From Gemmatimonadota bacterium (GTDB lineage Bacteria > Gemmatimonadota > Gemmatimonadetes > Longimicrobiales > Gaopeijiaceae), in contig JAXHMG010000003.1 of the NCBI GenBank assembly GCA_034521595.1, positions 480,001 through 544,000 on the forward strand: 64,000 bases of DNA. The letters run 5' to 3'. A program made the position numbers and the translations under genes. How positions within the stretch are numbered: position 1 is the first letter of the stretch; every line of letters starts with the position of its first letter. The notes below the pieces were generated by a model. The model was given only the letters and a program-made list of their open reading frames with translations, had not been told where the DNA came from and made no database searches. Below, one piece after another: positions 1 through 64,000 of the stretch.

Positions 1-682
1 CAACACGGTGCTCGCCCGGTGGCTCCGCACGCTCGGCGTCACGACGGTTAACCCGGCCATGGTCCTGGAGACCTGCGGCGACAAGGTGTCCACGACGTTG
101 GCGCTCCTCGACGCGGGAGTGCCGACCCTGTCCGCTTCCGTCGCCTTCACGGGTGCCGGGGGGCTGGAAGCCGCGGACGCGCTCGGCTATCCCCTGGTCG
201 TCAAGCCGGTGATCGGGTCCTGGGGCCGCCTGATCGGTAAGGTGAACGACCGGGACGCGCTGGAGACGGTGCTCGACCACAAGGATGCGCTGGGCGGGGC
301 GCCGCACGCGGTCACCTACCTCCAGCCCTACGTGGAGCTTCAGGGGCGCGACATCCGAGCGTTCGTGATCGGTGGGCGCTGTGTCGCGGCGATCCACCGG
401 AGCTCCCGGCACTGGAAGACGAACACCCACCTGGGAGCAGAGGCCTCCGCCATGGAGGTCGACGAAGCCTTGGCAGGCATCTCCGAAGCGGCCGCGGCCG
501 CCGTGGGCGGTGGCGCCGTCGCGATCGACCTGTTCGAAACGGACGACGGCTACGTGGTCAACGAAGTCAACGGATCGATGGAGTTTCGGAATTCGGTGGA
601 TACGACCGGAGTCGACATCCCCGGCCTCCTGGCCGAATATACGCTAGCCGTCGCCGCGACCGGCGGGGTGGAGGCCACGTGA
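1..682 (+). CDS. lysX: RimK/ATP-grasp family LysX/ArgX amino acid--LysW ligase (5' partial)
   Basis: ATP-grasp motifs CGDK, YPLVVKPVIGSWGRLI, YLQPYV, RDIRAFV, WKTNTHLG, VNEVN..MEFRN; stop overlaps next start (GTGA); frame open to window edge. Confidence 0.88.
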   Translation, partial: NTVLARWLRTLGVTTVNPAMVLETCGDKVSTTLALLDAGVPTLSASVAFTGAGGLEAADALGYPLVVKPVIGSWGRLIGKVNDRDALETVLDHKDALGGAPHAVTYLQPYVELQGRDIRAFVIGGRCVAAIHRSSRHWKTNTHLGAEASAMEVDEALAGISEAAAAAVGGGAVAIDLFETDDGYVVNEVNGSMEFRNSVDTTGVDIPGLLAEYTLAVAATGGVEAT

Positions 683-1752
683 CTCGCGTTTCCATCCTCG
701 GAGCGTCCGGATACGGGGGAGGCGAGCTCCTACGGATTCTGCTCGGCCACCCGCACGTCGAGATCGGTCAGGTCACGTCCAGGCGGCTCGCGGGGAAGCC
801 GGTGCACCGTGCGCATCCGAACCTCCGGGGTCACACCTCGCTCCGCTTCTCGTCTCCCGACGAGCTCGAGCCCTGCGATCTGCTCTTTCTCGCGCTCCCG
901 CACGGCGGAGCGTCGGCGCGGTGGGACGCGCTCGAGCCCCTTGCCGAGCGTTTCGTGGACATGAGCGCAGACTTCAGGCTCGACGATCCAGGGCTTTATG
1001 AGCGCTACTACGGGCCGCATCCACGCCCGGAGCTTCTGGGCACATTCGCCTATGGCTTGGCCGAAGCGAACCGGGAACAAATCCGGGGCGCCAGGCGCGT
1101 CGCGACCGGCGGGTGCAACGCCACCGTCTCGATCCTGGCCCTTCTGCCGTTGTACGAGGCGGGCGTAGTGCTGCCGGATCGGACGGTGGTCGATGTGAAG
1201 GTGGGCTCGAGTGAGGCCGGCGCCGACGCGAACGAAGGCTCGCACCATCCGGTCCGGAGTGGCGTCGTACGTCCGTACAGTCCCACCGGTCACCGCCACA
1301 CGGCCGAGGTCGAAGCCGTGCTGCGTGGTCTGTCCGACGGTGCCGGAGATCCCAGGGACGTCTCGCCCTCGGAGGCCCGGGTGCACCTGAGCGTGACCGC
1401 CATCGAAATGGTCCGTGGCGCTGCGGCGCTGGCGCACGTGTTTCTCCGAGAAGGCGTCTCACAGCGCGACATCTGGTCCATCTACCGGAAGCGGTACGCG
1501 GACGAGCCGTTCGTTCGAATCGTCTCCGAGCGACAGGGCGCCTACCGGCTCCCCGAGCCCAAGCTGCTGTCCGGGACGAATCACTGCGACATCGGTTTCG
1601 AGCTCGACGCGTCGGGAGAACGGTTGGTCGTGGCCGCGGCGATCGACAACCTCGTGAAGGGCTCGGCGGGGCAGGCGGTCCAGGCGATGAACCTGATGCT
1701 GGGCTGGGACGAGCGGGCGGGGCTCGGGTTCCCGGGCCTGCACCCCATCTAG
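679..1752 (+). CDS. lysY: LysY/ArgC-type LysW-acyl-phosphate reductase
   Basis: ILGASGYGGGELLR Rossmann motif, VATGGCNAT catalytic Cys, DNLVKGSAGQAVQAMNL. Confidence 0.88.
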   Translation: MTRVSILGASGYGGGELLRILLGHPHVEIGQVTSRRLAGKPVHRAHPNLRGHTSLRFSSPDELEPCDLLFLALPHGGASARWDALEPLAERFVDMSADFRLDDPGLYERYYGPHPRPELLGTFAYGLAEANREQIRGARRVATGGCNATVSILALLPLYEAGVVLPDRTVVDVKVGSSEAGADANEGSHHPVRSGVVRPYSPTGHRHTAEVEAVLRGLSDGAGDPRDVSPSEARVHLSVTAIEMVRGAAALAHVFLREGVSQRDIWSIYRKRYADEPFVRIVSERQGAYRLPEPKLLSGTNHCDIGFELDASGERLVVAAAIDNLVKGSAGQAVQAMNLMLGWDERAGLGFPGLHPI

Positions 1753-1777
1753 CTCGGGCAGCAAGGAGCGCTTGACG

Positions 1778-2461
1778 ATGTGTCGGTTCTTCGCCCTCCG
1801 GTCGGACGGGCCCGTCGATCCCGTGCCCTGGATCGCGTCGTTCGCCGAGCGCTGCAGGGTCAGCAAGGAGTACCAGGGTCATGGGTGGGGCGTGAGCTGG
1901 TGGGACGGTGAGGGCTGGCAGCGCCACCGCTCCGTCCGTCCCATCTGGGAGGAGGTGCCGGAGGAGCTTCCGAGCGCCACGATCGTGCTCGTGCATGCAC
2001 GGAGCGCGTTCCGTAACGAGGGCATCGTCGTGGAGAACAACATGCCGTTCGTGGCTGACGATATGGCCTTTGCGTTCAACGGCGAGCTCCGGGGAGTTCG
2101 CTTGAGCGTGCCGGGCGAGACCGGAGCTGCGAAGCTCTTCGAGCTTCTTCGGCGCTTCCGTGCGGCGGACGGGAATACGGAAGGAGCGCTCCGGAGGCTC
2201 GACCGGGTGGTCACCGCCCGCACGGAGTACGTCCGCGCGCTGAACACGGTGGTCAGTGACGGACGAGACGTGTGGGCAAGCAGCCGGTACTCGGAGGACC
2301 CGGAGTATTTTACGCTCTGGCAGGCATGGTTGCCGCTCCTGGCCGGCGGAACATCCGCGGTTTCGTCCGAGCCGTTGGACGTCGACGGGCAGCGGCCGGA
2401 ATGGGACCCCATGCCCCATGGAGAGATTCTGAAGATCGACCGGGAGACCACGTGCTCGTAG
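1778..2461 (+). CDS. Class II glutamine amidotransferase / Ntn hydrolase (EgtC/YafJ/Dug3-like)
   Basis: AAGGAG RBS at 1763-1768; ATG 1778 gives MCRFF (N-terminal Cys nucleophile); HGWG, LVHARSA, NNMPF, FAFNG motifs. Confidence 0.85.
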   Translation: MCRFFALRSDGPVDPVPWIASFAERCRVSKEYQGHGWGVSWWDGEGWQRHRSVRPIWEEVPEELPSATIVLVHARSAFRNEGIVVENNMPFVADDMAFAFNGELRGVRLSVPGETGAAKLFELLRRFRAADGNTEGALRRLDRVVTARTEYVRALNTVVSDGRDVWASSRYSEDPEYFTLWQAWLPLLAGGTSAVSSEPLDVDGQRPEWDPMPHGEILKIDRETTCS

Positions 2462-4470
2462 TCAAGATAGGGGGCGGCGATCTGGATCTGGGCGAGATCG
2501 CCGACGACCTCGCGGCGCTCGACGACCCGTTCGTGCTGATTCACGGAGCCAACAAGCTCCGGGACGAGCTCGCGCACGCCCTGGGGAGGCCGCCGAAGGT
2601 GGTCGAGTCGATCTCCGGATACACGAGCGTGCTCTCGGACGACGACGCCATCGACGTGCTGATGGCAGCCTACGCCGGCGTGCGCAACAAGCGCCTCGTG
2701 GAGGCCCTGCGTCGTGCCGGCGTCGATGCCGTCGGGTTGACCGGCCTCGACGGTGGACTGGTCGAAGGCGTCCGGAACAAGGGGATTCGGGTCAAGCAGG
2801 ACGGGCGCAAGCTCCTCCTTCGCGACAACTCCGGAAAGCCCCGATCCGTGAACGGAGATCTGCTACGCGACCTCCTGGCGCGAGGCCACGCACCCGTCAT
2901 CACGGTACCGATCGCGGGTGAGGACGGATCGGCCCTGAACACCGAGAACGACGAGGTCCTCGCGCTCTTGAGCGCCGAGCTCGGTGCGACCGACGTCGTC
3001 TCGCTCATCGAGGCGCCCGGGCTGCTGACCGACAAGGACGATCCGGAGTCCCTGGTGCAGCGGGTGGACGCGAACGAGCTGGAGGGGTGGGAGAAACGCG
3101 TCGAGGGGCGGATGCGTCGCAAGATTCGTGCGCTCAGGTCCCTTTTCGATCGCGCTGGAACACCCGGGCCACGGGTCCGGCTGAGTGATGGCCGAGTGTC
3201 GCGACCCGTATCTCGAGCGCTCGAAGGTGCCGGCACGCTCTTCGCGCGAAACGGAGCTTCGTCCGAGGAATCTCCGGCCGAGGCGTCGACCTCGAATCAC
3301 TGGCTCGAGCGGATGGCCGAGCACGAGCTCGATGTCTACGGGAAGCGAGGGTTGACCCTCGTCGGTGGTGAAGGAGCTCGGGTGACCGACGTGGAAGGAA
3401 GGTCTTACATCGACTGCATCGGGGGGCACGGAGCGTTGGCGCTCGGGCACAGGCATCCCGCGCAGGTCGCTGCGCTGCGCCGGGCGGCCGAGGGGCCGTG
3501 GTTCGTTCCCGGATCCTTCGGTAGCCCCCCGCGGGTGGCGTTCCTGGAAAGGCTGCACGAGATCCTGCCCGACGAGCTGGCCCGGACGTTCCTTTCGAAC
3601 TCCGGCACGGAAGCCGTGGAAGCCGCCCTCAAGATCGCCCGGGCCCATACGGGCCGCAGCGAGTTCGTGGCTGCGGTGCGGGGCTTCCACGGACGGACCT
3701 TCGGGGCGCTCTCCGTTACCTCGGAGGCGCACTTTCGTAAGCCGTTCGAGCCCCTGCTCGGCGACGTGCGGCGGGTCCGATTCAACGATGCAGCCGGCCT
3801 GGCCGAAGCCGTGAGCGACCGGGTGGCCGCGGTCGTTCTCGAGCCCGTTCAGGGAGAAGGGGGTGTGCACGTCGCCGAGCCTGCCTTCCTCCGCGCCGCG
3901 CGGGAGGCCTGTGATGCGCACGGCGCGCTGCTGATTTTCGACGAGGTACAGACCGGGTTCGGTCGGACCGGCACGCTCTTCGCCTTCGAGCGCTCGGGGG
4001 TGGTCCCCGACGTTCTGTGCCTGGCGAAGAGCATAGCCGGAGGACTCCCACTCGGTGCGACGGTCGTGCGCGAAGGTATCTCGCTGCCCGTGGGAACACA
4101 CGGCTCCACGTTCGGCGGGAATCCACTCGCCACGGCGGTGGCGAGCGCTACGCTCGATGTCTTGACCGCGCCGGAGGGCGAAGCGCTGCTCGCCGAGGCG
4201 GAGCCGAAGGGGCAGCGTCTGGCCGAACGCATCCGCGACGCCGACCTCGAGCAGGTACGTGAGGTCCGGCAAGTCGGCCTGATGGTCGGGATCCAGATGC
4301 GTCGGCGGTTGGGTGACCTGCTCGGTGACCTGCAGGAGCGCGGGGTCCTCGCCCTGTCCGCGGGGTCGAAGGTCGTGCGGCTCCTGCCGCCGCTCGTGAT
4401 CAGCGACGAAGAGGTCGAGCTGGTCGGGGACGCCCTGCTCGAGGTTTTGTCGGCCTCCGGGACGCGATAG
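2452..4470 (+). CDS. Fused LysZ/ArgB-type kinase + LysJ/ArgD-type class III PLP aminotransferase
   Basis: GTG 2452 after GGGAG; N-terminal VVKIGG, IHGA, GLTGLDGG, GRMRRKI; C-terminal YIDCIGGHG, FLSNSGTEAVEAALK, FHGRT, DEVQTGFGRTG, AKSIAGG, HGSTFGGNP. Confidence 0.88.
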   Translation: MLVVKIGGGDLDLGEIADDLAALDDPFVLIHGANKLRDELAHALGRPPKVVESISGYTSVLSDDDAIDVLMAAYAGVRNKRLVEALRRAGVDAVGLTGLDGGLVEGVRNKGIRVKQDGRKLLLRDNSGKPRSVNGDLLRDLLARGHAPVITVPIAGEDGSALNTENDEVLALLSAELGATDVVSLIEAPGLLTDKDDPESLVQRVDANELEGWEKRVEGRMRRKIRALRSLFDRAGTPGPRVRLSDGRVSRPVSRALEGAGTLFARNGASSEESPAEASTSNHWLERMAEHELDVYGKRGLTLVGGEGARVTDVEGRSYIDCIGGHGALALGHRHPAQVAALRRAAEGPWFVPGSFGSPPRVAFLERLHEILPDELARTFLSNSGTEAVEAALKIARAHTGRSEFVAAVRGFHGRTFGALSVTSEAHFRKPFEPLLGDVRRVRFNDAAGLAEAVSDRVAAVVLEPVQGEGGVHVAEPAFLRAAREACDAHGALLIFDEVQTGFGRTGTLFAFERSGVVPDVLCLAKSIAGGLPLGATVVREGISLPVGTHGSTFGGNPLATAVASATLDVLTAPEGEALLAEAEPKGQRLAERIRDADLEQVREVRQVGLMVGIQMRRRLGDLLGDLQERGVLALSAGSKVVRLLPPLVISDEEVELVGDALLEVLSASGTR

Positions 4471-4705
4471 GTCTCGCTGCGTCATTTCCTCTGATGCAAC
4501 GCTCCGGTGACTTCGGAGCGTCTACCACGGGCTGCTCAAGCTGCGTCGGCCACTCGTTGATCCGGCGAGCGCCGAACGGGATGGAGGCCGGTTGGTGGTG
4601 GTTCTGCGGGGTGAAACTTTCCGCGCTCGGAGCACGAAGGGTCAGACACGGAGGGGCGCAGGGGCTTCCCTCCCGAAACGAGAAGCAGGGACGAGGTCAA
4701 AGGAC

Positions 4706-4942
4706 ATGATCAACACGCATCTCAGGAAACGGAACGAGGTCCCATGGTGGGCGGTGATCGGTGCGCCGGTCGTGGGGGTTCCGTGCATCGTGGCGCTCCT
4801 GGCGCTGGCAGGTCCCGAGCAGGAGGCTGGCGGGGCGGACACGGAGGTGGACTTCGCAGTGGAGCAGCTCGACGTCGAGCCGGCGGAGGCGCGGCTCGAG
4901 GCCCGGAGCATCGGTCCGATCCGGTTGGTCGCGAGCTGCTGA
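4706..4942 (+). CDS. Small single-TM hypothetical protein
   Basis: ATG after purine-rich GAGG..AAGGAC; basic N-terminus, hydrophobic WWAVIGAPVVGVPCIVALLALA, acidic tail. Confidence 0.5.
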   Translation: MINTHLRKRNEVPWWAVIGAPVVGVPCIVALLALAGPEQEAGGADTEVDFAVEQLDVEPAEARLEARSIGPIRLVASC

Positions 4943-4966
4943 AGCATCCGATCGGATCGACCGTCT

Positions 4967-6043
4967 TTACCCGAACAGCTCCATCTGGGCCGGGCCGGAC
5001 TCCGCGGGTCGACGGAACGCCGCGGCGGAGAGCGGCGGCGCGTTCTCCAAGGCCAACCGCCGGCGCTGGACCCGGAAGACCGAGCGTAAATGTTCGGCCC
5101 ACGGTCCTTCCCCACGCCCTCGGACACCGAACCGTGCGTCGTAGAGAGCTCCGCCCCTGAGCTCTCGGATCCGATTCAGCACCTTTTCCGCCCGCTCGGG
5201 CGCGTGCTGCCTCAACCATCCCTCGAACATCTCCTTTACGCCGTGTGGCAGCCGGAGCAGGATCATCCCGGCGAACGAAGCACCAGCGTCGGCCGCGGCC
5301 TGGAGGATGGCCGGGATCTCGTGGTCGGTGAGTCCCGGAATGACCGGTGCGACGTTCACGCCCACGGGTATGCCCGCGTCGGCCAGCACTTGGATGGCAC
5401 CGAGGCGCCGGGCCGGGGTCGAAGCACGGGGCTCCAGCTTGCCCTGCAGCTTGCGGTTCAGGGTCGTGACCGAGATGAAGACGGCGGCTGCATCGTGTCG
5501 TGCCAGGTCGGCCAGGAGGTCGACGTCCCGGCTCACGAGGTAGCTCTTCGTGGTTATGCCCACCGGATTCCGAAACTCGGATAGGATCTCGAGGCAGCGG
5601 CGCGTGACCCTCAGGCGGCGCTCCACCGGCTGATACGCGTCGGTATTTCCGCTGAGAGCGATCGTGCGCGGCGTCCACTTGGGTGATGCGAGGGCGTCTC
5701 GCAACAGATCCGGAGCTTCCGGCTTCACGAGGATGCGGGTTTCGAAATCCAGTCCCGCGGAGAAGCCCAGGTACTCGTGCGTGGGCCGGGCGTAGCAGTA
5801 GGCGCAGGCGTGCTCACACCCTCGGTACGGATTGATCCCGACATCGAAACCCACGTCGGGCGAGTCGTTGAACGACAGGATGGAACGACTCGCGTCCCTG
5901 AGGAGGACGGTGTCGGGAGGCGGGTCGTCTGTATCCGTCCACCGCTCACGCTCGACGTGGAGGCGGTCGTAACGGTTCGGTGGATTCCAGGCGACGCCCC
6001 GACCACGGAGCGTGGGCAGCGGAAGGTTTAGTGGCGAGTCCAT
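4967..6043 (-). CDS. Radical SAM protein, PA0069/spore-photoproduct-lyase-like family
   Basis: INPYRGCEHACAYCYAR (CxxxCxxC), SGNTDAYQPVERR, VAPVIPGL, C-terminal QMELF. Confidence 0.9.
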   Translation of the reverse strand: MDSPLNLPLPTLRGRGVAWNPPNRYDRLHVERERWTDTDDPPPDTVLLRDASRSILSFNDSPDVGFDVGINPYRGCEHACAYCYARPTHEYLGFSAGLDFETRILVKPEAPDLLRDALASPKWTPRTIALSGNTDAYQPVERRLRVTRRCLEILSEFRNPVGITTKSYLVSRDVDLLADLARHDAAAVFISVTTLNRKLQGKLEPRASTPARRLGAIQVLADAGIPVGVNVAPVIPGLTDHEIPAILQAAADAGASFAGMILLRLPHGVKEMFEGWLRQHAPERAEKVLNRIRELRGGALYDARFGVRGRGEGPWAEHLRSVFRVQRRRLALENAPPLSAAAFRRPAESGPAQMELFG

Positions 6044-6250
6044 GGAAGACAATGATACCGAATAAAGACCGAATATCAAGCGGTGGGACGCGACACGCGG
6101 ATGCACGAACGCCCCGGCGGGCTCAAGCGCTCGCCGAGGCGTTCGTGGAGTTGGGCTTCCCCCTGATCGCGGCCCCTGGAGAAAGGGCGCCGCGAACGGG
6201 TTGACGACCGTCGGAGCGCGCTCCGACGGTCGTGTTCGCGCGTCCGTGCG

Positions 6251-6682
6251 TCAGGCGGTCTCGATGTCGTAGCAGATGCGCCAGTCGGACATGTTCTCGG
6301 GGTCGTCCGTCCCCTCGTCGGTCGGCTCGTGTCTCCCGATCCAACTCTCCGGGTCTCCGGTGAACTCCCGTCGGTAGTTGTCGAGCGGGTCGTTCTTGGA
6401 GAATTGGTCCAACTCCGTACCGAACATTTCCACGACCATGTTCTCGCCGACCTCACCCTCGAAGAGAACCTTGTCGATCTTGTCGACCTTGTTTCGCCGC
6501 GGATGATCGGATATTGACCAGTACCCTTCCTTCGGGAACTGTGTCTCGTGGCTCTGACCGGCCGTCGTCACTACCGAGCGAAAGCGGAACTCGCCCTCGT
6601 CGTCCCACATGGCTTCCTTGTTGTCCTTGATTTGAACCCATCTAAGGACGATGCGAATCCGGTTGCCACCTTTTTCGGACAT
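6251..6682 (-). CDS. Hypothetical soluble protein (143 aa)
   Basis: ATG 6682 after AGGAG; protein-like composition only in the distal part of ORF 6251..7621. Confidence 0.7.
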   Translation of the reverse strand: MSEKGGNRIRIVLRWVQIKDNKEAMWDDEGEFRFRSVVTTAGQSHETQFPKEGYWSISDHPRRNKVDKIDKVLFEGEVGENMVVEMFGTELDQFSKNDPLDNYRREFTGDPESWIGRHEPTDEGTDDPENMSDWRICYDIETA

Positions 6683-6813
6683 TCTAACTCCTGGCTTTCG
6701 TTCGGTCGGACCAGCGACGCGGACAAATAGGGCCGCAGGCGGGGTCCGGTCAAGGGTATGGCGACCATCGCTCCGTCGTCGCGCTGCAAACGAAGGATGG
6801 TAACGGGCCGGCC

Positions 6814-9174
6814 TCAGAAGGAGAAGGAGACCCCTACGAGGGGCAGCAGCGGTCGTTCCGCCAGCGGAGTCACCGCTTCGTCCCGCCACGGCTCGAAGGT
6901 ATAGAACATCGCGTCCCGCTGATCGAGCGCGTTCAAGATCCGGACGTACGGTCGGATGTGCCAAGATCGGCCGCCCCAGGTCGTTTCGAGCGAAGCGTGT
7001 AGCTCCAGGTCCAATCGGAGGAATTCTTCGTCGAGTCCACGCACCACGGGGTCGACGGGGGCCGTTCGGCTCGCGGTAGCGACGGGTTCCGCGGAGGCGA
7101 ACCCGGGGGCGGAGTCCTGGCGCGTCGGAACCGGGATGCTGGTGTACGGAAGGCCGGCTCCGTAGGAGATCCGGGCTTCCCCGGCGATCGGTCCGGCGAG
7201 GCGACCGGAAAGGCCGGCGGTCAGCAGGTGTCGCCCGGAGAAATCGGCGGTTCGTCCCGCCAGGTCGGTGCCCGACCAAAACCAGGAGAGCCCGTAGCCG
7301 AGCCACCCGGATGCGTGCTCTCCCGCGCTGAGAATGCGAACGTCCACGCCGGAGCTCCGCACGGTCTCCCGTTCCGGGCGATGCAACCCTTCGAAGCGCT
7401 TGAAGAACCCTTCGAGCCCGAGCTTCGCCGAGTTCCCGATGCGCTGATCGAGTGAGAGGACGACGTGGTCGGCCGTGGCGACCGGAAGCACCTCGTCCGC
7501 TTCGATGCCGTCGTCCGTCATCTCGACCAACGTGTGCTCGACGGCGGGATCCACGGTGCGTGTCGGCTGGTGGTAGCGTCCCGCCGCGACCGTGACGAGC
7601 GCGTCGGGCCCGATCTCCCAAAAGAACGAGGCTCGTGGGGCCGCGCGGAATCCGACATCGGGAAAGTAGTCGGCCCGGAGGCCGGCACGCAGAGTGACCC
7701 CTGCCGCGAGCCGACGCGTTCCTTCGAAGAAGGCCCCGGTGCTCTCGGCGTGACCTCGATTCTCACTGGTGTGGTGACCGGGCGAAGTGACCGCCTGAAA
7801 GGCTGCGGCGATCCGCTCGTGGGAGGTGCCGACGCGCATCTCCGCGTCCGGGGCGCCCCACGTCAGCTCTCCCACGGCCCGGAGCCGCTCGGTTCCTCCG
7901 GATGCGACGAAGGAGGTGGGTGACGGCTCCTCGGGCGTCGGGGTCCCTCGGAGCGGAAGCTCGGCCTCGTATCCGCTCGCGCCCAGGGACAGGTCGAGGC
8001 GCGCGCCCCCCAGATCCGCTCCGTACGACAGGGTGGCCGCGCGGTTCGACCAACGGGCATCGTCGGAGACGCGGGCATGGTCGAGAAGAACCTCCTCGGA
8101 GTTGAGAAAGCCCGTGACTCCGAGCTCGTGTCCGGGCGCGACTTCTCCGTCGACCGCGACGAGCAGGTCTCGGTATCCGTACGGTCGTGCTCCGCCCAGC
8201 GCCCGCCTTCCCAGGTCGTGGAGGCTACGCCCGGAAGCCAGGATCCCGGCATGGTCACCCAGGGGGGATTCGACCGCCGCGGAGGTCGTGAGGAGATCCA
8301 CGGTTCCGGAAGCGCGCAGGCGGTCCCTGCGGGCCGTCCGGGTCCGGAGGTCGAGGATGTGCGTGAGGCCGCCGTCGTAGCGGGCGGGGGCGCCACCTAC
8401 GTGTAACTCGGCCGTGCCCAGGACCGCGGGCTCGAAGCTGCGCATGAGACCCGCGACGTGGAATGGCGTATACACCGGGACCCCATCCAGGAGGACGAGC
8501 TTGAGGTCCGTGGTCGAGCCTCTCATGAAGAGGATGTCGCTCGCGTCGGCCGGGTCGTTTCCGGGCAGCGAGCGGACGGCGTCGAGCAGGCCCTGACGTC
8601 CCACCCCCGGCGCCAAGTCGAGGGCCTGCATGTCGAGCTCGGCCAGACCGGTCGAGGGTGTGCGTGGAGTGGCGCGCGAGGGATCCGGCACTTCGGGACG
8701 GTTCCGGGAACTCCGGACGTCCACTGCGTCGAGGGCGATCGGCTTGGCGGACAGCTCCAAGTCGACATCCACGGTGCCGCCCGCCGGAACCGTGACCAGG
8801 AGTTCGACGGGGGCGTGGCCCGGGTGGAAGGCCCGGAGCACGACCGGTCCCGCGGGGAGGCGCTCGAGGCGGTAGTGTCCATCCCTGTCGGCAGGGGTCG
8901 TGCGGGTGACTCCGTCCGCCGACGCCTGTACGGTGGCGAAGCCGAGAACCCTCGTGCCTCCCTGGAATCGACCTTCGACCTGGCCTCGGATCACGCCACT
9001 GGGTGAATCTTCGGGAACCTGCCCGAACGACGATCCCGGGGACGTACCGACGAGCGCTGCGGTGCCGAGCAGCACGGCTGAGGCACGGACGCACCTCAGC
9101 GCGCCGCCCCGCGGAAGGGTTCCCGCACCCTTACGGCGTCGTGAACAAGATCCGAGCATCGGTCCGCTCTCCAA
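6814..9174 (-). CDS. TonB-dependent receptor with N-terminal carboxypeptidase-regulatory-like domain
   Basis: Signal-like segment, IRGQV..GHYRLERLPAG domain, plug motif MRGSTTDLKLVLLDGVPVY..FH, C-terminal VSFSF; start uncertain. Confidence 0.85.
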   Translation of the reverse strand: MESGPMLGSCSRRRKGAGTLPRGGALRCVRASAVLLGTAALVGTSPGSSFGQVPEDSPSGVIRGQVEGRFQGGTRVLGFATVQASADGVTRTTPADRDGHYRLERLPAGPVVLRAFHPGHAPVELLVTVPAGGTVDVDLELSAKPIALDAVDVRSSRNRPEVPDPSRATPRTPSTGLAELDMQALDLAPGVGRQGLLDAVRSLPGNDPADASDILFMRGSTTDLKLVLLDGVPVYTPFHVAGLMRSFEPAVLGTAELHVGGAPARYDGGLTHILDLRTRTARRDRLRASGTVDLLTTSAAVESPLGDHAGILASGRSLHDLGRRALGGARPYGYRDLLVAVDGEVAPGHELGVTGFLNSEEVLLDHARVSDDARWSNRAATLSYGADLGGARLDLSLGASGYEAELPLRGTPTPEEPSPTSFVASGGTERLRAVGELTWGAPDAEMRVGTSHERIAAAFQAVTSPGHHTSENRGHAESTGAFFEGTRRLAAGVTLRAGLRADYFPDVGFRAAPRASFFWEIGPDALVTVAAGRYHQPTRTVDPAVEHTLVEMTDDGIEADEVLPVATADHVVLSLDQRIGNSAKLGLEGFFKRFEGLHRPERETVRSSGVDVRILSAGEHASGWLGYGLSWFWSGTDLAGRTADFSGRHLLTAGLSGRLAGPIAGEARISYGAGLPYTSIPVPTRQDSAPGFASAEPVATASRTAPVDPVVRGLDEEFLRLDLELHASLETTWGGRSWHIRPYVRILNALDQRDAMFYTFEPWRDEAVTPLAERPLLPLVGVSFSF

Positions 9175-9898
9175 TCGGCCCCGTGACGTCCGTTTGACCT
9201 TCGCTCCGTGTCAGGTATGGCTCTCCATCGACTTCGACCGTGACGGGGACTTCCGAGTCGGGTAGCTCGATGCGCACCGGACCTCCCGCGACGAGCGCCT
9301 CGAGTCGCCCGTCTCCGTAAGTGAACCGGCTGCCTTCGGGCGCGTCGATCCGGGCCGTGGCCTCGTCGATCCAGACGACCTCGAGGGAGCCCAACGAGCC
9401 GAGGCTGCCCACGAGGACACGAATGCCTTCTTGGGGGACCGCCACGGAAACCCCCGACCGAGGCACTTCCTGAGCGGTCTCCGCGGTCGCGCCCGGTGTG
9501 GCCCGATCATCGGACCCCGCGCTGGTCAACCAGCTGTGAAGCGGTAAGCCGGGCAGGGCCGATACCGCTCCGACGGCGACGAGGAGCACGGCCGCGGCCC
9601 TCCCGAGGTGCCCCGGCCACCGGAACCGGCGTCGCGACCGCAGGTCGTCCTCGATGCGCGCGTCCAGGCGCTCTCGGACGCGGGCGCGTGCCTCGTTCAG
9701 CTGCTCCGAATGCCGGGTCCCGCCGACACCGGGCTCGTCGAGGGTTCCCAGAAGTCGATCGATGTGCTCGGCACGCCATTCCGCTTCACGCAGCGCCGAC
9801 TCGCACGCACTGCACTCTTCGAGGTGGTCGCGGGAGACGTCCGGCACGGCCTCTCCGTCACGGAGCGCCAGGATCGTGCTTTCGTCCATATGGTTCAT
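9131..9898 (-). CDS. Membrane anti-sigma factor, zf-HC2 (ZAS) type
   Basis: HLEECSAC motif, single TM, coupled to upstream ECF sigma by ATGA overlap. Confidence 0.8.
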   Translation of the reverse strand: MNHMDESTILALRDGEAVPDVSRDHLEECSACESALREAEWRAEHIDRLLGTLDEPGVGGTRHSEQLNEARARVRERLDARIEDDLRSRRRFRWPGHLGRAAAVLLVAVGAVSALPGLPLHSWLTSAGSDDRATPGATAETAQEVPRSGVSVAVPQEGIRVLVGSLGSLGSLEVVWIDEATARIDAPEGSRFTYGDGRLEALVAGGPVRIELPDSEVPVTVEVDGEPYLTRSEGQTDVTGPIGERTDARILFTTP

Positions 9899-10386
9899 AC
9901 GACTTCTCCCGCCGAGACGGCCTCGGCGAATCGTTGCTCTGCTCGTGACAGGAGGGTGCCCACCGATGTGGAGGCGACGTCGATCGCCGCGGCGATCTCC
10001 TTGTAGCTGAATCCGGAATAGCGCATCAGGAGGATCTCTTTGTCGCGCGGGGAAAGAGCGTCGAGCGCCTCACGGACGATGGCCCTCGTCTCGTCGCGCT
10101 CGAGCGTCCGGTCGGGCGTCTCGAGCGCGACGGGTCGCACGGGGTGCCGCTCCAGGAGTCGTTGTCGGTTCGTATCCACACGGTACCGGTCTCGCACGAG
10201 GTGAGTGGCCGTCTTGTAGAGCCAAGCTCGAACGCCCGACTCGCTCCCGGAGATCCTTCGGTCGAAGAGCCGGACCATGGCCTCTTGGGCGATATCCTCC
10301 GCCGTGTCGCCGTCCCCCGTAAGGCGCTGCACGTAACGCACCAAGCCCGGGTAGTGCTCGTCGAACACCGCGTCGAAGTCGACCAT
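9895..10386 (-). CDS. ECF RNA polymerase sigma factor
   Basis: AEDIAQEAMVRL, AWLYKTATH, GFSYKEIA, VGTLLSRA. Confidence 0.9.
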   Translation of the reverse strand: MVDFDAVFDEHYPGLVRYVQRLTGDGDTAEDIAQEAMVRLFDRRISGSESGVRAWLYKTATHLVRDRYRVDTNRQRLLERHPVRPVALETPDRTLERDETRAIVREALDALSPRDKEILLMRYSGFSYKEIAAAIDVASTSVGTLLSRAEQRFAEAVSAGEVV

Positions 10387-10478
10387 GAGTCGGTTGGAGT
10401 CGCTCAATGTGGCCCTCCGGGCCACGGAATGGATGGTACCCGGCCCTGCGCCCCGGGTGTTCCCGCTTCCTGGTCCAT

Positions 10479-10506
10479 GAACGACCGAGGCGCGTCGTCT
10501 GTGACG
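10479..10506 (-). promoter_or_regulatory. Candidate ECF-type promoter (GTCACA-N16-CGTT)
   Basis: Minus strand CGTCACA gacgacgcgcctcggt CGTTC, ~95 nt upstream of the ECF gene. Confidence 0.35.
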
Positions 10507-10511
10507 GGGGG

Positions 10512-11723
10512 TCAGTCCGTGGCGAGATTCGGGGACTCGACGGAGGGCCGCTTTTCGAGAACCCGGTCGGCGAAGAGGGCCCGATCGAAGAACCGGAGGA
10601 GCGGTGCGGAGATCGACCCGACGCCCGCTGCCGCCAGCGCCGCCCCGAGCCCGTCGGGCAGCGCCACCGGTCCGAAGAGGCCGCTGGCGAGGAGAACCTC
10701 GAGCACCGTCGCGGCCAGTAGGAGGGTCATGCTCAGCAGGGCACCACCCGCGATGCGTCGGGTGAGCCGCAACGCATCCACTCTCTCCGGAGCGAGCTGG
10801 GTGCCCGCGAGCCCGAGAACGAACCCGAGGGCGCCGAGGTCGAGGAGGAGGGGGCGCCACGCCCGGGCCGGCTCCGGCCAAGAGGTGACCGAGAGGAGGA
10901 TGTTGCCCGCGATGACGAGCATCACGGTGGTGACGAGCGCGGACACGGCCGCGACGAGCCACCACATCTTGTGACGGTCGGTCGGGCTGGACCGGATCCA
11001 GGAGTCACGGAGGTTCAGCACGACCGTCGTGGCCGCGGCGACACGTAGCAGGTCCATGAAGGGACTGAGGCCGGCGTCCGAGACGGGTGCGCCTCGACCG
11101 ATGCTCGTACCGACGAGAACGATCGGAAACACGACGGCGACGCCCCAAACCAGCTCGGCTCTCAGAAGTCCGGTGCGGAGCGGACGCAGCGAGGACGCCA
11201 ACAGCGAGCCCTCCGCGCTCGACGCGAGGCTCCGCTCGTCCAGGGCCCTTGGAAAGAGGGTCGTGAAGCGCACCAGCCCGGCCAGGCCGAGGGTCTCGAC
11301 GAGGAGGAAATGCCCTTCGAAGGCGAGCCGGGCCGTGCCGGGAGCCGGCCGGAAGAGGAGCACCGTCCCGGGGTAGGCGAGGATGTAGCTCCACGCGGCG
11401 ATCGCGAGGGCGAGGCCACGTCGCTCGGGTCGATCCACCTGATTCCGGAAGACGATCAGAAGCGCCACCGCCGCCGAGCTCACGGACAAGAGGCCGTTGG
11501 CGGCTACTACGGTGATCAAGTTCGGCGTGGCTCGCGGGCCCCACAGCTCACCCGGAGTGAGTACGCGCCACGTCAGCGCATCCATGTACGTCCACTGTCC
11601 CGCTACCGCGACGGCGGCGAGCAGGAGCACGAGCACGCGGACGACGACCGTGCTCGAAGGGATGGACGAACCTCGTTGGAAAGGCACGGTGCCAAGGTGC
11701 ATCAGGGTCCGTGGTCGCCACAA
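10512..11723 (-). CDS. Polytopic membrane protein, unknown function
   Basis: Many hydrophobic helices; start uncertain. Confidence 0.7.
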   Translation of the reverse strand: MWRPRTLMHLGTVPFQRGSSIPSSTVVVRVLVLLLAAVAVAGQWTYMDALTWRVLTPGELWGPRATPNLITVVAANGLLSVSSAAVALLIVFRNQVDRPERRGLALAIAAWSYILAYPGTVLLFRPAPGTARLAFEGHFLLVETLGLAGLVRFTTLFPRALDERSLASSAEGSLLASSLRPLRTGLLRAELVWGVAVVFPIVLVGTSIGRGAPVSDAGLSPFMDLLRVAAATTVVLNLRDSWIRSSPTDRHKMWWLVAAVSALVTTVMLVIAGNILLSVTSWPEPARAWRPLLLDLGALGFVLGLAGTQLAPERVDALRLTRRIAGGALLSMTLLLAATVLEVLLASGLFGPVALPDGLGAALAAAGVGSISAPLLRFFDRALFADRVLEKRPSVESPNLATD

Positions 11724-11861
11724 GCACGAAAAACGGTGGGCTCCGCCGGAACCGGGGGCTGTCCGGGCCGGCCCCGCTCCCCGCGACCGGGTCCTGTGAG
11801 TTGCGTGGTGCCGCTCCAGGGTGACATTTCAAGGTACCGAAGCCTATAGCCGGAGTGATAC

Positions 11862-13631
11862 ATGATCAGGTTCGTTCGTTCGTCGTGCGTGGTGTCGTTC
11901 CTTCTCCTCGCGGTCTTGGCCTTACCCGTCGAGCAAGCCTCCGCGCAGGCGGGTTCGCTCGTGGGCCCGGACGGGGAGGTCGATTGGAATCGTTTCTACA
12001 CGGCGTCCGAAACGAACCAGATTCTGGCCGAGTTCCACCGGCTCTACCCGGAGCTGACCGAGCTCTACTCGATTGGTGAGAGCATCTACGGGCAGCCCCT
12101 CATGGTCATCGAGATCACCAACGAGGCGACGGGGCCGGCTTCGGAGAAGCCTGCGCTCTACGTGGACGGAGGAATCCACGCCCAGGAGCTCACCGGGTCG
12201 TCGGTGGCCACGCATGCCATCGGATACCTCCTGAACGGGTACGGAGAGGACGCCCGGATCACGCGGCTTCTGGATGAGCGGGCCTTCTATGTGCGCCCGA
12301 AGTTCAATCCGGACGGCTCGGACCTCGTGCTCATCGAAGACCAGTTCATGCGCAGCACGCCGCGACCCGTGGACGAGGACGAGGATGGCGTCGCGGACGA
12401 GGATCCGCCCCAGGATCTCAACGGGGACGGGTGGATCACGCATATCCGGTACCCCGACCCCGAGGGGGACTGGGTCGTCGATCCCGACGACGACCGAATC
12501 CTGATCGAGGACGAGGACGGTGAGCTCCCGGGTGACCGGTATACCCGGATCCGCGAAGGGATCGACAACGACGGTGACGGCCTGATCAACGAGGACGGCA
12601 TCGGTGGCATCGACATGAATCGCAACTTCCCGCGGAACTGGGAGCGGTGGCATCTGCAGCCCGGGTCCGGGGATTATCCGCTCTCCGAGCCCGAGACGCG
12701 AGCGGCCGTCGAGTTCATCAACGCCCACCGAAACATCACGGGCGTTTATCACGGGCATACGTCCGGCGGCTTCGTTTATCGGCTCCCGTCGGCCGTGTCG
12801 CCGCCCGACTTCCCGGAAGTGGATCTGGGTCTGATCGTGGACCTCGGAGAAGAGTACACGAGGTCCACCGGACGACCGGTGGTCCCCAGCTCGACGCACC
12901 CCACCGAGCACCGTTACGGGACGTTGATCTCCTGGGCCTACTGGGACCAGGGCGTGATCGGCTGGGTGCCGGAGTTCTCACCGGGGCCCGAGGCATGGGT
13001 GACCGACTACGACGGCGACGGTGAGATCAGTGAAGCCGAGCAGCACCGCTTCAACGACGAAGGGCTCGACGGGCGCTATTTCGTGGATTGGGAGTCTTAC
13101 GACCACCCGGATCTCGGCCCGGTCGAGATCGGAGGGTGGCTGACGAAGTTCTGGGGCCAGAATCCTCCGCCGGAGTTCCTGGAGGACGAAACATCCCAGC
13201 AGATGCACTGGATCCTGTATCTGGCCGAACAGTCTCCGATGCTCGAGCTGAGCACGCCGACCGTCACCGCCCGGGGTGACGGTACCTACCTCGTCGAGGC
13301 GACCCTCACCAACGAAGGGTACCTCCCCACGAGCATCACCGACCGCGGGGTGGTCGGACGCGAGCGAGAGGACGGCACGCTCGAGCGTCAGGTCGTGCGG
13401 CCGCCGAGCCTCTCGCTCGAGTTCCGTGGACTGGAACTCGTCGAAGGACGGCCCCGGATCGCCATCGAGCATCTGGCCGGAACCAACACCCTGCTCGAGG
13501 AGCTGGACGAGCGCAGCCGATCGGTGAGCTGGGTCGTGCGACCGACCACCGAGGGCCCGGGCGCGCTTCGCGTCGTGGCGGAAGCCGACAAGGGTGGCGT
13601 GGTTCGGAGTGAGTGGATCGAGGCTCCCTGA
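11862..13631 (+). CDS. Secreted M14 zinc carboxypeptidase with acidic Ca-binding-like insert
   Basis: Signal peptide; GIHAQE, NPDG, DMNRNF, LSEPETRA, YHGHT; DxDxDG repeats. Confidence 0.88.
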   Translation: MIRFVRSSCVVSFLLLAVLALPVEQASAQAGSLVGPDGEVDWNRFYTASETNQILAEFHRLYPELTELYSIGESIYGQPLMVIEITNEATGPASEKPALYVDGGIHAQELTGSSVATHAIGYLLNGYGEDARITRLLDERAFYVRPKFNPDGSDLVLIEDQFMRSTPRPVDEDEDGVADEDPPQDLNGDGWITHIRYPDPEGDWVVDPDDDRILIEDEDGELPGDRYTRIREGIDNDGDGLINEDGIGGIDMNRNFPRNWERWHLQPGSGDYPLSEPETRAAVEFINAHRNITGVYHGHTSGGFVYRLPSAVSPPDFPEVDLGLIVDLGEEYTRSTGRPVVPSSTHPTEHRYGTLISWAYWDQGVIGWVPEFSPGPEAWVTDYDGDGEISEAEQHRFNDEGLDGRYFVDWESYDHPDLGPVEIGGWLTKFWGQNPPPEFLEDETSQQMHWILYLAEQSPMLELSTPTVTARGDGTYLVEATLTNEGYLPTSITDRGVVGREREDGTLERQVVRPPSLSLEFRGLELVEGRPRIAIEHLAGTNTLLEELDERSRSVSWVVRPTTEGPGALRVVAEADKGGVVRSEWIEAP

Positions 13632-13745
13632 GGCGGGGGGCGGCTCGTGGGGCTCGCCGCCGCCGCGCGCCGACTTTAGACTTGGGGCGGTCGGGGCTCC
13701 GAGCCGAGGTCGGAGTCGAGATCGTCCTACTTCACCGGGCGTGGA

Positions 13746-15542
13746 ATGCGCTTCGCATATATCGATTCTCAGGGCAACGAAGTGGGGATTCCGAGCGTGG
13801 ATGCCCTGGCGCTGCGCATCGAGCTCGGAGCCATCGGTCCGGAGACGCAGCTCTACGACGCGCAGGCGGATCGCTGGGCGCCGGCGGAGTCGCACGAGAT
13901 CTTCCATACGTTGTCGCGGGACCTCGCGGGCGACGACTTCGTGTTGCCCGAGCCTCCGACACCATCCCCGGGACCGGCCACGCCGGAGCCCGACGCACCC
14001 GTGGAACCGGAGGAAGGGTCTGACGCGGAGTCGGGAGATGACGGATCGGCCCCGCCCGATGAGGGCCTACCCGCCTTGGCCGACGACTTCGAGCTCACCC
14101 TCGTGCCGACCGACGGGCCGGCAGCCGCTCCGGAAGGCGATCCCGAGCCGTGGGGTGGACTTTCCGAGGCCCCGGACGAGGACGCCGACGACGACTCGGA
14201 AGACACCGCCGCGAGCGCCGACCTCCCCCTGGACCTGACCCCCATGGAGTCGGCCGGGCCCACCGATAGCGGTGACCCCGACCACGTCGGCGACACCGAC
14301 GACGCCGGAGCCACGGCGCTGCCCCCGGACACCCCATCGGCGGCCGAAGAGGCGTTCGAGGACGCCCCGTTCGATTTCGGGATGCCCCCACCCGAGGAAG
14401 ACGACGGCGCGCTCGAGCTCGAGGCCCCGCTGAGCTTCGACGGGGAGCCGACGGAGGAGGAGGACATGGCGGGCGGGCTGGATCTGGAACCACCCATGTC
14501 GGATTTCGACCCTTCGGCACCTCCCGCTTGGATGGCAGAGGGTGGTCCGGCGCGGGAGGACGACCCGGCTGGAGCTGATCAGGATCACGAGCCGGTGCTG
14601 GATTTCTCGGACGGTATGGAGGGGCGTCCGGATATGGGTGGGGGATCCGCGTCGCCGGCACCATCCGCCGCCGAAGGACGGATTCCGGACAGTGAGGTGG
14701 AACCCGGATCGGTCCCGCAGAGGCCCGGGCGTCGGCCGGAAGGTGCGGCGCGGCCCGCGGCTCGCCGTCCCTCGAGAAGGAAGCGGCGCTCGCGCACACC
14801 TCTCGCCGTCTTCCTACTCATGGCCGCGCTCGGAGCCGGGGGCTGGTACGGGTGGCAGACGTTCGGGGAGCGCGTCGCTCCGCCGCCACCCAGGCCGCCG
14901 GTCGTGATACCGGACATTCCGGCTGAGCTCGAGCCGCCCATGCGGGACATGGCCGAAGCGGCGCTGCCCCTGATGTTCGAGCGAATCGAATCCCGCACGT
15001 TCGGGGATGGAGAGCCGGCCGCGCCGAGCGAGGAGTGGCTGGCCGGTGTGTATCTCGGCAACGCGAGCCGGTTCGCGTCGGTGGAGACGTTCTGGGCCGG
15101 AATCGCCGAGCTCGCGACCAGGCTCGGAGAGGAGGAGGTGGAGGTGTTTCACGAAACCTTCACCGCGCTCGCGGATTCGTCGGAGCTGACATCCGAATCC
15201 GTGGGTCAGGTCGTGGAACGCGCGGATTCGGGTTTCATGGCCACCCGGCCCGCACGGCTCGAAGTCTACGACCTCCTGCGCACGGTCGCGGACGCCTCGT
15301 TGGACCTGCACGCTTTCTTGCTCACCCATGAAAGCGAGATCTCGTACACCCCGGCGAGGGGCTTCTCGGGCAATCCCATCGAGGAGGTCGTGCCCGCGAC
15401 CGAGGAGGTCGGGGATCGGATGTGGGACTTGGTCGAGAACATCACGAGCGCGCTCGATGCCCTCGGGTCTCTCGATCGCGTCACGCGGGTCCGTCTCTCG
15501 ACGGTGGTGTTGGAGCGAATCGAGGAGATCGGAATCCGTTGA
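13746..15542 (+). CDS. Bitopic membrane protein with GYF_2-like N-terminus and long acidic linker
   Basis: GAIGPETQLYD..RWAPA N-terminal domain, D/E/P-rich region, RRPSRRKRR then TM, helical C-terminal domain. Confidence 0.7.
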   Translation: MRFAYIDSQGNEVGIPSVDALALRIELGAIGPETQLYDAQADRWAPAESHEIFHTLSRDLAGDDFVLPEPPTPSPGPATPEPDAPVEPEEGSDAESGDDGSAPPDEGLPALADDFELTLVPTDGPAAAPEGDPEPWGGLSEAPDEDADDDSEDTAASADLPLDLTPMESAGPTDSGDPDHVGDTDDAGATALPPDTPSAAEEAFEDAPFDFGMPPPEEDDGALELEAPLSFDGEPTEEEDMAGGLDLEPPMSDFDPSAPPAWMAEGGPAREDDPAGADQDHEPVLDFSDGMEGRPDMGGGSASPAPSAAEGRIPDSEVEPGSVPQRPGRRPEGAARPAARRPSRRKRRSRTPLAVFLLMAALGAGGWYGWQTFGERVAPPPPRPPVVIPDIPAELEPPMRDMAEAALPLMFERIESRTFGDGEPAAPSEEWLAGVYLGNASRFASVETFWAGIAELATRLGEEEVEVFHETFTALADSSELTSESVGQVVERADSGFMATRPARLEVYDLLRTVADASLDLHAFLLTHESEISYTPARGFSGNPIEEVVPATEEVGDRMWDLVENITSALDALGSLDRVTRVRLSTVVLERIEEIGIR

Positions 15543-15588
15543 CGGCTCCGCCAGACTTCTGCCACGGGCTGTTGGCGAGCGTGCCGAT

Positions 15589-16473
15589 CTACATCGCCCA
15601 GGGAACGAGCAGTGGAGGCTCTTCCATCTGTCGCTCGCGCACCATCCGACGTGCGCCGAGGTCGTAGATGTCACCGGGGCTCAACCACCGCAGCGGGATG
15701 AGCATCGAAGGATCCGTGACGTCGTAGACGACGACCTGATTGCCCATGACTCTCGCGAAGTCCCGGGTAATGATGAGCGCCGCACCTTCGTTCAGCCCTA
15801 GGCCGAGAAGGTGAGGCTTCGTACTGAGGACCTGGAGCAGGTCTTCCTCGCGTCCGCGAGCGACCAGGTGCTGGTCGATGGCCACGTTACGCAGGAACCC
15901 GAAGCCCTCTTCGCGCTCGGGCGTTGCCACCACGTCGTTCTCCTCGCCACCACGCACCAGGAACGAGGCAAGAGCCGAGGCTCCCGCCGAGTTACCCCCG
16001 ACGATCCCTCCGCGCGCCAGCACGTTACGAAGCTCGGTGTGCGTTCGGGTGTTCAGGTAGGGATCCACGAGTCGCCACTGACGCCCTCCCGAGAGCCATA
16101 CCCCGGTCGCTTTCCGGAGGGGCGCCGCGAATGCGTCGAGATCGGCGATGGCGCGATTCCGTGTATGGAGGACCTCGAGCCGAGTGACGCCGGCGTCCCG
16201 CAGCCGTTCGAGAGCCGCCCACCCGTCGTGTCGGCCGTACTCCACGCCCGCCGTCGGGATCAATACGATGCGGGCCTCGCTGCCGCCCGCCAAACGCACG
16301 AACTCCTCGTAAACTTCGTCCCCGAGAGTGCCACCACCCGCCGCCATCACCGCACCCCGAAGCGGACCGACACAGGGGCTCCCGCATGACTGCGCCGGGA
16401 GGCCGGTCGCGGCCCCGAAGATCATCGGGACGGCCACCGCCGGGCCGAACAGCCTCGCGGGGAGTGGGGGCAT
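15589..16473 (-). CDS. Cyanophycinase-like S51 peptidase, probably exported
   Basis: IVLIPTA, VWLSGGRQWRL, GGNSAGAS, IDQH; N-terminal signal-like peptide. Confidence 0.85.
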   Translation of the reverse strand: MPPLPARLFGPAVAVPMIFGAATGLPAQSCGSPCVGPLRGAVMAAGGGTLGDEVYEEFVRLAGGSEARIVLIPTAGVEYGRHDGWAALERLRDAGVTRLEVLHTRNRAIADLDAFAAPLRKATGVWLSGGRQWRLVDPYLNTRTHTELRNVLARGGIVGGNSAGASALASFLVRGGEENDVVATPEREEGFGFLRNVAIDQHLVARGREEDLLQVLSTKPHLLGLGLNEGAALIITRDFARVMGNQVVVYDVTDPSMLIPLRWLSPGDIYDLGARRMVRERQMEEPPLLVPWAM

Positions 16474-16486
16474 GGTTCGTTCGCGG

Positions 16487-17086
16487 TTACAGGTAGGGGT
16501 TCTCTCCCGACTCGTGATCCGTCACGTCGTGCACGGCGGCGAGCTCGGGCACGGCTTCTCTCAACATGCGCTCGACACCCTGGCGGAGCGTCATGCGGGA
16601 GAGCGCGCACCCCTGACAGCCGCCGCTCATCTCCACGTAGACGTCTTTGTCCTGCACGTCGATCAGCGAAATGACCCCGCCGTGGGCCGCGATGGCCGGG
16701 TTCACTTGCGCGTCGAGCACGCTGCGCACGCGTTCGGCGATCTCGCCGGTGGGGGGCTCGCTCGGACGGCTCCGAGGCTCGGGAGTAGCGACCTTGACCT
16801 CGAATCCACTCTCATTGACGCGCTCGACGTAGTCGATCGTCGCTCCGTCGAGCCGATCCGCGTCCTCCGAGCGAATGAGGACGCCGAAGTCCTCGTCGGT
16901 CAGCTCCACTTCGTCGTCGTCACGCTCTTCACGCTTCACGAGCGTCAGGTCGAAGCGGGGAGCCGTCGCGTCGTCGGTCATCGAGATCCGCAGCGCTTCG
17001 AGCTCCCCCCCGTTCTGAGACAGAAAGGAGCGTACCATCTCTCGGGCGCGATCCGTGAAGGTGATCGTCGTCACAGTTGGTTCCAC
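16487..17086 (-). CDS. nfuA: Fe-S carrier NfuA (degenerate A-type domain + NifU-C domain)
   Basis: GATIDYVE, VNPAIAAHGG, GGCQGC, DVTDHESGENPY. Confidence 0.9.
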   Translation of the reverse strand: MEPTVTTITFTDRAREMVRSFLSQNGGELEALRISMTDDATAPRFDLTLVKREERDDDEVELTDEDFGVLIRSEDADRLDGATIDYVERVNESGFEVKVATPEPRSRPSEPPTGEIAERVRSVLDAQVNPAIAAHGGVISLIDVQDKDVYVEMSGGCQGCALSRMTLRQGVERMLREAVPELAAVHDVTDHESGENPYL

Positions 17087-17296
17087 CGGTTCCCGTGTCG
17101 TGTGTTGCTATCGTCGTATTCTACCTACCCCTAGAGATTCGTCGAGGTTCGCCCCGGTCCTTTGATGGCCCCGAGCGAACCCCCACGTCCTGTGGGGTCC
17201 GTACGGGCGTTGATCGGCCTTGAGGGGGCGGGTACCTTTCGCGCCGGCCGCAGGCCCCCCTGTCGACCCCCTGACCGCAGCAATCCGAGGCGTCTC

Positions 17297-18616
17297 ATGG
17301 CGAACGTGGACTTGATGGACAAGCTCGTGTCACTCGCGAAGCGGCGTGGCTACATCTTTCAGTCCTCGGAGATATACGGCGGCGCGGGCTCTGTTTGGGA
17401 CTATGGCCCGCTCGGTGTGGAGCTGAAACGGAACCTGAAGGATCTCTGGTGGTCCGCCATGGTGCACCGGCGGGATGATATCGAGGGACTCGACGCGGCG
17501 ATCCTGATGCATCCCCGGGTTTGGGAAGCCTCCGGACACGTCGAGGGGTTCACGGATCCGCTCATCGAGTGTGGAAATTGTCACCGGCGTTTCCGGGCGG
17601 ACATCCCGGAGGTCGCCGAAGGTCAGTGCCCGACGTGCGGGACGCGTGACGCGTTCAAGGAGCCCCGGCAGTTCAACTTGATGTTCAAGACGCACATGGG
17701 GCCGGTGGAAGATTCGTCGGCCGCGGTGTATCTGCGCCCCGAAACGGCCCAGGGCATCTACGTGAACTTCCTCAACGTCCAGGGCACGGCGCGCCGGAAG
17801 CTTCCGTTCGGGATCGCGCAGATCGGGAAGGCGTTCCGGAACGAGATCACGCCGGGCAACTTCATCTTTCGGACTCGAGAGTTCGAGCAGGCCGAGATGC
17901 AGTTCTTCGTGAAGCCGGGCGAAGACGAGGAGTGGTTCGAGCGGTGGATGGATGTGCGCATGGCCTGGCACGAGGAGCTCGGCATCGACTCGGACAAGCT
18001 CCGGTTCCACGAGCACGGCCCCGACGAGCTCGCGCACTATGCGAAGAAGGCGTTCGACATCGAGTACGAGTTCCCGTTCGGGTGGAAAGAGTTCGAAGGC
18101 ATCCACAACCGCACGGACTTCGATCTCTCCCGACATCAGGAGTATTCCGGTAAGCGGCTCGAGTACATCGACCCGGTGTCGAACGAGCGGTACATCCCCT
18201 ATGTCATCGAGACGTCCATGGGCGTGGACCGTGCGCTACTCGTTCTCCTCGCGGATGCGTTCCGGGAGGAGGAGGTCGAGGGTGAGGAGCGCGTCGTGCT
18301 GAGCCTGGATCCGCGGGTTGCGCCCGTGAAGGCCGCGATCTTCCCCTTGGTGAAGAAGGACGGGCTCCCCGAGAAGGCCGAGCGCCTGACGCATGCCCTC
18401 AAGGCCGCCGGAATTCCTTCCTTCTACGACCACGCGGGCTCGATCGGCCGGAGATACCGGCGCCAGGACGAAGCGGGCACGCCCTGGTGCGTGACGGTGG
18501 ATGGCGAGACGAACGAGGACGACACGGTCACGATCCGTGACCGGGACACGCTCGAACAGGTTCGGGTCTCCACGGACAAGGTCGTCGCTTGGGTACGCGA
18601 GCGTCTCACCGGGTAA
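17297..18616 (+). CDS. glyQS: Glycine--tRNA ligase, homodimeric class IIa type
   Basis: KRRGYIFQSSEIYGG, YLRPETAQG, FRNEITPGNFIFRTREFEQ, SIGRRYRRQDEAGTP. Confidence 0.95.
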   Translation: MANVDLMDKLVSLAKRRGYIFQSSEIYGGAGSVWDYGPLGVELKRNLKDLWWSAMVHRRDDIEGLDAAILMHPRVWEASGHVEGFTDPLIECGNCHRRFRADIPEVAEGQCPTCGTRDAFKEPRQFNLMFKTHMGPVEDSSAAVYLRPETAQGIYVNFLNVQGTARRKLPFGIAQIGKAFRNEITPGNFIFRTREFEQAEMQFFVKPGEDEEWFERWMDVRMAWHEELGIDSDKLRFHEHGPDELAHYAKKAFDIEYEFPFGWKEFEGIHNRTDFDLSRHQEYSGKRLEYIDPVSNERYIPYVIETSMGVDRALLVLLADAFREEEVEGEERVVLSLDPRVAPVKAAIFPLVKKDGLPEKAERLTHALKAAGIPSFYDHAGSIGRRYRRQDEAGTPWCVTVDGETNEDDTVTIRDRDTLEQVRVSTDKVVAWVRERLTG

Positions 18617-18897
18617 GCGTCCGCGCCGGGTGAGCTCGCGGGGTCTCCGGACCTCGCTACATGGCGATCGGCAACCGACTGTCTCGGGGGATGCCGCGGA
18701 GGCGAGCCCTTGCCGCCCGCCAGAGCGTCCGTGCACTATGCGCTCCCGCGCAAGCACATGATGCTCGCACTCGGCGCGCGTCTTCGGGCTCGTTCGTTGT
18801 CGCACGCAAGGGAATGCAGTAGCGCACGTCCGAGCTCGAGACGGTGGAATAAACCGACGCGACGACCTTCCCGACCTCAATCGCACGGGAGACAGAC

Positions 18898-20346
18898 GTG
18901 GCATCGAAGTCCGAAGTGTTCAGCTCCCGCTGGGGGATGCTGCTCGCCATGGTGGGCATGGCCGTGGGAACGGGAAACATTTGGCGCTTTCCCAGGGTTG
19001 CCGCGACGAACGGGGGTGGATCCTTCCTCGTCGCCTGGGTGGTGTTCCTGCTCGCCTGGTCCATCCCGTTGCTCATTCTGGAATTCGGCCTGGGCAAGGG
19101 GACCCGCAAGGGCCCGATCGGTGCCTTCGTCAAGACGCTCGGCCCTGTAGCCGCGTGGATGGGCGCTTGGGTGGCCGTCGTGGCCACCGGCATCATGTTC
19201 TACTACAGCGTCGTCATGGGTTGGACGCTGCGCTTCTTCCTCGGCACGCTCACTGGCGAGGTGCCGGGCAGCGGCGCTCCCGACGCCTTCTGGAACGGCT
19301 TCCATTCCACCCCCCAAGCCCTGGTCACGCACGCCTTGGCGGTCGGCATGGCCGTGTTCGTGGTGTCGAAGGGAGTGCGGGGAATCGAGACGGCCGCTCG
19401 GATCCTGATCCCCAGCCTCGTCGTGCTCGTGATCGTGCTCGCGGTCAAAGCGGTCACGCTTCCGGGCGCCACGGACGGACTCGCGTTTCTGTTCACGCCG
19501 GACCTGGCGGAGTTGGCCGACTACGAGATCTGGCTCCAGGCGCTCACCCAGAACGCATGGGACACCGGGGCGGGGTGGGGGCTCGTCCTGACGTATGCCG
19601 TCTACATGAGAGCCCGTGAGGACACGGCGCTCAATGCCTTCGTGATCGGGTTCGGAAACAATTCGATGTCGCTGCTGGCGGGGATCATGGTGCTGTGCAC
19701 CGTCTTCAGCGTCATGCCGGAGGCCGCCTCGGAGATCGTCGGGGCGGGGAACGAGGGGCTCACGTTCATCTGGATCCCTCAGCTCTTCCAGGAGATTCCC
19801 GGCGGACAGTTCTTCCAGGCGTTGTTCTTCCTCTCTTTGGTGTTCGCCGCTTGGACCAGCTTGGTCGCCATGATCGAGCTCGCGAGCCGGATCCTGATGG
19901 ATCTGGGTGTGGAGCGGCGGCGAGCGGTCACACTGGTGGGGGCTGCCGGACTCCTCTTCGGTCTTCCGAGCGCATTGAACATCGAGATCTTCCGGAATCA
20001 GGACTGGGTCTGGGGGGTCGGGCTGATGATGTCCGGCTTCTTCTTCGCCTTCGCCGTCCTCCGCTACGGGGTGACGCGGTGGCGCGAGACTTTCGTGAAC
20101 CAGGACGGCTCGGATATCGAAATCGGTCCGTGGTGGGATTGGGCGATTCGGTTGGTGGCGCTGGAAGCCGTCGTCCTGGCCGGCTGGTGGCTCTGGAGCG
20201 CGCGCGGGGCGGACTTCCGATCGACGTGGACGTTGTTCAGCTCGTACAACATCGGATCCGTGCTCATCCAGTGGGGGGTGATCATCGGCATCCTGCTGCT
20301 CCTCAACCGGCGACTGGCCCGGCCCTTCGAGGATCGGGACGCCTGA
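18898..20346 (+). CDS. Sodium-dependent transporter, NSS (SNF) family
   Basis: FSSRWG, AVGTGNIWRFP, NGGGSF, GLTFIWIPQLF, AAWTSL. Confidence 0.92.
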   Translation: MASKSEVFSSRWGMLLAMVGMAVGTGNIWRFPRVAATNGGGSFLVAWVVFLLAWSIPLLILEFGLGKGTRKGPIGAFVKTLGPVAAWMGAWVAVVATGIMFYYSVVMGWTLRFFLGTLTGEVPGSGAPDAFWNGFHSTPQALVTHALAVGMAVFVVSKGVRGIETAARILIPSLVVLVIVLAVKAVTLPGATDGLAFLFTPDLAELADYEIWLQALTQNAWDTGAGWGLVLTYAVYMRAREDTALNAFVIGFGNNSMSLLAGIMVLCTVFSVMPEAASEIVGAGNEGLTFIWIPQLFQEIPGGQFFQALFFLSLVFAAWTSLVAMIELASRILMDLGVERRRAVTLVGAAGLLFGLPSALNIEIFRNQDWVWGVGLMMSGFFFAFAVLRYGVTRWRETFVNQDGSDIEIGPWWDWAIRLVALEAVVLAGWWLWSARGADFRSTWTLFSSYNIGSVLIQWGVIIGILLLLNRRLARPFEDRDA

Positions 20347-20352
20347 GCCGCG

Positions 20353-21087
20353 GTGGATTTCCGAACCTTCGAACGGAAAGCCCGTGAGGCGTATGACGAC
20401 ATTCCGGAGGAGTACAAGCACGGGGTGGATGGGCTGCTCGTGTCGCGGGACGCGCCCGCCCATCCGACCCTCCGGGACGTGTACACGCTCGGGGAGTGCC
20501 TGACCGAGGACCATCCTTCGGATTTCGGTGGGCCTGAGACCACGCGATCGGTCATCGCCCTCTACTGGGGATCGTTTCGCGCGCTCTCCAGTCGCTACGA
20601 GGAGTTCGACTGGGAAGAGGAGCTCTGGGAGACCCTGACTCACGAGCTCCGGCATCATCTCGAATCCCTCGCCCGCGAGGATGCCCTCGAGGGTGTCGAC
20701 TACGCGGCCGACGAGACCTTCAAGCGCGACCAGGACCTCCGGTTCGACCCGTGGTATTATCAGCATGGGGACGACCTGGGGGGCGGAGTGTACGCCGTCG
20801 AGGGGGCGCTCTACATCGAGCAGGCTTGGACGCCGGCCGCCTTCGACCGAGCGCAGCGCATCGAGTTCGATTGGGCGGGCCGCCGCTACGCGATCCCCCG
20901 CCCGGAAAGGCTCGGTGACGTGCACTTCGTCTGGCTCGAGGGACTCGACGGAGCGGAGGGCTCGGTGGAGCTGGTGCTTCTGCGCCGGCAAGGGTGGTGG
21001 GAACAGCTTCGGGGGCTGGTCGGCCGGAAACGTCCCGATGTATTCGAATCGCGGGCCCGCGCGGAACCGCTCGAGCGGGAGGGGTAG
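20353..21087 (+). CDS. Zincin-like metallopeptidase family protein
   Basis: ETLTHELRHHLE (HExxH); minimal-zincin-like N-terminus. Confidence 0.75.
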   Translation: MDFRTFERKAREAYDDIPEEYKHGVDGLLVSRDAPAHPTLRDVYTLGECLTEDHPSDFGGPETTRSVIALYWGSFRALSSRYEEFDWEEELWETLTHELRHHLESLAREDALEGVDYAADETFKRDQDLRFDPWYYQHGDDLGGGVYAVEGALYIEQAWTPAAFDRAQRIEFDWAGRRYAIPRPERLGDVHFVWLEGLDGAEGSVELVLLRRQGWWEQLRGLVGRKRPDVFESRARAEPLEREG

Positions 21088-21096
21088 GCGTCGCAC

Positions 21097-21897
21097 ATGG
21101 CACTTCACGACACGTACGCCCGGCGCACGCCGTTCGAGATCGCGTTCCCCGACCCGAGCCGAGCGCAGACGCTCGCGGACCAGGTCTTCGAGGAGGCGCA
21201 GGCGCGGTCGGTCGACCCGCATCATCCGCAGATGTTCGCGACGCTCGGTGCGGTCGGAGGCTTCGTGGAAGAGCTGCGGGATCCGGACGCACCACCGGAG
21301 GCGGCCCATCAGTACGCGGCGCTCGCGTTTCACGGAGTCCACTTCGTGCGCGCGAGCCGGCCCCTGTACCTGCTCGACACCGAAGCGTTGCGGCATCTCG
21401 TGGACCAGGATCCGGGCGGGGATCCCGACCCGCCTTCCGGAGCCGGGTACCTGCAGCTCCCGCAGCATCTCGTATGGATCGAAGCGGAAGGCGCCGAAGG
21501 CGATGCGCCGGAATCGCTGGATGGAGTCTTCTGGACCACGACGCCCGCCGGGATGCTTCACGCGCTGCTGGTCACCGGGTTGCGGCCGGATCGCCCGGGA
21601 GTAGGGGTCATTCCCGTGCCCGAGGCACCGCTCTCCGACGCACCGACCTGGGGGACGACGAACGTGCGTACCGACGGGGAAGGGGAGGATTTCGACAGTT
21701 CCATTCCGGGCGCGGACCTCGACCGGCTCTACGGGATCCGGGCCGCCGGTGAGCCGCTGAAGCTCCTCGCCCGTTTCTTCGCGTATGTCGCGGTGACCCC
21801 GGAAGCGGGAGGTGCGGAGCAGCCGCCGGAAGAGGCCGAGCCGGGCGAGCCCCTCCCCTCCGCTCTCCCCTATACCCGGATTTCGGTGAATGGCTAG
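21097..21897 (+). CDS. Hypothetical protein
   Basis: Fits the operon; overlaps nth start; protein-like composition. Confidence 0.7.
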   Translation: MALHDTYARRTPFEIAFPDPSRAQTLADQVFEEAQARSVDPHHPQMFATLGAVGGFVEELRDPDAPPEAAHQYAALAFHGVHFVRASRPLYLLDTEALRHLVDQDPGGDPDPPSGAGYLQLPQHLVWIEAEGAEGDAPESLDGVFWTTTPAGMLHALLVTGLRPDRPGVGVIPVPEAPLSDAPTWGTTNVRTDGEGEDFDSSIPGADLDRLYGIRAAGEPLKLLARFFAYVAVTPEAGGAEQPPEEAEPGEPLPSALPYTRISVNG

Positions 21898-22540
21898 GGA
21901 GTCGAAGAAGGCACGTCGCGAGCGTGCGGCCACCGTGTACGATCTGCTCCGGGAGGAGTACCCCGACGCGCACTGTGAGCTCGATTACGAGAGCCCGTTC
22001 CAGCTCGCGGTCGCCACGATCCTGTCCGCCCAGACGACGGACGTGCGCGTCAACATGGTCACGCCGGAGCTCTTCCGCCGGTTTCCGGACGCCGAGGCGC
22101 TCGCCAACGCGGCTCAGGAGGAGGTCGAGGAGCTCGTCCGCTCCACGGGCTTCTACCGCAACAAGGCGCGAAACATCATCGGATTCGCCCGTGGGCTCAT
22201 GGCGGATCACGAGGGCGAGGTCCCGGCCGACATGCAAGCGTTGGCCGCTCTGCCCGGCGTGGGACGCAAGACCGCGAACGTGATTCTCGGCAATGCGTTT
22301 GGAATCGACGAAGGTGTCGTCGTCGACACGCACGTGAAGCGGCTTTCCAACCTGCTGGGGTTCACCCGGGAGAAGACGCCGGAAAAGGTGGAGCGCGACC
22401 TGATGGATCTCTTCTCGCGGGAGCAGTGGACGATGCTCGCGCACCTCCTCATCTGGCACGGCCGCCAGGTCTGTGAGGCACGTCGCCCGCGGTGCGAGGC
22501 CTGCGTCATCTCGCATCTGTGCCCCTCGTCCAAGGTGTGA
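21890..22540 (+). CDS. nth: Endonuclease III
   Basis: LVATILSAQ-like motif, LPGVGRKTANV HhH, VDTHV, CxxxxxxCxxCxxxxxC. Confidence 0.95.
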   Translation: MARESKKARRERAATVYDLLREEYPDAHCELDYESPFQLAVATILSAQTTDVRVNMVTPELFRRFPDAEALANAAQEEVEELVRSTGFYRNKARNIIGFARGLMADHEGEVPADMQALAALPGVGRKTANVILGNAFGIDEGVVVDTHVKRLSNLLGFTREKTPEKVERDLMDLFSREQWTMLAHLLIWHGRQVCEARRPRCEACVISHLCPSSKV

Positions 22541-22696
22541 GCCGGAACGTCTTGACCGGCGGCGGGACCGGCAGGCAGCTTGCGGCAAAGGGCCCGACCG
22601 CGCCCGAGAACCGGGGCGGTGGCGTCCGCGACGAACCCGGGGGGATCACGGGCCGTTTGCCGACCACTTTCCCTGACAACCTAGAGGATTCCGTAG

Positions 22697-23262
22697 ATGC
22701 CCGATCGCGCCCAAGCCGTAACCCTCCTCGAGGAGTGGGTCGAGAACGAGGGGCTTCGCACGCACATGTATGCCGTGGAGGCCGCGATGCGCCACTACGC
22801 CCGTCTGCGCGGAGCCGACGAGGATCTGTGGGGTCTGGCCGGGCTGCTCCATGACCTCGATTGGGAGAAGCATCCGGAAGAACATCCTCTGAAGGCCGTC
22901 GCACGGCTCGAGGAGCTCGGCTATCCTGAACCGAAATGCTGCATGCCATCCTGGCGCACCGATCCGATTTCACGGGCGTGGAGCCCGAGACGGAGCTCGA
23001 CAAGGTCCTGATCGCCTGTGACGAGCTCTCGGGCCTCGTGTATGCCGCGTGCTTGGTGCGCCCGAACGGCATCGAAGACCTCAAGCCGAAGTCCGTGGTC
23101 AAGAAGCTGAAGGACAAGACCTTCGCGGCTGGGGTCAGCCGGGAGGAGGTGCAGTGGGGCATGGACCTGATCGGCCTCGAACGCAAGGAGCACATCCAGA
23201 ACGTCATCGACGGCCTCCGCGAGCGGGCCGCGGATTTGGGGCTCCGGGCGCAGGACATCTGA
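22697..23262 (+). pseudogene. HD-domain hydrolase split by one frameshift near 22930 (sequence error or pseudogene)
   Basis: First frame has GLLHDLDWE..HP; second frame continues MLHAILAH..ACDELSGL..KKLKDKTFAAGVSR. Confidence 0.8.
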
Positions 23263-23452
23263 TTCACCCGTTCCCGAGGCAGAGTGGGGCGCTACGGGAA
23301 CTGGCGTTTTGGCGTTCGGGTAGAACCTCTGCATCGGATCCGTCCCTGCTCGGGTCCGTGTGCGCCCTCCGCAGGTGTCTTCTGTGACCGATCGCCGGTT
23401 GGACGAGTGGCTCTTTCACCAGCTTCCCGTCTCGCCCCACTCCCGCAAACCG

Positions 23453-26011
23453 ATGACGCGCTCAGCTATCACGCTCGTAGTCGGAGGCCTCCTACTGGCC
23501 GCCGCGCCGGACCGAGCCGTCTCCCAGGACGTGGAGATGCTCGGACAGCGCTACGGGACGCAGCCGCCGGAGGCGTACTACCGTGAGCGGGCCCGCAACC
23601 CCGATGCATACCGGTTCTCGAGGGGACGAGCGACCCGGATCCGTCCCGCCGGCGCGGCGGGGAGCGGAGACGACGGGTCGGGGGGCGGGGCGGGCGGACC
23701 GCTCCGGATCGCTCGGACCCTCGTCACGGAGTGGTGGAAGGCGACTTTGCGATCCCGGTGGTGCTCGGGCTCTTCGCCGACACCGAAGGCGGTGGGCCGT
23801 ACCCGGCGGACGAGATCGACGGTGAGTATTTCGGCGACGCGCCCGGGACGGTGCGAGCGTACTACGCGGAGGTGTCGGGGGGACGGGTCACGCTGGAGGG
23901 GGTGATCCGGACCGTGGGAGCGCGTGGACGAGCTCAGCACGAGGCGGAGGTGGCGCGGCGACGACGGGGCGCTCAGCGAGCGCGCCACGCTGGGCGAGGG
24001 CGGAATCGGCAACTTCATCTACCAGGCGGTGCAACAGGTCCTCGAGTCGGATCCGGACTTCGACTGGGGCCGGTTCGACAACGACGGCCCCGACGGGATC
24101 CCCAACTCGGGCGACGACGACGGATACGTGGACGCGCTGGCGGTCATGCATCCGACGCCGGGCGCCGAGTGCGACGGGGATCTGTCCCGCATCTGGTCGC
24201 ACAAGTGGAATCTGCGACGAGGCGCTCGAGGGATGAGGAAGGCGTCGGCGTCACGATCGAGACCCCGACGGTGCGGCCCGGGGGTGGCCCGATCCGGATC
24301 GACGACTACTTCGTCGTGCCCGCGATGGCCTGTCCGGATCTCGAGGAGGGCTCCCGGAGCCTGAACGAGATCGGGATCTTCACGCACGAGGTGGGACACG
24401 TGTTCGGGCTGCCGGACCTCTACGACGTGCGCAGCACGTCCGCCCACGCCGGCGTCGGCACCTGGGACCTGATGGCCTCGGGCGCGTGGGGGTGCGACAA
24501 CGATTCACCCGAGTCGCCCTGCCACATGGGTGCGTGGAGCAAGGCCATGCTCGGCTGGGTCGACGTCGTGGAGCTCGACGATGGCGTCGACCATGGGATG
24601 CGAACGTTGGGACCGGTTCAAGACGGGGGCGAGGTCTACCGGGTGCGGGCCCAGGATGGTTCCGGAGAGTACTTTCTGTTGGAGAATCGCACGCCGGTGG
24701 GCTTCGACAGCCAGCTCCACGGCGGTGGCGGTCTGTTGGTGTGGCAGGTGGATCCCGTGCGCGTGTCGAACCGTTGGGGCGCGAACACCGTGAACGGCAG
24801 CGACATGCCGGGGGTGCGCCTCCGCCAGGCGGACGGACGGGACGACCTGGGTCGAGTCGTCGGCGACCGCGGGGACGCGGGTGATCCGTTCCCGGGCGTG
24901 ACGGGAAACACCGTGTTTCACGCGGGCTCCACCCCTGCCGCGACGTCGTATGACGGCACGCCCACGGGCCTCACGGTGCTCGAGATCGAGCCCACGGGCT
25001 CGAACGTCGGGTTCCACGTGCTTACCCGCTTCTCGGCCGTCACGCTCGTCGCCGACGGCTCGGACGGCACGACGAACCTGTTCACGGTGGACGGTGCCGC
25101 GCCGCGCGCGTCCGGCGAGAGCTTCACGGCGGCCCCGTTCAGCACGCGTATCGTCGAGGCGGCGGCGGGCGAGCCGTTGGAACCGGGCGTACGGCGGCCC
25201 TTCGACAGTTGGCTCGACGAGGTCGCCGACCGGGTCCGTTCCGTCGAGATCCCGCTCGAGGACACGACGCTCACGGCCATCTACGATGACGACGCCAAGG
25301 AGGTCCGCCTCGAAGTCACCCTCGACGGGGGGGAGGATGGCATCGTGCCTGCGGTCGTGGAAAGCTTTCCGACGAGCCCGGACCTCTGGTTTCGGGAGCG
25401 CCGGGACGTGTCGGTGGAGGTGAAGCCACGAGCGGGATTCAGCTTCACGGAGTGGACCGGCGCGCTGGAGGGTGAAGCAAACCCCGCGTTCATCACGATG
25501 GATGCGCCGGTTACGGCGGGAGCGATTCTCGAGACCATCTATGAGGTCCCGTCCATGTCGTTTACGCCGGTCGCCGCACGGGACGCGCCGATCGAGCTTT
25601 CGGTCCTGAACGCGACCGACCCGGTGCGTTGGAGTCTCGTCGACGGGAAGCTTCCCGAAGGGCTCTCGCTCCGGAGTGGTGGCGTCGTCTCCGGCGCGGC
25701 GCTCGAGACCGGGACGTTCATCGTGACGGTCCGAGCCCGCGACGCCATCGGGCTCACGGCCGAAGGCGAGGTCACGCTCGAAGTGCACACGCCCGACATC
25801 CCGGGTGCTCGTGCAGCAAGCCCTTTTCTGGGGACGGACGCTTCCGTGTCCGAGGCGGAGAAGCGGTTCCTGGACCGCCGCGGCAACGGGAACGGACGAT
25901 ACGACCTCGGGGACCTCCGGGCCTGGGTCGCCGGTGACGAGGAAGCCACCGGTTCGGCAGAGCCGGTCTCCCGGGCCGAGGTCGGAACCCGACAAGGAGC
26001 GGCGACGGTGA
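23453..26011 (+). pseudogene. Secreted M6 (immune inhibitor A-like) metalloprotease with Ig-like C-terminal domains; several frameshifts
   Basis: Signal peptide from 23453; FDNDGPDG..DGYVD..IWSHKW in one frame, THEVGHVFGLPDLYD and EYFLLENR in another; frame switches near 23715, 23910, 24225 and 25980. Confidence 0.8.
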
Positions 26012-26411
26012 AGGTGACGACAAGGTTGTTCGAGACATTGCTTCTCGCTCATCGCTTGCCGTCATGGCGGTGGCGGGCTGCGATGCGGGACCGAGTGGCC
26101 CGGGGACGCTGGTCGCCACGGTGGATGCCGGCGACGCCTTGGGTGCGGTGACCCTCGAAGTCGTGGGCCCGGCGGTCACGGGCTTCGAAGGCGTTGGAAC
26201 CACACGGGCCTACGGCACCACCGTCTCGGCCAGAGAGAACCGGCACCGAGTGGTGCTCGTCGATCCGGAAGGCGGTGGCACGCTTCAGGTCGGCATCCGG
26301 GTCGAGGACCTTCGCGCGGACCTCCCGACCATCACGGCCGTTTCCGCGGCGGGGACGGACAACCTGGAGCGCGTCACCTCGGACATCGAGGTGAGCGTGG
26401 GCGCCCCCTGA
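26008..26411 (+). CDS. Small lipoprotein; probable frameshift in the signal peptide near 26050
   Basis: AAGGAG RBS then GTG 26008; lipobox-like VAGC lies in the frame of ORF 26064..26411. Confidence 0.6.
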
Positions 26412-26530
26412 CCGGCCGCCCGCGGCTCCCCGGGGACCGTCCGACGATCGCCCGCCTCGGCCACCCTTGCCGCGCGGGGAAGTGAGGCGTACCGTGCGAT
26501 GCGGGGTCCGAGGATCAGGCGAGGTCGCTC

Positions 26531-27094
26531 GTGGAACCAACGGGTCTGGTTTTATTCGGCCGCGCATACCACCTCTGCTCGCGCCTGGGCGGTGTGCAAG
26601 CGGCGCTGTTGTTCTCATTCGCATCGTCCGGATGCGTCGACAGCACCGGTCCGCCTCATCCCCTGATCGTGGAGACGGACTTCGCGCTCAGCCTCGGGAT
26701 CGACCTCGAGGAAATGACCCGGATCGGCGCGGGCGTCTACGTCCAGGACACGATCTCCGGCACCGGGACGAAGGTCGACGTCCACCACAGCGTGTCGTTC
26801 GCGTATGACCTCTTCCTCCCGGATGGACGGCGCGTGCTCCGGCGGGAAGGTGCCCATTTCGTCACCGGGTGTCGGCAGGTGGTGTCGGGCCTGGAGACGG
26901 GCATCCGCGGCATGCGTGTGGGCGGTACGCGCCTGATCGTGGTCCCGCCGCGCATGGGGTACGGGGAGGAGCCGCCGTGGCTGGTCGAAGTCCCGCCCTA
27001 TGCGATCCTCGTCTATTTCGTCGAGCTTCGCGACAGCCGGTCGGTGACGGAGCGCGAGCGACCGTGCGCGGCGGCGCCATCGGTGGCGCCATGA
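26531..27094 (+). CDS. FKBP-type peptidyl-prolyl isomerase (probable lipoprotein)
   Basis: GLETGIRGMRVGGTRLIVVPPRMGYG, ILVYFVEL; SSGC lipobox-like. Confidence 0.85.
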   Translation: MEPTGLVLFGRAYHLCSRLGGVQAALLFSFASSGCVDSTGPPHPLIVETDFALSLGIDLEEMTRIGAGVYVQDTISGTGTKVDVHHSVSFAYDLFLPDGRRVLRREGAHFVTGCRQVVSGLETGIRGMRVGGTRLIVVPPRMGYGEEPPWLVEVPPYAILVYFVELRDSRSVTERERPCAAAPSVAP

Positions 27095-27717
27095 GCCGCA
27101 TGCGGTGGATGCGATCGGCGCTCCTCGCCGCCTCATGGGTGGCTCTGGCCTGTGGACCTCTGGGCGCGCAGGGGTCGTTCTCTCTGGGGGCCGGCTTCGG
27201 GAGCTTCACGGGCGGAGACTTCTCCGGGACGCCTCCCGGAGTGACGGTCGGAGGCGCGTACCATATCGGGTTCGAAGAGACCTTCGACGACGACACCGAG
27301 CTCGCCCTGGGAATCGACTACTCCCGTTACGGAGATCACGGATTCGTCGGGGCCACCAAGCAGCTCGACTACGCGGCGACCCTCCGACGACGGATGCTCG
27401 GGCGGTTGCCGGAGCTGCTGCTCGGAATCCGCTTCGGGTACAGCACCCGGTCTCTGTCGCTGGTCGAAGAACCCGCGCACACGGATGGATTCTTGGCGGG
27501 CCCTGTTCTTTCGCTGAGGGCTCCGACGGGTCTGGGTTGGGCGTTCGATCTCTCGTTGGACGTCCTGTATCACTCCTACGAAGAGCTGATCATGTACGCC
27601 TCGCGGGAGTACGGCACCGATCAGGACGGATTCCGGGTCGTGCTGCGGGCGGGCGTGCTCGTTCCGGTGCTTTCGGGCGAGCGCGGCCGGATCCGCGAGT
27701 CGCCGAACGATCGATGA
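27091..27717 (+). CDS. Exported outer-membrane beta-barrel-like protein
   Basis: ATGA overlap with FKBP gene, signal peptide, alternating Gly/aromatic strands. Confidence 0.65.
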   Translation: MSRMRWMRSALLAASWVALACGPLGAQGSFSLGAGFGSFTGGDFSGTPPGVTVGGAYHIGFEETFDDDTELALGIDYSRYGDHGFVGATKQLDYAATLRRRMLGRLPELLLGIRFGYSTRSLSLVEEPAHTDGFLAGPVLSLRAPTGLGWAFDLSLDVLYHSYEELIMYASREYGTDQDGFRVVLRAGVLVPVLSGERGRIRESPNDR

Positions 27718-27893
27718 CGCTCGCCGGCCGGTCGGCGGCCCGATCTCGCCCCGGACGCGCTTGCCTGCACCCGCGAGTTCCATCACCTTACTCAGGCCTT
27801 CCGGCGGGCCCCTTCCCGAGGGGCGAAAGTCGGCCGGACCCGGCCATCCCTTGATCACCACTCCAGGCCGCCTGCACGGAGGAGGAGCAGTCC

Positions 27894-28010
27894 ATGACCG
27901 GAGCCACGTGGATCACGATGTTCGCGATCGTCGGCTTCGTCTGGGGTGGCTTCCTCCTCGTTCTGCTTACCGCGATCCGCAAAGAGTCCGGCAAGCTGGG
28001 CGATGAGTAG
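27894..28010 (+). CDS. 38-aa MetS-like NSS transporter small subunit
   Basis: Absent from the ORF track; GGAGGAGGAG RBS; MTGATWITMFAIVGFVWGGFLLVLLTAIRKESGKLGDE with the WGG motif. Confidence 0.75.
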   Translation: MTGATWITMFAIVGFVWGGFLLVLLTAIRKESGKLGDE

Positions 28011-28055
28011 CATGCTTTCCCGCGTGCGGTGGCCCGGCATACCCGAGCGCTCCAC

Positions 28056-31300
<3,245 letters not shown>

Positions 31301-31304
<4 letters not shown>

Positions 31305-32281
31305 GCTCGGTGACCACGGGGTTTTACCTGCACCCCGCGTCCCCTCTCCACGATACCGGCTGGAGCCATCCCGAGCATCAGGGGCGCTTGCGAGCGCTGG
31401 CCTCGACCGTGGGTAATGACTTGCTCACGCTGCACGGGCACGTGACACCGTTCGAGCCGGAGGAAGCTGGCGAGGCCGAGATTCGGCGGGTCCACGAGGA
31501 CGGCCACGTCGAGCGGGTGAGGCGTGCGGTTTCGATGGCGAAGGAGCGTGATGCGATTGTCTCGATCGACGCGGACACCAAAGTTTCAGGTGAGTCGTGG
31601 GACGCTGCGGTGGGCAGTGCCGGAGCCGGCATCGCGGCCGCGAGAGCGGTCGCCGAAGGGGAGATACGTAACGCCTTCGTCGCGGCGCGTCCTCCGGGCC
31701 ATCACGCGACGCCGGGTCGTTCCATGGGCTTCTGCCTGTTCAACAACGTCGCCATCGCCGCGCGGTGGCTGCAGGCCGAGGGTTACGCGAAGCGCGTGCT
31801 GATCGTGGATTGGGACGTGCATCACGGGAACGGGACGCAAGATGCTTTCTACGAGGATCCGGACGTGTTCTTCCTGTCCTTCCATCAGTCACCGCACTAT
31901 CCCGGCACGGGTGCGGCGAGTGAAACGGGCTCGGGCCCCGGTGAGGGAAGCACGCGCAACGTGCCGCTGCCGGCGGGCACGCCGCGAGACGAGTACATGG
32001 ACACCTTCGAGCGCGAGTTGAGCGGGGCCGCGGCTCGTTTCCGGCCCGACTTCGTCCTTACGTCCGCCGGCTTCGACGTGCTCGCCGGGGACCCGTTGGG
32101 CGGGATGCTCCTCGAGCCGCAGGACCTGCACGCGATGACGCGCCGCATCGTGGAGGTGGGGGCCGAGCAGTGCGACGCACGAGTGGTCACGTTCCTGGAA
32201 GGAGGATACGTCCCGGAGAGGCTCGGTGCGGGAGCGGTCGCCGTGATTCGCGCGCTCGCCGATCTCGAGGTCCCGGCATGA
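31301..32281 (+). CDS. Histone-deacetylase family amidohydrolase
   Basis: [40 protein letters not shown]. Confidence 0.93.
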
Positions 32282-32805
32282 AGTCCGGGAGGAGCGTCCT
32301 GCTCGCGGTCTTGGCCGTATCCGTGTCGGTTCTCTGGGCGGGATCGCTCGCGGGTCAGGACCGACCGGCCGCGGCCGACACGGCACCCGAGCGTGCCGTC
32401 ACGGTCCACCCCGAGGCACGACGCGCCATCTCCGAGCTGCGCTCGCCATACTGTCCCGGGCTGATGCTCGAGGTCTGTCCATCCCCGCAGGCCGCGGAGC
32501 TTCGGGACTCCATCGACGCGCTGGCTCGTGCCGGGCTTTCGGCGGACTCCATCGTGGAACGGGTACTCGGGGAGCACGGCGAGGAGTGGCGCGCCGTGCC
32601 CCGGCGAGAGGGGGCGGGTTGGTGGGCTTGGCTCTTGCCTCCATTCGCGCTCCTGTTGGGCCTCGGAGTGGTTGCGGTGCTGCTGGCGCGGAAACGTCGA
32701 GCGAGATCGGCGGAGGGGTCGTTTTCGGAGCCCGACGAGGCGGACCGGGAGCGGCTGGACAGGGCTCTCGAAGAGCTGGATCGATCCGAGCATCCGGACT
32801 GGTGA
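32278..32805 (+). CDS. ccmH: CcmH/CycL-like cytochrome c biogenesis protein
   Basis: Signal peptide, LRSPYCPGLMLEVCPS..AELR, W-LPP TM segment. Confidence 0.7.
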   Translation: MKSGRSVLLAVLAVSVSVLWAGSLAGQDRPAAADTAPERAVTVHPEARRAISELRSPYCPGLMLEVCPSPQAAELRDSIDALARAGLSADSIVERVLGEHGEEWRAVPRREGAGWWAWLLPPFALLLGLGVVAVLLARKRRARSAEGSFSEPDEADRERLDRALEELDRSEHPDW

Positions 32806-32853
32806 GCCGAGGAGTCGTTGCTCGTCGGGCGCGGCCCCCTACCTTTCCTCCCT

Positions 32854-33870
32854 ATGCCTTCCAACCAACAAGGTGGGCTGGAGCCCCTCCCGTCTCGGCC
32901 CTCGATGCTCGACCTGATCCGGTTGAGCCCGCGTAGGCTCTTCCCCCCGGGTGGGCTCGAGCTTTACCGGCAGATCGCGCTCCTCACCCGGATGTCCGAG
33001 GAAGCCGAGGTGCTCGATGCCGCCTGCGGCAAGGGCGTCTCGCTCGAGTATTTCGTGCGTGAGTTCGGGGTGCACGGATCGGGTGTCGACCCGGATCGGA
33101 CCTTGGTCGAACAGGCCGAGCAACGCACCCGAGCGCTGGGCATCGCGGATCGGCTCCAGTTCCAGGAGGGGCGGGCGGATGCGCTACCCTACCGGGACGA
33201 GATCTTCGACGTGTCGGTCGGTGAGGTGGGCCTCGCTGGTCAGTGTGATCCTCGGGACGCGGTCCGTGAGCTCGTGCGTGTGACCAAGCCGGGCGGGTTC
33301 GTGGTGTTGGTTCAGCTCGTCTGGAAGGCCCCCGTGGACGCCGAGCGGCAGCGTGTGCTCGCCGAGCACCTCGGCGCCAGGCCGCGGATGGTCGTCGAAT
33401 GGAAGCGGTTCTTGCGGAGCGCCGGCGTGGAGGATCTTCATACCGAAGACTGGTCCGACGCCAGGACGTCGTTCCGTGCGACGGTGGCGAAGCCCTTCCC
33501 GGATTTCGTGGAGCTTTTCTCGATTGGAGAGAAGATCGGCATCATGCGACGCGCATGGGCTCAGTGGGGCTGGAAAGGGGTCTGGACCGCGTTCTCGCGA
33601 GAACGCGCCGTACACCGATTGCTCACTCGAGAGCGCATTCTGGGCCTCGATCTGCTGCGCGGCCGTCGGTCGGTTCCGGCCGACCGTGCCTGTGAGAGCG
33701 ACTCCGAGGTCGGTGAGGGAACGGCCGCGAACGATGGGAGGACGGAGGTCGATGCGGCGAGTCCGGCCACGGAAAGCGGCAAGCCGCGGGAGAACGCCTC
33801 CGCCACGATCGAAACCCGCGATCTTCCGCTGTTCGGAGATGGCCAGGACGAGGAGGACGAAGATGGCTGA
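32854..33870 (+). CDS. Class I SAM-dependent methyltransferase
   Basis: VLDAACGKG, ADALPY..FD, RVTKPGG. Confidence 0.85.
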   Translation: MPSNQQGGLEPLPSRPSMLDLIRLSPRRLFPPGGLELYRQIALLTRMSEEAEVLDAACGKGVSLEYFVREFGVHGSGVDPDRTLVEQAEQRTRALGIADRLQFQEGRADALPYRDEIFDVSVGEVGLAGQCDPRDAVRELVRVTKPGGFVVLVQLVWKAPVDAERQRVLAEHLGARPRMVVEWKRFLRSAGVEDLHTEDWSDARTSFRATVAKPFPDFVELFSIGEKIGIMRRAWAQWGWKGVWTAFSRERAVHRLLTRERILGLDLLRGRRSVPADRACESDSEVGEGTAANDGRTEVDAASPATESGKPRENASATIETRDLPLFGDGQDEEDEDG

Positions 33871-35068
33871 CGACGGCTCGGGGGCCCCTCTGCTACGGCA
33901 GGACGTCGTCGCGGAGGTGCAGGGTGCGCTGCGCCACGAAGATCTCGATGGCTGGCTTCTGTACGATTTTCACGGGCTGAACCCGGTCGCGCAGAGCCTG
34001 CTGGGGCTGGGCAAGACCACACGGCGTGGCTTCGTGCTGATCCCGGCCGAAGGACGGGCCGTCGCGCTCACACACGCTATTGAACGCTCGGCCTGGCGCG
34101 CTTGGCCGTTCGCGATCCGCGAGTATTCGAGTTGGAGAGCCCTGGAAGAGGAGCTTCGCGGACTGCTCGCGGGGCGCACGAGGCTCGCGATGGAGGTGTC
34201 GCCGGGAGGCGCGGTGCCCACGCTCGATCTCGTGCCAGGCGGGCTCGTCGGCTTCCTCTTGGGGTTGGGTCTGGAGATCACGAGCTCCGGCGATCTCGTG
34301 TCCCGCTTTCACAGCGCATGGACGAACCGAGGACTCGAGGACCACCGGAAGGCCGGCGGGATCGTAGCCGACCTGGCCGGCCGCGCTTTTCGTCGTGCCG
34401 CCGACGCCGCGAAGGCCGGCACTCCGACCACGGAGGGGCGCCTGTCCGACTGGATCCGCTCCGAGCTGCGCGATGCGGGGATCGTGCACGAAGCCGACTG
34501 CATCGTGGCGGTCGGATCCCGGGCGGCCGATCCCCACTATGTCCCGGACGGCGAAGGTGAGTCGATCGAGCGGGGTGTGCTCCTGTTGATCGATCTCTGG
34601 GGCGGCTTCGAGAGATCGGTCGCGGCCGACCAGACGTGGATGGGATTCCTCGGCCCACGCATCGACGAGCGGACCGCCGAGGTGTGGAAGGCGGTGCGAG
34701 ACGCTCGGGATGCGGCGCTCTCCTTCTTGCGTGAGCGTTACGCGGCGGGTGACGAAGTCCGCGGGTACGAGGTGGATGACGTTGCGCGGGGCGTCATCGA
34801 GGAGCGGGGCTTCGGCCCGTTCTTCGTGCACCGCACGGGGCACTCCATCGACACGTCCCTTCACGGCAGCGGCCCGAATCTCGACAACCTCGAGAGCAGG
34901 GACGATCGGCGCCTCGTTCCCGGGGTCGGATTCTCGGTCGAGCCGGGTGTATACATTCCCGGCGAGATCGGGGTCCGTAGCGAGATCAACGTTCATTGGG
35001 GAGAGGACGGACCCGAGGTCACGCCCTCCGAGATCCAGCGGGAGATCTTCCTCCTCCTCGACGATTGA
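33863..35068 (+). CDS. M24 Xaa-Pro peptidase family protein
   Basis: ADPHY, LLIDLW, ADQT, HRTGHSI, FSVEPGVY, GVRSE. Confidence 0.88.
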   Translation: MADDGSGAPLLRQDVVAEVQGALRHEDLDGWLLYDFHGLNPVAQSLLGLGKTTRRGFVLIPAEGRAVALTHAIERSAWRAWPFAIREYSSWRALEEELRGLLAGRTRLAMEVSPGGAVPTLDLVPGGLVGFLLGLGLEITSSGDLVSRFHSAWTNRGLEDHRKAGGIVADLAGRAFRRAADAAKAGTPTTEGRLSDWIRSELRDAGIVHEADCIVAVGSRAADPHYVPDGEGESIERGVLLLIDLWGGFERSVAADQTWMGFLGPRIDERTAEVWKAVRDARDAALSFLRERYAAGDEVRGYEVDDVARGVIEERGFGPFFVHRTGHSIDTSLHGSGPNLDNLESRDDRRLVPGVGFSVEPGVYIPGEIGVRSEINVHWGEDGPEVTPSEIQREIFLLLDD

Positions 35069-37542
35069 GCGAGATCAAACACCGGGTCGAGGTAGCGCTT
35101 CCACTCCCGATCCACCGGACGTTCACCTACGAGATCGAGGGCGAGCCACCGCCCTCCGGCACGCGCGTCTTGGTGCCGTTCCGAAACGCGGATCGGATCG
35201 GCTGGGTGGTCGGAACGGGGGAGGACGGTCCGATTCGGGGCTTACGCTCGGTGCTCTCGGTGCTCGACGACCGGCCGACGGTCACGGAAGATATTCTCGA
35301 GCTGTGCCGTTGGATGGCCGAGTACTACGCGGCTCCTCTCGGGATCACGATCCGTGCGACGCTTCCCGCCGTCCTGTCCGACGTGTCCCGTGACTACGTG
35401 ACATGGACGGGGAGCCAGGCGAGCGCAGAGGGCTTACGTCCTCGTGAGCGGAAGCTCATGGCGCATCTCTCCCGGGACGGAAAGCCCCACCGCGTCACGA
35501 CCCTCCGGCGTGCGCTCGGCATGGGGTCCATATGGGCCGAGGTACGTGCGCTCGAGGCACGCGGACTGCTCCGGCACGAGGCGGTCCCTCCGACGGAGCC
35601 GGCCGTGCGGACCAGGCGGGTCGTGCGTGTGAAGGACACCGTGGGCACGCTGGAGGAACGGGAGCGCCTGTTCGGCCGTGCGGACCGCCAGCGCGAAGCC
35701 TATGACTTGCTGGAAGCGTCGGGCGGTAGCGTGGAGCTCCGGCACCTGACCGGCGTGGAGGGGTTCAGCCGGAGCGTCGTGCAAGGCCTTCAGGACAAGG
35801 GATTGGTGGAGCTCGAGGACGAGGAGGAGATTCGCGATCCCTTCGCCCAGGCCCCGGTCCCCGCGCCGGTCGACCTCGTGCCCACACCGGCTCAACGCAC
35901 GGCCCTCGAGCGCCTCACCGCGGCGCTCGACGACCCCGCGCCGGCGCCCTTCCTCCTCCAGGGCATCACGGGGTCGGGGAAGACGCTCGTGTACATCGAG
36001 CTGCTTCGCGAAGTTCTTCGGCGAGGCAAGACCGCGATCGTGCTGGTTCCGGAGATCTCGTTGACGCCGCAGACCGTGTCGCGCTTCCAGGCGCACTTCG
36101 GTGGCCAGATCGCTGTGCTGCACTCCGGCCTGTCGAGCGGCGAACGTTACGATGCGTGGAGATTGCTCAGGGACGGTGAGCGGCGTGTGGCGGTGGGGGC
36201 ACGCTCCGCGCTTTTCGCGCCCTTGGAGGGGCTCGGGCTGGTCGTGGTCGACGAAGAGCACGACGGCAGCTACAAGCAGTCGGAGGCGCCCCGCTACCAG
36301 GCTCGTGATCTGGCGGTGATGCGGGCCCGTTCCCACGGCGCCGTGTGTCTCCTGGGAAGCGCCACGCCTTCGCTGGAAAGCCGCTATAATGCCGAGACGG
36401 GTAAGTTCGTGCGTCTCGAGCTTCCGGAGCGCGCCGGAGGAGCTTCGCTCCCCGACGTCGATGTCGTCGACCTGCGAGAAGAGCGCAAACGGCGAGCGAA
36501 GCCGCGCGGCGGAGGCGAAGGTGGGCCCGAGCAGCACGTGTTCTCGACGCGGTTGGTGGAGGCGGTCGAGCTTCGGCTTCGCAAGGGCGAGCAGGTGATC
36601 CTGCTCTTGAATCGTCGCGGCTACTCCTCGTTCGTGCAGTGCCGTTCGTGCGGCGAGGTCGAGCGCTGCGAGAACTGTAGCATCTCCCTCACCTTCCATC
36701 GGGTGACTCGGCGGATCGTCTGCCACCACTGTCGATTCGAGGCTCCTGCGCCGAGCCGGTGCCCCCGCTGTGGCTCTGACGATCTCTCGTTTCGAGGGGT
36801 GGGCACGGAGCAGGTCGAGAGGGTCGCGGTCGAGACTTTCCCCAGTGCGCGGATCGCTCGGATGGACGTCGACACGACGTCCGGAAAATGGGCTCACCAA
36901 CGCATCCTCGACCGGGTGGAGCGACACGAGGTGGACATCCTCCTCGGCACGCAGATGATCGCCAAGGGGCTCGATTTTCCGGGAGTGACCCTCGTCGGCG
37001 TCGTCAACGCGGACGTGGGTCTGCATCTGCCTGATTTTCGCGCTAGCGAGCGCACCTTTCAGCTCCTCTCCCAGGTCGCCGGAAGGGCGGGGCGGGGGGC
37101 CCTGGGTGGCGAGGTTCTGGTCCAAACCTCGATGCCGGAGCACTACGCCGTCCAGGCGGCTCTCAGCCACGACTACGAGGGCTTCGTCCGACGGGAGCTC
37201 GAGGAGCGTCGACATCCCCGGTACCCTCCTCACGTGCGTCTCGCGAACGTGGTCGTCAGCAGCCCGGACCAGACGCTCGCCGCCGAAGGGGCGGAGGCCG
37301 CCGCGAGCTGGTTGAAGCCGCGCCTCGCCAGGGGCGGGGGTGGCGCGGATGAGGTCGAGCTCGTCGGACCCGCTCCGGCGCCCATCGAACGGCTCCATGG
37401 ACGGTGGCGTTGGCACTTCCTGCTTCGTGCCGCCTCACCCAAGGGCCTCGGTGTCGCCGTCCGAACGCTTGTGACCCGCTTCCGTCTCCCTTCCGGTGAC
37501 GTGAGGCTCGCGCTCGACCGCGACCCGGTGGCGCTGCTCTAG
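35065..37542 (+). CDS. priA: Primosomal protein N'
   Basis: GITGSGKT, VPEISLTPQ, DEEHD, LNRRGY, Cys-rich region, GTQMIAKGLDF, QVAGRAGR. Confidence 0.95.
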   Translation: MSEIKHRVEVALPLPIHRTFTYEIEGEPPPSGTRVLVPFRNADRIGWVVGTGEDGPIRGLRSVLSVLDDRPTVTEDILELCRWMAEYYAAPLGITIRATLPAVLSDVSRDYVTWTGSQASAEGLRPRERKLMAHLSRDGKPHRVTTLRRALGMGSIWAEVRALEARGLLRHEAVPPTEPAVRTRRVVRVKDTVGTLEERERLFGRADRQREAYDLLEASGGSVELRHLTGVEGFSRSVVQGLQDKGLVELEDEEEIRDPFAQAPVPAPVDLVPTPAQRTALERLTAALDDPAPAPFLLQGITGSGKTLVYIELLREVLRRGKTAIVLVPEISLTPQTVSRFQAHFGGQIAVLHSGLSSGERYDAWRLLRDGERRVAVGARSALFAPLEGLGLVVVDEEHDGSYKQSEAPRYQARDLAVMRARSHGAVCLLGSATPSLESRYNAETGKFVRLELPERAGGASLPDVDVVDLREERKRRAKPRGGGEGGPEQHVFSTRLVEAVELRLRKGEQVILLLNRRGYSSFVQCRSCGEVERCENCSISLTFHRVTRRIVCHHCRFEAPAPSRCPRCGSDDLSFRGVGTEQVERVAVETFPSARIARMDVDTTSGKWAHQRILDRVERHEVDILLGTQMIAKGLDFPGVTLVGVVNADVGLHLPDFRASERTFQLLSQVAGRAGRGALGGEVLVQTSMPEHYAVQAALSHDYEGFVRRELEERRHPRYPPHVRLANVVVSSPDQTLAAEGAEAAASWLKPRLARGGGGADEVELVGPAPAPIERLHGRWRWHFLLRAASPKGLGVAVRTLVTRFRLPSGDVRLALDRDPVALL

Positions 37543-37585
37543 CACGGAATGCTAGCGTCACACGCCGACTTCTCCGTAAGCCCGC

Positions 37586-37736
37586 CCGGTGCCACCAGGG
37601 TCGCTCACGCCGGACGTCCTGGTCCGGCTGGTTGAGCTTCCGGGCGGTCCCATTGCACGGATCCGGTGCTGCGGCGTACGTTCGGATCGACCGTGCCGGC
37701 CTGGTGAATGAGTCCGGAAGTCAACCCGATCACCGG
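37586..37736 (+). ncRNA. Candidate structured RNA / leader of unknown family
   Basis: Nested complementary segments: 37586-91/37731-36, 37609-15/37622-28, 37630-45/37712-26, 37655-59/37692-96, 37660-65/37683-88. Confidence 0.45.
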
Positions 37737-37749
37737 ATGAGGAGGGTCC

Positions 37750-38328
37750 GTGGGTTGCCTCGCGCTGAATGCATCGTTCGAGCCGCTGACCATCGTGCCG
37801 CTCCGGCGGGCGGTGCGCTTGGTGTTGGACGGGAAGGCGGAGATCGTGGAACAGGACGGGGACCGTCGCTTCCGCTCGGAGCAGGAGGCGGTACCGTGTC
37901 CCGCCGTCATCCGGTTGGTGCGGTATGTCCACGTGCCGCGGCGGTTCCGCCGACAGGTGACCAATACGTTCCTGTTCGCGCGGGACGACTACACGTGTCA
38001 GTATTGTGGCCGCCATCGTCGTGAGCTCAAGCGGCGTCAGTTCCTCACCCGGGATCACGTGCTTCCCGTTTCCCGCGGCGGCGCAAACGCCTGGACGAAC
38101 GTGGTCACGAGTTGCTCGTCATGTAACAACCGCAAGGGCAATCGGTTGCCTCGGGAGGCCGGCCTGGACCTTAGAACCGAGCCCGACGAGCCGAACTACG
38201 TTCATCTGGTCTGGGTCGTCCGGCGGGTGACGGGCCTCCAGGCGAAATACATCAGGATGTTCTACGGAGAGGAAGTGCTCGACGATGTGGCGATCCGGCG
38301 CTCCAATCAGTCGTCGAGCCACGCGTAG
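37750..38328 (+). CDS. HNH endonuclease (Zn-binding, McrA/HNH_5-like)
   Basis: GAGGAGG RBS; LALNASFEPL, RDDYTCQYCG, TRDHVLPVSRGG..WTNVVTSCSSCNNRKG. Confidence 0.92.
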   Translation: MGCLALNASFEPLTIVPLRRAVRLVLDGKAEIVEQDGDRRFRSEQEAVPCPAVIRLVRYVHVPRRFRRQVTNTFLFARDDYTCQYCGRHRRELKRRQFLTRDHVLPVSRGGANAWTNVVTSCSSCNNRKGNRLPREAGLDLRTEPDEPNYVHLVWVVRRVTGLQAKYIRMFYGEEVLDDVAIRRSNQSSSHA

Positions 38329-38780
38329 GGACGCTCACAGAACTGTCCGTAGCCGCGGATCGTCCCTTGGTTGGTGTATTCCTTCCAACAGACCATCCAA
38401 CCGCGTACCGGATCGTGCAGCACGTCGTAGTGGAAGCCCGGATGATCCACGCGCTCGGCCAGGAATCGCTGGAGGTACGCGGGCATGTTGGCGATGCCGT
38501 CCACTTCGAACGAGACGTCGGCGTCGTCTTCGATCGTGGCCTGAATCTCGGACTCCGACAGCTTGAGGGTGCGGATGGCCTCCTCGATGGCCTCCTGGAC
38601 CGGACTCAAATCTGGAGCGGTTCCGGTCCGGCCCTTGATGATCTTCAACAGCCCCGTTGTCCCGGAGGCCGCGAGCTCGTCCCGAGCACGAACGAACTGT
38701 ACGAGAAGCTGCTCGTGGAGACGCAGGAGCTGTGTATACTCCCGCTTCGCCTGAGCTCGCGGCTCGTTTTCGTCTGCCAT
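38307..38780 (-). CDS. Hypothetical protein
   Basis: Helical N-terminus, aromatic-rich C-terminus; convergent with HNH. Confidence 0.7.
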   Translation of the reverse strand: MADENEPRAQAKREYTQLLRLHEQLLVQFVRARDELAASGTTGLLKIIKGRTGTAPDLSPVQEAIEEAIRTLKLSESEIQATIEDDADVSFEVDGIANMPAYLQRFLAERVDHPGFHYDVLHDPVRGWMVCWKEYTNQGTIRGYGQFCERPYAWLDD

Positions 38781-39051
38781 GCAATGCACCTCGGGTGGGC
38801 GGGATGCCCGGCCGCTTGGATTCCGCTGGGAAAGACGATAATAAGGGGACTGCGGGGTTGCTCGGCAACACCATCACGGGAATCGCGCATCGATACTGGC
38901 GTTGACAGCCCGTGGACCTCCCGATGCACTTGACCCGGCTGCACGCTCGGCCCTAAGCATTCAAGTGGACGCACTCTCCCGGATCCGGAGCATCCGTGGA
39001 CGCGGCCCTCACTCGAGAAGTCCGTGGTTCCCTTGATGCCGGAGTCTCTTC

Positions 39052-39462
39052 ATGAATCCACGATCACACCGTGACCCACCTGCGTCGGAAGAGCGGCGTC
39101 GGTCCAAGCCGACGCCGGTACGCGCCCTCCAGGACGTCGAGACTTCGCCGCCCACGGAGCCGAGTCCTCCAACCGAAGAAACCTCCGTTACGATCGAAGG
39201 GGTCGCCTGGAGCGTTCGCGTCGACGGTGAGGCCGAAGGGCCGGGTGGAGCGCGGGGGCCGCACCTCCTGTTCCTCCGCTTCGACGAGGAAGGAGCGGAT
39301 GGTGATGATGCGTCGGCCAGGAGTGCGTGGGTGGTAGGCGACCGGTTGGGCGACGTGCCCGCCGCCCGACTGGAGGACGCTTTCCGTCGGGCGCAGCCTT
39401 GGACCACGCCGGATCAGCCCAGAAGCTTCTTCGAGGACGCGAGCGCCCGTCGAGGCCGCTGA
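39052..39462 (+). CDS. Hypothetical protein
   Basis: GGAG upstream of ATG; fills the gap before the ECF operon. Confidence 0.55.
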   Translation: MNPRSHRDPPASEERRRSKPTPVRALQDVETSPPTEPSPPTEETSVTIEGVAWSVRVDGEAEGPGGARGPHLLFLRFDEEGADGDDASARSAWVVGDRLGDVPAARLEDAFRRAQPWTTPDQPRSFFEDASARRGR

Positions 39463-39639
39463 AGCACGGCTGGCCGGCCGCGTGCCCGCGCGAGAGCGGT
39501 GCCCCCGAGGCGCTCCGGGGTATGCGGTCGGAGCGAGCATGGACTTAGGTTCATGCGTTCGATGTCCGTCGCGCCTCGTGGATGCTCGAGGTCCGTGACC
39601 CTCCCGCTCGACTCACCTTCAACACGCTCCCCGTCCCAG

Positions 39640-40224
39640 GTGTCTTCAAAGCAGGCAGAGAAGCCTACCGACCGCGAGTTGGTCCGACGAGCCCGGGAGG
39701 GTGACGAGAGGGCCTTCGGGCTGCTCGTCCAGCGGTATCAACGGCCAGCATATGCCGTTGCGCTGTCGGTGGTCGGGAAACACGAGGATGCAGAAGACGC
39801 GGCTCAGGAAGCGTTCCTGGTCGCATTGGAGAGACTGGAGGAATGTCGCAACCCGGATCGCTTCGGTGGATGGTTGCTCACGATCGTCAGGAACCGTTCC
39901 AAGAACCTGATCCGTCGTGAGTCCCTGCGGGACACGGACGAGGTGCCTCCGGCCACGCAATCGAAGATGCCGACGCCGGACCGCGTGACCGAAACGGCCG
40001 AGTTGCGAGGGTTGCTCGAAGAAGCCATGGAGGACCTTCCGGAAGTGCAGAGGGAAGTCGTGATGCTGCATGACTTGGAAGGCTGGAAACATCGGGAGAT
40101 CGCGGAGCGTTTGGACTTGCCTCCGGGGACGGTGCGGTCTCATTTGCATTTCGCGAGGAAGGCGCTGAGGAAGGCGCTCCGGGATCTGCCGGGAGCGCCG
40201 GAAGCCAAGAGGAATACTCGATGA
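39640..40224 (+). CDS. ECF RNA polymerase sigma factor
   Basis: GDERAFGLLVQRY, AEDAAQEAF, WLLTIVRN, EIAERLDLPPGTVRSHL; start uncertain. Confidence 0.9.
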   Translation: MSSKQAEKPTDRELVRRAREGDERAFGLLVQRYQRPAYAVALSVVGKHEDAEDAAQEAFLVALERLEECRNPDRFGGWLLTIVRNRSKNLIRRESLRDTDEVPPATQSKMPTPDRVTETAELRGLLEEAMEDLPEVQREVVMLHDLEGWKHREIAERLDLPPGTVRSHLHFARKALRKALRDLPGAPEAKRNTR

Positions 40225-40628
40225 GCGATAGATTGGAACAGACGATGACGGACGATCCGCGGATGGACATGGAGTTGTACGAAGCGCTCACGTCGCTCGA
40301 TCCGGGTGAGCGTGATCCGGCCTATTGGACGCGCTTCGGAAGCTCGGTGCTGTCTGGTGCCGGTCCGGAGTTGGCTAGACGACGAGCCCTTGCGTCGATG
40401 ACCGTGGGGGACGTGTTGATCGGTTGGGCCAGAGCGCTCGTGCCGACGGCGATGGTCGCGGTGGCGGTCGCGGGAGTGATGCTGATGCGGGCTCAAGGAG
40501 CTCCGACTTCGACCCCGTTGGGAATCGAGGAGATGCTGGTGAGTGACCTCCAGGGCATCACCGTCCAACATATCTCGTCGCTCGACGGTGTGGGTGACCC
40601 CGAGACCCTGGCTGCGGAGATCTTTTAA
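40221..40628 (+). CDS. Single-TM putative anti-sigma factor
   Basis: ATGA overlap with the sigma gene; one TM; no Zn motif. Confidence 0.6.
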   Translation: MSDRLEQTMTDDPRMDMELYEALTSLDPGERDPAYWTRFGSSVLSGAGPELARRRALASMTVGDVLIGWARALVPTAMVAVAVAGVMLMRAQGAPTSTPLGIEEMLVSDLQGITVQHISSLDGVGDPETLAAEIF

Positions 40629-41071
40629 TGAGCCAGCAGACCAGGACCCGTATCGTGACGGCAAGCCTTTTGCTGACCGTGTTCGGGGCCGGGATGTTGC
40701 TCGGATTCGCGGCGGATACGATCCTGACCGGTACGCCGGCCGCCGCGCTCGCGACCTCCGCCGAAGAGAACGGTACTGACGGTGGCGAGGACGGTGAAAG
40801 CGAACGGACTCCGATGTACGAGCAGGTGGGGCCGGATTCTGCCCAGAGCGTCGTGATCGATTCGATCGTGCGGGAGCACCGCGCGCGAATGGATTCGCTC
40901 AACCGCGAGTTCCAGGAGAACTACGACCCACGCTTCCGGGCCATCGTGGAGGAGACTCGCGAGGCCATCAAGGAAGTGTTCACCCCGGAGCAGGCCGCTC
41001 GCTATCAGGAGCTGGTAGAGGCGCGAGACCGGGAGCGAGCGGCTGAAGAAGCTGGTGAGGACGACGCCTGA
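40628..41071 (+). CDS. Exported helical protein, Spy/CpxP-like
   Basis: N-terminal TM/signal; IKEVFTPEQ motif (LTxxQ-like). Confidence 0.65.
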   Translation: MSQQTRTRIVTASLLLTVFGAGMLLGFAADTILTGTPAAALATSAEENGTDGGEDGESERTPMYEQVGPDSAQSVVIDSIVREHRARMDSLNREFQENYDPRFRAIVEETREAIKEVFTPEQAARYQELVEARDRERAAEEAGEDDA

Positions 41072-41184
41072 GGCGTGATCCACGCGCATCGTTGGCGCGC
41101 CTCGTCCACGTGGCGAAGCGCGAATCCGCGTTCGGCGCATGGTCGGGTGAGCGGTGATGGCCGAGTGCTGACCGGGAGGGGATC

Positions 41185-41895
41185 GTGACGGAGGCCATCA
41201 TCAAGACCGAAGCGCTCACCAAGCACTACGCTCTGGGGGCCGAGGTCGTGCGCGCGGTCCGTGAGATCGATCTCGAGATCGTTCGCGGAGAGTTCGTCGC
41301 CGTGATGGGACCCTCGGGAAGTGGCAAGTCGACTCTGATGAACATGGTCGGCTGCCTGGATACGCCGACTTCGGGCCGTTATTGGCTGAACGGACACCTC
41401 GTTAGTGAGCTCTCCGAGGACGAGCTCGCTCGTGTCCGCAACCTGGAGATCGGGTTCGTTTTCCAGACGTTCAACCTGCTGCCCCGGGCGACGGCCCTGC
41501 ATAATGTCGAGCTTCCGCTGATCTACGCGGGGATTAGCGCGACGGAACGGCGGGAGCGGGCCGCGGAGAAGTTGGAGTTGCTGGGGTTGTCCGATCGCAT
41601 GAACCACCGACCACCCGAGTTGTCCGGGGGCCAGCGACAACGGGTCGCCGTGGCACGGGCGCTCGTGAACGAACCCGCGCTCCTGTTGGCCGACGAGCCC
41701 ACCGGGAACCTCGATTCCGTGACCGGGCGGGAGCTCATGGACCAACTCACGGACCTCAACGCGCGGGGTCAGACCATCGTGATCGTCACACACGAGGACG
41801 ATGTGGCTTCCTACGCGAAGCGCCAGGTACACTTGAGAGACGGCCGGATCGAGCGGGATTTTCTCAACGAGCCAGCCGGTGCGCCCGGAGTGTGA
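41185..41895 (+). CDS. ABC transporter ATP-binding protein (LolD/MacB-like)
   Basis: [39 protein letters not shown]. Confidence 0.93.
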
Positions 41896-41912
41896 GAGAC
41901 GAGCCCGGGGCG

Positions 41913-42776
41913 TTAGCGTGGCAGCGTGACCCGAAGGTTCTCCCCGTGACGGATGAGCGCAATGGACTCGGGTCGAGGTGCCCGGGACACGGCCGCGCGT
42001 AGATCGTCCACGGTCCCGATCGCGTTGTCGCCGACTCGTATGATGACGTCGCCCGCGCGCAGGTCGGCCGCGGCCGCGGGGGTGCCGGCGGGAACATCCA
42101 CGACCAGGACCCCGCCGTCGACGCTGAAATACCGGGCGAGGTCGGGCTGAATATCGATGACTTCGGCGCCGGCTACGCGGTTCCGTCCGAGCAGATAGGG
42201 GGCCAGCGGGCTGAACCCGTCCGACGCTTCCAAGCGAGCATCCGCGTCGAGTGGGTCACCCTCGAAGCGCGGCGGTCTCGCAGGGGAGGCGGGCCGCGCT
42301 TCGGAACGGAGCCGCTCCCTCTGCTCGGCGAGACGAACGCGCATCGAGTCCATGGCTCGAACAATCGAGCCGACGATGGAGTCGGTGTCGGGCCCGACCG
42401 GGGGGCGAGGTCGGGGACGGGGAACCACTCGCGGTCGTTCGGTCGCGGCGATGCGGTATTCGTGCTGGCGGTCGCTTCGTCGGAGCACGATATGGACGCT
42501 GTCGCCGACCGCGAGCCGTAGCCCTTCGCCCAGGTTCCTGAGAGCATCCGCAGTCGGCATATCGTTGATCTCGACGAGTGTATCGCCCGCACGGATGCCG
42601 GCGCGGGCCGCGGGGCTTCCAGGCTGTACGCCGGTGACGACCACGGATGTGCGGGTGTCCGTGTCGTCACTCGCCGTCACGATGTTCACGGATACGCCGA
42701 TCCAGCCGGGACGCTCCTGGGCGTCCAGGAGCGACGGCGCGAGCACGACCGTGCAGAAGAGGAGGACGAGGCGCAT
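41913..42776 (-). CDS. Exported tandem-PDZ protein without a protease domain
   Basis: Signal peptide; VQPGSPAARAGIRAGD and VPAGTPAAAADLRAGD. Confidence 0.8.
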   Translation of the reverse strand: MRLVLLFCTVVLAPSLLDAQERPGWIGVSVNIVTASDDTDTRTSVVVTGVQPGSPAARAGIRAGDTLVEINDMPTADALRNLGEGLRLAVGDSVHIVLRRSDRQHEYRIAATERPRVVPRPRPRPPVGPDTDSIVGSIVRAMDSMRVRLAEQRERLRSEARPASPARPPRFEGDPLDADARLEASDGFSPLAPYLLGRNRVAGAEVIDIQPDLARYFSVDGGVLVVDVPAGTPAAAADLRAGDVIIRVGDNAIGTVDDLRAAVSRAPRPESIALIRHGENLRVTLPR

Positions 42777-43429
42777 CAGAACCATCCGCCGGAGCCCGTC
42801 GAGACCAGCCGTGCGGCGGCGTCCCGCTCCGCGCGTGCCGAGGCGAGGAAGCCGTTGAGGAAGGGGTCACCCGGGGCCTGGCGCACGGCGGCCTGACTGA
42901 CGAGGACGAGGTGTTCGAGCGCGGCATACCGGCTGATGGGATCGACGGATTCCACCTCGGATCCGCTCTGCGCCAGGAGCTCACGGTACTGGCTCATGGC
43001 TTCCACGTAGTTTCGCTCAGCGCTCTCGACCGCGGCCGCGGCGTCATCCAGGTTCGACGCTTCCGTCAGCACCCCAGCCTCGGCGTCGCCCGAGCCACGG
43101 TTGGCCCATCCCGCGCCCGATGCTACTCCGGAAGCAAACAGCAGGAGGGCGGCGGCGAACCGCATCCATGTGGGCGTGCGAGCGAGACCGATACGGCTCA
43201 GGAGCCCCGGGTCGTGCAGCAATCCTTCGGATCGCAGGCGGGCTTCGAGCACGCTCCAATCGTCCCTGGGAGGCAGAATCTCGGGAAGGGAGCCGAGCGC
43301 CCGAGTCTGCTCACCGAGAGCCTCCAACTCGGAAGCGCAAAGCGGGCAGTCCTCGAGGTGTGCCCGCTCTTCCCGGTCGGGGACGTCGTCCACCAACCGT
43401 GCGAGCGTCTCGGTCGTTAGATGCTCCAT
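42776..43429 (-). CDS. zf-HC2 membrane anti-sigma factor
   Basis: HLEDCPLC, TM segment, downstream of ECF sigma. Confidence 0.8.
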   Translation of the reverse strand: MEHLTTETLARLVDDVPDREERAHLEDCPLCASELEALGEQTRALGSLPEILPPRDDWSVLEARLRSEGLLHDPGLLSRIGLARTPTWMRFAAALLLFASGVASGAGWANRGSGDAEAGVLTEASNLDDAAAAVESAERNYVEAMSQYRELLAQSGSEVESVDPISRYAALEHLVLVSQAAVRQAPGDPFLNGFLASARAERDAAARLVSTGSGGWF

Positions 43430-44010
43430 GATTTCACTCCGTGTTCGTGCACGTCAGTCGCGAGACGCGAGAGCATCCGCCTCATCTTCGCTCGAGCCTT
43501 CGACAGCTGTGACTTGGACGTTCCCGGTGTCACCCCGAGAACATCCGCGATCTCGTCGTGTGTATAACCTTCGACGTCGTGGAGGATCAGCACGCGTCGC
43601 ATCCCGTCGGGTAGCTCGTCCAACGCCGTGGAGAGCCGCTGTTGTAGCAACGTGTCCCCATGGCTCGGTGCCACGGGAATGTCCGTCGTACGGGATCCCT
43701 CCTCGGTCGGCGTTTCCCGCTTGGAGCGGGTTCGTGTCTTCCGAAGCGCTTGAAGCGCCGCGTTCACGGCGATCCGGTGCAGCCATGTCGAGAAACGGGC
43801 GTCTCCCCGGAACGTGGGAAGAGCCCGGATTGCCCGGATCCAGGCCTCCTGTGCACAGTCCTGAGCGAGGTCGTCGTCTCCGGCGATGCGGCGCACGACG
43901 GCGTACACCCGTGGCGAGAACCGATCGTATAGCGTCCGGATCGCCCGGGCGTCCCCCTCCGAGGCGCGAGCCAGGAGCTGGTGGTCCGAGTCCGTCGTCT
44001 GTCCATCCAT
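43417..44010 (-). CDS. ECF RNA polymerase sigma factor
   Basis: AQDCAQEAWIRA, FRGDARFSTWLHRIAVN, GYTHDEIA, GTSKSQLSKAR. Confidence 0.92.
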   Translation of the reverse strand: MDGQTTDSDHQLLARASEGDARAIRTLYDRFSPRVYAVVRRIAGDDDLAQDCAQEAWIRAIRALPTFRGDARFSTWLHRIAVNAALQALRKTRTRSKRETPTEEGSRTTDIPVAPSHGDTLLQQRLSTALDELPDGMRRVLILHDVEGYTHDEIADVLGVTPGTSKSQLSKARAKMRRMLSRLATDVHEHGVKSWSI

Positions 44011-44228
44011 CACGCACTGAGATACCACGGGCCGTGCAAAGGGTTGCCGGACCCCCTTCGTGCTTCTCGACGATGGCCTCGGGCGTACGCCAACCGGGCC
44101 AGGTGTCGACCCGCGTCCGTCCCAGCAGCCTGTCGTAACGTTCCTCCGCACTGTAGGATGGCGGCACCGAAGCGCATCGTTTGCCGTCGCGGTCGATGCG
44201 GACCCTGACCAACCAACTCGGAACGCTC

Positions 44229-45416
44229 ATGGACCCCAGCAACCCCCTCCCCGGCGCGAGTCATCTCGAGTGCACCGGAACCGGCGTGGAGTTCGAGAGC
44301 GAACAGCTCATCGGCCTGTCACGGGCCGGGAAGCCTTTGTTCGCCCGTTACGACCTCGAGGCGGTTCGCGAGCGTCTTACGCCCGAGAAAGTCCGTTGCC
44401 GGAGAGCCGACCTCTGGAGGTACGAAGAGGTGCTGCCGGTCCGCGACCGGGCCGCCCAGATCTCCCTCGGCGAAGGGTGGACGCCCCTGCTCGACGCCTC
44501 TCGCACGGCCGCGCGCCTGGGGCTCCGGAAGGTCTGGATCAAGGATGAGGGTCAGAATCCAACCGGTAGCTTCAAGGCCAGGGGGCTGTGCCTCGCGGTC
44601 TCTCGGGCGCTGGAGCTCGGCGCGAAGGAGCTCGCGCTGCCCTCGGCCGGAAACGCGGGAAGCGCTGCCGCCGCGTACGGGGCCGCGGCCGACATGGCAG
44701 TGCACGTCGTCGTCCCCAGGGATACCCCGGCTCCGATCCTCGAGGAGATCGATGCCTTGGGCGCCGATCTGCAGCTTCTCGACGGCTTGATCTCGGATTG
44801 CGGTAAGGTGGTGAAGCGCGGTGTTGAAGAGCACGGCTGGTTCGACCTCTCGACACTGAAAGAGCCGTATCGGGTCGAAGGCAAGAAGACGATGGGGTAC
44901 GAGCTATTCGAGCAGCTCGGACGCCTTCCTGACGCCATCGTGTATCCCACGGGCGGGGGGACGGGGCTTATCGGTATGTGGAAGGCGTTCGACGAGATGG
45001 AACGGCTCGGTTGGATCGGTCCGGAGCGTCCGAAGATGTTCACCGTGCAGGCGGCGGGTTGTGCTCCCATGGTCCGAGCATGGCAGGCCGGGATGGAGTA
45101 CGCGGAACCCTGGCAGGGCGCGGCTACCTACGCCTCCGGTCTCCGGGTCCCTGGGGCGGTGGGCGACTTCCTGATCCTCCGTGCTCTGCGGGCGTCGTCG
45201 GGCGGCGCGGTAGCGGTTCCGGACCCGGCCATGGCGGAGTGGGTTGCCCGCCTCGGCGCGGACACCGGCGTCTTCGCCGCGCCGGAGGGTGGTGCGACGG
45301 CCGCCGCGGCCGAGATGTTGCTCGAGATGGGGATGATCGGCCAAGATGAAGAGGTGGTTCTCTTCAACACCGGAAGCGGACTCAAGTATGTCGGGATGGA
45401 ACCTCTACAGGGCTAG
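44229..45416 (+). CDS. thrC: Threonine synthase-like fold-type II PLP enzyme
   Basis: LWRY..LP, SLGEGWTPL, NPTGSFKARG, PSAGNAG, EGKKTMGYE, YPTGGGTG; alternative start 44196. Confidence 0.8.
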   Translation: MDPSNPLPGASHLECTGTGVEFESEQLIGLSRAGKPLFARYDLEAVRERLTPEKVRCRRADLWRYEEVLPVRDRAAQISLGEGWTPLLDASRTAARLGLRKVWIKDEGQNPTGSFKARGLCLAVSRALELGAKELALPSAGNAGSAAAAYGAAADMAVHVVVPRDTPAPILEEIDALGADLQLLDGLISDCGKVVKRGVEEHGWFDLSTLKEPYRVEGKKTMGYELFEQLGRLPDAIVYPTGGGTGLIGMWKAFDEMERLGWIGPERPKMFTVQAAGCAPMVRAWQAGMEYAEPWQGAATYASGLRVPGAVGDFLILRALRASSGGAVAVPDPAMAEWVARLGADTGVFAAPEGGATAAAAEMLLEMGMIGQDEEVVLFNTGSGLKYVGMEPLQG

Positions 45417-45515
45417 CAGTGCCGTATGGTGCGAGAGCGGTGAGGTCGAGAGGGCATCGCTCGGACGGGGCGTGCCCTTCCGGGTGGAGGCTGCGCCGCA
45501 CCGGCAGGAGGGGTC

Positions 45516-45761
45516 GTGCTGGGGGTGCTGATCTGGTTCGCCTTCGGAGCGCTCGCGGTGCTCGGCGGGCTGGAGGTCCGTAAGCGGTTGTGGCGCTCGA
45601 AGGACGGCGGCCGAGCGACGTTGGACGACGAAGCCGTGCAGCGTATTCTCGACACCGGAAGGGTCTCGGTGGAGGAGGAACCGCCCTTGGATCTCGACGA
45701 GATCGAGGAGGCCGAGGAGCGATTCTGGTCGGAGTCCTGGGACGAGCCGGAGGAGCTCTAG
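45516..45761 (+). CDS. Small membrane-anchored protein with acidic tail
   Basis: AGGAGG RBS; N-terminal TM; EEAEERFWSESWDEPEEL. Confidence 0.65.
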   Translation: MLGVLIWFAFGALAVLGGLEVRKRLWRSKDGGRATLDDEAVQRILDTGRVSVEEEPPLDLDEIEEAEERFWSESWDEPEEL

Positions 45762-45806
45762 ACCGGCCTTCCGGCGGTCATTGCGAGTCTGGGTTCAGGC
45801 TCCCGC

Positions 45807-46337
45807 TCAGTGGGTCCAGCGATAGTAGATGCCGGGCAGCGGCACGAGCCGCTCGTTCAGGGGACGTTCGTCGGTCGGGTCGGGTCGGCGGACGGCGAGC
45901 GCCCGGTTGAGGGCCACGGAGGCACCGGCGGAGTGGCGACCGTGGACGGTCCAATCCACCCCGATCGGCATCCTGGCGACGAGCGCCAGGCCGGTCCCTT
46001 CGTCCGAAGCCGCGAGCACGCCCCAGAGCCCGATCCCGACGAACGGGCGGGCGGCACGACCTCCGACGTACTGTTTTCCCACCACCGAGACCCCGACGTC
46101 ACGGAAGCTGAACGTCCCGAGCGTGACATCGATGCTGCGGCTGTCACGAAAGGCCTCGAAGGTCACCCCGACCGTGCTGATGCCGCCGAAGGTTATGCCG
46201 ACCCGCCACCCGGTTCCGGCATTCGAGCCTTGAGCGGCCAGGACGGTCGGCGCGACGGCCGGTAGGAGCAGCAAAAGGCTCAGGGCCACGAGGGGGCGGC
46301 TTCCGGTGCTCGGGCGCTTCTTCGACACGGCCCTCAT
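45807..46337 (-). CDS. Exported small beta-barrel-like protein
   Basis: Signal peptide, amphipathic strands, ATGA overlap with TonB receptor. Confidence 0.65.
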   Translation of the reverse strand: MRAVSKKRPSTGSRPLVALSLLLLLPAVAPTVLAAQGSNAGTGWRVGITFGGISTVGVTFEAFRDSRSIDVTLGTFSFRDVGVSVVGKQYVGGRAARPFVGIGLWGVLAASDEGTGLALVARMPIGVDWTVHGRHSAGASVALNRALAVRRPDPTDERPLNERLVPLPGIYYRWTH

Positions 46338-48430
46338 CCGCCCCACGAGACGTCGACCCCGACCCTGAAGGTTCGTCCGGGCCCGGGCTCGAAGTAGCGG
46401 CCACCGAACGCGTTGACCGTGACGGAGCCGGTGTACCGGCGATCGAAGAGGTTCGAGATCGCGACGTATGGTGAGAGCCGTGCCGATCCGCTCCCGACTC
46501 GCTCCAAGCCGGCCCGAAGGTCCGCGATCACGTACGCATCCGCCGTCGTGTCCCCCGCGTCATTGGTCGGAACGTCGTCCTGGTACAACGCGCGCACCTC
46601 GACGAACCCGGACCCGTGCGTGAGCGAGCCGAGCGCATCGAGCCGGTGAGGAGCGAGCCCCGGAATCCGGTTGCCGGAGAAGTCCTCGCTGTCCGTGATG
46701 TAGCGCTCGAAGCGCGCGTCGACGCGCGTGTACGAGACTCTGACCTCCGCGTTCGGGAAGGGCGTACCTTCCGCCGTGACCTCCCAGCCCGTGTGGTGTG
46801 ATGCGCCCGCGTTGCGGAAATATTGGCGACCGGGATCGGTCGGAACTTCGAAAGAAATCAGCTCTCCTTCAAGGTCGGTCCGGAACAACGTGGCTTCGAG
46901 AGCCCACCGTGCCCGTCGGGCACGGACACCGCCTTCGAACGTCACACCGGTTTGTGGCTCGAGCTCGGGATTGAAGCCGCCCGCGCCCGTCGGACGATTC
47001 ACGAGCTCGGTCGTGGTGGGCGATTCGAACGAGCGGGCCACCGACCCGAAGAGCTCGATGCCGGATCCCGCATCGACGACCACACCTCCCGAGGGGCTGA
47101 TCGCGCTCATCGTTCGGCTTCCGGAGTCGTCGGGGTCACCGTCCTCGACGAAGCGGTCGTCCGCGGAGAACCGGATCCGGTCGTAGCGGAGCCCTCCGAG
47201 CAGGGAGATACCGCCATCGAAATCCAACCGGAGCTGACCGAACAGACCTGCGGCACGCACCTGCTCGAGCTGTGAGAGGGTCAGCGCGCCCTTGCTGCCG
47301 CCGTCGTTCTCCCAATTGACACGGTCGTCGCGCTGAATCTCGAGCTCAGCTCCCGCTCCGAGCGTCAGCGTGCCGAAGTCCAGGCCGATCGGACGATTGA
47401 CGATCGCCCGGCTCCCTCCCGCGTTCCGGTCCACACCGATGACGGTGCCCGGAATCGGGTTCTCGAGCTCGCGGCGGATGCCCCACACGGACAGTTCCGT
47501 CGTCCGTGCGCCGGATCGTTCGGACCACGTCGCCCCGAGCTGCCCTTGCCGGACTTCCTTGCGGGTCCGGCTCCGCACGTTGAAGGCCCAGGCCGATCGG
47601 TCTTCGTTCCCGACCATCTCTTCGGGAAGTGATCCCGGGTTGTCCGCATCGAGGTCCACGCCGTTCACCACGAACCGCAACGTTCCCCCACCGGCGGGCA
47701 CGCTCGCGACCCCGTTTACGGTCGAGCGCCTGGCCTTCCCGTAGGTGCTCCCGTCGTCCGCGACGGGATCTCTCCGGAATCCGTCGTACTCGAGGTGGTT
47801 GAAGCCGAATCGGTATCCGCCTTCGCCGACGTCGCCGTTCGCGGATCCCTGGACGGTGAGAAGGCCGTGGCTTCCCGCGGTCGTTCCGAACCGGGCACCG
47901 GAGGGCTGACGTGAGGGGTCGATTGTCCGAAAGTGGAGGACTCCTCCGGCCGCATTACCGTAGAGGGTGGCGTTCGGTCCCCGCAGCACTTCCACGCGGC
48001 CGAGGCTCGAGAGGTCGAGGTGGTCGAGCGTGGACTGGCCGTCGGGAAGGGTCGCGGGGATGCCGTCCACCAGGGCGCGGACGCCCCGGATGCCGAACTG
48101 GGCCCGGGGTCCGAATCCACGGATGGAGAGCCGCTCTCCGACCGCGAAGTTGAAGCGATTCTGGATCTGCACTCCCGGGACGGCGCGGAGCGCTTCCTCG
48201 AGGAACGCGTCGGCGGACCCGCGACGCAGCTCTTCTCCCTCGGCGACCGTGACGGCGTGGGGCGTGCCGGTGCCGATGGAGCTGCCGAGGACGCGGACGA
48301 AGAGGGGTGCGAGCTCGACGGTGGAGTCGGCGGGCTCCTGTGCCGCGGTTGACGGGACGGCCACGGTGGCCGAAGCCACGAGGGCGACGTGGAAGACCTT
48401 GGCTGGACGTCGCGCGAATGCCTTGTGCAT
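46334..48430 (-). CDS. TonB-dependent receptor (YncD-like)
   Basis: LSIRGFGPRAQFGIRGV..DGIP, EVLRGP..LYGNAAGGV, NLFDRRY, YFEPGPGRTF. Confidence 0.9.
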   Translation of the reverse strand: MHKAFARRPAKVFHVALVASATVAVPSTAAQEPADSTVELAPLFVRVLGSSIGTGTPHAVTVAEGEELRRGSADAFLEEALRAVPGVQIQNRFNFAVGERLSIRGFGPRAQFGIRGVRALVDGIPATLPDGQSTLDHLDLSSLGRVEVLRGPNATLYGNAAGGVLHFRTIDPSRQPSGARFGTTAGSHGLLTVQGSANGDVGEGGYRFGFNHLEYDGFRRDPVADDGSTYGKARRSTVNGVASVPAGGGTLRFVVNGVDLDADNPGSLPEEMVGNEDRSAWAFNVRSRTRKEVRQGQLGATWSERSGARTTELSVWGIRRELENPIPGTVIGVDRNAGGSRAIVNRPIGLDFGTLTLGAGAELEIQRDDRVNWENDGGSKGALTLSQLEQVRAAGLFGQLRLDFDGGISLLGGLRYDRIRFSADDRFVEDGDPDDSGSRTMSAISPSGGVVVDAGSGIELFGSVARSFESPTTTELVNRPTGAGGFNPELEPQTGVTFEGGVRARRARWALEATLFRTDLEGELISFEVPTDPGRQYFRNAGASHHTGWEVTAEGTPFPNAEVRVSYTRVDARFERYITDSEDFSGNRIPGLAPHRLDALGSLTHGSGFVEVRALYQDDVPTNDAGDTTADAYVIADLRAGLERVGSGSARLSPYVAISNLFDRRYTGSVTVNAFGGRYFEPGPGRTFRVGVDVSWGG

Positions 48431-48581
48431 CGAGACGGGTACCTCGTTCGAAGTTCCGGTGAAGCCCACACGCCGATGAAGATATCGCCGCGGCTCCTTC
48501 GCGTCTTCCGTTCCCGGGTCACGGGTCGCGGACACAGCCGGGTGGGGTGACTCTCCGGCAGGGGTCTAGCTAGCTTGGCGC

Positions 48582-49910
48582 ATGCAACCACAGCAACGAG
48601 AATACACCCCGGCCGCGCATCTCCGGGCCCGTCGCGCAGCGGCTTTTCGGGCTTTGGCCGCCGACGTCATGGTTCTTGCCGCGGCCCCGGTTCAGTACGC
48701 GTCTCGGGACACGGACCGCCCGTACCGTCCCGACAGCGAGCTCTTCTACCTCACCGGAGCGACGGAGCCCGACACGGTCGCGGTCTTCGTCGGTGGCGAC
48801 GTCCCGGAATGGATCCTCTTCGTTCCGCCCCGCGATCCCGATGCCGAGCTCTGGGCGGGACCGCGGCTGGGTCCCGAAGAAGCTGCCGAGCGCCTCCAAC
48901 CCGACGCTTGTTACCCGAGCACCGAGCTCGAGGAGCGACTCCCCGACCTGCTGGCTCGGGGGCGTCGCATCCACTACCGGCTGGGAACCGGGGACCGCGT
49001 GGAACGGTGCGTGCTGAGCGCGTTGACTCGAGCGAGGACCCGGGGACCGAGAACCGGCACGGGACCGCGCGGCGTCTTGGATCCGGGAGGCATTCTGGAC
49101 GAGCTGCGGCTCCGCAAGGACTCGCACGAGATCGACCGGTTGCGGGCCGCGGCGGAGCTCACGCTGGATGGTCAGCGTGAGGCCGCGCGGGTGGTGCGCC
49201 CGGGAGTCGGAGAGTGGGAAGTCCAGGCCGAGCTGGAAGCGACGTTCGCACGGGCGAAGGCCGCTCCGGCGTTCGGTACGATCGTCGGCGCCGGGCGGAA
49301 CGCCTGTGTGTTGCACTATCGTGCGAACGACGCACCCATCCCTGAGGACGGGCTCGTCCTCGTGGATGCGGGAGCCGAGCTCGACCTCTACAACGGGGAC
49401 GTGACCCGGACGTATCCGGCGAAGGGCCGGTTTTCCGACGCGCAGCGCCGGATCTACGACCTCGTGGAGGCTGCTCGGCGGACCGCGGTCGATGCCGTCG
49501 CCCCCGGCCGAGCGGTCGGCGAGGTGCACGATGCCGCGGTACACGTGCTGGTCGCCGGACTTCGCGATCTGGGCATCCTGGACGGTGATGTGGGCGCGCT
49601 GGTCGAAGCCGGGGCACACAAGCCTTATTTTCCACATCAGACATCGCACTGGCTCGGATTGGATGTGCACGATCCCGGTGACTACGCCTGGAACGGCGCA
49701 TCTCGAACGCTCGAGGCCGACATGGTCCTGACCGTCGAGCCGGCTCTCTACTTTCGGCCGGGTGGTGCGGTGGAAGCGGAGCCGTATACCGGCATCGGCG
49801 TTCGTATCGAAGACGATGTCCTGGTCACGGAGACCGGACACGAAAATCTCACAGCGAACCTTCCCACGGCTTCACACGATGTCGAAGCCCTTTTGGACGA
49901 AATACGATGA
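48582..49910 (+). CDS. pepP: Xaa-Pro aminopeptidase
   Basis: YRPDSELFYLTG, LHY, DAG, GDVTRT, HWLGLDVHD, TVEP, GIGVRIEDD. Confidence 0.9.
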   Translation: MQPQQREYTPAAHLRARRAAAFRALAADVMVLAAAPVQYASRDTDRPYRPDSELFYLTGATEPDTVAVFVGGDVPEWILFVPPRDPDAELWAGPRLGPEEAAERLQPDACYPSTELEERLPDLLARGRRIHYRLGTGDRVERCVLSALTRARTRGPRTGTGPRGVLDPGGILDELRLRKDSHEIDRLRAAAELTLDGQREAARVVRPGVGEWEVQAELEATFARAKAAPAFGTIVGAGRNACVLHYRANDAPIPEDGLVLVDAGAELDLYNGDVTRTYPAKGRFSDAQRRIYDLVEAARRTAVDAVAPGRAVGEVHDAAVHVLVAGLRDLGILDGDVGALVEAGAHKPYFPHQTSHWLGLDVHDPGDYAWNGASRTLEADMVLTVEPALYFRPGGAVEAEPYTGIGVRIEDDVLVTETGHENLTANLPTASHDVEALLDEIR

Positions 49911-50773
49911 CAGTGAGCACACCGGAGACCCGCACGTTGCTACTCGAGGAACTCGAGCGCCCGGAGCCGTTCGTCTCGGTCGAGGTTCGACCGCCCAAGG
50001 CGGGGCTCGATCCAGCCGGCGGAATGTCGGCATGGATCGACCTACACCACGCTCTGGGGCGGTTGGCGCGCGACGGACGGTTCGTCTTCCTCACCGACAA
50101 CGCCGTCGGGGCCGAGGAGGAGGAGAGCCTCGCGCACGTCGGAGCGAACGTCGGCGATACCGTGGATCTGCGCCATATCGTGCCGATCCTCACCTGTAAG
50201 CATTCGCTCGATTACTGCAAGATGTTCGCGTCGAGAGCCGCGTCGGACGGCTTCGAGACCCTCACCGTGCTGGGTGGGGACAAGAGCGTAGGTGCCCCAC
50301 GCTGCGTCCCGCACGGCCGGGACCTGCGAGAGATCATTCGTGAGCGTATTCCGTCGCTCGCGCTGGGGGGGTGGGTCAATCCGCACCGGGATCCGGAGCA
50401 GCAGCTGGACTTTCTGACCGCGGAGAATGCCTACAACGACTACGCGCTAGGTCAGATCGTCTCCCATCACTCGCTCGGTGAGGTGGAGCGGTTCCTGGAG
50501 GCTGCGGACCGTAGGGGAGTCGATATCCCCATGGTCTTCGGAGTGTTCTTCTATCGCAGCGCGAACCCTCGGACCCTGTCCTTGCTTTCCGACTTCTTTC
50601 CGGTGCCGGTCGAGGAACTCAAGAGGGAGTTCGAAGAGGGACAGACCGCCGAGGACATCCTCGCCCGCACTATCCGGGATCTCCGCTCCATCGGAGCCGA
50701 CAAGGTCTACGTGAGCAATCTGCCGACGCGAGGCATCGACCGCGCGCTCGAGCGGGTGCTCGAACGGGTGTAG
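49907..50773 (+). CDS. Divergent methylenetetrahydrofolate-reductase-like protein
   Basis: SVEVRPPK, LTDN, PILTCK, VLGGD, IPMVFGV resemble the MTHFR TIM barrel. Confidence 0.65.
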   Translation: MTVSTPETRTLLLEELERPEPFVSVEVRPPKAGLDPAGGMSAWIDLHHALGRLARDGRFVFLTDNAVGAEEEESLAHVGANVGDTVDLRHIVPILTCKHSLDYCKMFASRAASDGFETLTVLGGDKSVGAPRCVPHGRDLREIIRERIPSLALGGWVNPHRDPEQQLDFLTAENAYNDYALGQIVSHHSLGEVERFLEAADRRGVDIPMVFGVFFYRSANPRTLSLLSDFFPVPVEELKREFEEGQTAEDILARTIRDLRSIGADKVYVSNLPTRGIDRALERVLERV

Positions 50774-50829
50774 CAGCCCGGCCGGTGTCGGGTGCGGGGC
50801 CTCCCGCACCCGTCACGTCCGGGACCGAG

Positions 50830-52680
50830 TCAGCCCGTGGCTCGGAGCTCGCCTTCCTGGACGACGCGGAGCGCGACGTCGGTCCTACGGGCTGGAGCGT
50901 TCACGTGGAATCCCTGAACCAGGGGGCGCACGGCTTCGATCGTTTCCAATGCGATCCGGACGCCTTCTTCGAGGGCCCCGTCCTTCCCACCGGACTCTTC
51001 GGCCTCGCGCATGCGCTCCACGACGCGTTCCGGCACCTTGACGCCGGGCATTTCGTTGGCGAGGAACTCGGCGTTTCGTAGGTCCACGAGCGGCCAGATG
51101 CCGGCGATGACCGGGATGGGATGGGGGGCCGCCTCCAGGAAGCGCTCGAGCGCCGTAGGGTCGAAGATCGGCTGTGTGATGGCGAAGTCCGCACCGGCTT
51201 CCACCTTGTAGGAGAACCGACGGAGCTCCCGCTCCTGATCGACCGCGCCCTGGTTGATCGCGATCCCCTGAACGAACTCCGTCGGCTTGCCGATGGAGTT
51301 CCCGCCGGGATCGACACCCCGGTTGAGGCCCTGGATGACGTTGGTGAGCCCGATGGCGTCGATATCGAACACGGCCGTGGCGTCGGGATAAGGGCCCATC
51401 GCCGGGAGGTCCCCCGTGACCACGATCAGGTTGTGGAGACCCGAAGCCGCCGCACCCAGGAGATCCGAGATCATCCCGAGCATGTTCTTGTCCCGACACG
51501 TATAGTGGAGCAGCGTCTCGATCCCGACCTCACGCTCGATGACGGTGCAGGCCGAAAGGGCGCTCATGTGGCTGCGAACCACGGGACTTTCGAGGACTTC
51601 CACGGCGTCCACGCCGGCGACCTTGAGCTCCCTGGCTCGCTCCACGAGCTCGTCTGTCGCCCACCCGTCGGGCGGCAAGAGCTCGACCGAGACCACGGGT
51701 TCGCCCCGTGCCAGCTTCCGGCCCCAGGCTGATCGGTGCTCCAGGGGAACCTTCGCCGCTTCCGCCGGCTCGGCTTCGGGGGGCTCAGCCGGCACTCGAA
51801 TAGACGCGTGCCGCGGCTGTGTCGACGCTACCCCTGCTCGAATCTCGCGGATGTGATCCGGAGTCGTGCCGCAACAACCCCCTACGAAGCGAACGCCCAC
51901 ATCGATCATACGAAGGGCGTATTGCGCCATGTATTCCGGGCTCGCGAGATACATGGTGCGGTCACCGACCGTCCGGGGAAGCCCCGCGTTCGGTTGCGCG
52001 ACCAGCGGAAGCGATGTGGCGTGGGCCATGGCCTCGATCGCGTCCAACATGACGGCGGGCCCGACCGAGCAATTGAGCCCCACCACGTCGACACCGAGGT
52101 CGGTGAGCGCGCGCGCGATCTGTCCGGAATCCGCGCCGTAGGAGGTGCGACCGTCCTGGCCCACCGTCATCTGCGCGACGACGGGAAGGTCGGTGCGTTC
52201 CCGCACGGCTCCGAGGGCACATTCGATCTCGGTCAGGTCGGAGAACGTCTCCAGCACGAGGCCGTGCACGCCCCCTTCGAGGAGCCCGTCGACCTGTCTG
52301 CCGAAGTAGGCACGGGCCTCATCTCGGGAGGTCGGCCCGAACGGCTCGACCCGGATTCCGAGCGGGCCCACCGCACCCGCGACCGAGACCTCGTTGCCCG
52401 CCGCTTCGAGGGCGATCCCGGCCGCGGCCCGGTTGAGCTCTTCGGTGCGGTCGGCCAGACCGTACGCGGAGAGCTTCACCGGGTTGGCGCCGAAAGTGTT
52501 GGTCTCCAGGATCTCGGCGCCCGCGGCCACGTACTCGGCGTGAATGCGCCGGACCGTGTCCGGATGGTCCAGGTTCAGCTCGTCGTAGCAGACATTGACG
52601 AACACGCCCCGACTGTACAAGAGCGTGCCCATCGCGCCGTCGAAGACATGGACCCGACCGTCCTCGATCAGGTGCTTCAA
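50830..52680 (-). CDS. Bifunctional homocysteine S-methyltransferase / MTHFR (YitJ-like)
   Basis: [26 protein letters not shown]; then SVELLPP, HYTCRD, VTGD, ITQPIFD; TTG start overlaps metH stop. Confidence 0.9.
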
Positions 52681-55600
52681 CCGTCTTCTCCGGGCTCGTA
52701 GCCGAGGCTGGGCGCGAGCCACTGCTCGGCTTCTTCGACGGTCCAGTCCTTACGGGCCGCGTAGTCCTCGATCTGGTCTCGACCGATGCGCCCGATACCG
52801 AAGTACTTGGAGCTCGGGTGCGAGAAATACCATCCGCTGACCGATGCCGCAGGGTACATGGCAAAGCCGTCGGTGAGCTCGATCCCGACCTTGTTCGTCA
52901 CATCGAGAAGCTCGAAGAGCGTGCGCTTCTCGGTGTGGTCGGGACACGCCGGATAGCCGGGGGCGGGGCGGATGCCCACGTACTCCTCGGCGACGAGTCC
53001 CTCATTGTCCAGATCTTCGTCCGGAGCGTATCCCCAGAGCTCCTGGCGCACCACGGCGTGCATGCGCTCGGCCAGGGCCTCGGCGAGCCGGTCGGCGAGC
53101 GACTTCACCAGGATCGACGCGTAGTCGTCGTTTTCGCTCGCCAGCTTGTCCGCGTACTCCTTGGCACCGAGCCCGGTCGTCACGGCGAAGGCTCCGACCC
53201 AGTCCTCCAGCCCGGTGTCCTCCGGTGCTACGAAGTCGGACAGACAGTAGTTCGCCCTCCCCTTCTTCGCGAATTGCTGCCGGAGGCTATGTAGCGTGGT
53301 GAGCACGTCCTCGCGTCCCTCGTCCTTGAAGACGCGGATGTCGTCACCCACCGCGGAGGCCGGGAAGAGCCCCACTAAGGCGCGGGCTTCCAGGATCTCT
53401 TCCTTCTCGAGGTAATCGAGCATCTCGATCGCGTCGTCGAAGAGCGACTTCGCCTGCGGTCCGACGTCCTCGTCCTCGAAGAGGTCCGGGTACTTCCCCG
53501 GAACCTCCCAGGCCTGGAAGAACGGGGTCCAGTCGATGTAGCGCCGGATCTCCGAGATCGGGATGTCGTTGAACTCGTGGATGCCCGGCTTGTTGGGCGT
53601 GGGCGGGGTGTAGCCGTCCCACTCCGGTTTGTGTGCGCGTCGGCGCGCTTCTCCGATGGGTAGGAGCTTGGTGCGCGCCTGTCGGCCGGCGCGCCGTTCC
53701 CGCTCGGCCTGGTAGTCGGCCGTCACCTCTTCGAGATAGCCTTCCTTCTTGTTGGGATCCAGGAGCTTGCCCACGACGCCGACCGCGCGGGAAGCGTCGA
53801 GCACGTGGACGGTCGGGCCGTCGTAGCCGTCCACGATCTTGATGGCGGTGTGGGCTTTCGACGTGGTCGCGCCACCGATCAGCAGCGGGATGGTGAAGTC
53901 CTCCCGCTGCATCTCCTTGGCGACGTGGACCATCTGGTCCAGGGAGGGCGTGATCAGACCCGAGAGCCCGATGATGTCCACCTCCTCGTCGCGCGCCGTA
54001 TCCAGGATCTTGTCCGACGGCACCATCACGCCCAAGTCGACCGTGTCGTAGCCGTTACACTCGAGCACCACGCCCACGATGTTCTTGCCGATGTCGTGAA
54101 CGTCGCCCTTCACGGTGGCGAGCAGAACCTTCCCCTTCTTCTCCCCTTCCTTCTTCTCCGCCTCGAGGAACGGGAAGAGGTAAGCCACGGCCTTCTTCAT
54201 GACCCGGGCGCTCTTCACGACCTGCGGGAGAAACATCTTCCCTTCGCCGAAGAGGTCGCCCACGACGTTCATGCCGTCCATGAGTGGCCCTTCGATGACG
54301 TCGAGGGCTCCGGGCAAGGCCTGTCTGGCCTCCTCCGCGTCTTCCTCCACGTACTGGTCGATTCCCTTCACGAGCGAGTGCGACAACCGCTCGAAGACGG
54401 GAAGCTCCCGCCAGGCCAGGTCCTCCTCGTCACGCCGCTCTTCGCTTCCGCTCCGTTCCTCCGCGATGCGGGTCAGCACCTCGGTGGCTTCGGGGTCGCG
54501 GTTGAAGAGCACGTCCTCGATCGGTTTTAGCAGATCCTCGGGGATCTCGTCGTAGATCGGGAGGGCGCCCGCGTTCACGATGGCCATGTCGAGACCGGCC
54601 TTGATCGCGTGGTAGAGGAACGCCGCGTGCATGGCCTCGCGGACCTCCGGGCTTCCCCGGAAGGAGAACGAGACGTTGCTCACACCGCCACTGGTGAGCG
54701 CGTGCGGGCACGCTTCCTTGATCCGCTTCAGCGACTCGATGAAGTCGATCGCGTACTCGTTGTGCTCTTCCATCCCCGTCGCGATCGCGAAGATGTTCGC
54801 GTCGAAGATGATGTCTTCGGGCGGGAATCCTTCTTCCTCGACGAGGATGCGGTACGCGCGCGTGCACACCTTCACGCGCCGCTCGATCGTATCGGCCTGG
54901 CCCTCTTCGTCGAAGGCCATGACGACGGCCGCGGCGCCGTATCGGCGCAGGAGCCGGGCCTGCTCCCGGAACTCGTCCTCGCCTTCCTTCATCGAGATGG
55001 AGTTCACCACGCCCTTGCCCTGCAGGGTGCGAAGTCCCTCCTCGATGATGTCCCACTTCGACGAGTCGACCATCACCGGGATCCGCGCGATTTCCGGCTC
55101 GCCCGCGAGCAGGTTGAGGAAATGCTTCATCGCCGCCTGGGAATCGAGCAGCCCTTCGTCCATGTTGACGTCGATGATCTGCGCGCCGCCCTCGACCTGC
55201 TGGCGCGCGACCTCGATGGCCGTCTCGTAGTCCTCGTCCCGGATGAGACGGGCGAAGCGCCGAGAACCGGTCACGTTGGTGCGCTCTCCGATGTTCACGA
55301 AGAGCGAATCGGGTCCGATGTTGAGCGGCTCGAGCCCGGACAACCGGGTGCGTGGGGGCTTCTCTTCGAATTGGCGCGGCTCGACGCCGTCCACCGCGGC
55401 CGCGATGGCGCTGATATGCTCCGGAGTGGTGCCGCAGCAGCCGCCGACGATGTTCAGGAACCCGGCCTCGGCGAAGTCGCGGGTCAGCTCCGCCATGTGC
55501 TCCGGCGTGTCCTCGTAGTCACCGAACTCGTTCGGCAGCCCGGCGTTCGCGTAGAGGCTGACCGGCATCTCGGCTACATCGGAGAGTTCCTCGATGTGCG

Positions 55601-56387
55601 GGCGCAGCTCGTCGATGCCGAGTGCGCAGTTCAGGCCGACGGAGAGGAGTCCGGAAGCCCGTCCCGGGCCGGGCTGCACGCCGTGGGAGACCGAGTTGTA
55701 GAACGCTTCCGGGGTCTGACCCGAGAGCGTCCGTCCGCTCCGGTCCGTGATCGTGCCCGACACCATGACCGGCAGGTCCTTTTCGAGCTCGGCGAGAACC
55801 TCCGAGACTGCGAACAGCGCGGCCTTTGCGTTGAGCGTGTCGAAGACGGTCTCGATGAGGAGCGCGTCCACGCCGCCGCGAATCAGGCCCCGGGTCTGCT
55901 CCGAATACGCCACCACGAGCTCTTCGAAGGTGACATTGCGGGCCGAGGGATCGCCGACGTCCGGTGAGATAGAGGCGGTCCGGTTGGTGGGCCCGATGGC
56001 GCCGAGCACCCACCGCGGCCGGTCCGGGTTCTGCTCCGTGACCGCTTCGGCCGCCCGGCGGGCCACACGTGCGGCCTCTTCGTTCAACTCCTCGGCGATT
56101 TCGCTGAGATCGTAATCCTCGAGCGAGATCCGGTTGGCGTTAAAGGTGTTCGTCTCGATCAGATCGGCGCCTGCTTCCAGGAACGACCGATGGATCTCTT
56201 CGATCACGTCCGGGCGCGTGATGCAGAGTAGATCGTTCGAGCCCATGAGGTCCGCGTCTACGTCGGCGAACCGACTCCCGCGAAAATCATCCTCTTCGAG
56301 TTGGTACCGCTGGATCATCGTGCCCATGGCTCCGTCGAGAACCAGAATCCGACGCTCCAGGTGCTGCTGTATGGTATCGATCTCTAT
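52677..56387 (-). CDS. metH: Cobalamin-dependent methionine synthase
   Basis: [56 protein letters not shown]; exact start unclear. Confidence 0.96.
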
Positions 56388-56411
56388 GCCTCACTCGTCT
56401 GAATGAAACGT

Positions 56412-56442
56412 AAAAACCCCGTCGCGGGTGTTCGCGAAGGGG
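56412..56442 (-). terminator. Intrinsic terminator in the metH leader
   Basis: Minus strand CCCC-T-TCGCG aacacc CGCGA-C-GGGG followed by TTTTT. Confidence 0.7.
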
Positions 56443-56448
56443 CCGGGC

Positions 56449-56520
56449 GTTTTAGCTCGTTTACGCACGAACCCTGAAGGACTCGCGACGCGGGCCGCAA
56501 TATGCCGCAAATCGCCCCGT
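56449..56520 (-). promoter_or_regulatory. SAM-II-like riboswitch aptamer
   Basis: Minus strand GGGC-GATTTG...TTGCG-GCCC...TAAACGA-GCTAAA matches the SAM-II consensus order; directly upstream of metH. Confidence 0.72.
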
Positions 56521-56590
56521 TTAATTTGTATCCCCCAAAGCTAGCGGACTTCCCGGTGCGATCCAAGAGCGAGGGCTCACCCGGGTTGGT

Positions 56591-59350
56591 TCAGCGACCC
56601 AGCCAGTACGAGAGCTTCACCATGAAGACATCGCGTGGCGCGACACCGAAGAGGTTACCGAGGTCTCGAGACAGATCGAAATCTCCGAGACCCGCGGAGT
56701 CGTCCCGCCCCTGGGACCACACGAGGAAGAGCGTGGAGCCCGGCCGAAACTCCCATCGGAGCACCGCGTTCGATCGGAACCGTCTCACGTTGAAGTCCGG
56801 GTCGTCGAAGGACTCTTCGGTCGCGTCTCGGTCCAGGTCCGCGTAGTACGTGCGCCCGTCGCGGCGGGGGGCCAGCGGCTCGAAGCGGTCCGCGTACCGC
56901 TCGGCCCTTGGATTGGCCACCGTCTTGAAGTCGCCGTAACGGCCGGCGCTCACGAATGGTTGCGCGTAGAGTTGGAGGGAGACGGTCGGCGTGAAGGCGT
57001 AGTCGGCCCGGACGGTCACGCCGATGGTCGTCTGATGGAGGCGACCGAAGAGGTAGTGTGGCGCGTCCGTCTCGATCTTGCCGACCCATTGACGGTCGTC
57101 GACGCGCCGGTTCACGAACGTTCCGAGATTGAACGTCGCTCGGTCGGACGGTCGGATGCGGACGTTCGGCGAGAGGTTGAGCGCCCACGAGTCGCTGGCC
57201 GGGCGGACGTTCCCCGAGCCGTTCACGTTCAGCTGCACGGGCTTGCGCCCGTCCGTTCCGAATCCGCCCCAGAAGTTCGTCTGCGCCTCCCTACGGAACA
57301 TCGGTCCACCGCGCAGCGTGCCGGCATCGAGCGTCTCGAGGTTGCTGTTCACACCGGCCCAGGCGTTCCAGAAATTCTGGAACTGCACGTTGGCGTTGAC
57401 GTTGCCTCCCGTCCCGGTTCCGGCGCCTTCGTAGTTCCAGTTGTTCCACGCGGTGAGGTTGAGGGACCAACGGCGGAAGGGGCCCTGCGGGGCATTGTGG
57501 TGATAGCCGAGCCACCCCCAATGCGTGAGGTAGTCCGCGCTGTTCATGAAGCCGAGATCGTTCACTTCGAACCCGGGCGAGCGGGTCTGAAGCCCCGTGG
57601 CGAAGCGCCAATAACCTCCGGCGACCTTGCTGATGGACAGATCCGCGGCCGCGCCCGTGAGGGTGGTGCGCTCCGGATCGAAGGTGACGTGCTCCGCATC
57701 GGGCCGCTGGAAGTACCGAGCGGGGGAGCGCTGCGTTCGTGCGATCGCGTCCGGCGAGCCGCGGACGTGACTGCCCAGCACGTAACCCGAGAGCTCCCAG
57801 CGCTCGTCCGCGAAGCGGTGTCGGAAGTCCAGTCCACCGCTGTAGGCTTCCGACCGCAGCTTCAGGGCTTCGGCCGTGGCCCCGTCTCGACGGGTTCCGG
57901 TCCCGATCATCCCGATGGCCGAGCGTCCCTCGCGGAAGTCTTTCTGGATCCGTAGGACTCCGTAGTTCGTGAGCGGCTCGACCGGTTCTTCGTACCTCGC
58001 GCCCTGTTCGGGAGCGACACGGGCGCTCTCTTCGGAGGTCAGGGCGTGGAGCGCTCCGATGGACCACCCTCCGGCCGTCTTGCCGGAAAGCTTCCACGCT
58101 CCGTAGATCGACGTCCTGTCGTCCGCTTCGGAGAAAGCGTCGTTCGCCTCCACGCTGCCCTGAGGTGCCCGTCCGATCCGGCGTGAATAGAAGAGAGACT
58201 CGTTGGCACCGTCTCCGTCTCCGATCCCGAGCGAAAAGTTGAAGATGCTGGACCCTTCGACGAAGAACGGTCGCCGTTCGGGAAGAAACGTTTCGAAGGC
58301 CGAGAGATTCACCTGTGCCGGGTCCGCCTCGACCTGACCGAAGTCGGGGTTGAGCGTAACGTCGAGGGTGAGATCCGGGGTGAGGCCGTACTTGAGGTTC
58401 GCACCCACCTGACCCAACGGGTCGTTGGGGCGATGGAACGGATTCTCCGGGTCTCCGGGAGCGCGCTCGAGCCCGCCCAGCGTGTACGGAAGGAGCTCGA
58501 GCCGGCTCGGAGTGTCGAGCTCACGGATCCCACGGAGCTCGCCGAAGCGGGAAACGAGAGCATTCGCCGACCGGGGCGTGGGGGACCAGAGAGCCATTTC
58601 CTGGTTCCGGGCGATTTCCCGGACGAAGTTGATGCCCCAGGTTTGCGTGGACTCGTCGCGGAAGCGGAGCTGAGAGTACGGAATCCGGAATTCCGCGGAC
58701 CACCCGTCGTCGCTCACCTCCGTGGCGACGTCCCAGACCGCGTCCCAGCCCGAATCCTCGGACGTGTCGTCGAAGTGGTAGACGTCGTGCTTCACCCCGA
58801 CCGGGTTGACGCTGAACTGGAAGGCGGTGCGTCGATCGTGGTACGAATCGATCGCGACGCCCAGGAGATCGGAGTGGGAGCGCTGGTCACGCCGCGTGAG
58901 CTGACCCACGATCTCCTCGGGCCGGGGCTCGAAAGCCTTCATGTGAACGTACAGCGACCGGTCACCGTAGAGCACGCGAGCCTCCGTGCGCTGCGACGCG
59001 GGGGCGCCTTCCCGGGGCGCCAGCTGCACGAACTCCGTGGCCACTTCGGCGGATTGCCACGCGGCTTCGTCGGCGCGTCCGTCGATCTCGATCGTCTGAT
59101 CGGTCACCGGTGCCGCCTGCAACGTGCGCAGGGCCGATGGGCTTGCGGTCTCCGCGCCGTCGCCGACGCCGTTGGTCGGTCCGTCCTGGAAGGCCGCCGC
59201 CTCCACGCTCGAACACGCCATCGCGAGCCCCACGACGGTCACCACTCTGCACCGCGTCCACATCATCCTCATCCTCATCCCGTTCGACTCCCTGCTCGAT
59301 TCGTGTGCGGCCGGCGTCCTGGTCGGTCGACGGTCCATGACGGCAGCCAT
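56591..59350 (-). CDS. CBM9-like domain + DUF5916 beta-barrel outer-membrane protein
   Basis: IDGRADEAAW, WSAEFRIPYSQLRF, NPDFGQVEAD, ERRPFFVEG, LFYSRRIG, VKLSYW; start may be ~59278. Confidence 0.85.
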   Translation of the reverse strand: MAAVMDRRPTRTPAAHESSRESNGMRMRMMWTRCRVVTVVGLAMACSSVEAAAFQDGPTNGVGDGAETASPSALRTLQAAPVTDQTIEIDGRADEAAWQSAEVATEFVQLAPREGAPASQRTEARVLYGDRSLYVHMKAFEPRPEEIVGQLTRRDQRSHSDLLGVAIDSYHDRRTAFQFSVNPVGVKHDVYHFDDTSEDSGWDAVWDVATEVSDDGWSAEFRIPYSQLRFRDESTQTWGINFVREIARNQEMALWSPTPRSANALVSRFGELRGIRELDTPSRLELLPYTLGGLERAPGDPENPFHRPNDPLGQVGANLKYGLTPDLTLDVTLNPDFGQVEADPAQVNLSAFETFLPERRPFFVEGSSIFNFSLGIGDGDGANESLFYSRRIGRAPQGSVEANDAFSEADDRTSIYGAWKLSGKTAGGWSIGALHALTSEESARVAPEQGARYEEPVEPLTNYGVLRIQKDFREGRSAIGMIGTGTRRDGATAEALKLRSEAYSGGLDFRHRFADERWELSGYVLGSHVRGSPDAIARTQRSPARYFQRPDAEHVTFDPERTTLTGAAADLSISKVAGGYWRFATGLQTRSPGFEVNDLGFMNSADYLTHWGWLGYHHNAPQGPFRRWSLNLTAWNNWNYEGAGTGTGGNVNANVQFQNFWNAWAGVNSNLETLDAGTLRGGPMFRREAQTNFWGGFGTDGRKPVQLNVNGSGNVRPASDSWALNLSPNVRIRPSDRATFNLGTFVNRRVDDRQWVGKIETDAPHYLFGRLHQTTIGVTVRADYAFTPTVSLQLYAQPFVSAGRYGDFKTVANPRAERYADRFEPLAPRRDGRTYYADLDRDATEESFDDPDFNVRRFRSNAVLRWEFRPGSTLFLVWSQGRDDSAGLGDFDLSRDLGNLFGVAPRDVFMVKLSYWLGR

Positions 59351-59428
59351 TTATTACGACGGTCTCGACGCGACGATGGTTGCGTCGGGACGGACCTCCC
59401 TACGTAGTTTCCCGAGATATGGTTTCCG

Positions 59429-60358
59429 ATGCCGGCGGAGGGTGCCGGCGCCTCGTCGTCCCCGTCCCCGTGCTTCATGTCTCGTTGGCCGCCGCCCCCA
59501 TCCGCCGACACGGCGTTCTACAAGGCCCACGGACTCGGCAACGACTACCTCGTATTCGAGGAAGGGGACGCTTGGACGCTCACGCCGGAGCGTGTGGCCC
59601 GGATCTGCGATCCGCACCGAGGGGTGGGCTCGGACGGCATCGTGGTGCTGCTGCGCGACCGCTCGGGGGGCGTGTACCGGGCCAGGATGTTCAACCCGGA
59701 CGGGTCGGAGTTCGAGCGGAGCGGAAACGGGCTCCGCGTGCTGGCGGGCTATCTGACGCGGGGCGCTCCCGGGCGGGACGAGTTCCCGGTGGAAGTGGGC
59801 GGAAGACGGGTGACGCTCCACGTGCACGGTCGGGAGGCAGCGAGGGTGGACGTGTCCGTGGACATGGGTCGGGCCGAGACCGGGCCGGCCGCCATCGCGA
59901 TGGATCCGGAGGCCCTCGACCGGGAAGGAATCATGGTCGGGCCGGACGGGGACCTGTTGGCGGTCGTGCCCGTCTCCGTCGGCAATCCGCACCTGGTCGT
60001 GTCGTGCGACGAGCTCAGCGAGGAGGGGCTCAGGCGCATCGGCGCGTACCTGGTCGCGCATCCGGCGCTCGAGCACGGGGCCAACGTACAGCTCGCGAGC
60101 CGGGCCGCTCCGGGAGTCGTTCGAGCGCTGGTATGGGAACGTGGCGTGGGACCGACGAGCGCCTCAGGCACGAGCGCGTGCGCGGTGGCCGTGGCCGCTG
60201 TCGTCCGGGGGTGGGAGCCGCCGTCCGAGCTCCGGGTCGAGATGCCCGGAGGGGCGCTCACGGTCGCGGTTTCCGCCGAGCTCGACCTGCGCCTGCGGGG
60301 ACCGGTCGAAGAAGTCTGTACCGGTACCCTGTTGGACCTCATGAAAACGGCCCCGTGA
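59429..60358 (+). CDS. Diaminopimelate-epimerase-like protein with Ser at both catalytic positions
   Basis: KAHGLGNDY, GSDG, FNPDGSEFERSGNG, VGNPH, VWERGVGPTSASGT, MPGG; start uncertain (59477 possible). Confidence 0.85.
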   Translation: MPAEGAGASSSPSPCFMSRWPPPPSADTAFYKAHGLGNDYLVFEEGDAWTLTPERVARICDPHRGVGSDGIVVLLRDRSGGVYRARMFNPDGSEFERSGNGLRVLAGYLTRGAPGRDEFPVEVGGRRVTLHVHGREAARVDVSVDMGRAETGPAAIAMDPEALDREGIMVGPDGDLLAVVPVSVGNPHLVVSCDELSEEGLRRIGAYLVAHPALEHGANVQLASRAAPGVVRALVWERGVGPTSASGTSACAVAVAAVVRGWEPPSELRVEMPGGALTVAVSAELDLRLRGPVEEVCTGTLLDLMKTAP

Positions 60359-60413
60359 AACGCCCTTCAGGAACGGTGAGGGGTGATGCGAGGTCGGGCT
60401 TCTGCCGGGGGCG

Positions 60414-61481
60414 TCAGGTGCGCACGCGGGCCAGCAGCGCGAGCGCGCCGACGAAGAAGAGCACGTTGGGGGTCCACGCGGCGGCCATCGGAGACACGGC
60501 ACCCGCCTCACCGAGCGCTCCCGACACCTTGAAGAGCATCATGTACAGGATCACGATGCCGAGTGAGATGCCGATGCCGAACGCCGTGCCTCCACGGCGG
60601 CTGCTCGTGGCGAGCGGAGCTCCGAAGAGGATGATGACCAGGGTGGCCACGGGGATCGCCAGCTTCTCCTCACGCTTCACGAGAAGCCGGTTCGCGTCTC
60701 CGCCGGATCTCTCGATGATGGACGCGAGGCGCTCGATCTCGGCGTAAGTCATCTCGTCGGGCTCGCGCGGTGATTCCAGGAGCTCTTCGGGACGTTCGGT
60801 GAGGTCGGGCAAGACGATGCGGTCGAACTCGAGCGTGTGCTCTCGCCCGTCCGATCCCAAGCGGCGCACGTACCCTTGCTGGAGGGTCCAGCCAACGTCG
60901 TCCTGCCAGTAAGCGCTCTCGGCCAGCACATGGAGGCCGGGCTCACCCGGCTTCGGCGGCCGCTCGACGATGACGCCGGTCATGCGTCCGGTGGAGGCCG
61001 TGAGGCGTGAGACCTGCCAGGTGAGGCCGCTCTCCGAGCGGTACACGAAGTCCGACCGCCACTGCCGGGTAGGGTTCTCGTTCTGGAGAATCCGTGACGC
61101 CACCCGGTTCGCGCGCGGGACGAGGTCGCCGAGGGCGAGCGCGACGCCGGTCAGGAGCGCGCCCACCACGAACAGGGGGGCGACCACACGGTGGAACGAG
61201 ACGCCGCCGGCCTTCGCGGCGACGATCTCACGGTGGGCCGTCATCGAGTGCACGGTGAACACCGTGGCCACCAACGCGGCGATCGGGAACGACCACTGGA
61301 AGAACAGCGGGAGCTGGAAGACGTAGGCCTGCACCACTTCGAATCCGGTCACGCCTCGGTCGAGGTACCCGTCGACGTTCTCGGTGACGTCTCCGAGGAT
61401 GAAGAGGGGAGGCGCGGCCACCAGCACGAGGAAGAAGAGCTTCAGGAAGGTCCGGGCGACCAGCCGATCCAGAATCCTCAT
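60414..61481 (-). CDS. lptG: LPS export permease LptG
   Basis: MRILDR, EIVAAKAGGVS, AAWTPN; 3+3 TM layout. Confidence 0.85.
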   Translation of the reverse strand: MRILDRLVARTFLKLFFLVLVAAPPLFILGDVTENVDGYLDRGVTGFEVVQAYVFQLPLFFQWSFPIAALVATVFTVHSMTAHREIVAAKAGGVSFHRVVAPLFVVGALLTGVALALGDLVPRANRVASRILQNENPTRQWRSDFVYRSESGLTWQVSRLTASTGRMTGVIVERPPKPGEPGLHVLAESAYWQDDVGWTLQQGYVRRLGSDGREHTLEFDRIVLPDLTERPEELLESPREPDEMTYAEIERLASIIERSGGDANRLLVKREEKLAIPVATLVIILFGAPLATSSRRGGTAFGIGISLGIVILYMMLFKVSGALGEAGAVSPMAAAWTPNVLFFVGALALLARVRT

Positions 61482-62920
61482 GGAGCGTGGGCTCCCGCCT
61501 CCGAGACGCGGTGGCCGCGCAGCCGGTCGATCAGCCGACCGATCTTCCGGGAGAGACGACTGTCGCCACCGCGCACGGTGGTGCCGGCATCGCCCATGTG
61601 CCTTACGAGCCACAGGCCGGCGAGGAGGAACACGACGTTCGTTCCCCACATGGCGATCGCGGGATCGGCGACGCGGCGGTCCGCGAGGCTCTCACCCGCG
61701 ATCAGGCCCACCCAGTAGACCGAGAAGATCAGCGTGGAGGCAGCGACCACCATGCCGACGCCGCCCCGGGGGAAGCGGAGCGCGAGCGGAGGACCGATGA
61801 GGGTGAAGACGATGCAGGCTACGGCGATCGCGAGCTTCTTGTGGATTTCGACCTCGTAACGGTTGATCGCCTGCTGGAGCGCGGACCCTCGCGAAGCCCG
61901 CGACCGGGCTTCCATCACTACCTGCTGGGTCATGCGGTCCTGTGCGAGAATGCCCGCGGTCCTCGGCCGGGCGCCGCCGTCCGCGGCGGTCACGCTGTCC
62001 GTCCCTTCGCCGGCGGGGAGAGCGAGGGCCGTTCGCACGGTTTCGATCGCCTGAGCGCGGCTCACGGCACGCATCGAGTCGACCTCGTGCTGCCGTCGGC
62101 TCACGTTTTCCGCAAGGAGCGCGAAGCCCATCTCCCGATCGGATCGGTCGGAGCCGCCGAGCCGCCGCTCCAGCTCGTTCCCGACATTGCGGAGGGGCAC
62201 GACCTGTCGGTCGAAGTAGACGCGTTGGAAGCCGCCCGCCCGCTCCTCTCGAACCTCGTGCACGACCCCGTCGTACAGGGTGAGAAAGAGGTCGGTGCGG
62301 GCCTCGTTGAACGCCATCTGGCCGCTGGCCGCGTAGGTGGTGCGCTGTCCGCCGCCGTCGTTCCCGTCGAAGATGGCCACGTCTTCCAGCGTGTTCGTTG
62401 CCGGATCGATCCGCGCCGCGGTGAGGAAGTAGCTTTCCGAGCCACCGTCAGTGCGGATCTCGTTGATCACCTGTTCCTCGAGCTCGAGTGTCGGGCTCTT
62501 GCGACCGATGTCGAGCAGCAGGTTCTTTAGCGCATGGTTCGACTCCGGAAGTACCTGATCGTTGAAGTAAAGCATCACCCCGGTGCCCAGGATGCCCATG
62601 ACGAGCAGAGGGCCCAGGATGCGGGTGGGGCGGATGCCTCCGGCCGAGAGCGCCGTGATCTCGTTGGCGGCCGTCATCTCGCTGAACGCGTAGAGGACGG
62701 CGACGAGCACCGACATGGGAAGCGAGAGCGCGATGGTGTGCGGGAGGGAGAGAACCAGGAACTCCAGGATGACCTCGAGTGGAAGCCCTTTGCCCACGAG
62801 GTCGTTGACCCGCTGCGCCACGGCGTTCAGAAAGATCATGCCCGTGATCGTGCACAAGGCGAAGAGGAACGGACCCACGTGAATCCGGACCAGGTATCGG
62901 GTGAGCACGCTCGGGCGCAT
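61478..62920 (-). CDS. lptF: LPS export permease LptF
   Basis: LTRYL..GPF, LPMSVLVAVL, NEITALSAGGI, YEVEIHKK, IGPPL. Confidence 0.85.
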   Translation of the reverse strand: MRPSVLTRYLVRIHVGPFLFALCTITGMIFLNAVAQRVNDLVGKGLPLEVILEFLVLSLPHTIALSLPMSVLVAVLYAFSEMTAANEITALSAGGIRPTRILGPLLVMGILGTGVMLYFNDQVLPESNHALKNLLLDIGRKSPTLELEEQVINEIRTDGGSESYFLTAARIDPATNTLEDVAIFDGNDGGGQRTTYAASGQMAFNEARTDLFLTLYDGVVHEVREERAGGFQRVYFDRQVVPLRNVGNELERRLGGSDRSDREMGFALLAENVSRRQHEVDSMRAVSRAQAIETVRTALALPAGEGTDSVTAADGGARPRTAGILAQDRMTQQVVMEARSRASRGSALQQAINRYEVEIHKKLAIAVACIVFTLIGPPLALRFPRGGVGMVVAASTLIFSVYWVGLIAGESLADRRVADPAIAMWGTNVVFLLAGLWLVRHMGDAGTTVRGGDSRLSRKIGRLIDRLRGHRVSEAGAHAP

Positions 62921-63024
62921 GGTTGCGTCGGGGGATCCCGCTGCGGTGTGTTGGGTGTCGGCCGTGTTGGGTCGGGTCGGTACACCGCCCCGTGCCCGTC
63001 GGTTCAACGCGCCCGTCGATTCGT

Positions 63025-64000
63025 GTGAATCCGAGAGTCGCCCTGCTCGCGCTCAGCGCGACTGTCGCGGTCGTCGGCGGACCGGCGGTGGGAGGCGCCC
63101 GCGTGGCCGGCGTCGCTCCCGTCGGCATCGGCATGCCCTCCGACACGATTCTCCGTCGCGACCTGGACCGTCCTGCGGCCACCGTGCGGAGCGGCTTGGT
63201 GGCGCGCGAGGACGAGCCCCACGTGCGGCTGGGCCTTCGGAGGATTCCGGTTTCGCCGTCCGGCGTGGGATCGAGGGCCGAGCCCTTCCGTCCGGAGCGT
63301 TCGGTGGTGGTCCGGGGGCGGTTGGTGCCGGGGGGCTACGGGGTCGCCGCCACCGACTCCGTCGACGCGTTCGTCGGCGAAGCGCTACGACGGTGGGGAA
63401 GGGGACTCGGCGTTCCGTCGCCGGACACGAGCAGGTTCCTGCCGAGAGTCCAGCCACGAGAGACCGAACCCGTCCCGGCGGGTGACGAAGCACGCTTCGT
63501 CACCGAGTTCGCCGACATGGCGATGCGGGTCAGGAGCAGGATGGAGCTCGGGGGAGACTGGGCGCGATTCGAACCCTGCGACGCCCGTTTCAAGGAGAGC
63601 TGCACCCCGACGCTCGTCCCGCAGCTCAGCCCGGATTTCCTGTTCGGAGTGCAGCTCGACGGGACGATCGCGGAGCGGATCCGGGTGGACGTGGACTTCG
63701 ACCAGGCCCGTGAATTCGACGCCGCGAACCGCATCAACATCGCGTACGAGGGTGGGGAAGACGATATCCTGGAACGTCTCGACGTGGGGGACGTCACGTT
63801 CCGCCTTCCGCGTTCCCGGTTTCTCACCGAAGGGCTGCCCTCCGGCAACTTCGGATTCCAGGCCGAGGGGCAGCTCGGACCGGTGGACTTTCAGACGGTG
63901 TGGGCGCAGCAGCGTGGAGACCTGAACTCGCGGTCGTTCCGGCTCACGGGCGTCGGGGATCAGCGCGGCTTCGTGCAGGAAGACACGCTGGTGCTCGACG
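63025..64000 (+). CDS. sprA: SprA-like large outer-membrane protein (T9SS translocon family), 3' partial
   Basis: Frame 1 open to the window end and absent from the ORF track; GTIAERIRVDVDFDQAREFD..NRINIAYEGGEDDILERLDVGDVTF..GNFGFQAEGQLG..WAQQ. Confidence 0.8.
   Translation, partial: MNPRVALLALSATVAVVGGPAVGGARVAGVAPVGIGMPSDTILRRDLDRPAATVRSGLVAREDEPHVRLGLRRIPVSPSGVGSRAEPFRPERSVVVRGRLVPGGYGVAATDSVDAFVGEALRRWGRGLGVPSPDTSRFLPRVQPRETEPVPAGDEARFVTEFADMAMRVRSRMELGGDWARFEPCDARFKESCTPTLVPQLSPDFLFGVQLDGTIAERIRVDVDFDQAREFDAANRINIAYEGGEDDILERLDVGDVTFRLPRSRFLTEGLPSGNFGFQAEGQLGPVDFQTVWAQQRGDLNSRSFRLTGVGDQRGFVQEDTLVLD

Follow-up and report, generated by a model that had tools for sequence, protein, structure and literature searches.

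To our knowledge, the release of finished amino acids from the carrier protein LysW is so far known only for the metal enzyme LysK. LysK is an M20 metallopeptidase of the ArgE/DapE family (TIGR01902, NF003367). Its reaction, the release of Lys or Orn from the gamma-carboxyl group of the C-terminal Glu of LysW, is the one proposed here for a protein of a different kind. Both occur in LysW clusters, but fold and chemistry are unrelated: LysK is a metal-dependent M20 enzyme, whereas the protein described here is an Ntn hydrolase with a Cys nucleophile. A pathway paper from 2025 still has LysK as the hydrolase of the LysW pathway (PMC12998189).

The closest solved fold to the Ntn protein is that of EgtC, the ergothioneine gamma-glutamyl amidohydrolase (4zfj/4zfk/4zfl; TIGR03442). 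Both are stand-alone Cys-Ntn class-II domains of ~230 aa that have no ammonia-fed synthase, and the cleavage of gamma-glutamyl amides by EgtC is also the activity proposed for the Ntn protein. The two differ in sequence (20–22% identity) and in gene context, which is LysW and not egt for the Ntn gene. Moreover, the proposed substrate of the Ntn protein would be the C-terminal residue of a protein, with its alpha-amino group in a peptide bond.

The same fold, an N-terminal Cys, an Arg for the alpha-carboxylate and an Asn-Gly oxyanion hole are also found in the glutaminase domains of GlmS and PurF and in the uncharacterised stand-alone class-II domains 3mdn and 1te5. The Ntn protein differs from GlmS and PurF in that it has no synthase domain and its gene lies inside an operon for carrier-bound amino acids. 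GlmS and 3mdn carry a T-D-S/T-E motif, and the Ntn family has T-G-A instead. ArgJ (ornithine acetyltransferase) is comparable by analogy only. It is of the Ntn type and removes an N-protecting group late in the homologous arginine pathway via an acyl-enzyme, but it has its own fold and a Thr nucleophile, is autoproteolytic and moves the acetyl group to glutamate.

A full-text literature search, with subscription journals largely outside its scope, found no publication that connects LysW with an enzyme of the Ntn or class-II amidotransferase type. Where LysW and Ntn were mentioned together, LysW merely appeared within a list of ATP-grasp enzymes.

The operon

The window, meaning the whole stretch of DNA that was analysed, has a length of 64,000 nt (JAXHMG010000003.1:480001-544000, contig C3) and comes from the genome of a Gemmatimonadota bacterium (GCA_034521595.1, labelled G000; completeness 93.25%). 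Positions are those of the window unless preceded by C3.

The original prediction placed an Ntn hydrolase with an N-terminal Cys between lysY/argC and a lysZ-lysJ fusion, overlapping the latter, and saw no M20 peptidase in the operon, which ends at 4470. Both statements were confirmed. The lysY/argC-type reductase gene is located at 679..1752 on the plus strand (TIGR01850, 364.1 bits; PF01118 and PF22698). It is followed by the Ntn gene at 1778..2461 (plus strand; PF13230), which encodes a class-II amidotransferase-fold hydrolase with Cys2, the proposed [LysW]-gamma-glutamyl amide hydrolase. The reading frame runs from ATG to TAG and gives 227 aa, beginning with Met-Cys. A Shine-Dalgarno sequence (AAGGAG) was read at 1763..1768 on the same strand, 9 nt before the ATG. 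Downstream, lysZ (kinase) and lysJ (aminotransferase) are fused in a single open frame on the plus strand (2452..4470, or from 2401; PF00696 and PF00202). The start of lysZ is either GTG at 2452 or ATG at 2401, and the overlap with the Ntn gene is 10 nt or 61 nt, respectively. The top NCBIfam match of the fused frame was LysJ (NF042418) with 396.9 bits, which is under the cut-off of 700. The fusion is common to 8 of 74 related loci.

The Peptidase_M20 search found no M20 gene in the window; all 13 matches of the genome fall elsewhere. The first gene past 4470 is a convergent radical-SAM gene (4967-6106). Terminator-like or promoter-like sites were not found between 4300 and 5100.

The upstream part of the contig was inspected for lysW, as had been suggested. 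The gene is found just upstream of the window (C3:479583-479765) and encodes 60 aa that end in EDWGE and include two CxxC pairs. The lysX gene starts at C3:479768, outside the window, and its 3' 226 codons lie at 2..682 on the plus strand. The partial LysX protein scored 254.7 bits with TIGR02144, and the whole gene scored 276.2 bits (cut-off 275.6). As lysW and the start of lysX are directly upstream of the window, the operon order is lysW-lysX-lysY-Ntn-lysZJ. The following features of a LysW-pathway cluster are present: an EDWGE zinc-ribbon carrier beside LysX and the LysZ, LysY and LysJ domains.

Sequence family and fold of the Ntn protein

Pfam assigned the Ntn protein to PF13230 (GATase_4) alone (E 5.3e-10, 39.1 bits, gathering cut-off 23) and found no Peptidase_M20 domain in it. 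The top NCBIfam match was EgtC (TIGR03442). The AF2 model had a pLDDT of 91.0 and a pTM of 0.89. A Foldseek search with this model gave the EgtC structures 4zfl, 4zfj and 4zfk on top (E ~2e-12, TM 0.73–0.77, 20–22% identity), followed by 1te5, GlmS (glutaminase domain), 3mdn and PurF. The probability was 1.00 for each of them, in line with the four-layer Ntn fold of the solved members. The protein had been described as EgtC-like. This is right for the fold and does not extend to membership in the EgtC family, as the TIGR03442 score was 54.3 bits and far under the cut-off of 218.65.

Conservation of the gene in LysW clusters

When one genome for each species was scanned, relatives were encoded in 447 stretches, and the 80 best-matching loci were analysed. 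Every one of the 80 has at least one LysW-pathway neighbour, so that conservation in LysW operons holds throughout these best-matching loci. The lysY gene lies directly upstream of the Ntn gene in 71 of the 80 loci (2 cut by the contig end, 7 not adjacent). On the downstream side, the adjacent gene is lysZ in 77 loci (2 cut by the contig end, 1 with an insertion). The loci belong to Gemmatimonadota, Acidobacteriota, Calditrichota, Ignavibacteria/Melioribacteraceae, several Gammaproteobacteria, Planctomycetota, Caldisericaceae and archaea. A homocitrate-synthase gene (PF00682 and HCS_D2) is present between lysW and lysX in 17/80 loci.

No M20 gene was found as a conserved neighbour in the 80 loci. 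Ergothioneine genes were not found as flanks either; the flanks were LysW-pathway genes in G000 and in 80/80 loci. A conserved upstream gene of the DUF7523/ACT-like type was considered as a substitute for LysK and rejected, having no match to a catalytic family and being present in 35 of the 80 loci only.

Mutual exclusion with LysK

In G000, the best match to the LysK model TIGR01902 reached 80.1 bits, with a cut-off of 163.1. For comparison, a reference LysK from the same phylum (genome G088) scored 409.5 bits with NF003367. Two ArgE/DapE-like M20 genes are located elsewhere in G000, and their best matches were YgeY-like (under the cut-off) and generic ArgE/DapE. On the basis of this score and the fit of the two M20 genes to other families, the presence of a hidden LysK in G000 was rejected at the family level. 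In principle, a generic M20 protein of G000 or of other genomes with the Ntn gene could hydrolyse LysW conjugates.

Across 50 genomes bearing the Ntn gene, TIGR01902 never scored over the cut-off and reached 111.1 bits at best. The three top-scoring sub-threshold proteins of these genomes scored higher as generic ArgE/DapE or DapE. The count includes one unpublished genome (G028, locus L060); if this is left out, LysK was found in 0/49 genomes with the Ntn gene. In contrast, LysK was over the cut-off in all four LysX-bearing controls, namely the genomes of Thermus, Deinococcus, Haloferax and Sulfolobus.

We checked the distribution of both genes in samples of three phyla. In that of the organism's own phylum (151 genomes), LysX was over the cut-off in 11 genomes. 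Nine of them had the Ntn gene but lacked LysK. The other two (G088 and G142) had LysK and no Ntn match, in a search that scored 19 of the first-look candidates per genome and could miss an Ntn gene outside the cluster in these two. In the phylum of G032 (201 genomes), 23 genomes were LysX-positive (22 over the cut-off and one cut by the contig end). The Ntn gene was found in 14 of these and LysK in 9, with no overlap and no genome having neither; without the unpublished G028, the Ntn gene was present in 13 of 22. In the archaeal small-genome phylum of G046 (201 genomes), all seven genomes with LysX over the cut-off had the Ntn gene beside lysX and none had LysK. Two of the seven were without any M20 candidate. 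An eighth genome of this phylum had a weak LysX-like match (171 bits) and neither the Ntn gene nor LysK.

In total, the 41 LysX-positive genomes of the three samples were divided into 30 with the Ntn gene only and 11 with LysK only; none had both and none had neither, in a set of related genomes counted with no correction for kinship. The predicted anti-correlation between the Ntn gene and LysK is therefore seen in all 41, and no LysK over the TIGR01902 cut-off accompanies the Ntn gene in the operon or genome of G000.

LysK-type clusters have the order lysW-X-Y-Z-J-K, with lysY abutting lysZ (G088, G206, G382 and six more). Divergent Ntn genes (28–34% identity to that of G000) occur in G243, G262 and G342, where they lie after lysJ and occupy the slot of LysK. 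Among 80 metagenome loci fetched with the LysK profile, no Ntn match was found.

The C-terminal residue of LysW

The end of LysW was readable in 61 of the 80 Ntn loci, with 36 proteins ending in EDWGE and 25 in EDWGQ. With the addition of G000, the three divergent loci and another seven genomes, the total was 72 Ntn-type clusters (46 EDWGE and 26 EDWGQ). LysK-type clusters differed: their LysW could be read in 31 cases (11 from genomes and 20 from metagenome loci), and each of these ended in EDWGE. The association of the Gln tail with the Ntn type had a Fisher p of 3e-5, relatedness being ignored. Glu and Gln ends alternate among close relatives, e.g. in Melioribacteraceae (L042 vs L043) and in Thermoanaerobaculales (L055/L059 vs L056).

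LysX needs the gamma-carboxylate of the terminal residue, meaning that a LysW encoded with Gln must be deamidated first. The deamidation of a Gln end is the chemistry of the class-II amidotransferase family, and the bond is of the same type as that in LysW-gamma-Lys. The restriction of Gln tails to Ntn-type clusters fits an enzyme that hydrolyses gamma-amides of the terminal residue of LysW.

Active site and complex model

In an alignment of 20 relatives, C2 is kept in 19, and the sole exception has a shortened N-terminus. The stretch H73-A-R-S-A-F78 (including R75), N101-G102, G113, G116 and A117 are invariant. When the family was aligned with the GlmS of G000 (MAFFT --add), R75 fell on the Arg of H-T-R-W-A, N101-G102 on H-N-G, and G116 on the Asp of S-D-T-D-T-E. 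A PDB profile alignment placed G-x-T-G-A of the Ntn family on G-S-T-D-S-E of 3mdn. The placement of Gly116 comes from these two alignments only, and their identity is low (~20%).

Class-II enzymes bind the free alpha-amino group of glutamine with an Asp. In the low-identity alignments, this Asp is absent from the Ntn family and the invariant Gly116 stands in its place. Such a loss would fit a substrate whose alpha-amino group is inside a peptide bond. We infer the roles of the residues from these alignments at ~20% identity and from general knowledge of PurF and GlmS. For PurF, Arg73 is described as holding the alpha-carboxylate and Gly102 as contacting the carbonyl (PMC7953260).

A complex of the Ntn protein with LysW was predicted with a score of 0.64 (0.64, 0.66 and 0.61 in the individual runs), and the best of three controls reached 0.02. 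In the benchmark, 58 of 80 solved complexes got to the mark that this score passes, as did 2 of 110 mismatched pairs; the calibration is only rough here because the model was built on custom alignments. The runs had at least 74% of contacts in common, and the partner pLDDT was at least 76. The predicted interface comprises residues 1-2, 75-78, 89, 100-108, 110, 115-117, 119-120 and 150 of the Ntn protein and residues 36 and 53-60 of LysW. In the model, the EDWGE tail lies in the pocket of Cys2, Arg75 and Asn101-Gly102, with Trp58 and Gly59 of LysW against residues 115-117 of the Ntn protein. As a model, this supports binding of LysW by the Ntn protein.

Proposed reaction and other explanations

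Taking the gene comparisons and the complex model together, the Ntn protein is probably an amidohydrolase in the role of LysK that releases Lys and/or Orn from LysW, and hence a non-orthologous replacement. The original prediction of such a replacement is supported by comparative genomics (synteny and the exclusion of LysK), by the Gln-ended LysW and by the docking model; the activity itself is a prediction.

We infer the following reaction, including the roles of individual residues and the nature of the substrate (Lys or Orn). The finished amino acid would sit on the C-terminal glutamyl residue of LysW as a gamma-amide. After removal of the initiator Met, Cys2 would attack the gamma-carbonyl of this residue, and Lys and/or Orn would leave as the amine. 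The LysW-gamma-thioester would then be hydrolysed, and LysW with its terminal Glu would go back to LysX. Arg75 may hold the free alpha-carboxylate of the terminal residue, and Asn101-Gly102 may form the oxyanion hole. Gly116, in place of the class-II Asp, may leave room for the preceding chain of LysW (Trp-Gly). Acting in the same way on an unsubstituted amide, the enzyme would also deamidate a LysW that is encoded with a C-terminal Gln. This would explain why Gln-ended carriers were found beside the Ntn enzyme only.

If this is true, LysK would have been displaced in a clear non-orthologous manner by an unrelated cysteine hydrolase. An apparent pathway gap would be closed in hundreds of species from at least seven phyla, including archaea with small genomes, and metabolic reconstructions that score such organisms as Lys or Arg auxotrophs would be corrected. 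A large family that is now annotated just as 'glutamine amidotransferase' would receive a function. Moreover, the 'essential' C-terminal Glu of LysW may be encoded as Gln, and the substrates of class-II amidotransferase domains would come to include a new type, namely a protein's C-terminal residue.

The evidence for an action on the terminal gamma-amide of LysW would be the same if the Ntn protein were a transferase. In this case, a new molecule of alpha-aminoadipate or glutamate would capture the LysW-gamma-thioester on Cys2 with its alpha-amino group, and the carrier would be recycled without ATP in an ArgJ-like manner. Such a capture is improbable, and so is the wider reading to which it belongs. 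There, a LysW with a Gln end would be a carrier that is already activated as encoded in the genome and is loaded likewise, with LysX serving for priming only. Amines can resolve the thioester acyl-enzymes of Ntn enzymes, which is established for gamma-glutamyltranspeptidase and ArgJ, and G000 is without ArgJ. However, lysX was found in 66/80 loci, most of the others being cut by a contig end or having a split cluster, and it is kept in Gln-tailed clusters. This is expected if every cycle needs ATP-dependent reloading. Nothing observed points to an acceptor site, and EgtC, the closest structure, is a hydrolase.

The confinement of Gln-ended LysW to clusters with the Ntn gene would also be accounted for if the enzyme served carrier maturation or proofreading only. 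It would then deamidate Gln-ended LysW or strip off misloaded amino acids, and a generic M20 enzyme of the ArgE/DapE type would release Lys or Orn. Such M20 proteins are common: at E<=1e-10, TIGR01902 had matches in 43 of the 50 genomes with the Ntn gene, and generic M20 proteins are present in G000. Nevertheless, we regard this explanation as very unlikely. The remaining 7 of the 50 genomes had no LysK-like M20 match at this threshold, and the two archaeal genomes mentioned above had no candidate at all. Moreover, the 46 of 72 Ntn-type clusters with a Glu-ended LysW, that of G000 included, need no maturation. Maturation alone also leaves both the strict exclusion of LysK and the occupation of its slot unexplained.

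A true glutaminase subunit would hydrolyse free glutamine and supply another enzyme of the cluster with ammonia. Such a role is suggested by the name of PF13230 ('glutamine amidotransferase class II') and by the source annotation of the relatives ('glutamine amidotransferase'), but it is hardly credible. Neither a synthase domain nor a conserved extra partner gene was found in the 80 loci, and ammonia is not required in the LysW pathway. In the low-identity alignments, the Ntn family has an invariant Gly in place of the Asp for the free alpha-amino group of glutamine. Moreover, neither the exclusion of LysK nor the Gln tails would be explained.

Product of the pathway

For the proposed release of Lys and/or Orn by the Ntn hydrolase, the gene content of G000 and the sequence of its LysX gave different indications of the product. 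ArgJ, a second ArgC and a canonical ArgB were not found in G000, and the lysY/argC gene of the operon is its only ArgC-type gene. As argF and argH are present, this points to Orn/Arg. On the same side, the genome contains dapA and lysA, both over the cut-offs. A single homocitrate/isopropylmalate-synthase-like gene (415 aa) is under the cut-off of either model and favours neither product.

According to the 2025 paper, the specificity signature of LysX reads F-I-T-NS in the LysX type, I-Y-V-GF in the ArgX type and Y-I-T-NA in the bifunctional type (PMC12998189). The alignment of the G000 LysX with the LysX of T. thermophilus (1uc8/3vpd) was free of gaps, and the signature was F-I-T-NS (AAA/Lys type). 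The same signature was found in 71 of 75 Ntn-type LysX proteins. With one exception, the loci that have a homocitrate synthase in the cluster were among them. Judged by this signature, the product would be Lys.

A product of Orn only, which had been considered first, was dropped. In Thermococcus, the cluster is bifunctional for Lys and Orn according to the same paper (PMC12998189). By analogy, a bifunctional Lys/Orn cluster is possible in G000.

Organization of the LysW cluster

The cluster of the window (lysW-lysX-lysY-Ntn-lysZJ) was compared with the Ntn-type loci, i.e. the best 80 of 447 stretches with relatives of the Ntn gene. In seven of these 80 (L031, L033, L041, L046, L053, L061 and L078), the cluster was split: lysZ-lysJ lay downstream of the Ntn gene, but lysY was not directly upstream. 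At a further locus, L094, an insertion of about 2 kb separated the Ntn gene from lysZ.

In the window, the kinase gene lysZ and the aminotransferase gene lysJ form a single fused frame (positions 2401/2452–4470). The fusion was found in 8 of 74 related loci having both genes, and all eight were among the closest relatives. The reactions of LysZ and LysJ are non-consecutive steps of the pathway.

Near its C-terminus, the Ntn protein carries a cysteine, C226 (within residues 225–227, window 2450–2458), which was invariant in all 20 aligned relatives. The surrounding tail had a pLDDT below 50 in the predicted model of the protein, and C226 lay outside the LysW interface of the predicted Ntn–LysW complex.

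Long open frames run opposite lysY and the Ntn gene; one of them (window 974–2419, minus strand) spans 481 aa. Such frames are typical for DNA of 68% G+C, and their reading as genes was without support.

Arginine, lysine and leucine genes

A search of the whole source genome (G000) found no ArgJ, canonical ArgB or second ArgC; argF and argH were present. The genome has a single copy of a homocitrate/isopropylmalate-synthase-like gene (415 aa, contig C3, 2512088–2513335) and only two genes of the Iso_dh family.

The LysW clusters of two Melioribacteraceae genomes (L042 and L043) contain homocitrate synthase and are directly followed by a second, distant argC/argB/argD-like set (24–33% identity; L042:9069–12623 and L043:8884–12586). 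This arrangement suggests that separate lysine and arginine routes lie side by side in these genomes.

Neighbouring genes

Just upstream of the window, a gene of 213 aa is divergent from lysW (L210:4749–5390, equal to C3:478749–479390 of G000, minus strand). It matched DUF7523 and an ACT domain, both weakly. Homologues adjoin 35 of the 80 Ntn-type loci, and none was seen in the examined LysK-type loci, which carry the M20 enzyme gene lysK instead and whose flanks were uneven. The gene may encode an amino-acid-sensing regulator specific to the Ntn-type cluster.

A glutamate-5-kinase-like gene (AA_kinase and PUA) and a ProA-like gene of the aldehyde dehydrogenase family also sit just upstream of the cluster in G000 (L210:2121–4741, equal to C3:476121–478741, plus strand). 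On the other side, a radical-SAM gene (window 4967–6106, minus strand) converges on the operon end, and beyond it lies an ORF of 786 aa (window 6814–9174, minus strand).

Follow-up and report, generated by a model that had tools for sequence, protein, structure and literature searches.

The window, that is, the whole stretch of 64,000 nt that was analysed, carries a metH gene on its minus strand, and minus-strand positions 56523-56412, with metH downstream, contain all of the motifs of a SAM-II-like element. These positions fall within an intergenic gap of 263 nt, which runs on the minus strand from the stop codon of a DUF5916 gene (56591) to the metH ORF. The features of the locus are given below, where A1 is an alignment of 33 distinct leaders, SAM_alpha is the SAM-II family of Rfam (RF00521) and L018 is a relative whose leader has no inserted hairpin.

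56561..56566, minus strand: -35-like hexamer TTGGAT of the probable metH promoter, proposed from its recurrence in relatives
56538..56543, minus strand: -10-like hexamer TAGCTT, separated by 17 nt from the -35-like box and by about 19 nt from P1, proposed from its recurrence in relatives
56514..56519, minus strand: P1 5' strand (C56519, bulged G56518 and GGGC at 56517-56514), from the pairing in A1; also the predicted antiterminator strand
56513-56508, minus strand: GATTTG, read from the sequence
56507..56513, minus strand: L1, GAUUUGC, the U-rich loop of SAM-II, with invariant A/T/T/T columns in A1 and aligned with GAUUUG of SAM_alpha
56500-56496, minus strand: TTGCG, read from the sequence
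56497..56506, minus strand: P2 5' strand GGCAUAUUGC, 98.5% of cells pairing with 56446-56456
56491..56495, minus strand: P1 3' strand GCCC(G), from the pair counts in A1
56464..56490, minus strand: lineage-variable hairpin between the P1 3' strand and L3, from folding in relatives
56463-56459, minus strand: TAAAC, read from the sequence
56457..56463, minus strand: conserved L3 stretch UAAACGA, its AAC.A block kept in A1 and aligned in L018 with AAAcAA of SAM_alpha
56456-56451, minus strand: GCTAAA, read from the sequence
56446..56456, minus strand: P2 3' strand GCUAAAACGCC with bulged U56454, from the A1 alignment and pair counts
56412..56443, minus strand: intrinsic-terminator-like hairpin (56443-56416) and U tract (56416-56412), from folding and relatives
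52677..56381, minus strand: metH (cobalamin-dependent methionine synthase), from Pfam domains, starting probably at ATC 56381-56379

The metH ORF contains five Pfam domains (S-methyl_trans, Pterin_bind, B12-binding_2, B12-binding and Met_synt_B12), which make up a complete cobalamin-dependent methionine synthase. Between the in-frame TGA at 56393-56391 and the conserved MetH N-terminus there is no ATG, GTG or TTG. The triplets ATC GAT ACC (56381-56373) are kept in six of six members of the genus, with synonymous changes downstream, and the Pfam S-methyl_trans profile begins at residue 13 of the MetH translated from ATC; this non-canonical ATC is probably the start codon. The gene upstream (56591-59350, minus strand) encodes a DUF5916 protein of 919 aa, the annotation of which is unrelated to methionine metabolism. 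The closest MetH loci belong to MAGs labelled Gemmatimonadales, Gemmatimonadota or Longimicrobiales.

A probable promoter spans 56566-56538, as judged from boxes that recur in relatives: a TAnnTTTG/TAnnTT motif is found 15-20 nt before P1, CTTGG-type boxes recur 17-20 nt upstream of the TAnnTT box, and an ACAA stretch, which in the window lies just before P1 after TAGCTT(TG), accompanies the promoter boxes in many of them. Of 61 leaders, 5 have the -10 motif in its strict form and 20 in a looser one; for random windows of 75 nt the frequency of the strict form is 0.7%. A sigma-70 scan of the window did not find the metH promoter. TAnnTTTG is a promoter motif of Bacteroidetes, which the -10 box of the window resembles. 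Since the putative promoter lies between the upstream stop codon and P1, the terminator described below would stand inside the metH leader and would not simply be the terminator of the upstream gene.

The initial annotation had read GATTTG, TTGCG, TAAAC and GCTAAA here as the ordered motifs of SAM-II, and all four are present at the coordinates listed, on the minus strand. Alignment of metH leaders from relatives, which it had proposed as a check, finds these motifs conserved across genera. BLAST of the leader against 60 relatives returned long matches within the same genus and, in about 10 other genera, a 28-nt core at 90-100% identity with no conservation of its flanks. Of 30 loci returned by a fuzzy search, 22 contain this core. 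From a search anchored on MetH, 80 loci were obtained, of which 13 were labelled Gemmatimonad* or Longimicrobiales; the motif lies upstream of metH in 11 of these 13, and the other two are L033, with a copy that reads AAUUU for GAUUU, and L039, which has a SAM-I riboswitch. None of the 67 MetH loci from other phyla was matched by the motif regular expression. The rows of A1 were picked by a regular expression requiring GATTT, TTGC and GCTAAA, and the invariance of those letters in the alignment is thus partly circular; the BLAST and covariance-model matches are free of this constraint and have the same core letters.

A pair-count model on A1 proposes 13 pairs, arranged as P1 (columns 6-10 with 29-33) and P2 (columns 18-27 with 83-93). 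Over the 33 leaders 92.5% of the pseudoknot cells are paired, against 28-59% with the partners slid by 1-3 columns; by helix the values are 83% for P1 and 98.5% for P2. Within P1, columns 7-10 with 32-29 are paired in 30-33 of 33 cells, with UA and UG variants, and the outermost proposed pair (columns 6/33) is unsupported, 25 of its 33 cells being unpaired. Two-sided changes were found at five pairs overall, in both helices, and at three of the eight pairs of P2. GGC/GCC is replaced by GGU/ACC in four rows of A1 and by AGC/GCU in one, a U-A pair of P2 is G-C in two rows, and a G-C pair of P1 is U-A in one. The covariation score of the observed alignment was reached by none of 500 shuffles. Two relatives of the same genus (L002 and L005) have a C.U mismatch in P2a. 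Conservation of the aptamer is beyond chance.

In the window the pseudoknot comprises P1 (GGGC/GCCC), P2 (GGCAUAUUGC/GCUAAAACGCC) and L1 (GAUUUGC). Two traits by which membership of the SAM-II class was judged, namely an H-type pseudoknot with covariation and the ordered core letters GAUUUG/UUGC/AAAC/GCUAAA, were found in the element. Both the topology and the letters, which fall in L1, the P2 5' strand, L3 and the P2 3' strand respectively, are shared with SAM-II (the metA motif, RF00521 SAM_alpha, PMC1273637). The GC-U-AA arrangement of the P2 3' strand of the window also appears in the consensus structure line of SAM_V in Rfam. The nested MFE structure of the window has the 5' arm of the insert (GCGUCGCGAGUC) bound to L1 and the P2 5' strand (GAUUUGCGGC), within 56466-56513, and a second alternative hairpin forms over AAAC and GAGCU; both structures compete with the aptamer, and neither is predicted in relatives.

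At gathering thresholds, cmscan found no Rfam match anywhere in the window, and a permissive scan of 451 nt (E<=10) returned only chance-level matches to CrfA and sR45, with the SAM families and the SAH riboswitch both absent. Searches with the SAM_alpha, SAM-II long-loop and SAM-V models, by which the initial annotation had thought the element could be verified, all left the window unmatched. RF00521 had no match at E<=0.01 over the whole genome from which the window comes, and RF01726 (SAM-II long loops, cut-off 44 bits) none at E<=10 over the same genome; SAM-V (RF01826, cut-off 41 bits) had none in the window at E<=10, and by these searches the window belongs to neither of the latter two families. 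In four relatives RF01726 produced one unrelated match of 23.7 bits, a weak hit (E 0.07) at G003:C6:9183-9240 (-) in a genome of the same genus, away from metH. None of 20 leaders of the family passes any Rfam cut-off, and the cut-offs also missed 16 further variant leaders among 19 loci. The gathering cut-off of RF00521 (36 bits), taken as the operational criterion of the SAM-II class, is likewise not reached by the window.

The insert-less L018 aligns over its full length with SAM_alpha at 22.1 bits (E 0.004, cut-off 36), with P1, GAUUUG, UUGC, AAAcAA and GCUAAA all in register and its P1 5' stretch aligned to P1 of the Rfam model. We built a covariance model, R1, from the A1 leaders only. 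In the genome of the window R1 has one convincing copy, at 75.9 bits; a second match (C1:23772-23849, 21.9 bits) was rejected as spurious, its alignment lacking UAUUGC and GCUAAA. R1 matches were obtained in 95 of the 121 sampled genomes of the family of the window and in 101 of 151 sampled genomes of the phylum. RF00521, run on a sample of the same kind, passes its cut-off in 100 of 151 phylum genomes, but in only 1 of 16 from the window's own family. The phylum tallies (BLAST, R1 and RF00521) include the unpublished genomes G056, G037 and G116, and the loci, alignments and models draw on none of these.

Outside the family, 18 of the best R1 loci were compared by eye and coincide with RF00521 matches of about 41-60 bits, and on such loci R1 itself scores 44-55 bits; the element is thereby homologous with accepted SAM-II members. 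One example, G120:C43, has 54.9 bits by R1 and 60.4 by RF00521, and the coincidence was confirmed separately for L120 and L129, so that canonical copies of the same phylum are matched by the two models at identical coordinates. Because a model made from these leaders lands on the loci that RF00521 scores elsewhere in the phylum, we consider the element to be a diverged branch of SAM-II, a variant unrecorded in Rfam, and on this sequence evidence reject a separate class.

Compact canonical copies of the phylum read CGUGGC...GCCACG-UUAAACAA-GCUAAAAAGCC, whereas the lineage of the window reads CGGGGC...GCCCG, often with a hairpin directly after P1. The window differs from RF00521 members in its P1, GGGC/GCCC with a bulged G against the canonical U-A pair (CGUGGC/GCCACG), in an extra hairpin between P1 and L3, about 27 nt long (relatives, 20-39 nt), and in a score below 36 bits, the window having no match and the insert-less relative 22.1 bits. 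Another form was seen in L038, L071, L118, L121, L123, L127, L128 and L132, where a 53-54-nt aptamer combines a very short P1 (GGC/GCC) with a lengthened P2a (GUGGC/GCCAC). At several of these loci the aptamer is followed by no terminator but by a long leader, in which a GGCGGGAAGCGCGGGACA-like stretch is conserved; in one genus, the leader of the 53-54-nt variants is of a different, long kind. The initial annotation had taken the element for a structural variant in a phylum other than that of the well-known copies; the host is indeed not a proteobacterium, but the phylum is no new ground for SAM-II, which is already present in canonical form in 100 of its 151 sampled genomes. A literature search, confined largely to papers outside the subscription journals, found nothing in print on SAM-II in Gemmatimonadota.

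The genes downstream are those of the methionine and SAM cycle, as for SAM-II. Among the frames downstream of the best 29 R1 loci, 14 have S-methyl_trans and Pterin_bind (MetH), three S-methyl_trans alone, five S-methyl_trans with MTHFR, five PALP and two no family, the last two probably being read in the wrong frame. S-methyl_trans or PALP domains are hence found in 27 of these 29 frames, which is the methionine/SAM-gene context of the SAM-II class. In L039, another Gemmatimonadota MAG, a SAM-I riboswitch (RF00162, 72.5 bits) at 1266-1384 (+) stands before metH, where relatives carry the SAM-II type, and different classes of SAM riboswitch therefore occupy the same leader within one phylum. 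From the downstream gene context and this SAM-I copy we infer that the ligand of the window's aptamer is SAM. With the covarying pseudoknot, the homology to canonical SAM-II and the MetH domains, the original call of a SAM-II-type aptamer in a metH leader stands.

The extra hairpin between P1 and the conserved AAAC was also correctly recognised at the outset. It reads CGCGAGTCC-TTCA-GGGTTCGTG at 56487-56466 and can be extended to 56490-64 (-12.2 kcal/mol, z -1.9). Among relatives the stretch from P1 to AAC.A varies in length and sequence. In 29 of 29 relatives that carry an insert, this stretch, unrelated in sequence among them, forms one hairpin of 5 bp or more (mean z -2.6), and short-linker forms without it exist. 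Counted from the listing of 101 R1 matches in the family of the window, 41 are at least 67 nt long (insert present) and 60 are 52-63 nt long. From the H-type topology reported in crystal-structure work on SAM-II it follows that a hairpin at the outer end of P1 can stack on it, away from the pocket. SAM-II seems to tolerate a hairpin at the junction of P1 and L3 together with a P1 of 4 bp. In SAM-II long loops the loop often holds a stem-loop. That family (RF01726; Weinberg et al. 2010, PMC2864571) resembles the element of the window as a recorded SAM-II variant with a longer loop; entries in that paper place it in Bacteroidetes and in marine samples and metagenomes, and the window is set apart from it by the model search and by the host phylum.

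Immediately downstream of the aptamer lies the terminator-like hairpin with a T5 run that the initial annotation had described (hairpin 56443-56416, T5 56416-56412). It has a folding energy of -17.4 kcal/mol, and its inner stem was also found by a consensus scan. In 42 of 61 leaders a custom detector picked out a hairpin followed by a T-run; two of these calls, L007 and L116, were discarded by eye, and 40 leaders were kept for downstream tests. The detector is crude; it found no hairpin plus T-run in the other 19 of 61, several of which show hairpins with poor T-runs. In 40 of the 40 leaders kept, a GC-rich terminator-like hairpin begins -3 to +6 nt from the end of P2, although kin are not independent and the counts of leaders given here and below for expression platforms overstate the evidence accordingly. 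In full-length MFE structures the terminator forms with or without the aptamer constrained, which means that any switch must be kinetic.

A terminator after P2 is a further likeness to SAM-II, and the view that termination is unusual for this class had to be given up. Passages of Corbino et al. (2005, PMC1273637) ascribe putative intrinsic terminators to many metA/SAM-II representatives and place a promoter few nucleotides before P1. The point on terminators is repeated in part of the text of Scheuer et al. (2022, PMC9373788), where two Sinorhizobium meliloti copies were studied, and to judge from sections of PMC1273637 and PMC2258182 the combination of SAM-II with terminators is a commonly predicted arrangement. 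According to Barrick and Breaker (2007, PMC2258182), control of termination by SAM-II had no experimental proof.

When folding was limited to transcripts ending at the terminator loop, the main partners of the terminator 5' arm are the P1 5' strand and the bases immediately upstream of it. Among insert-class leaders, 21 of 22 have an MFE structure of the truncated transcript in which the first 12 nt (P1 5' strand) make four or more pairs with the terminator 5' arm; among compact ones the count is 7 of 18. The pairing is seen in full in seven of seven example leaders, including the window, where it is a GGGGC:GCCCC helix. The duplex of the P1 5' strand with the terminator has a z of -1.77 with the 5' strand shuffled. 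Shuffling the terminator arm instead weakens it to -1.17 overall and to -0.64 in the window, and a large part of the signal is therefore a run of G facing a run of C. As the P1 5' strand hardly varies, covariation has no purchase on its proposed role as antiterminator. In L020, the P1 of which differs, only four pairs could be fitted by hand, one of them a wobble, and these fall on the P2 end and linker, not on the terminator arm. Together the data are suggestive of an antiterminator formed by the P1 5' strand with the first GCCCC of the terminator (56443-56439), which is better supported than one formed by the insert and which we propose with moderate confidence.

The P2 3' strand was rejected as the antiterminator of the window, where its z is +0.4 to +0.8 (insert-class mean +0.14 to -0.19). 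In the compact copies the P2 3' strand is complementary to the terminator apex, with a mean z of -1.9 and 10 of 18 below -1.64; three of them (L124, L129 and L135) reach -13.9 to -15.3 kcal/mol with z below -4. The same comparison in the insert class gives a mean z of +0.14 and none of 22 below -1.64, and the window differs from compact SAM-II in having no complementarity between the terminator apex and the P2 3' strand. In L119-L141, which are compact SAM-II copies from other families of the phylum, the terminator loop and upper stem are often like GC-UUUU(U)-GGC/AGC, complementary to the P2 3' strand GCUAAAAAGC. For compact SAM-II of the termination type the P2 3' strand is likely to be the antiterminator; its complementarity to the terminator apex is absent from the lineage of the window.

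Taking the features that are directly supported (the covarying pseudoknot, the homology to canonical SAM-II, the hairpin insert, the terminator-like hairpin and the gene context), we read the element, with a probability of roughly 0.75, as a diverged SAM riboswitch of the SAM-II class in the metH 5' leader, which would act by SAM-OFF termination through an antiterminator formed by the P1 5' strand. Transcription would probably start about 10 nt before P1, from the promoter at 56566-56538. With SAM bound, the RNA would adopt the H-type pseudoknot, in which P1 (GGGC/GCCC) forms, the U-rich L1 runs along P2, the P1 loop (GGCAUAUUGC) pairs with the 3' tail (GCUAAAACGCC) to give P2, and L3 (AAACGA) runs back along P1. 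The lineage-specific hairpin at the outer end of P1 could stack on P1 and leave the ligand pocket untouched. The P1 5' strand being locked in the pseudoknot, the downstream GCCCC would be free, the terminator (56443-56416 plus U5) would form, and transcription of metH would stop when SAM is plentiful. In the absence of SAM the weak 4-bp P1 would open and (C)GGGGC would pair with the first five bases of the terminator, giving a long-range antiterminator helix that encloses the aptamer and lets the polymerase read through into metH. Termination is the most likely means by which metH is switched off, and the OFF logic is what we infer for the switch.

A less probable account, to which we give a distinctly minor share, is that the aptamer binds SAM while the terminator is independent of it, a constitutive attenuator that makes a short riboswitch RNA, with SAM exerting its effect through mRNA stability, translation or Rho, in the manner reported for Sinorhizobium meliloti metA. 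The formation of the terminator in full-length MFE structures whether or not the aptamer is constrained agrees with this account, as does the thermodynamic nature of the antiterminator support presented here; and in part of their report the S. meliloti metA authors state that they could predict no SAM-II-driven antiterminator for their validated downstream terminator (PMC9373788). Against it, the position of the hairpin, which in each of the 40 retained leaders starts -3 to +6 nt after P2, fits coupling; the helix between the 5' strand and the terminator is predicted in 21 of 22 insert-class leaders; and inspection by eye showed no complementarity of the aptamer to the purine-rich stretch ahead of the start codon.

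It is improbable that the insert couples the aptamer to termination, with its 5' arm (CGUCGCGAGU, 56490-81) pairing with the terminator 3' arm (ACCCGCGACG, 56429-20), as the initial annotation had suggested. The complementarity on which this rests is real: CGTCGCGAGT (56490-56481) and ACCCGCGACG (56429-56420) match at 9 of 10 positions when checked by hand, and the duplex in the window has -13.5 kcal/mol with z about -1.8 by either shuffle, which is not clearly above chance. What fails is its conservation. Over 22 insert-bearing leaders that have a terminator the mean z is -0.15 with the insert shuffled and -0.19 with the arm shuffled, three to four of the 22 lying below -1.64, and in five relatives of the same genus the values are +1.06, -0.5, -0.13, +1.61 and -0.65. 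Moreover, the hairpin-less short-linker leaders L015, L018 and L020 still have terminators, the 5' arm of the insert is already occupied within its own hairpin (folded in 29 of 29 relatives), and nothing ties its opening to SAM. We conclude that the complementarity is a local coincidence in CGCG-rich sequence.

S-adenosylhomocysteine switches metH on in some Proteobacteria. That the diverged aptamer senses this or some other ligand, or is a decaying relic, is very improbable: its score reaches the cut-off of no Rfam SAM model, its P1 is shortened and two close relatives have the P2a mismatch, but the consensus letters GAUUUG, UUGC, AAAC and GCUAAA of SAM_alpha/SAM_V are all kept, an element present in 95 of 121 family genomes is not in decay, SAM-I occupies the same place in L039, no SAH-riboswitch match was obtained in the 451 nt at E<=10, and in a passage of PMC1273637 the SAM-II aptamer is described as rejecting SAH.

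The element also resembles SAM-V (RF01826), which likewise has an H-type pseudoknot and shares the UUGC / GC-U-AA arrangement of P2b; L018 scores 17.5 bits with that model, against a cut-off of 41 bits and lower than its SAM_alpha score. Parts of PMC6061858 present SAM-V as an H-type pseudoknot that binds SAM in a major-groove triple helix and describe it as controlling translation. Termination after SAM-II and longer-loop variants are already known, and canonical SAM-II is common in the phylum. The element leaves knowledge of SAM sensing itself unchanged.

In an entire family of Gemmatimonadota the regulator goes unnoticed by standard annotation, R1 having matches in 95 of 121 genomes and Rfam in 0 of 20 leaders. 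A seed alignment of these leaders would close a gap in the annotation of metH regulation in a phylum common in soil and saline habitats. We also put forward, as a speculation that we hold to be somewhat doubtful, that one phylum has two terminator wirings of the same SAM-II aptamer: the compact copies would act through the P2 3' strand, and the insert lineage would have lost that connection and would use the P1 5' strand, its weak P1 propped by the stacked hairpin. Set against each other, the two wirings would provide a simple test system for termination driven by a pseudoknot aptamer. If true, they would represent a natural rewiring of an expression platform and a testable model of how SAM-II controls termination.
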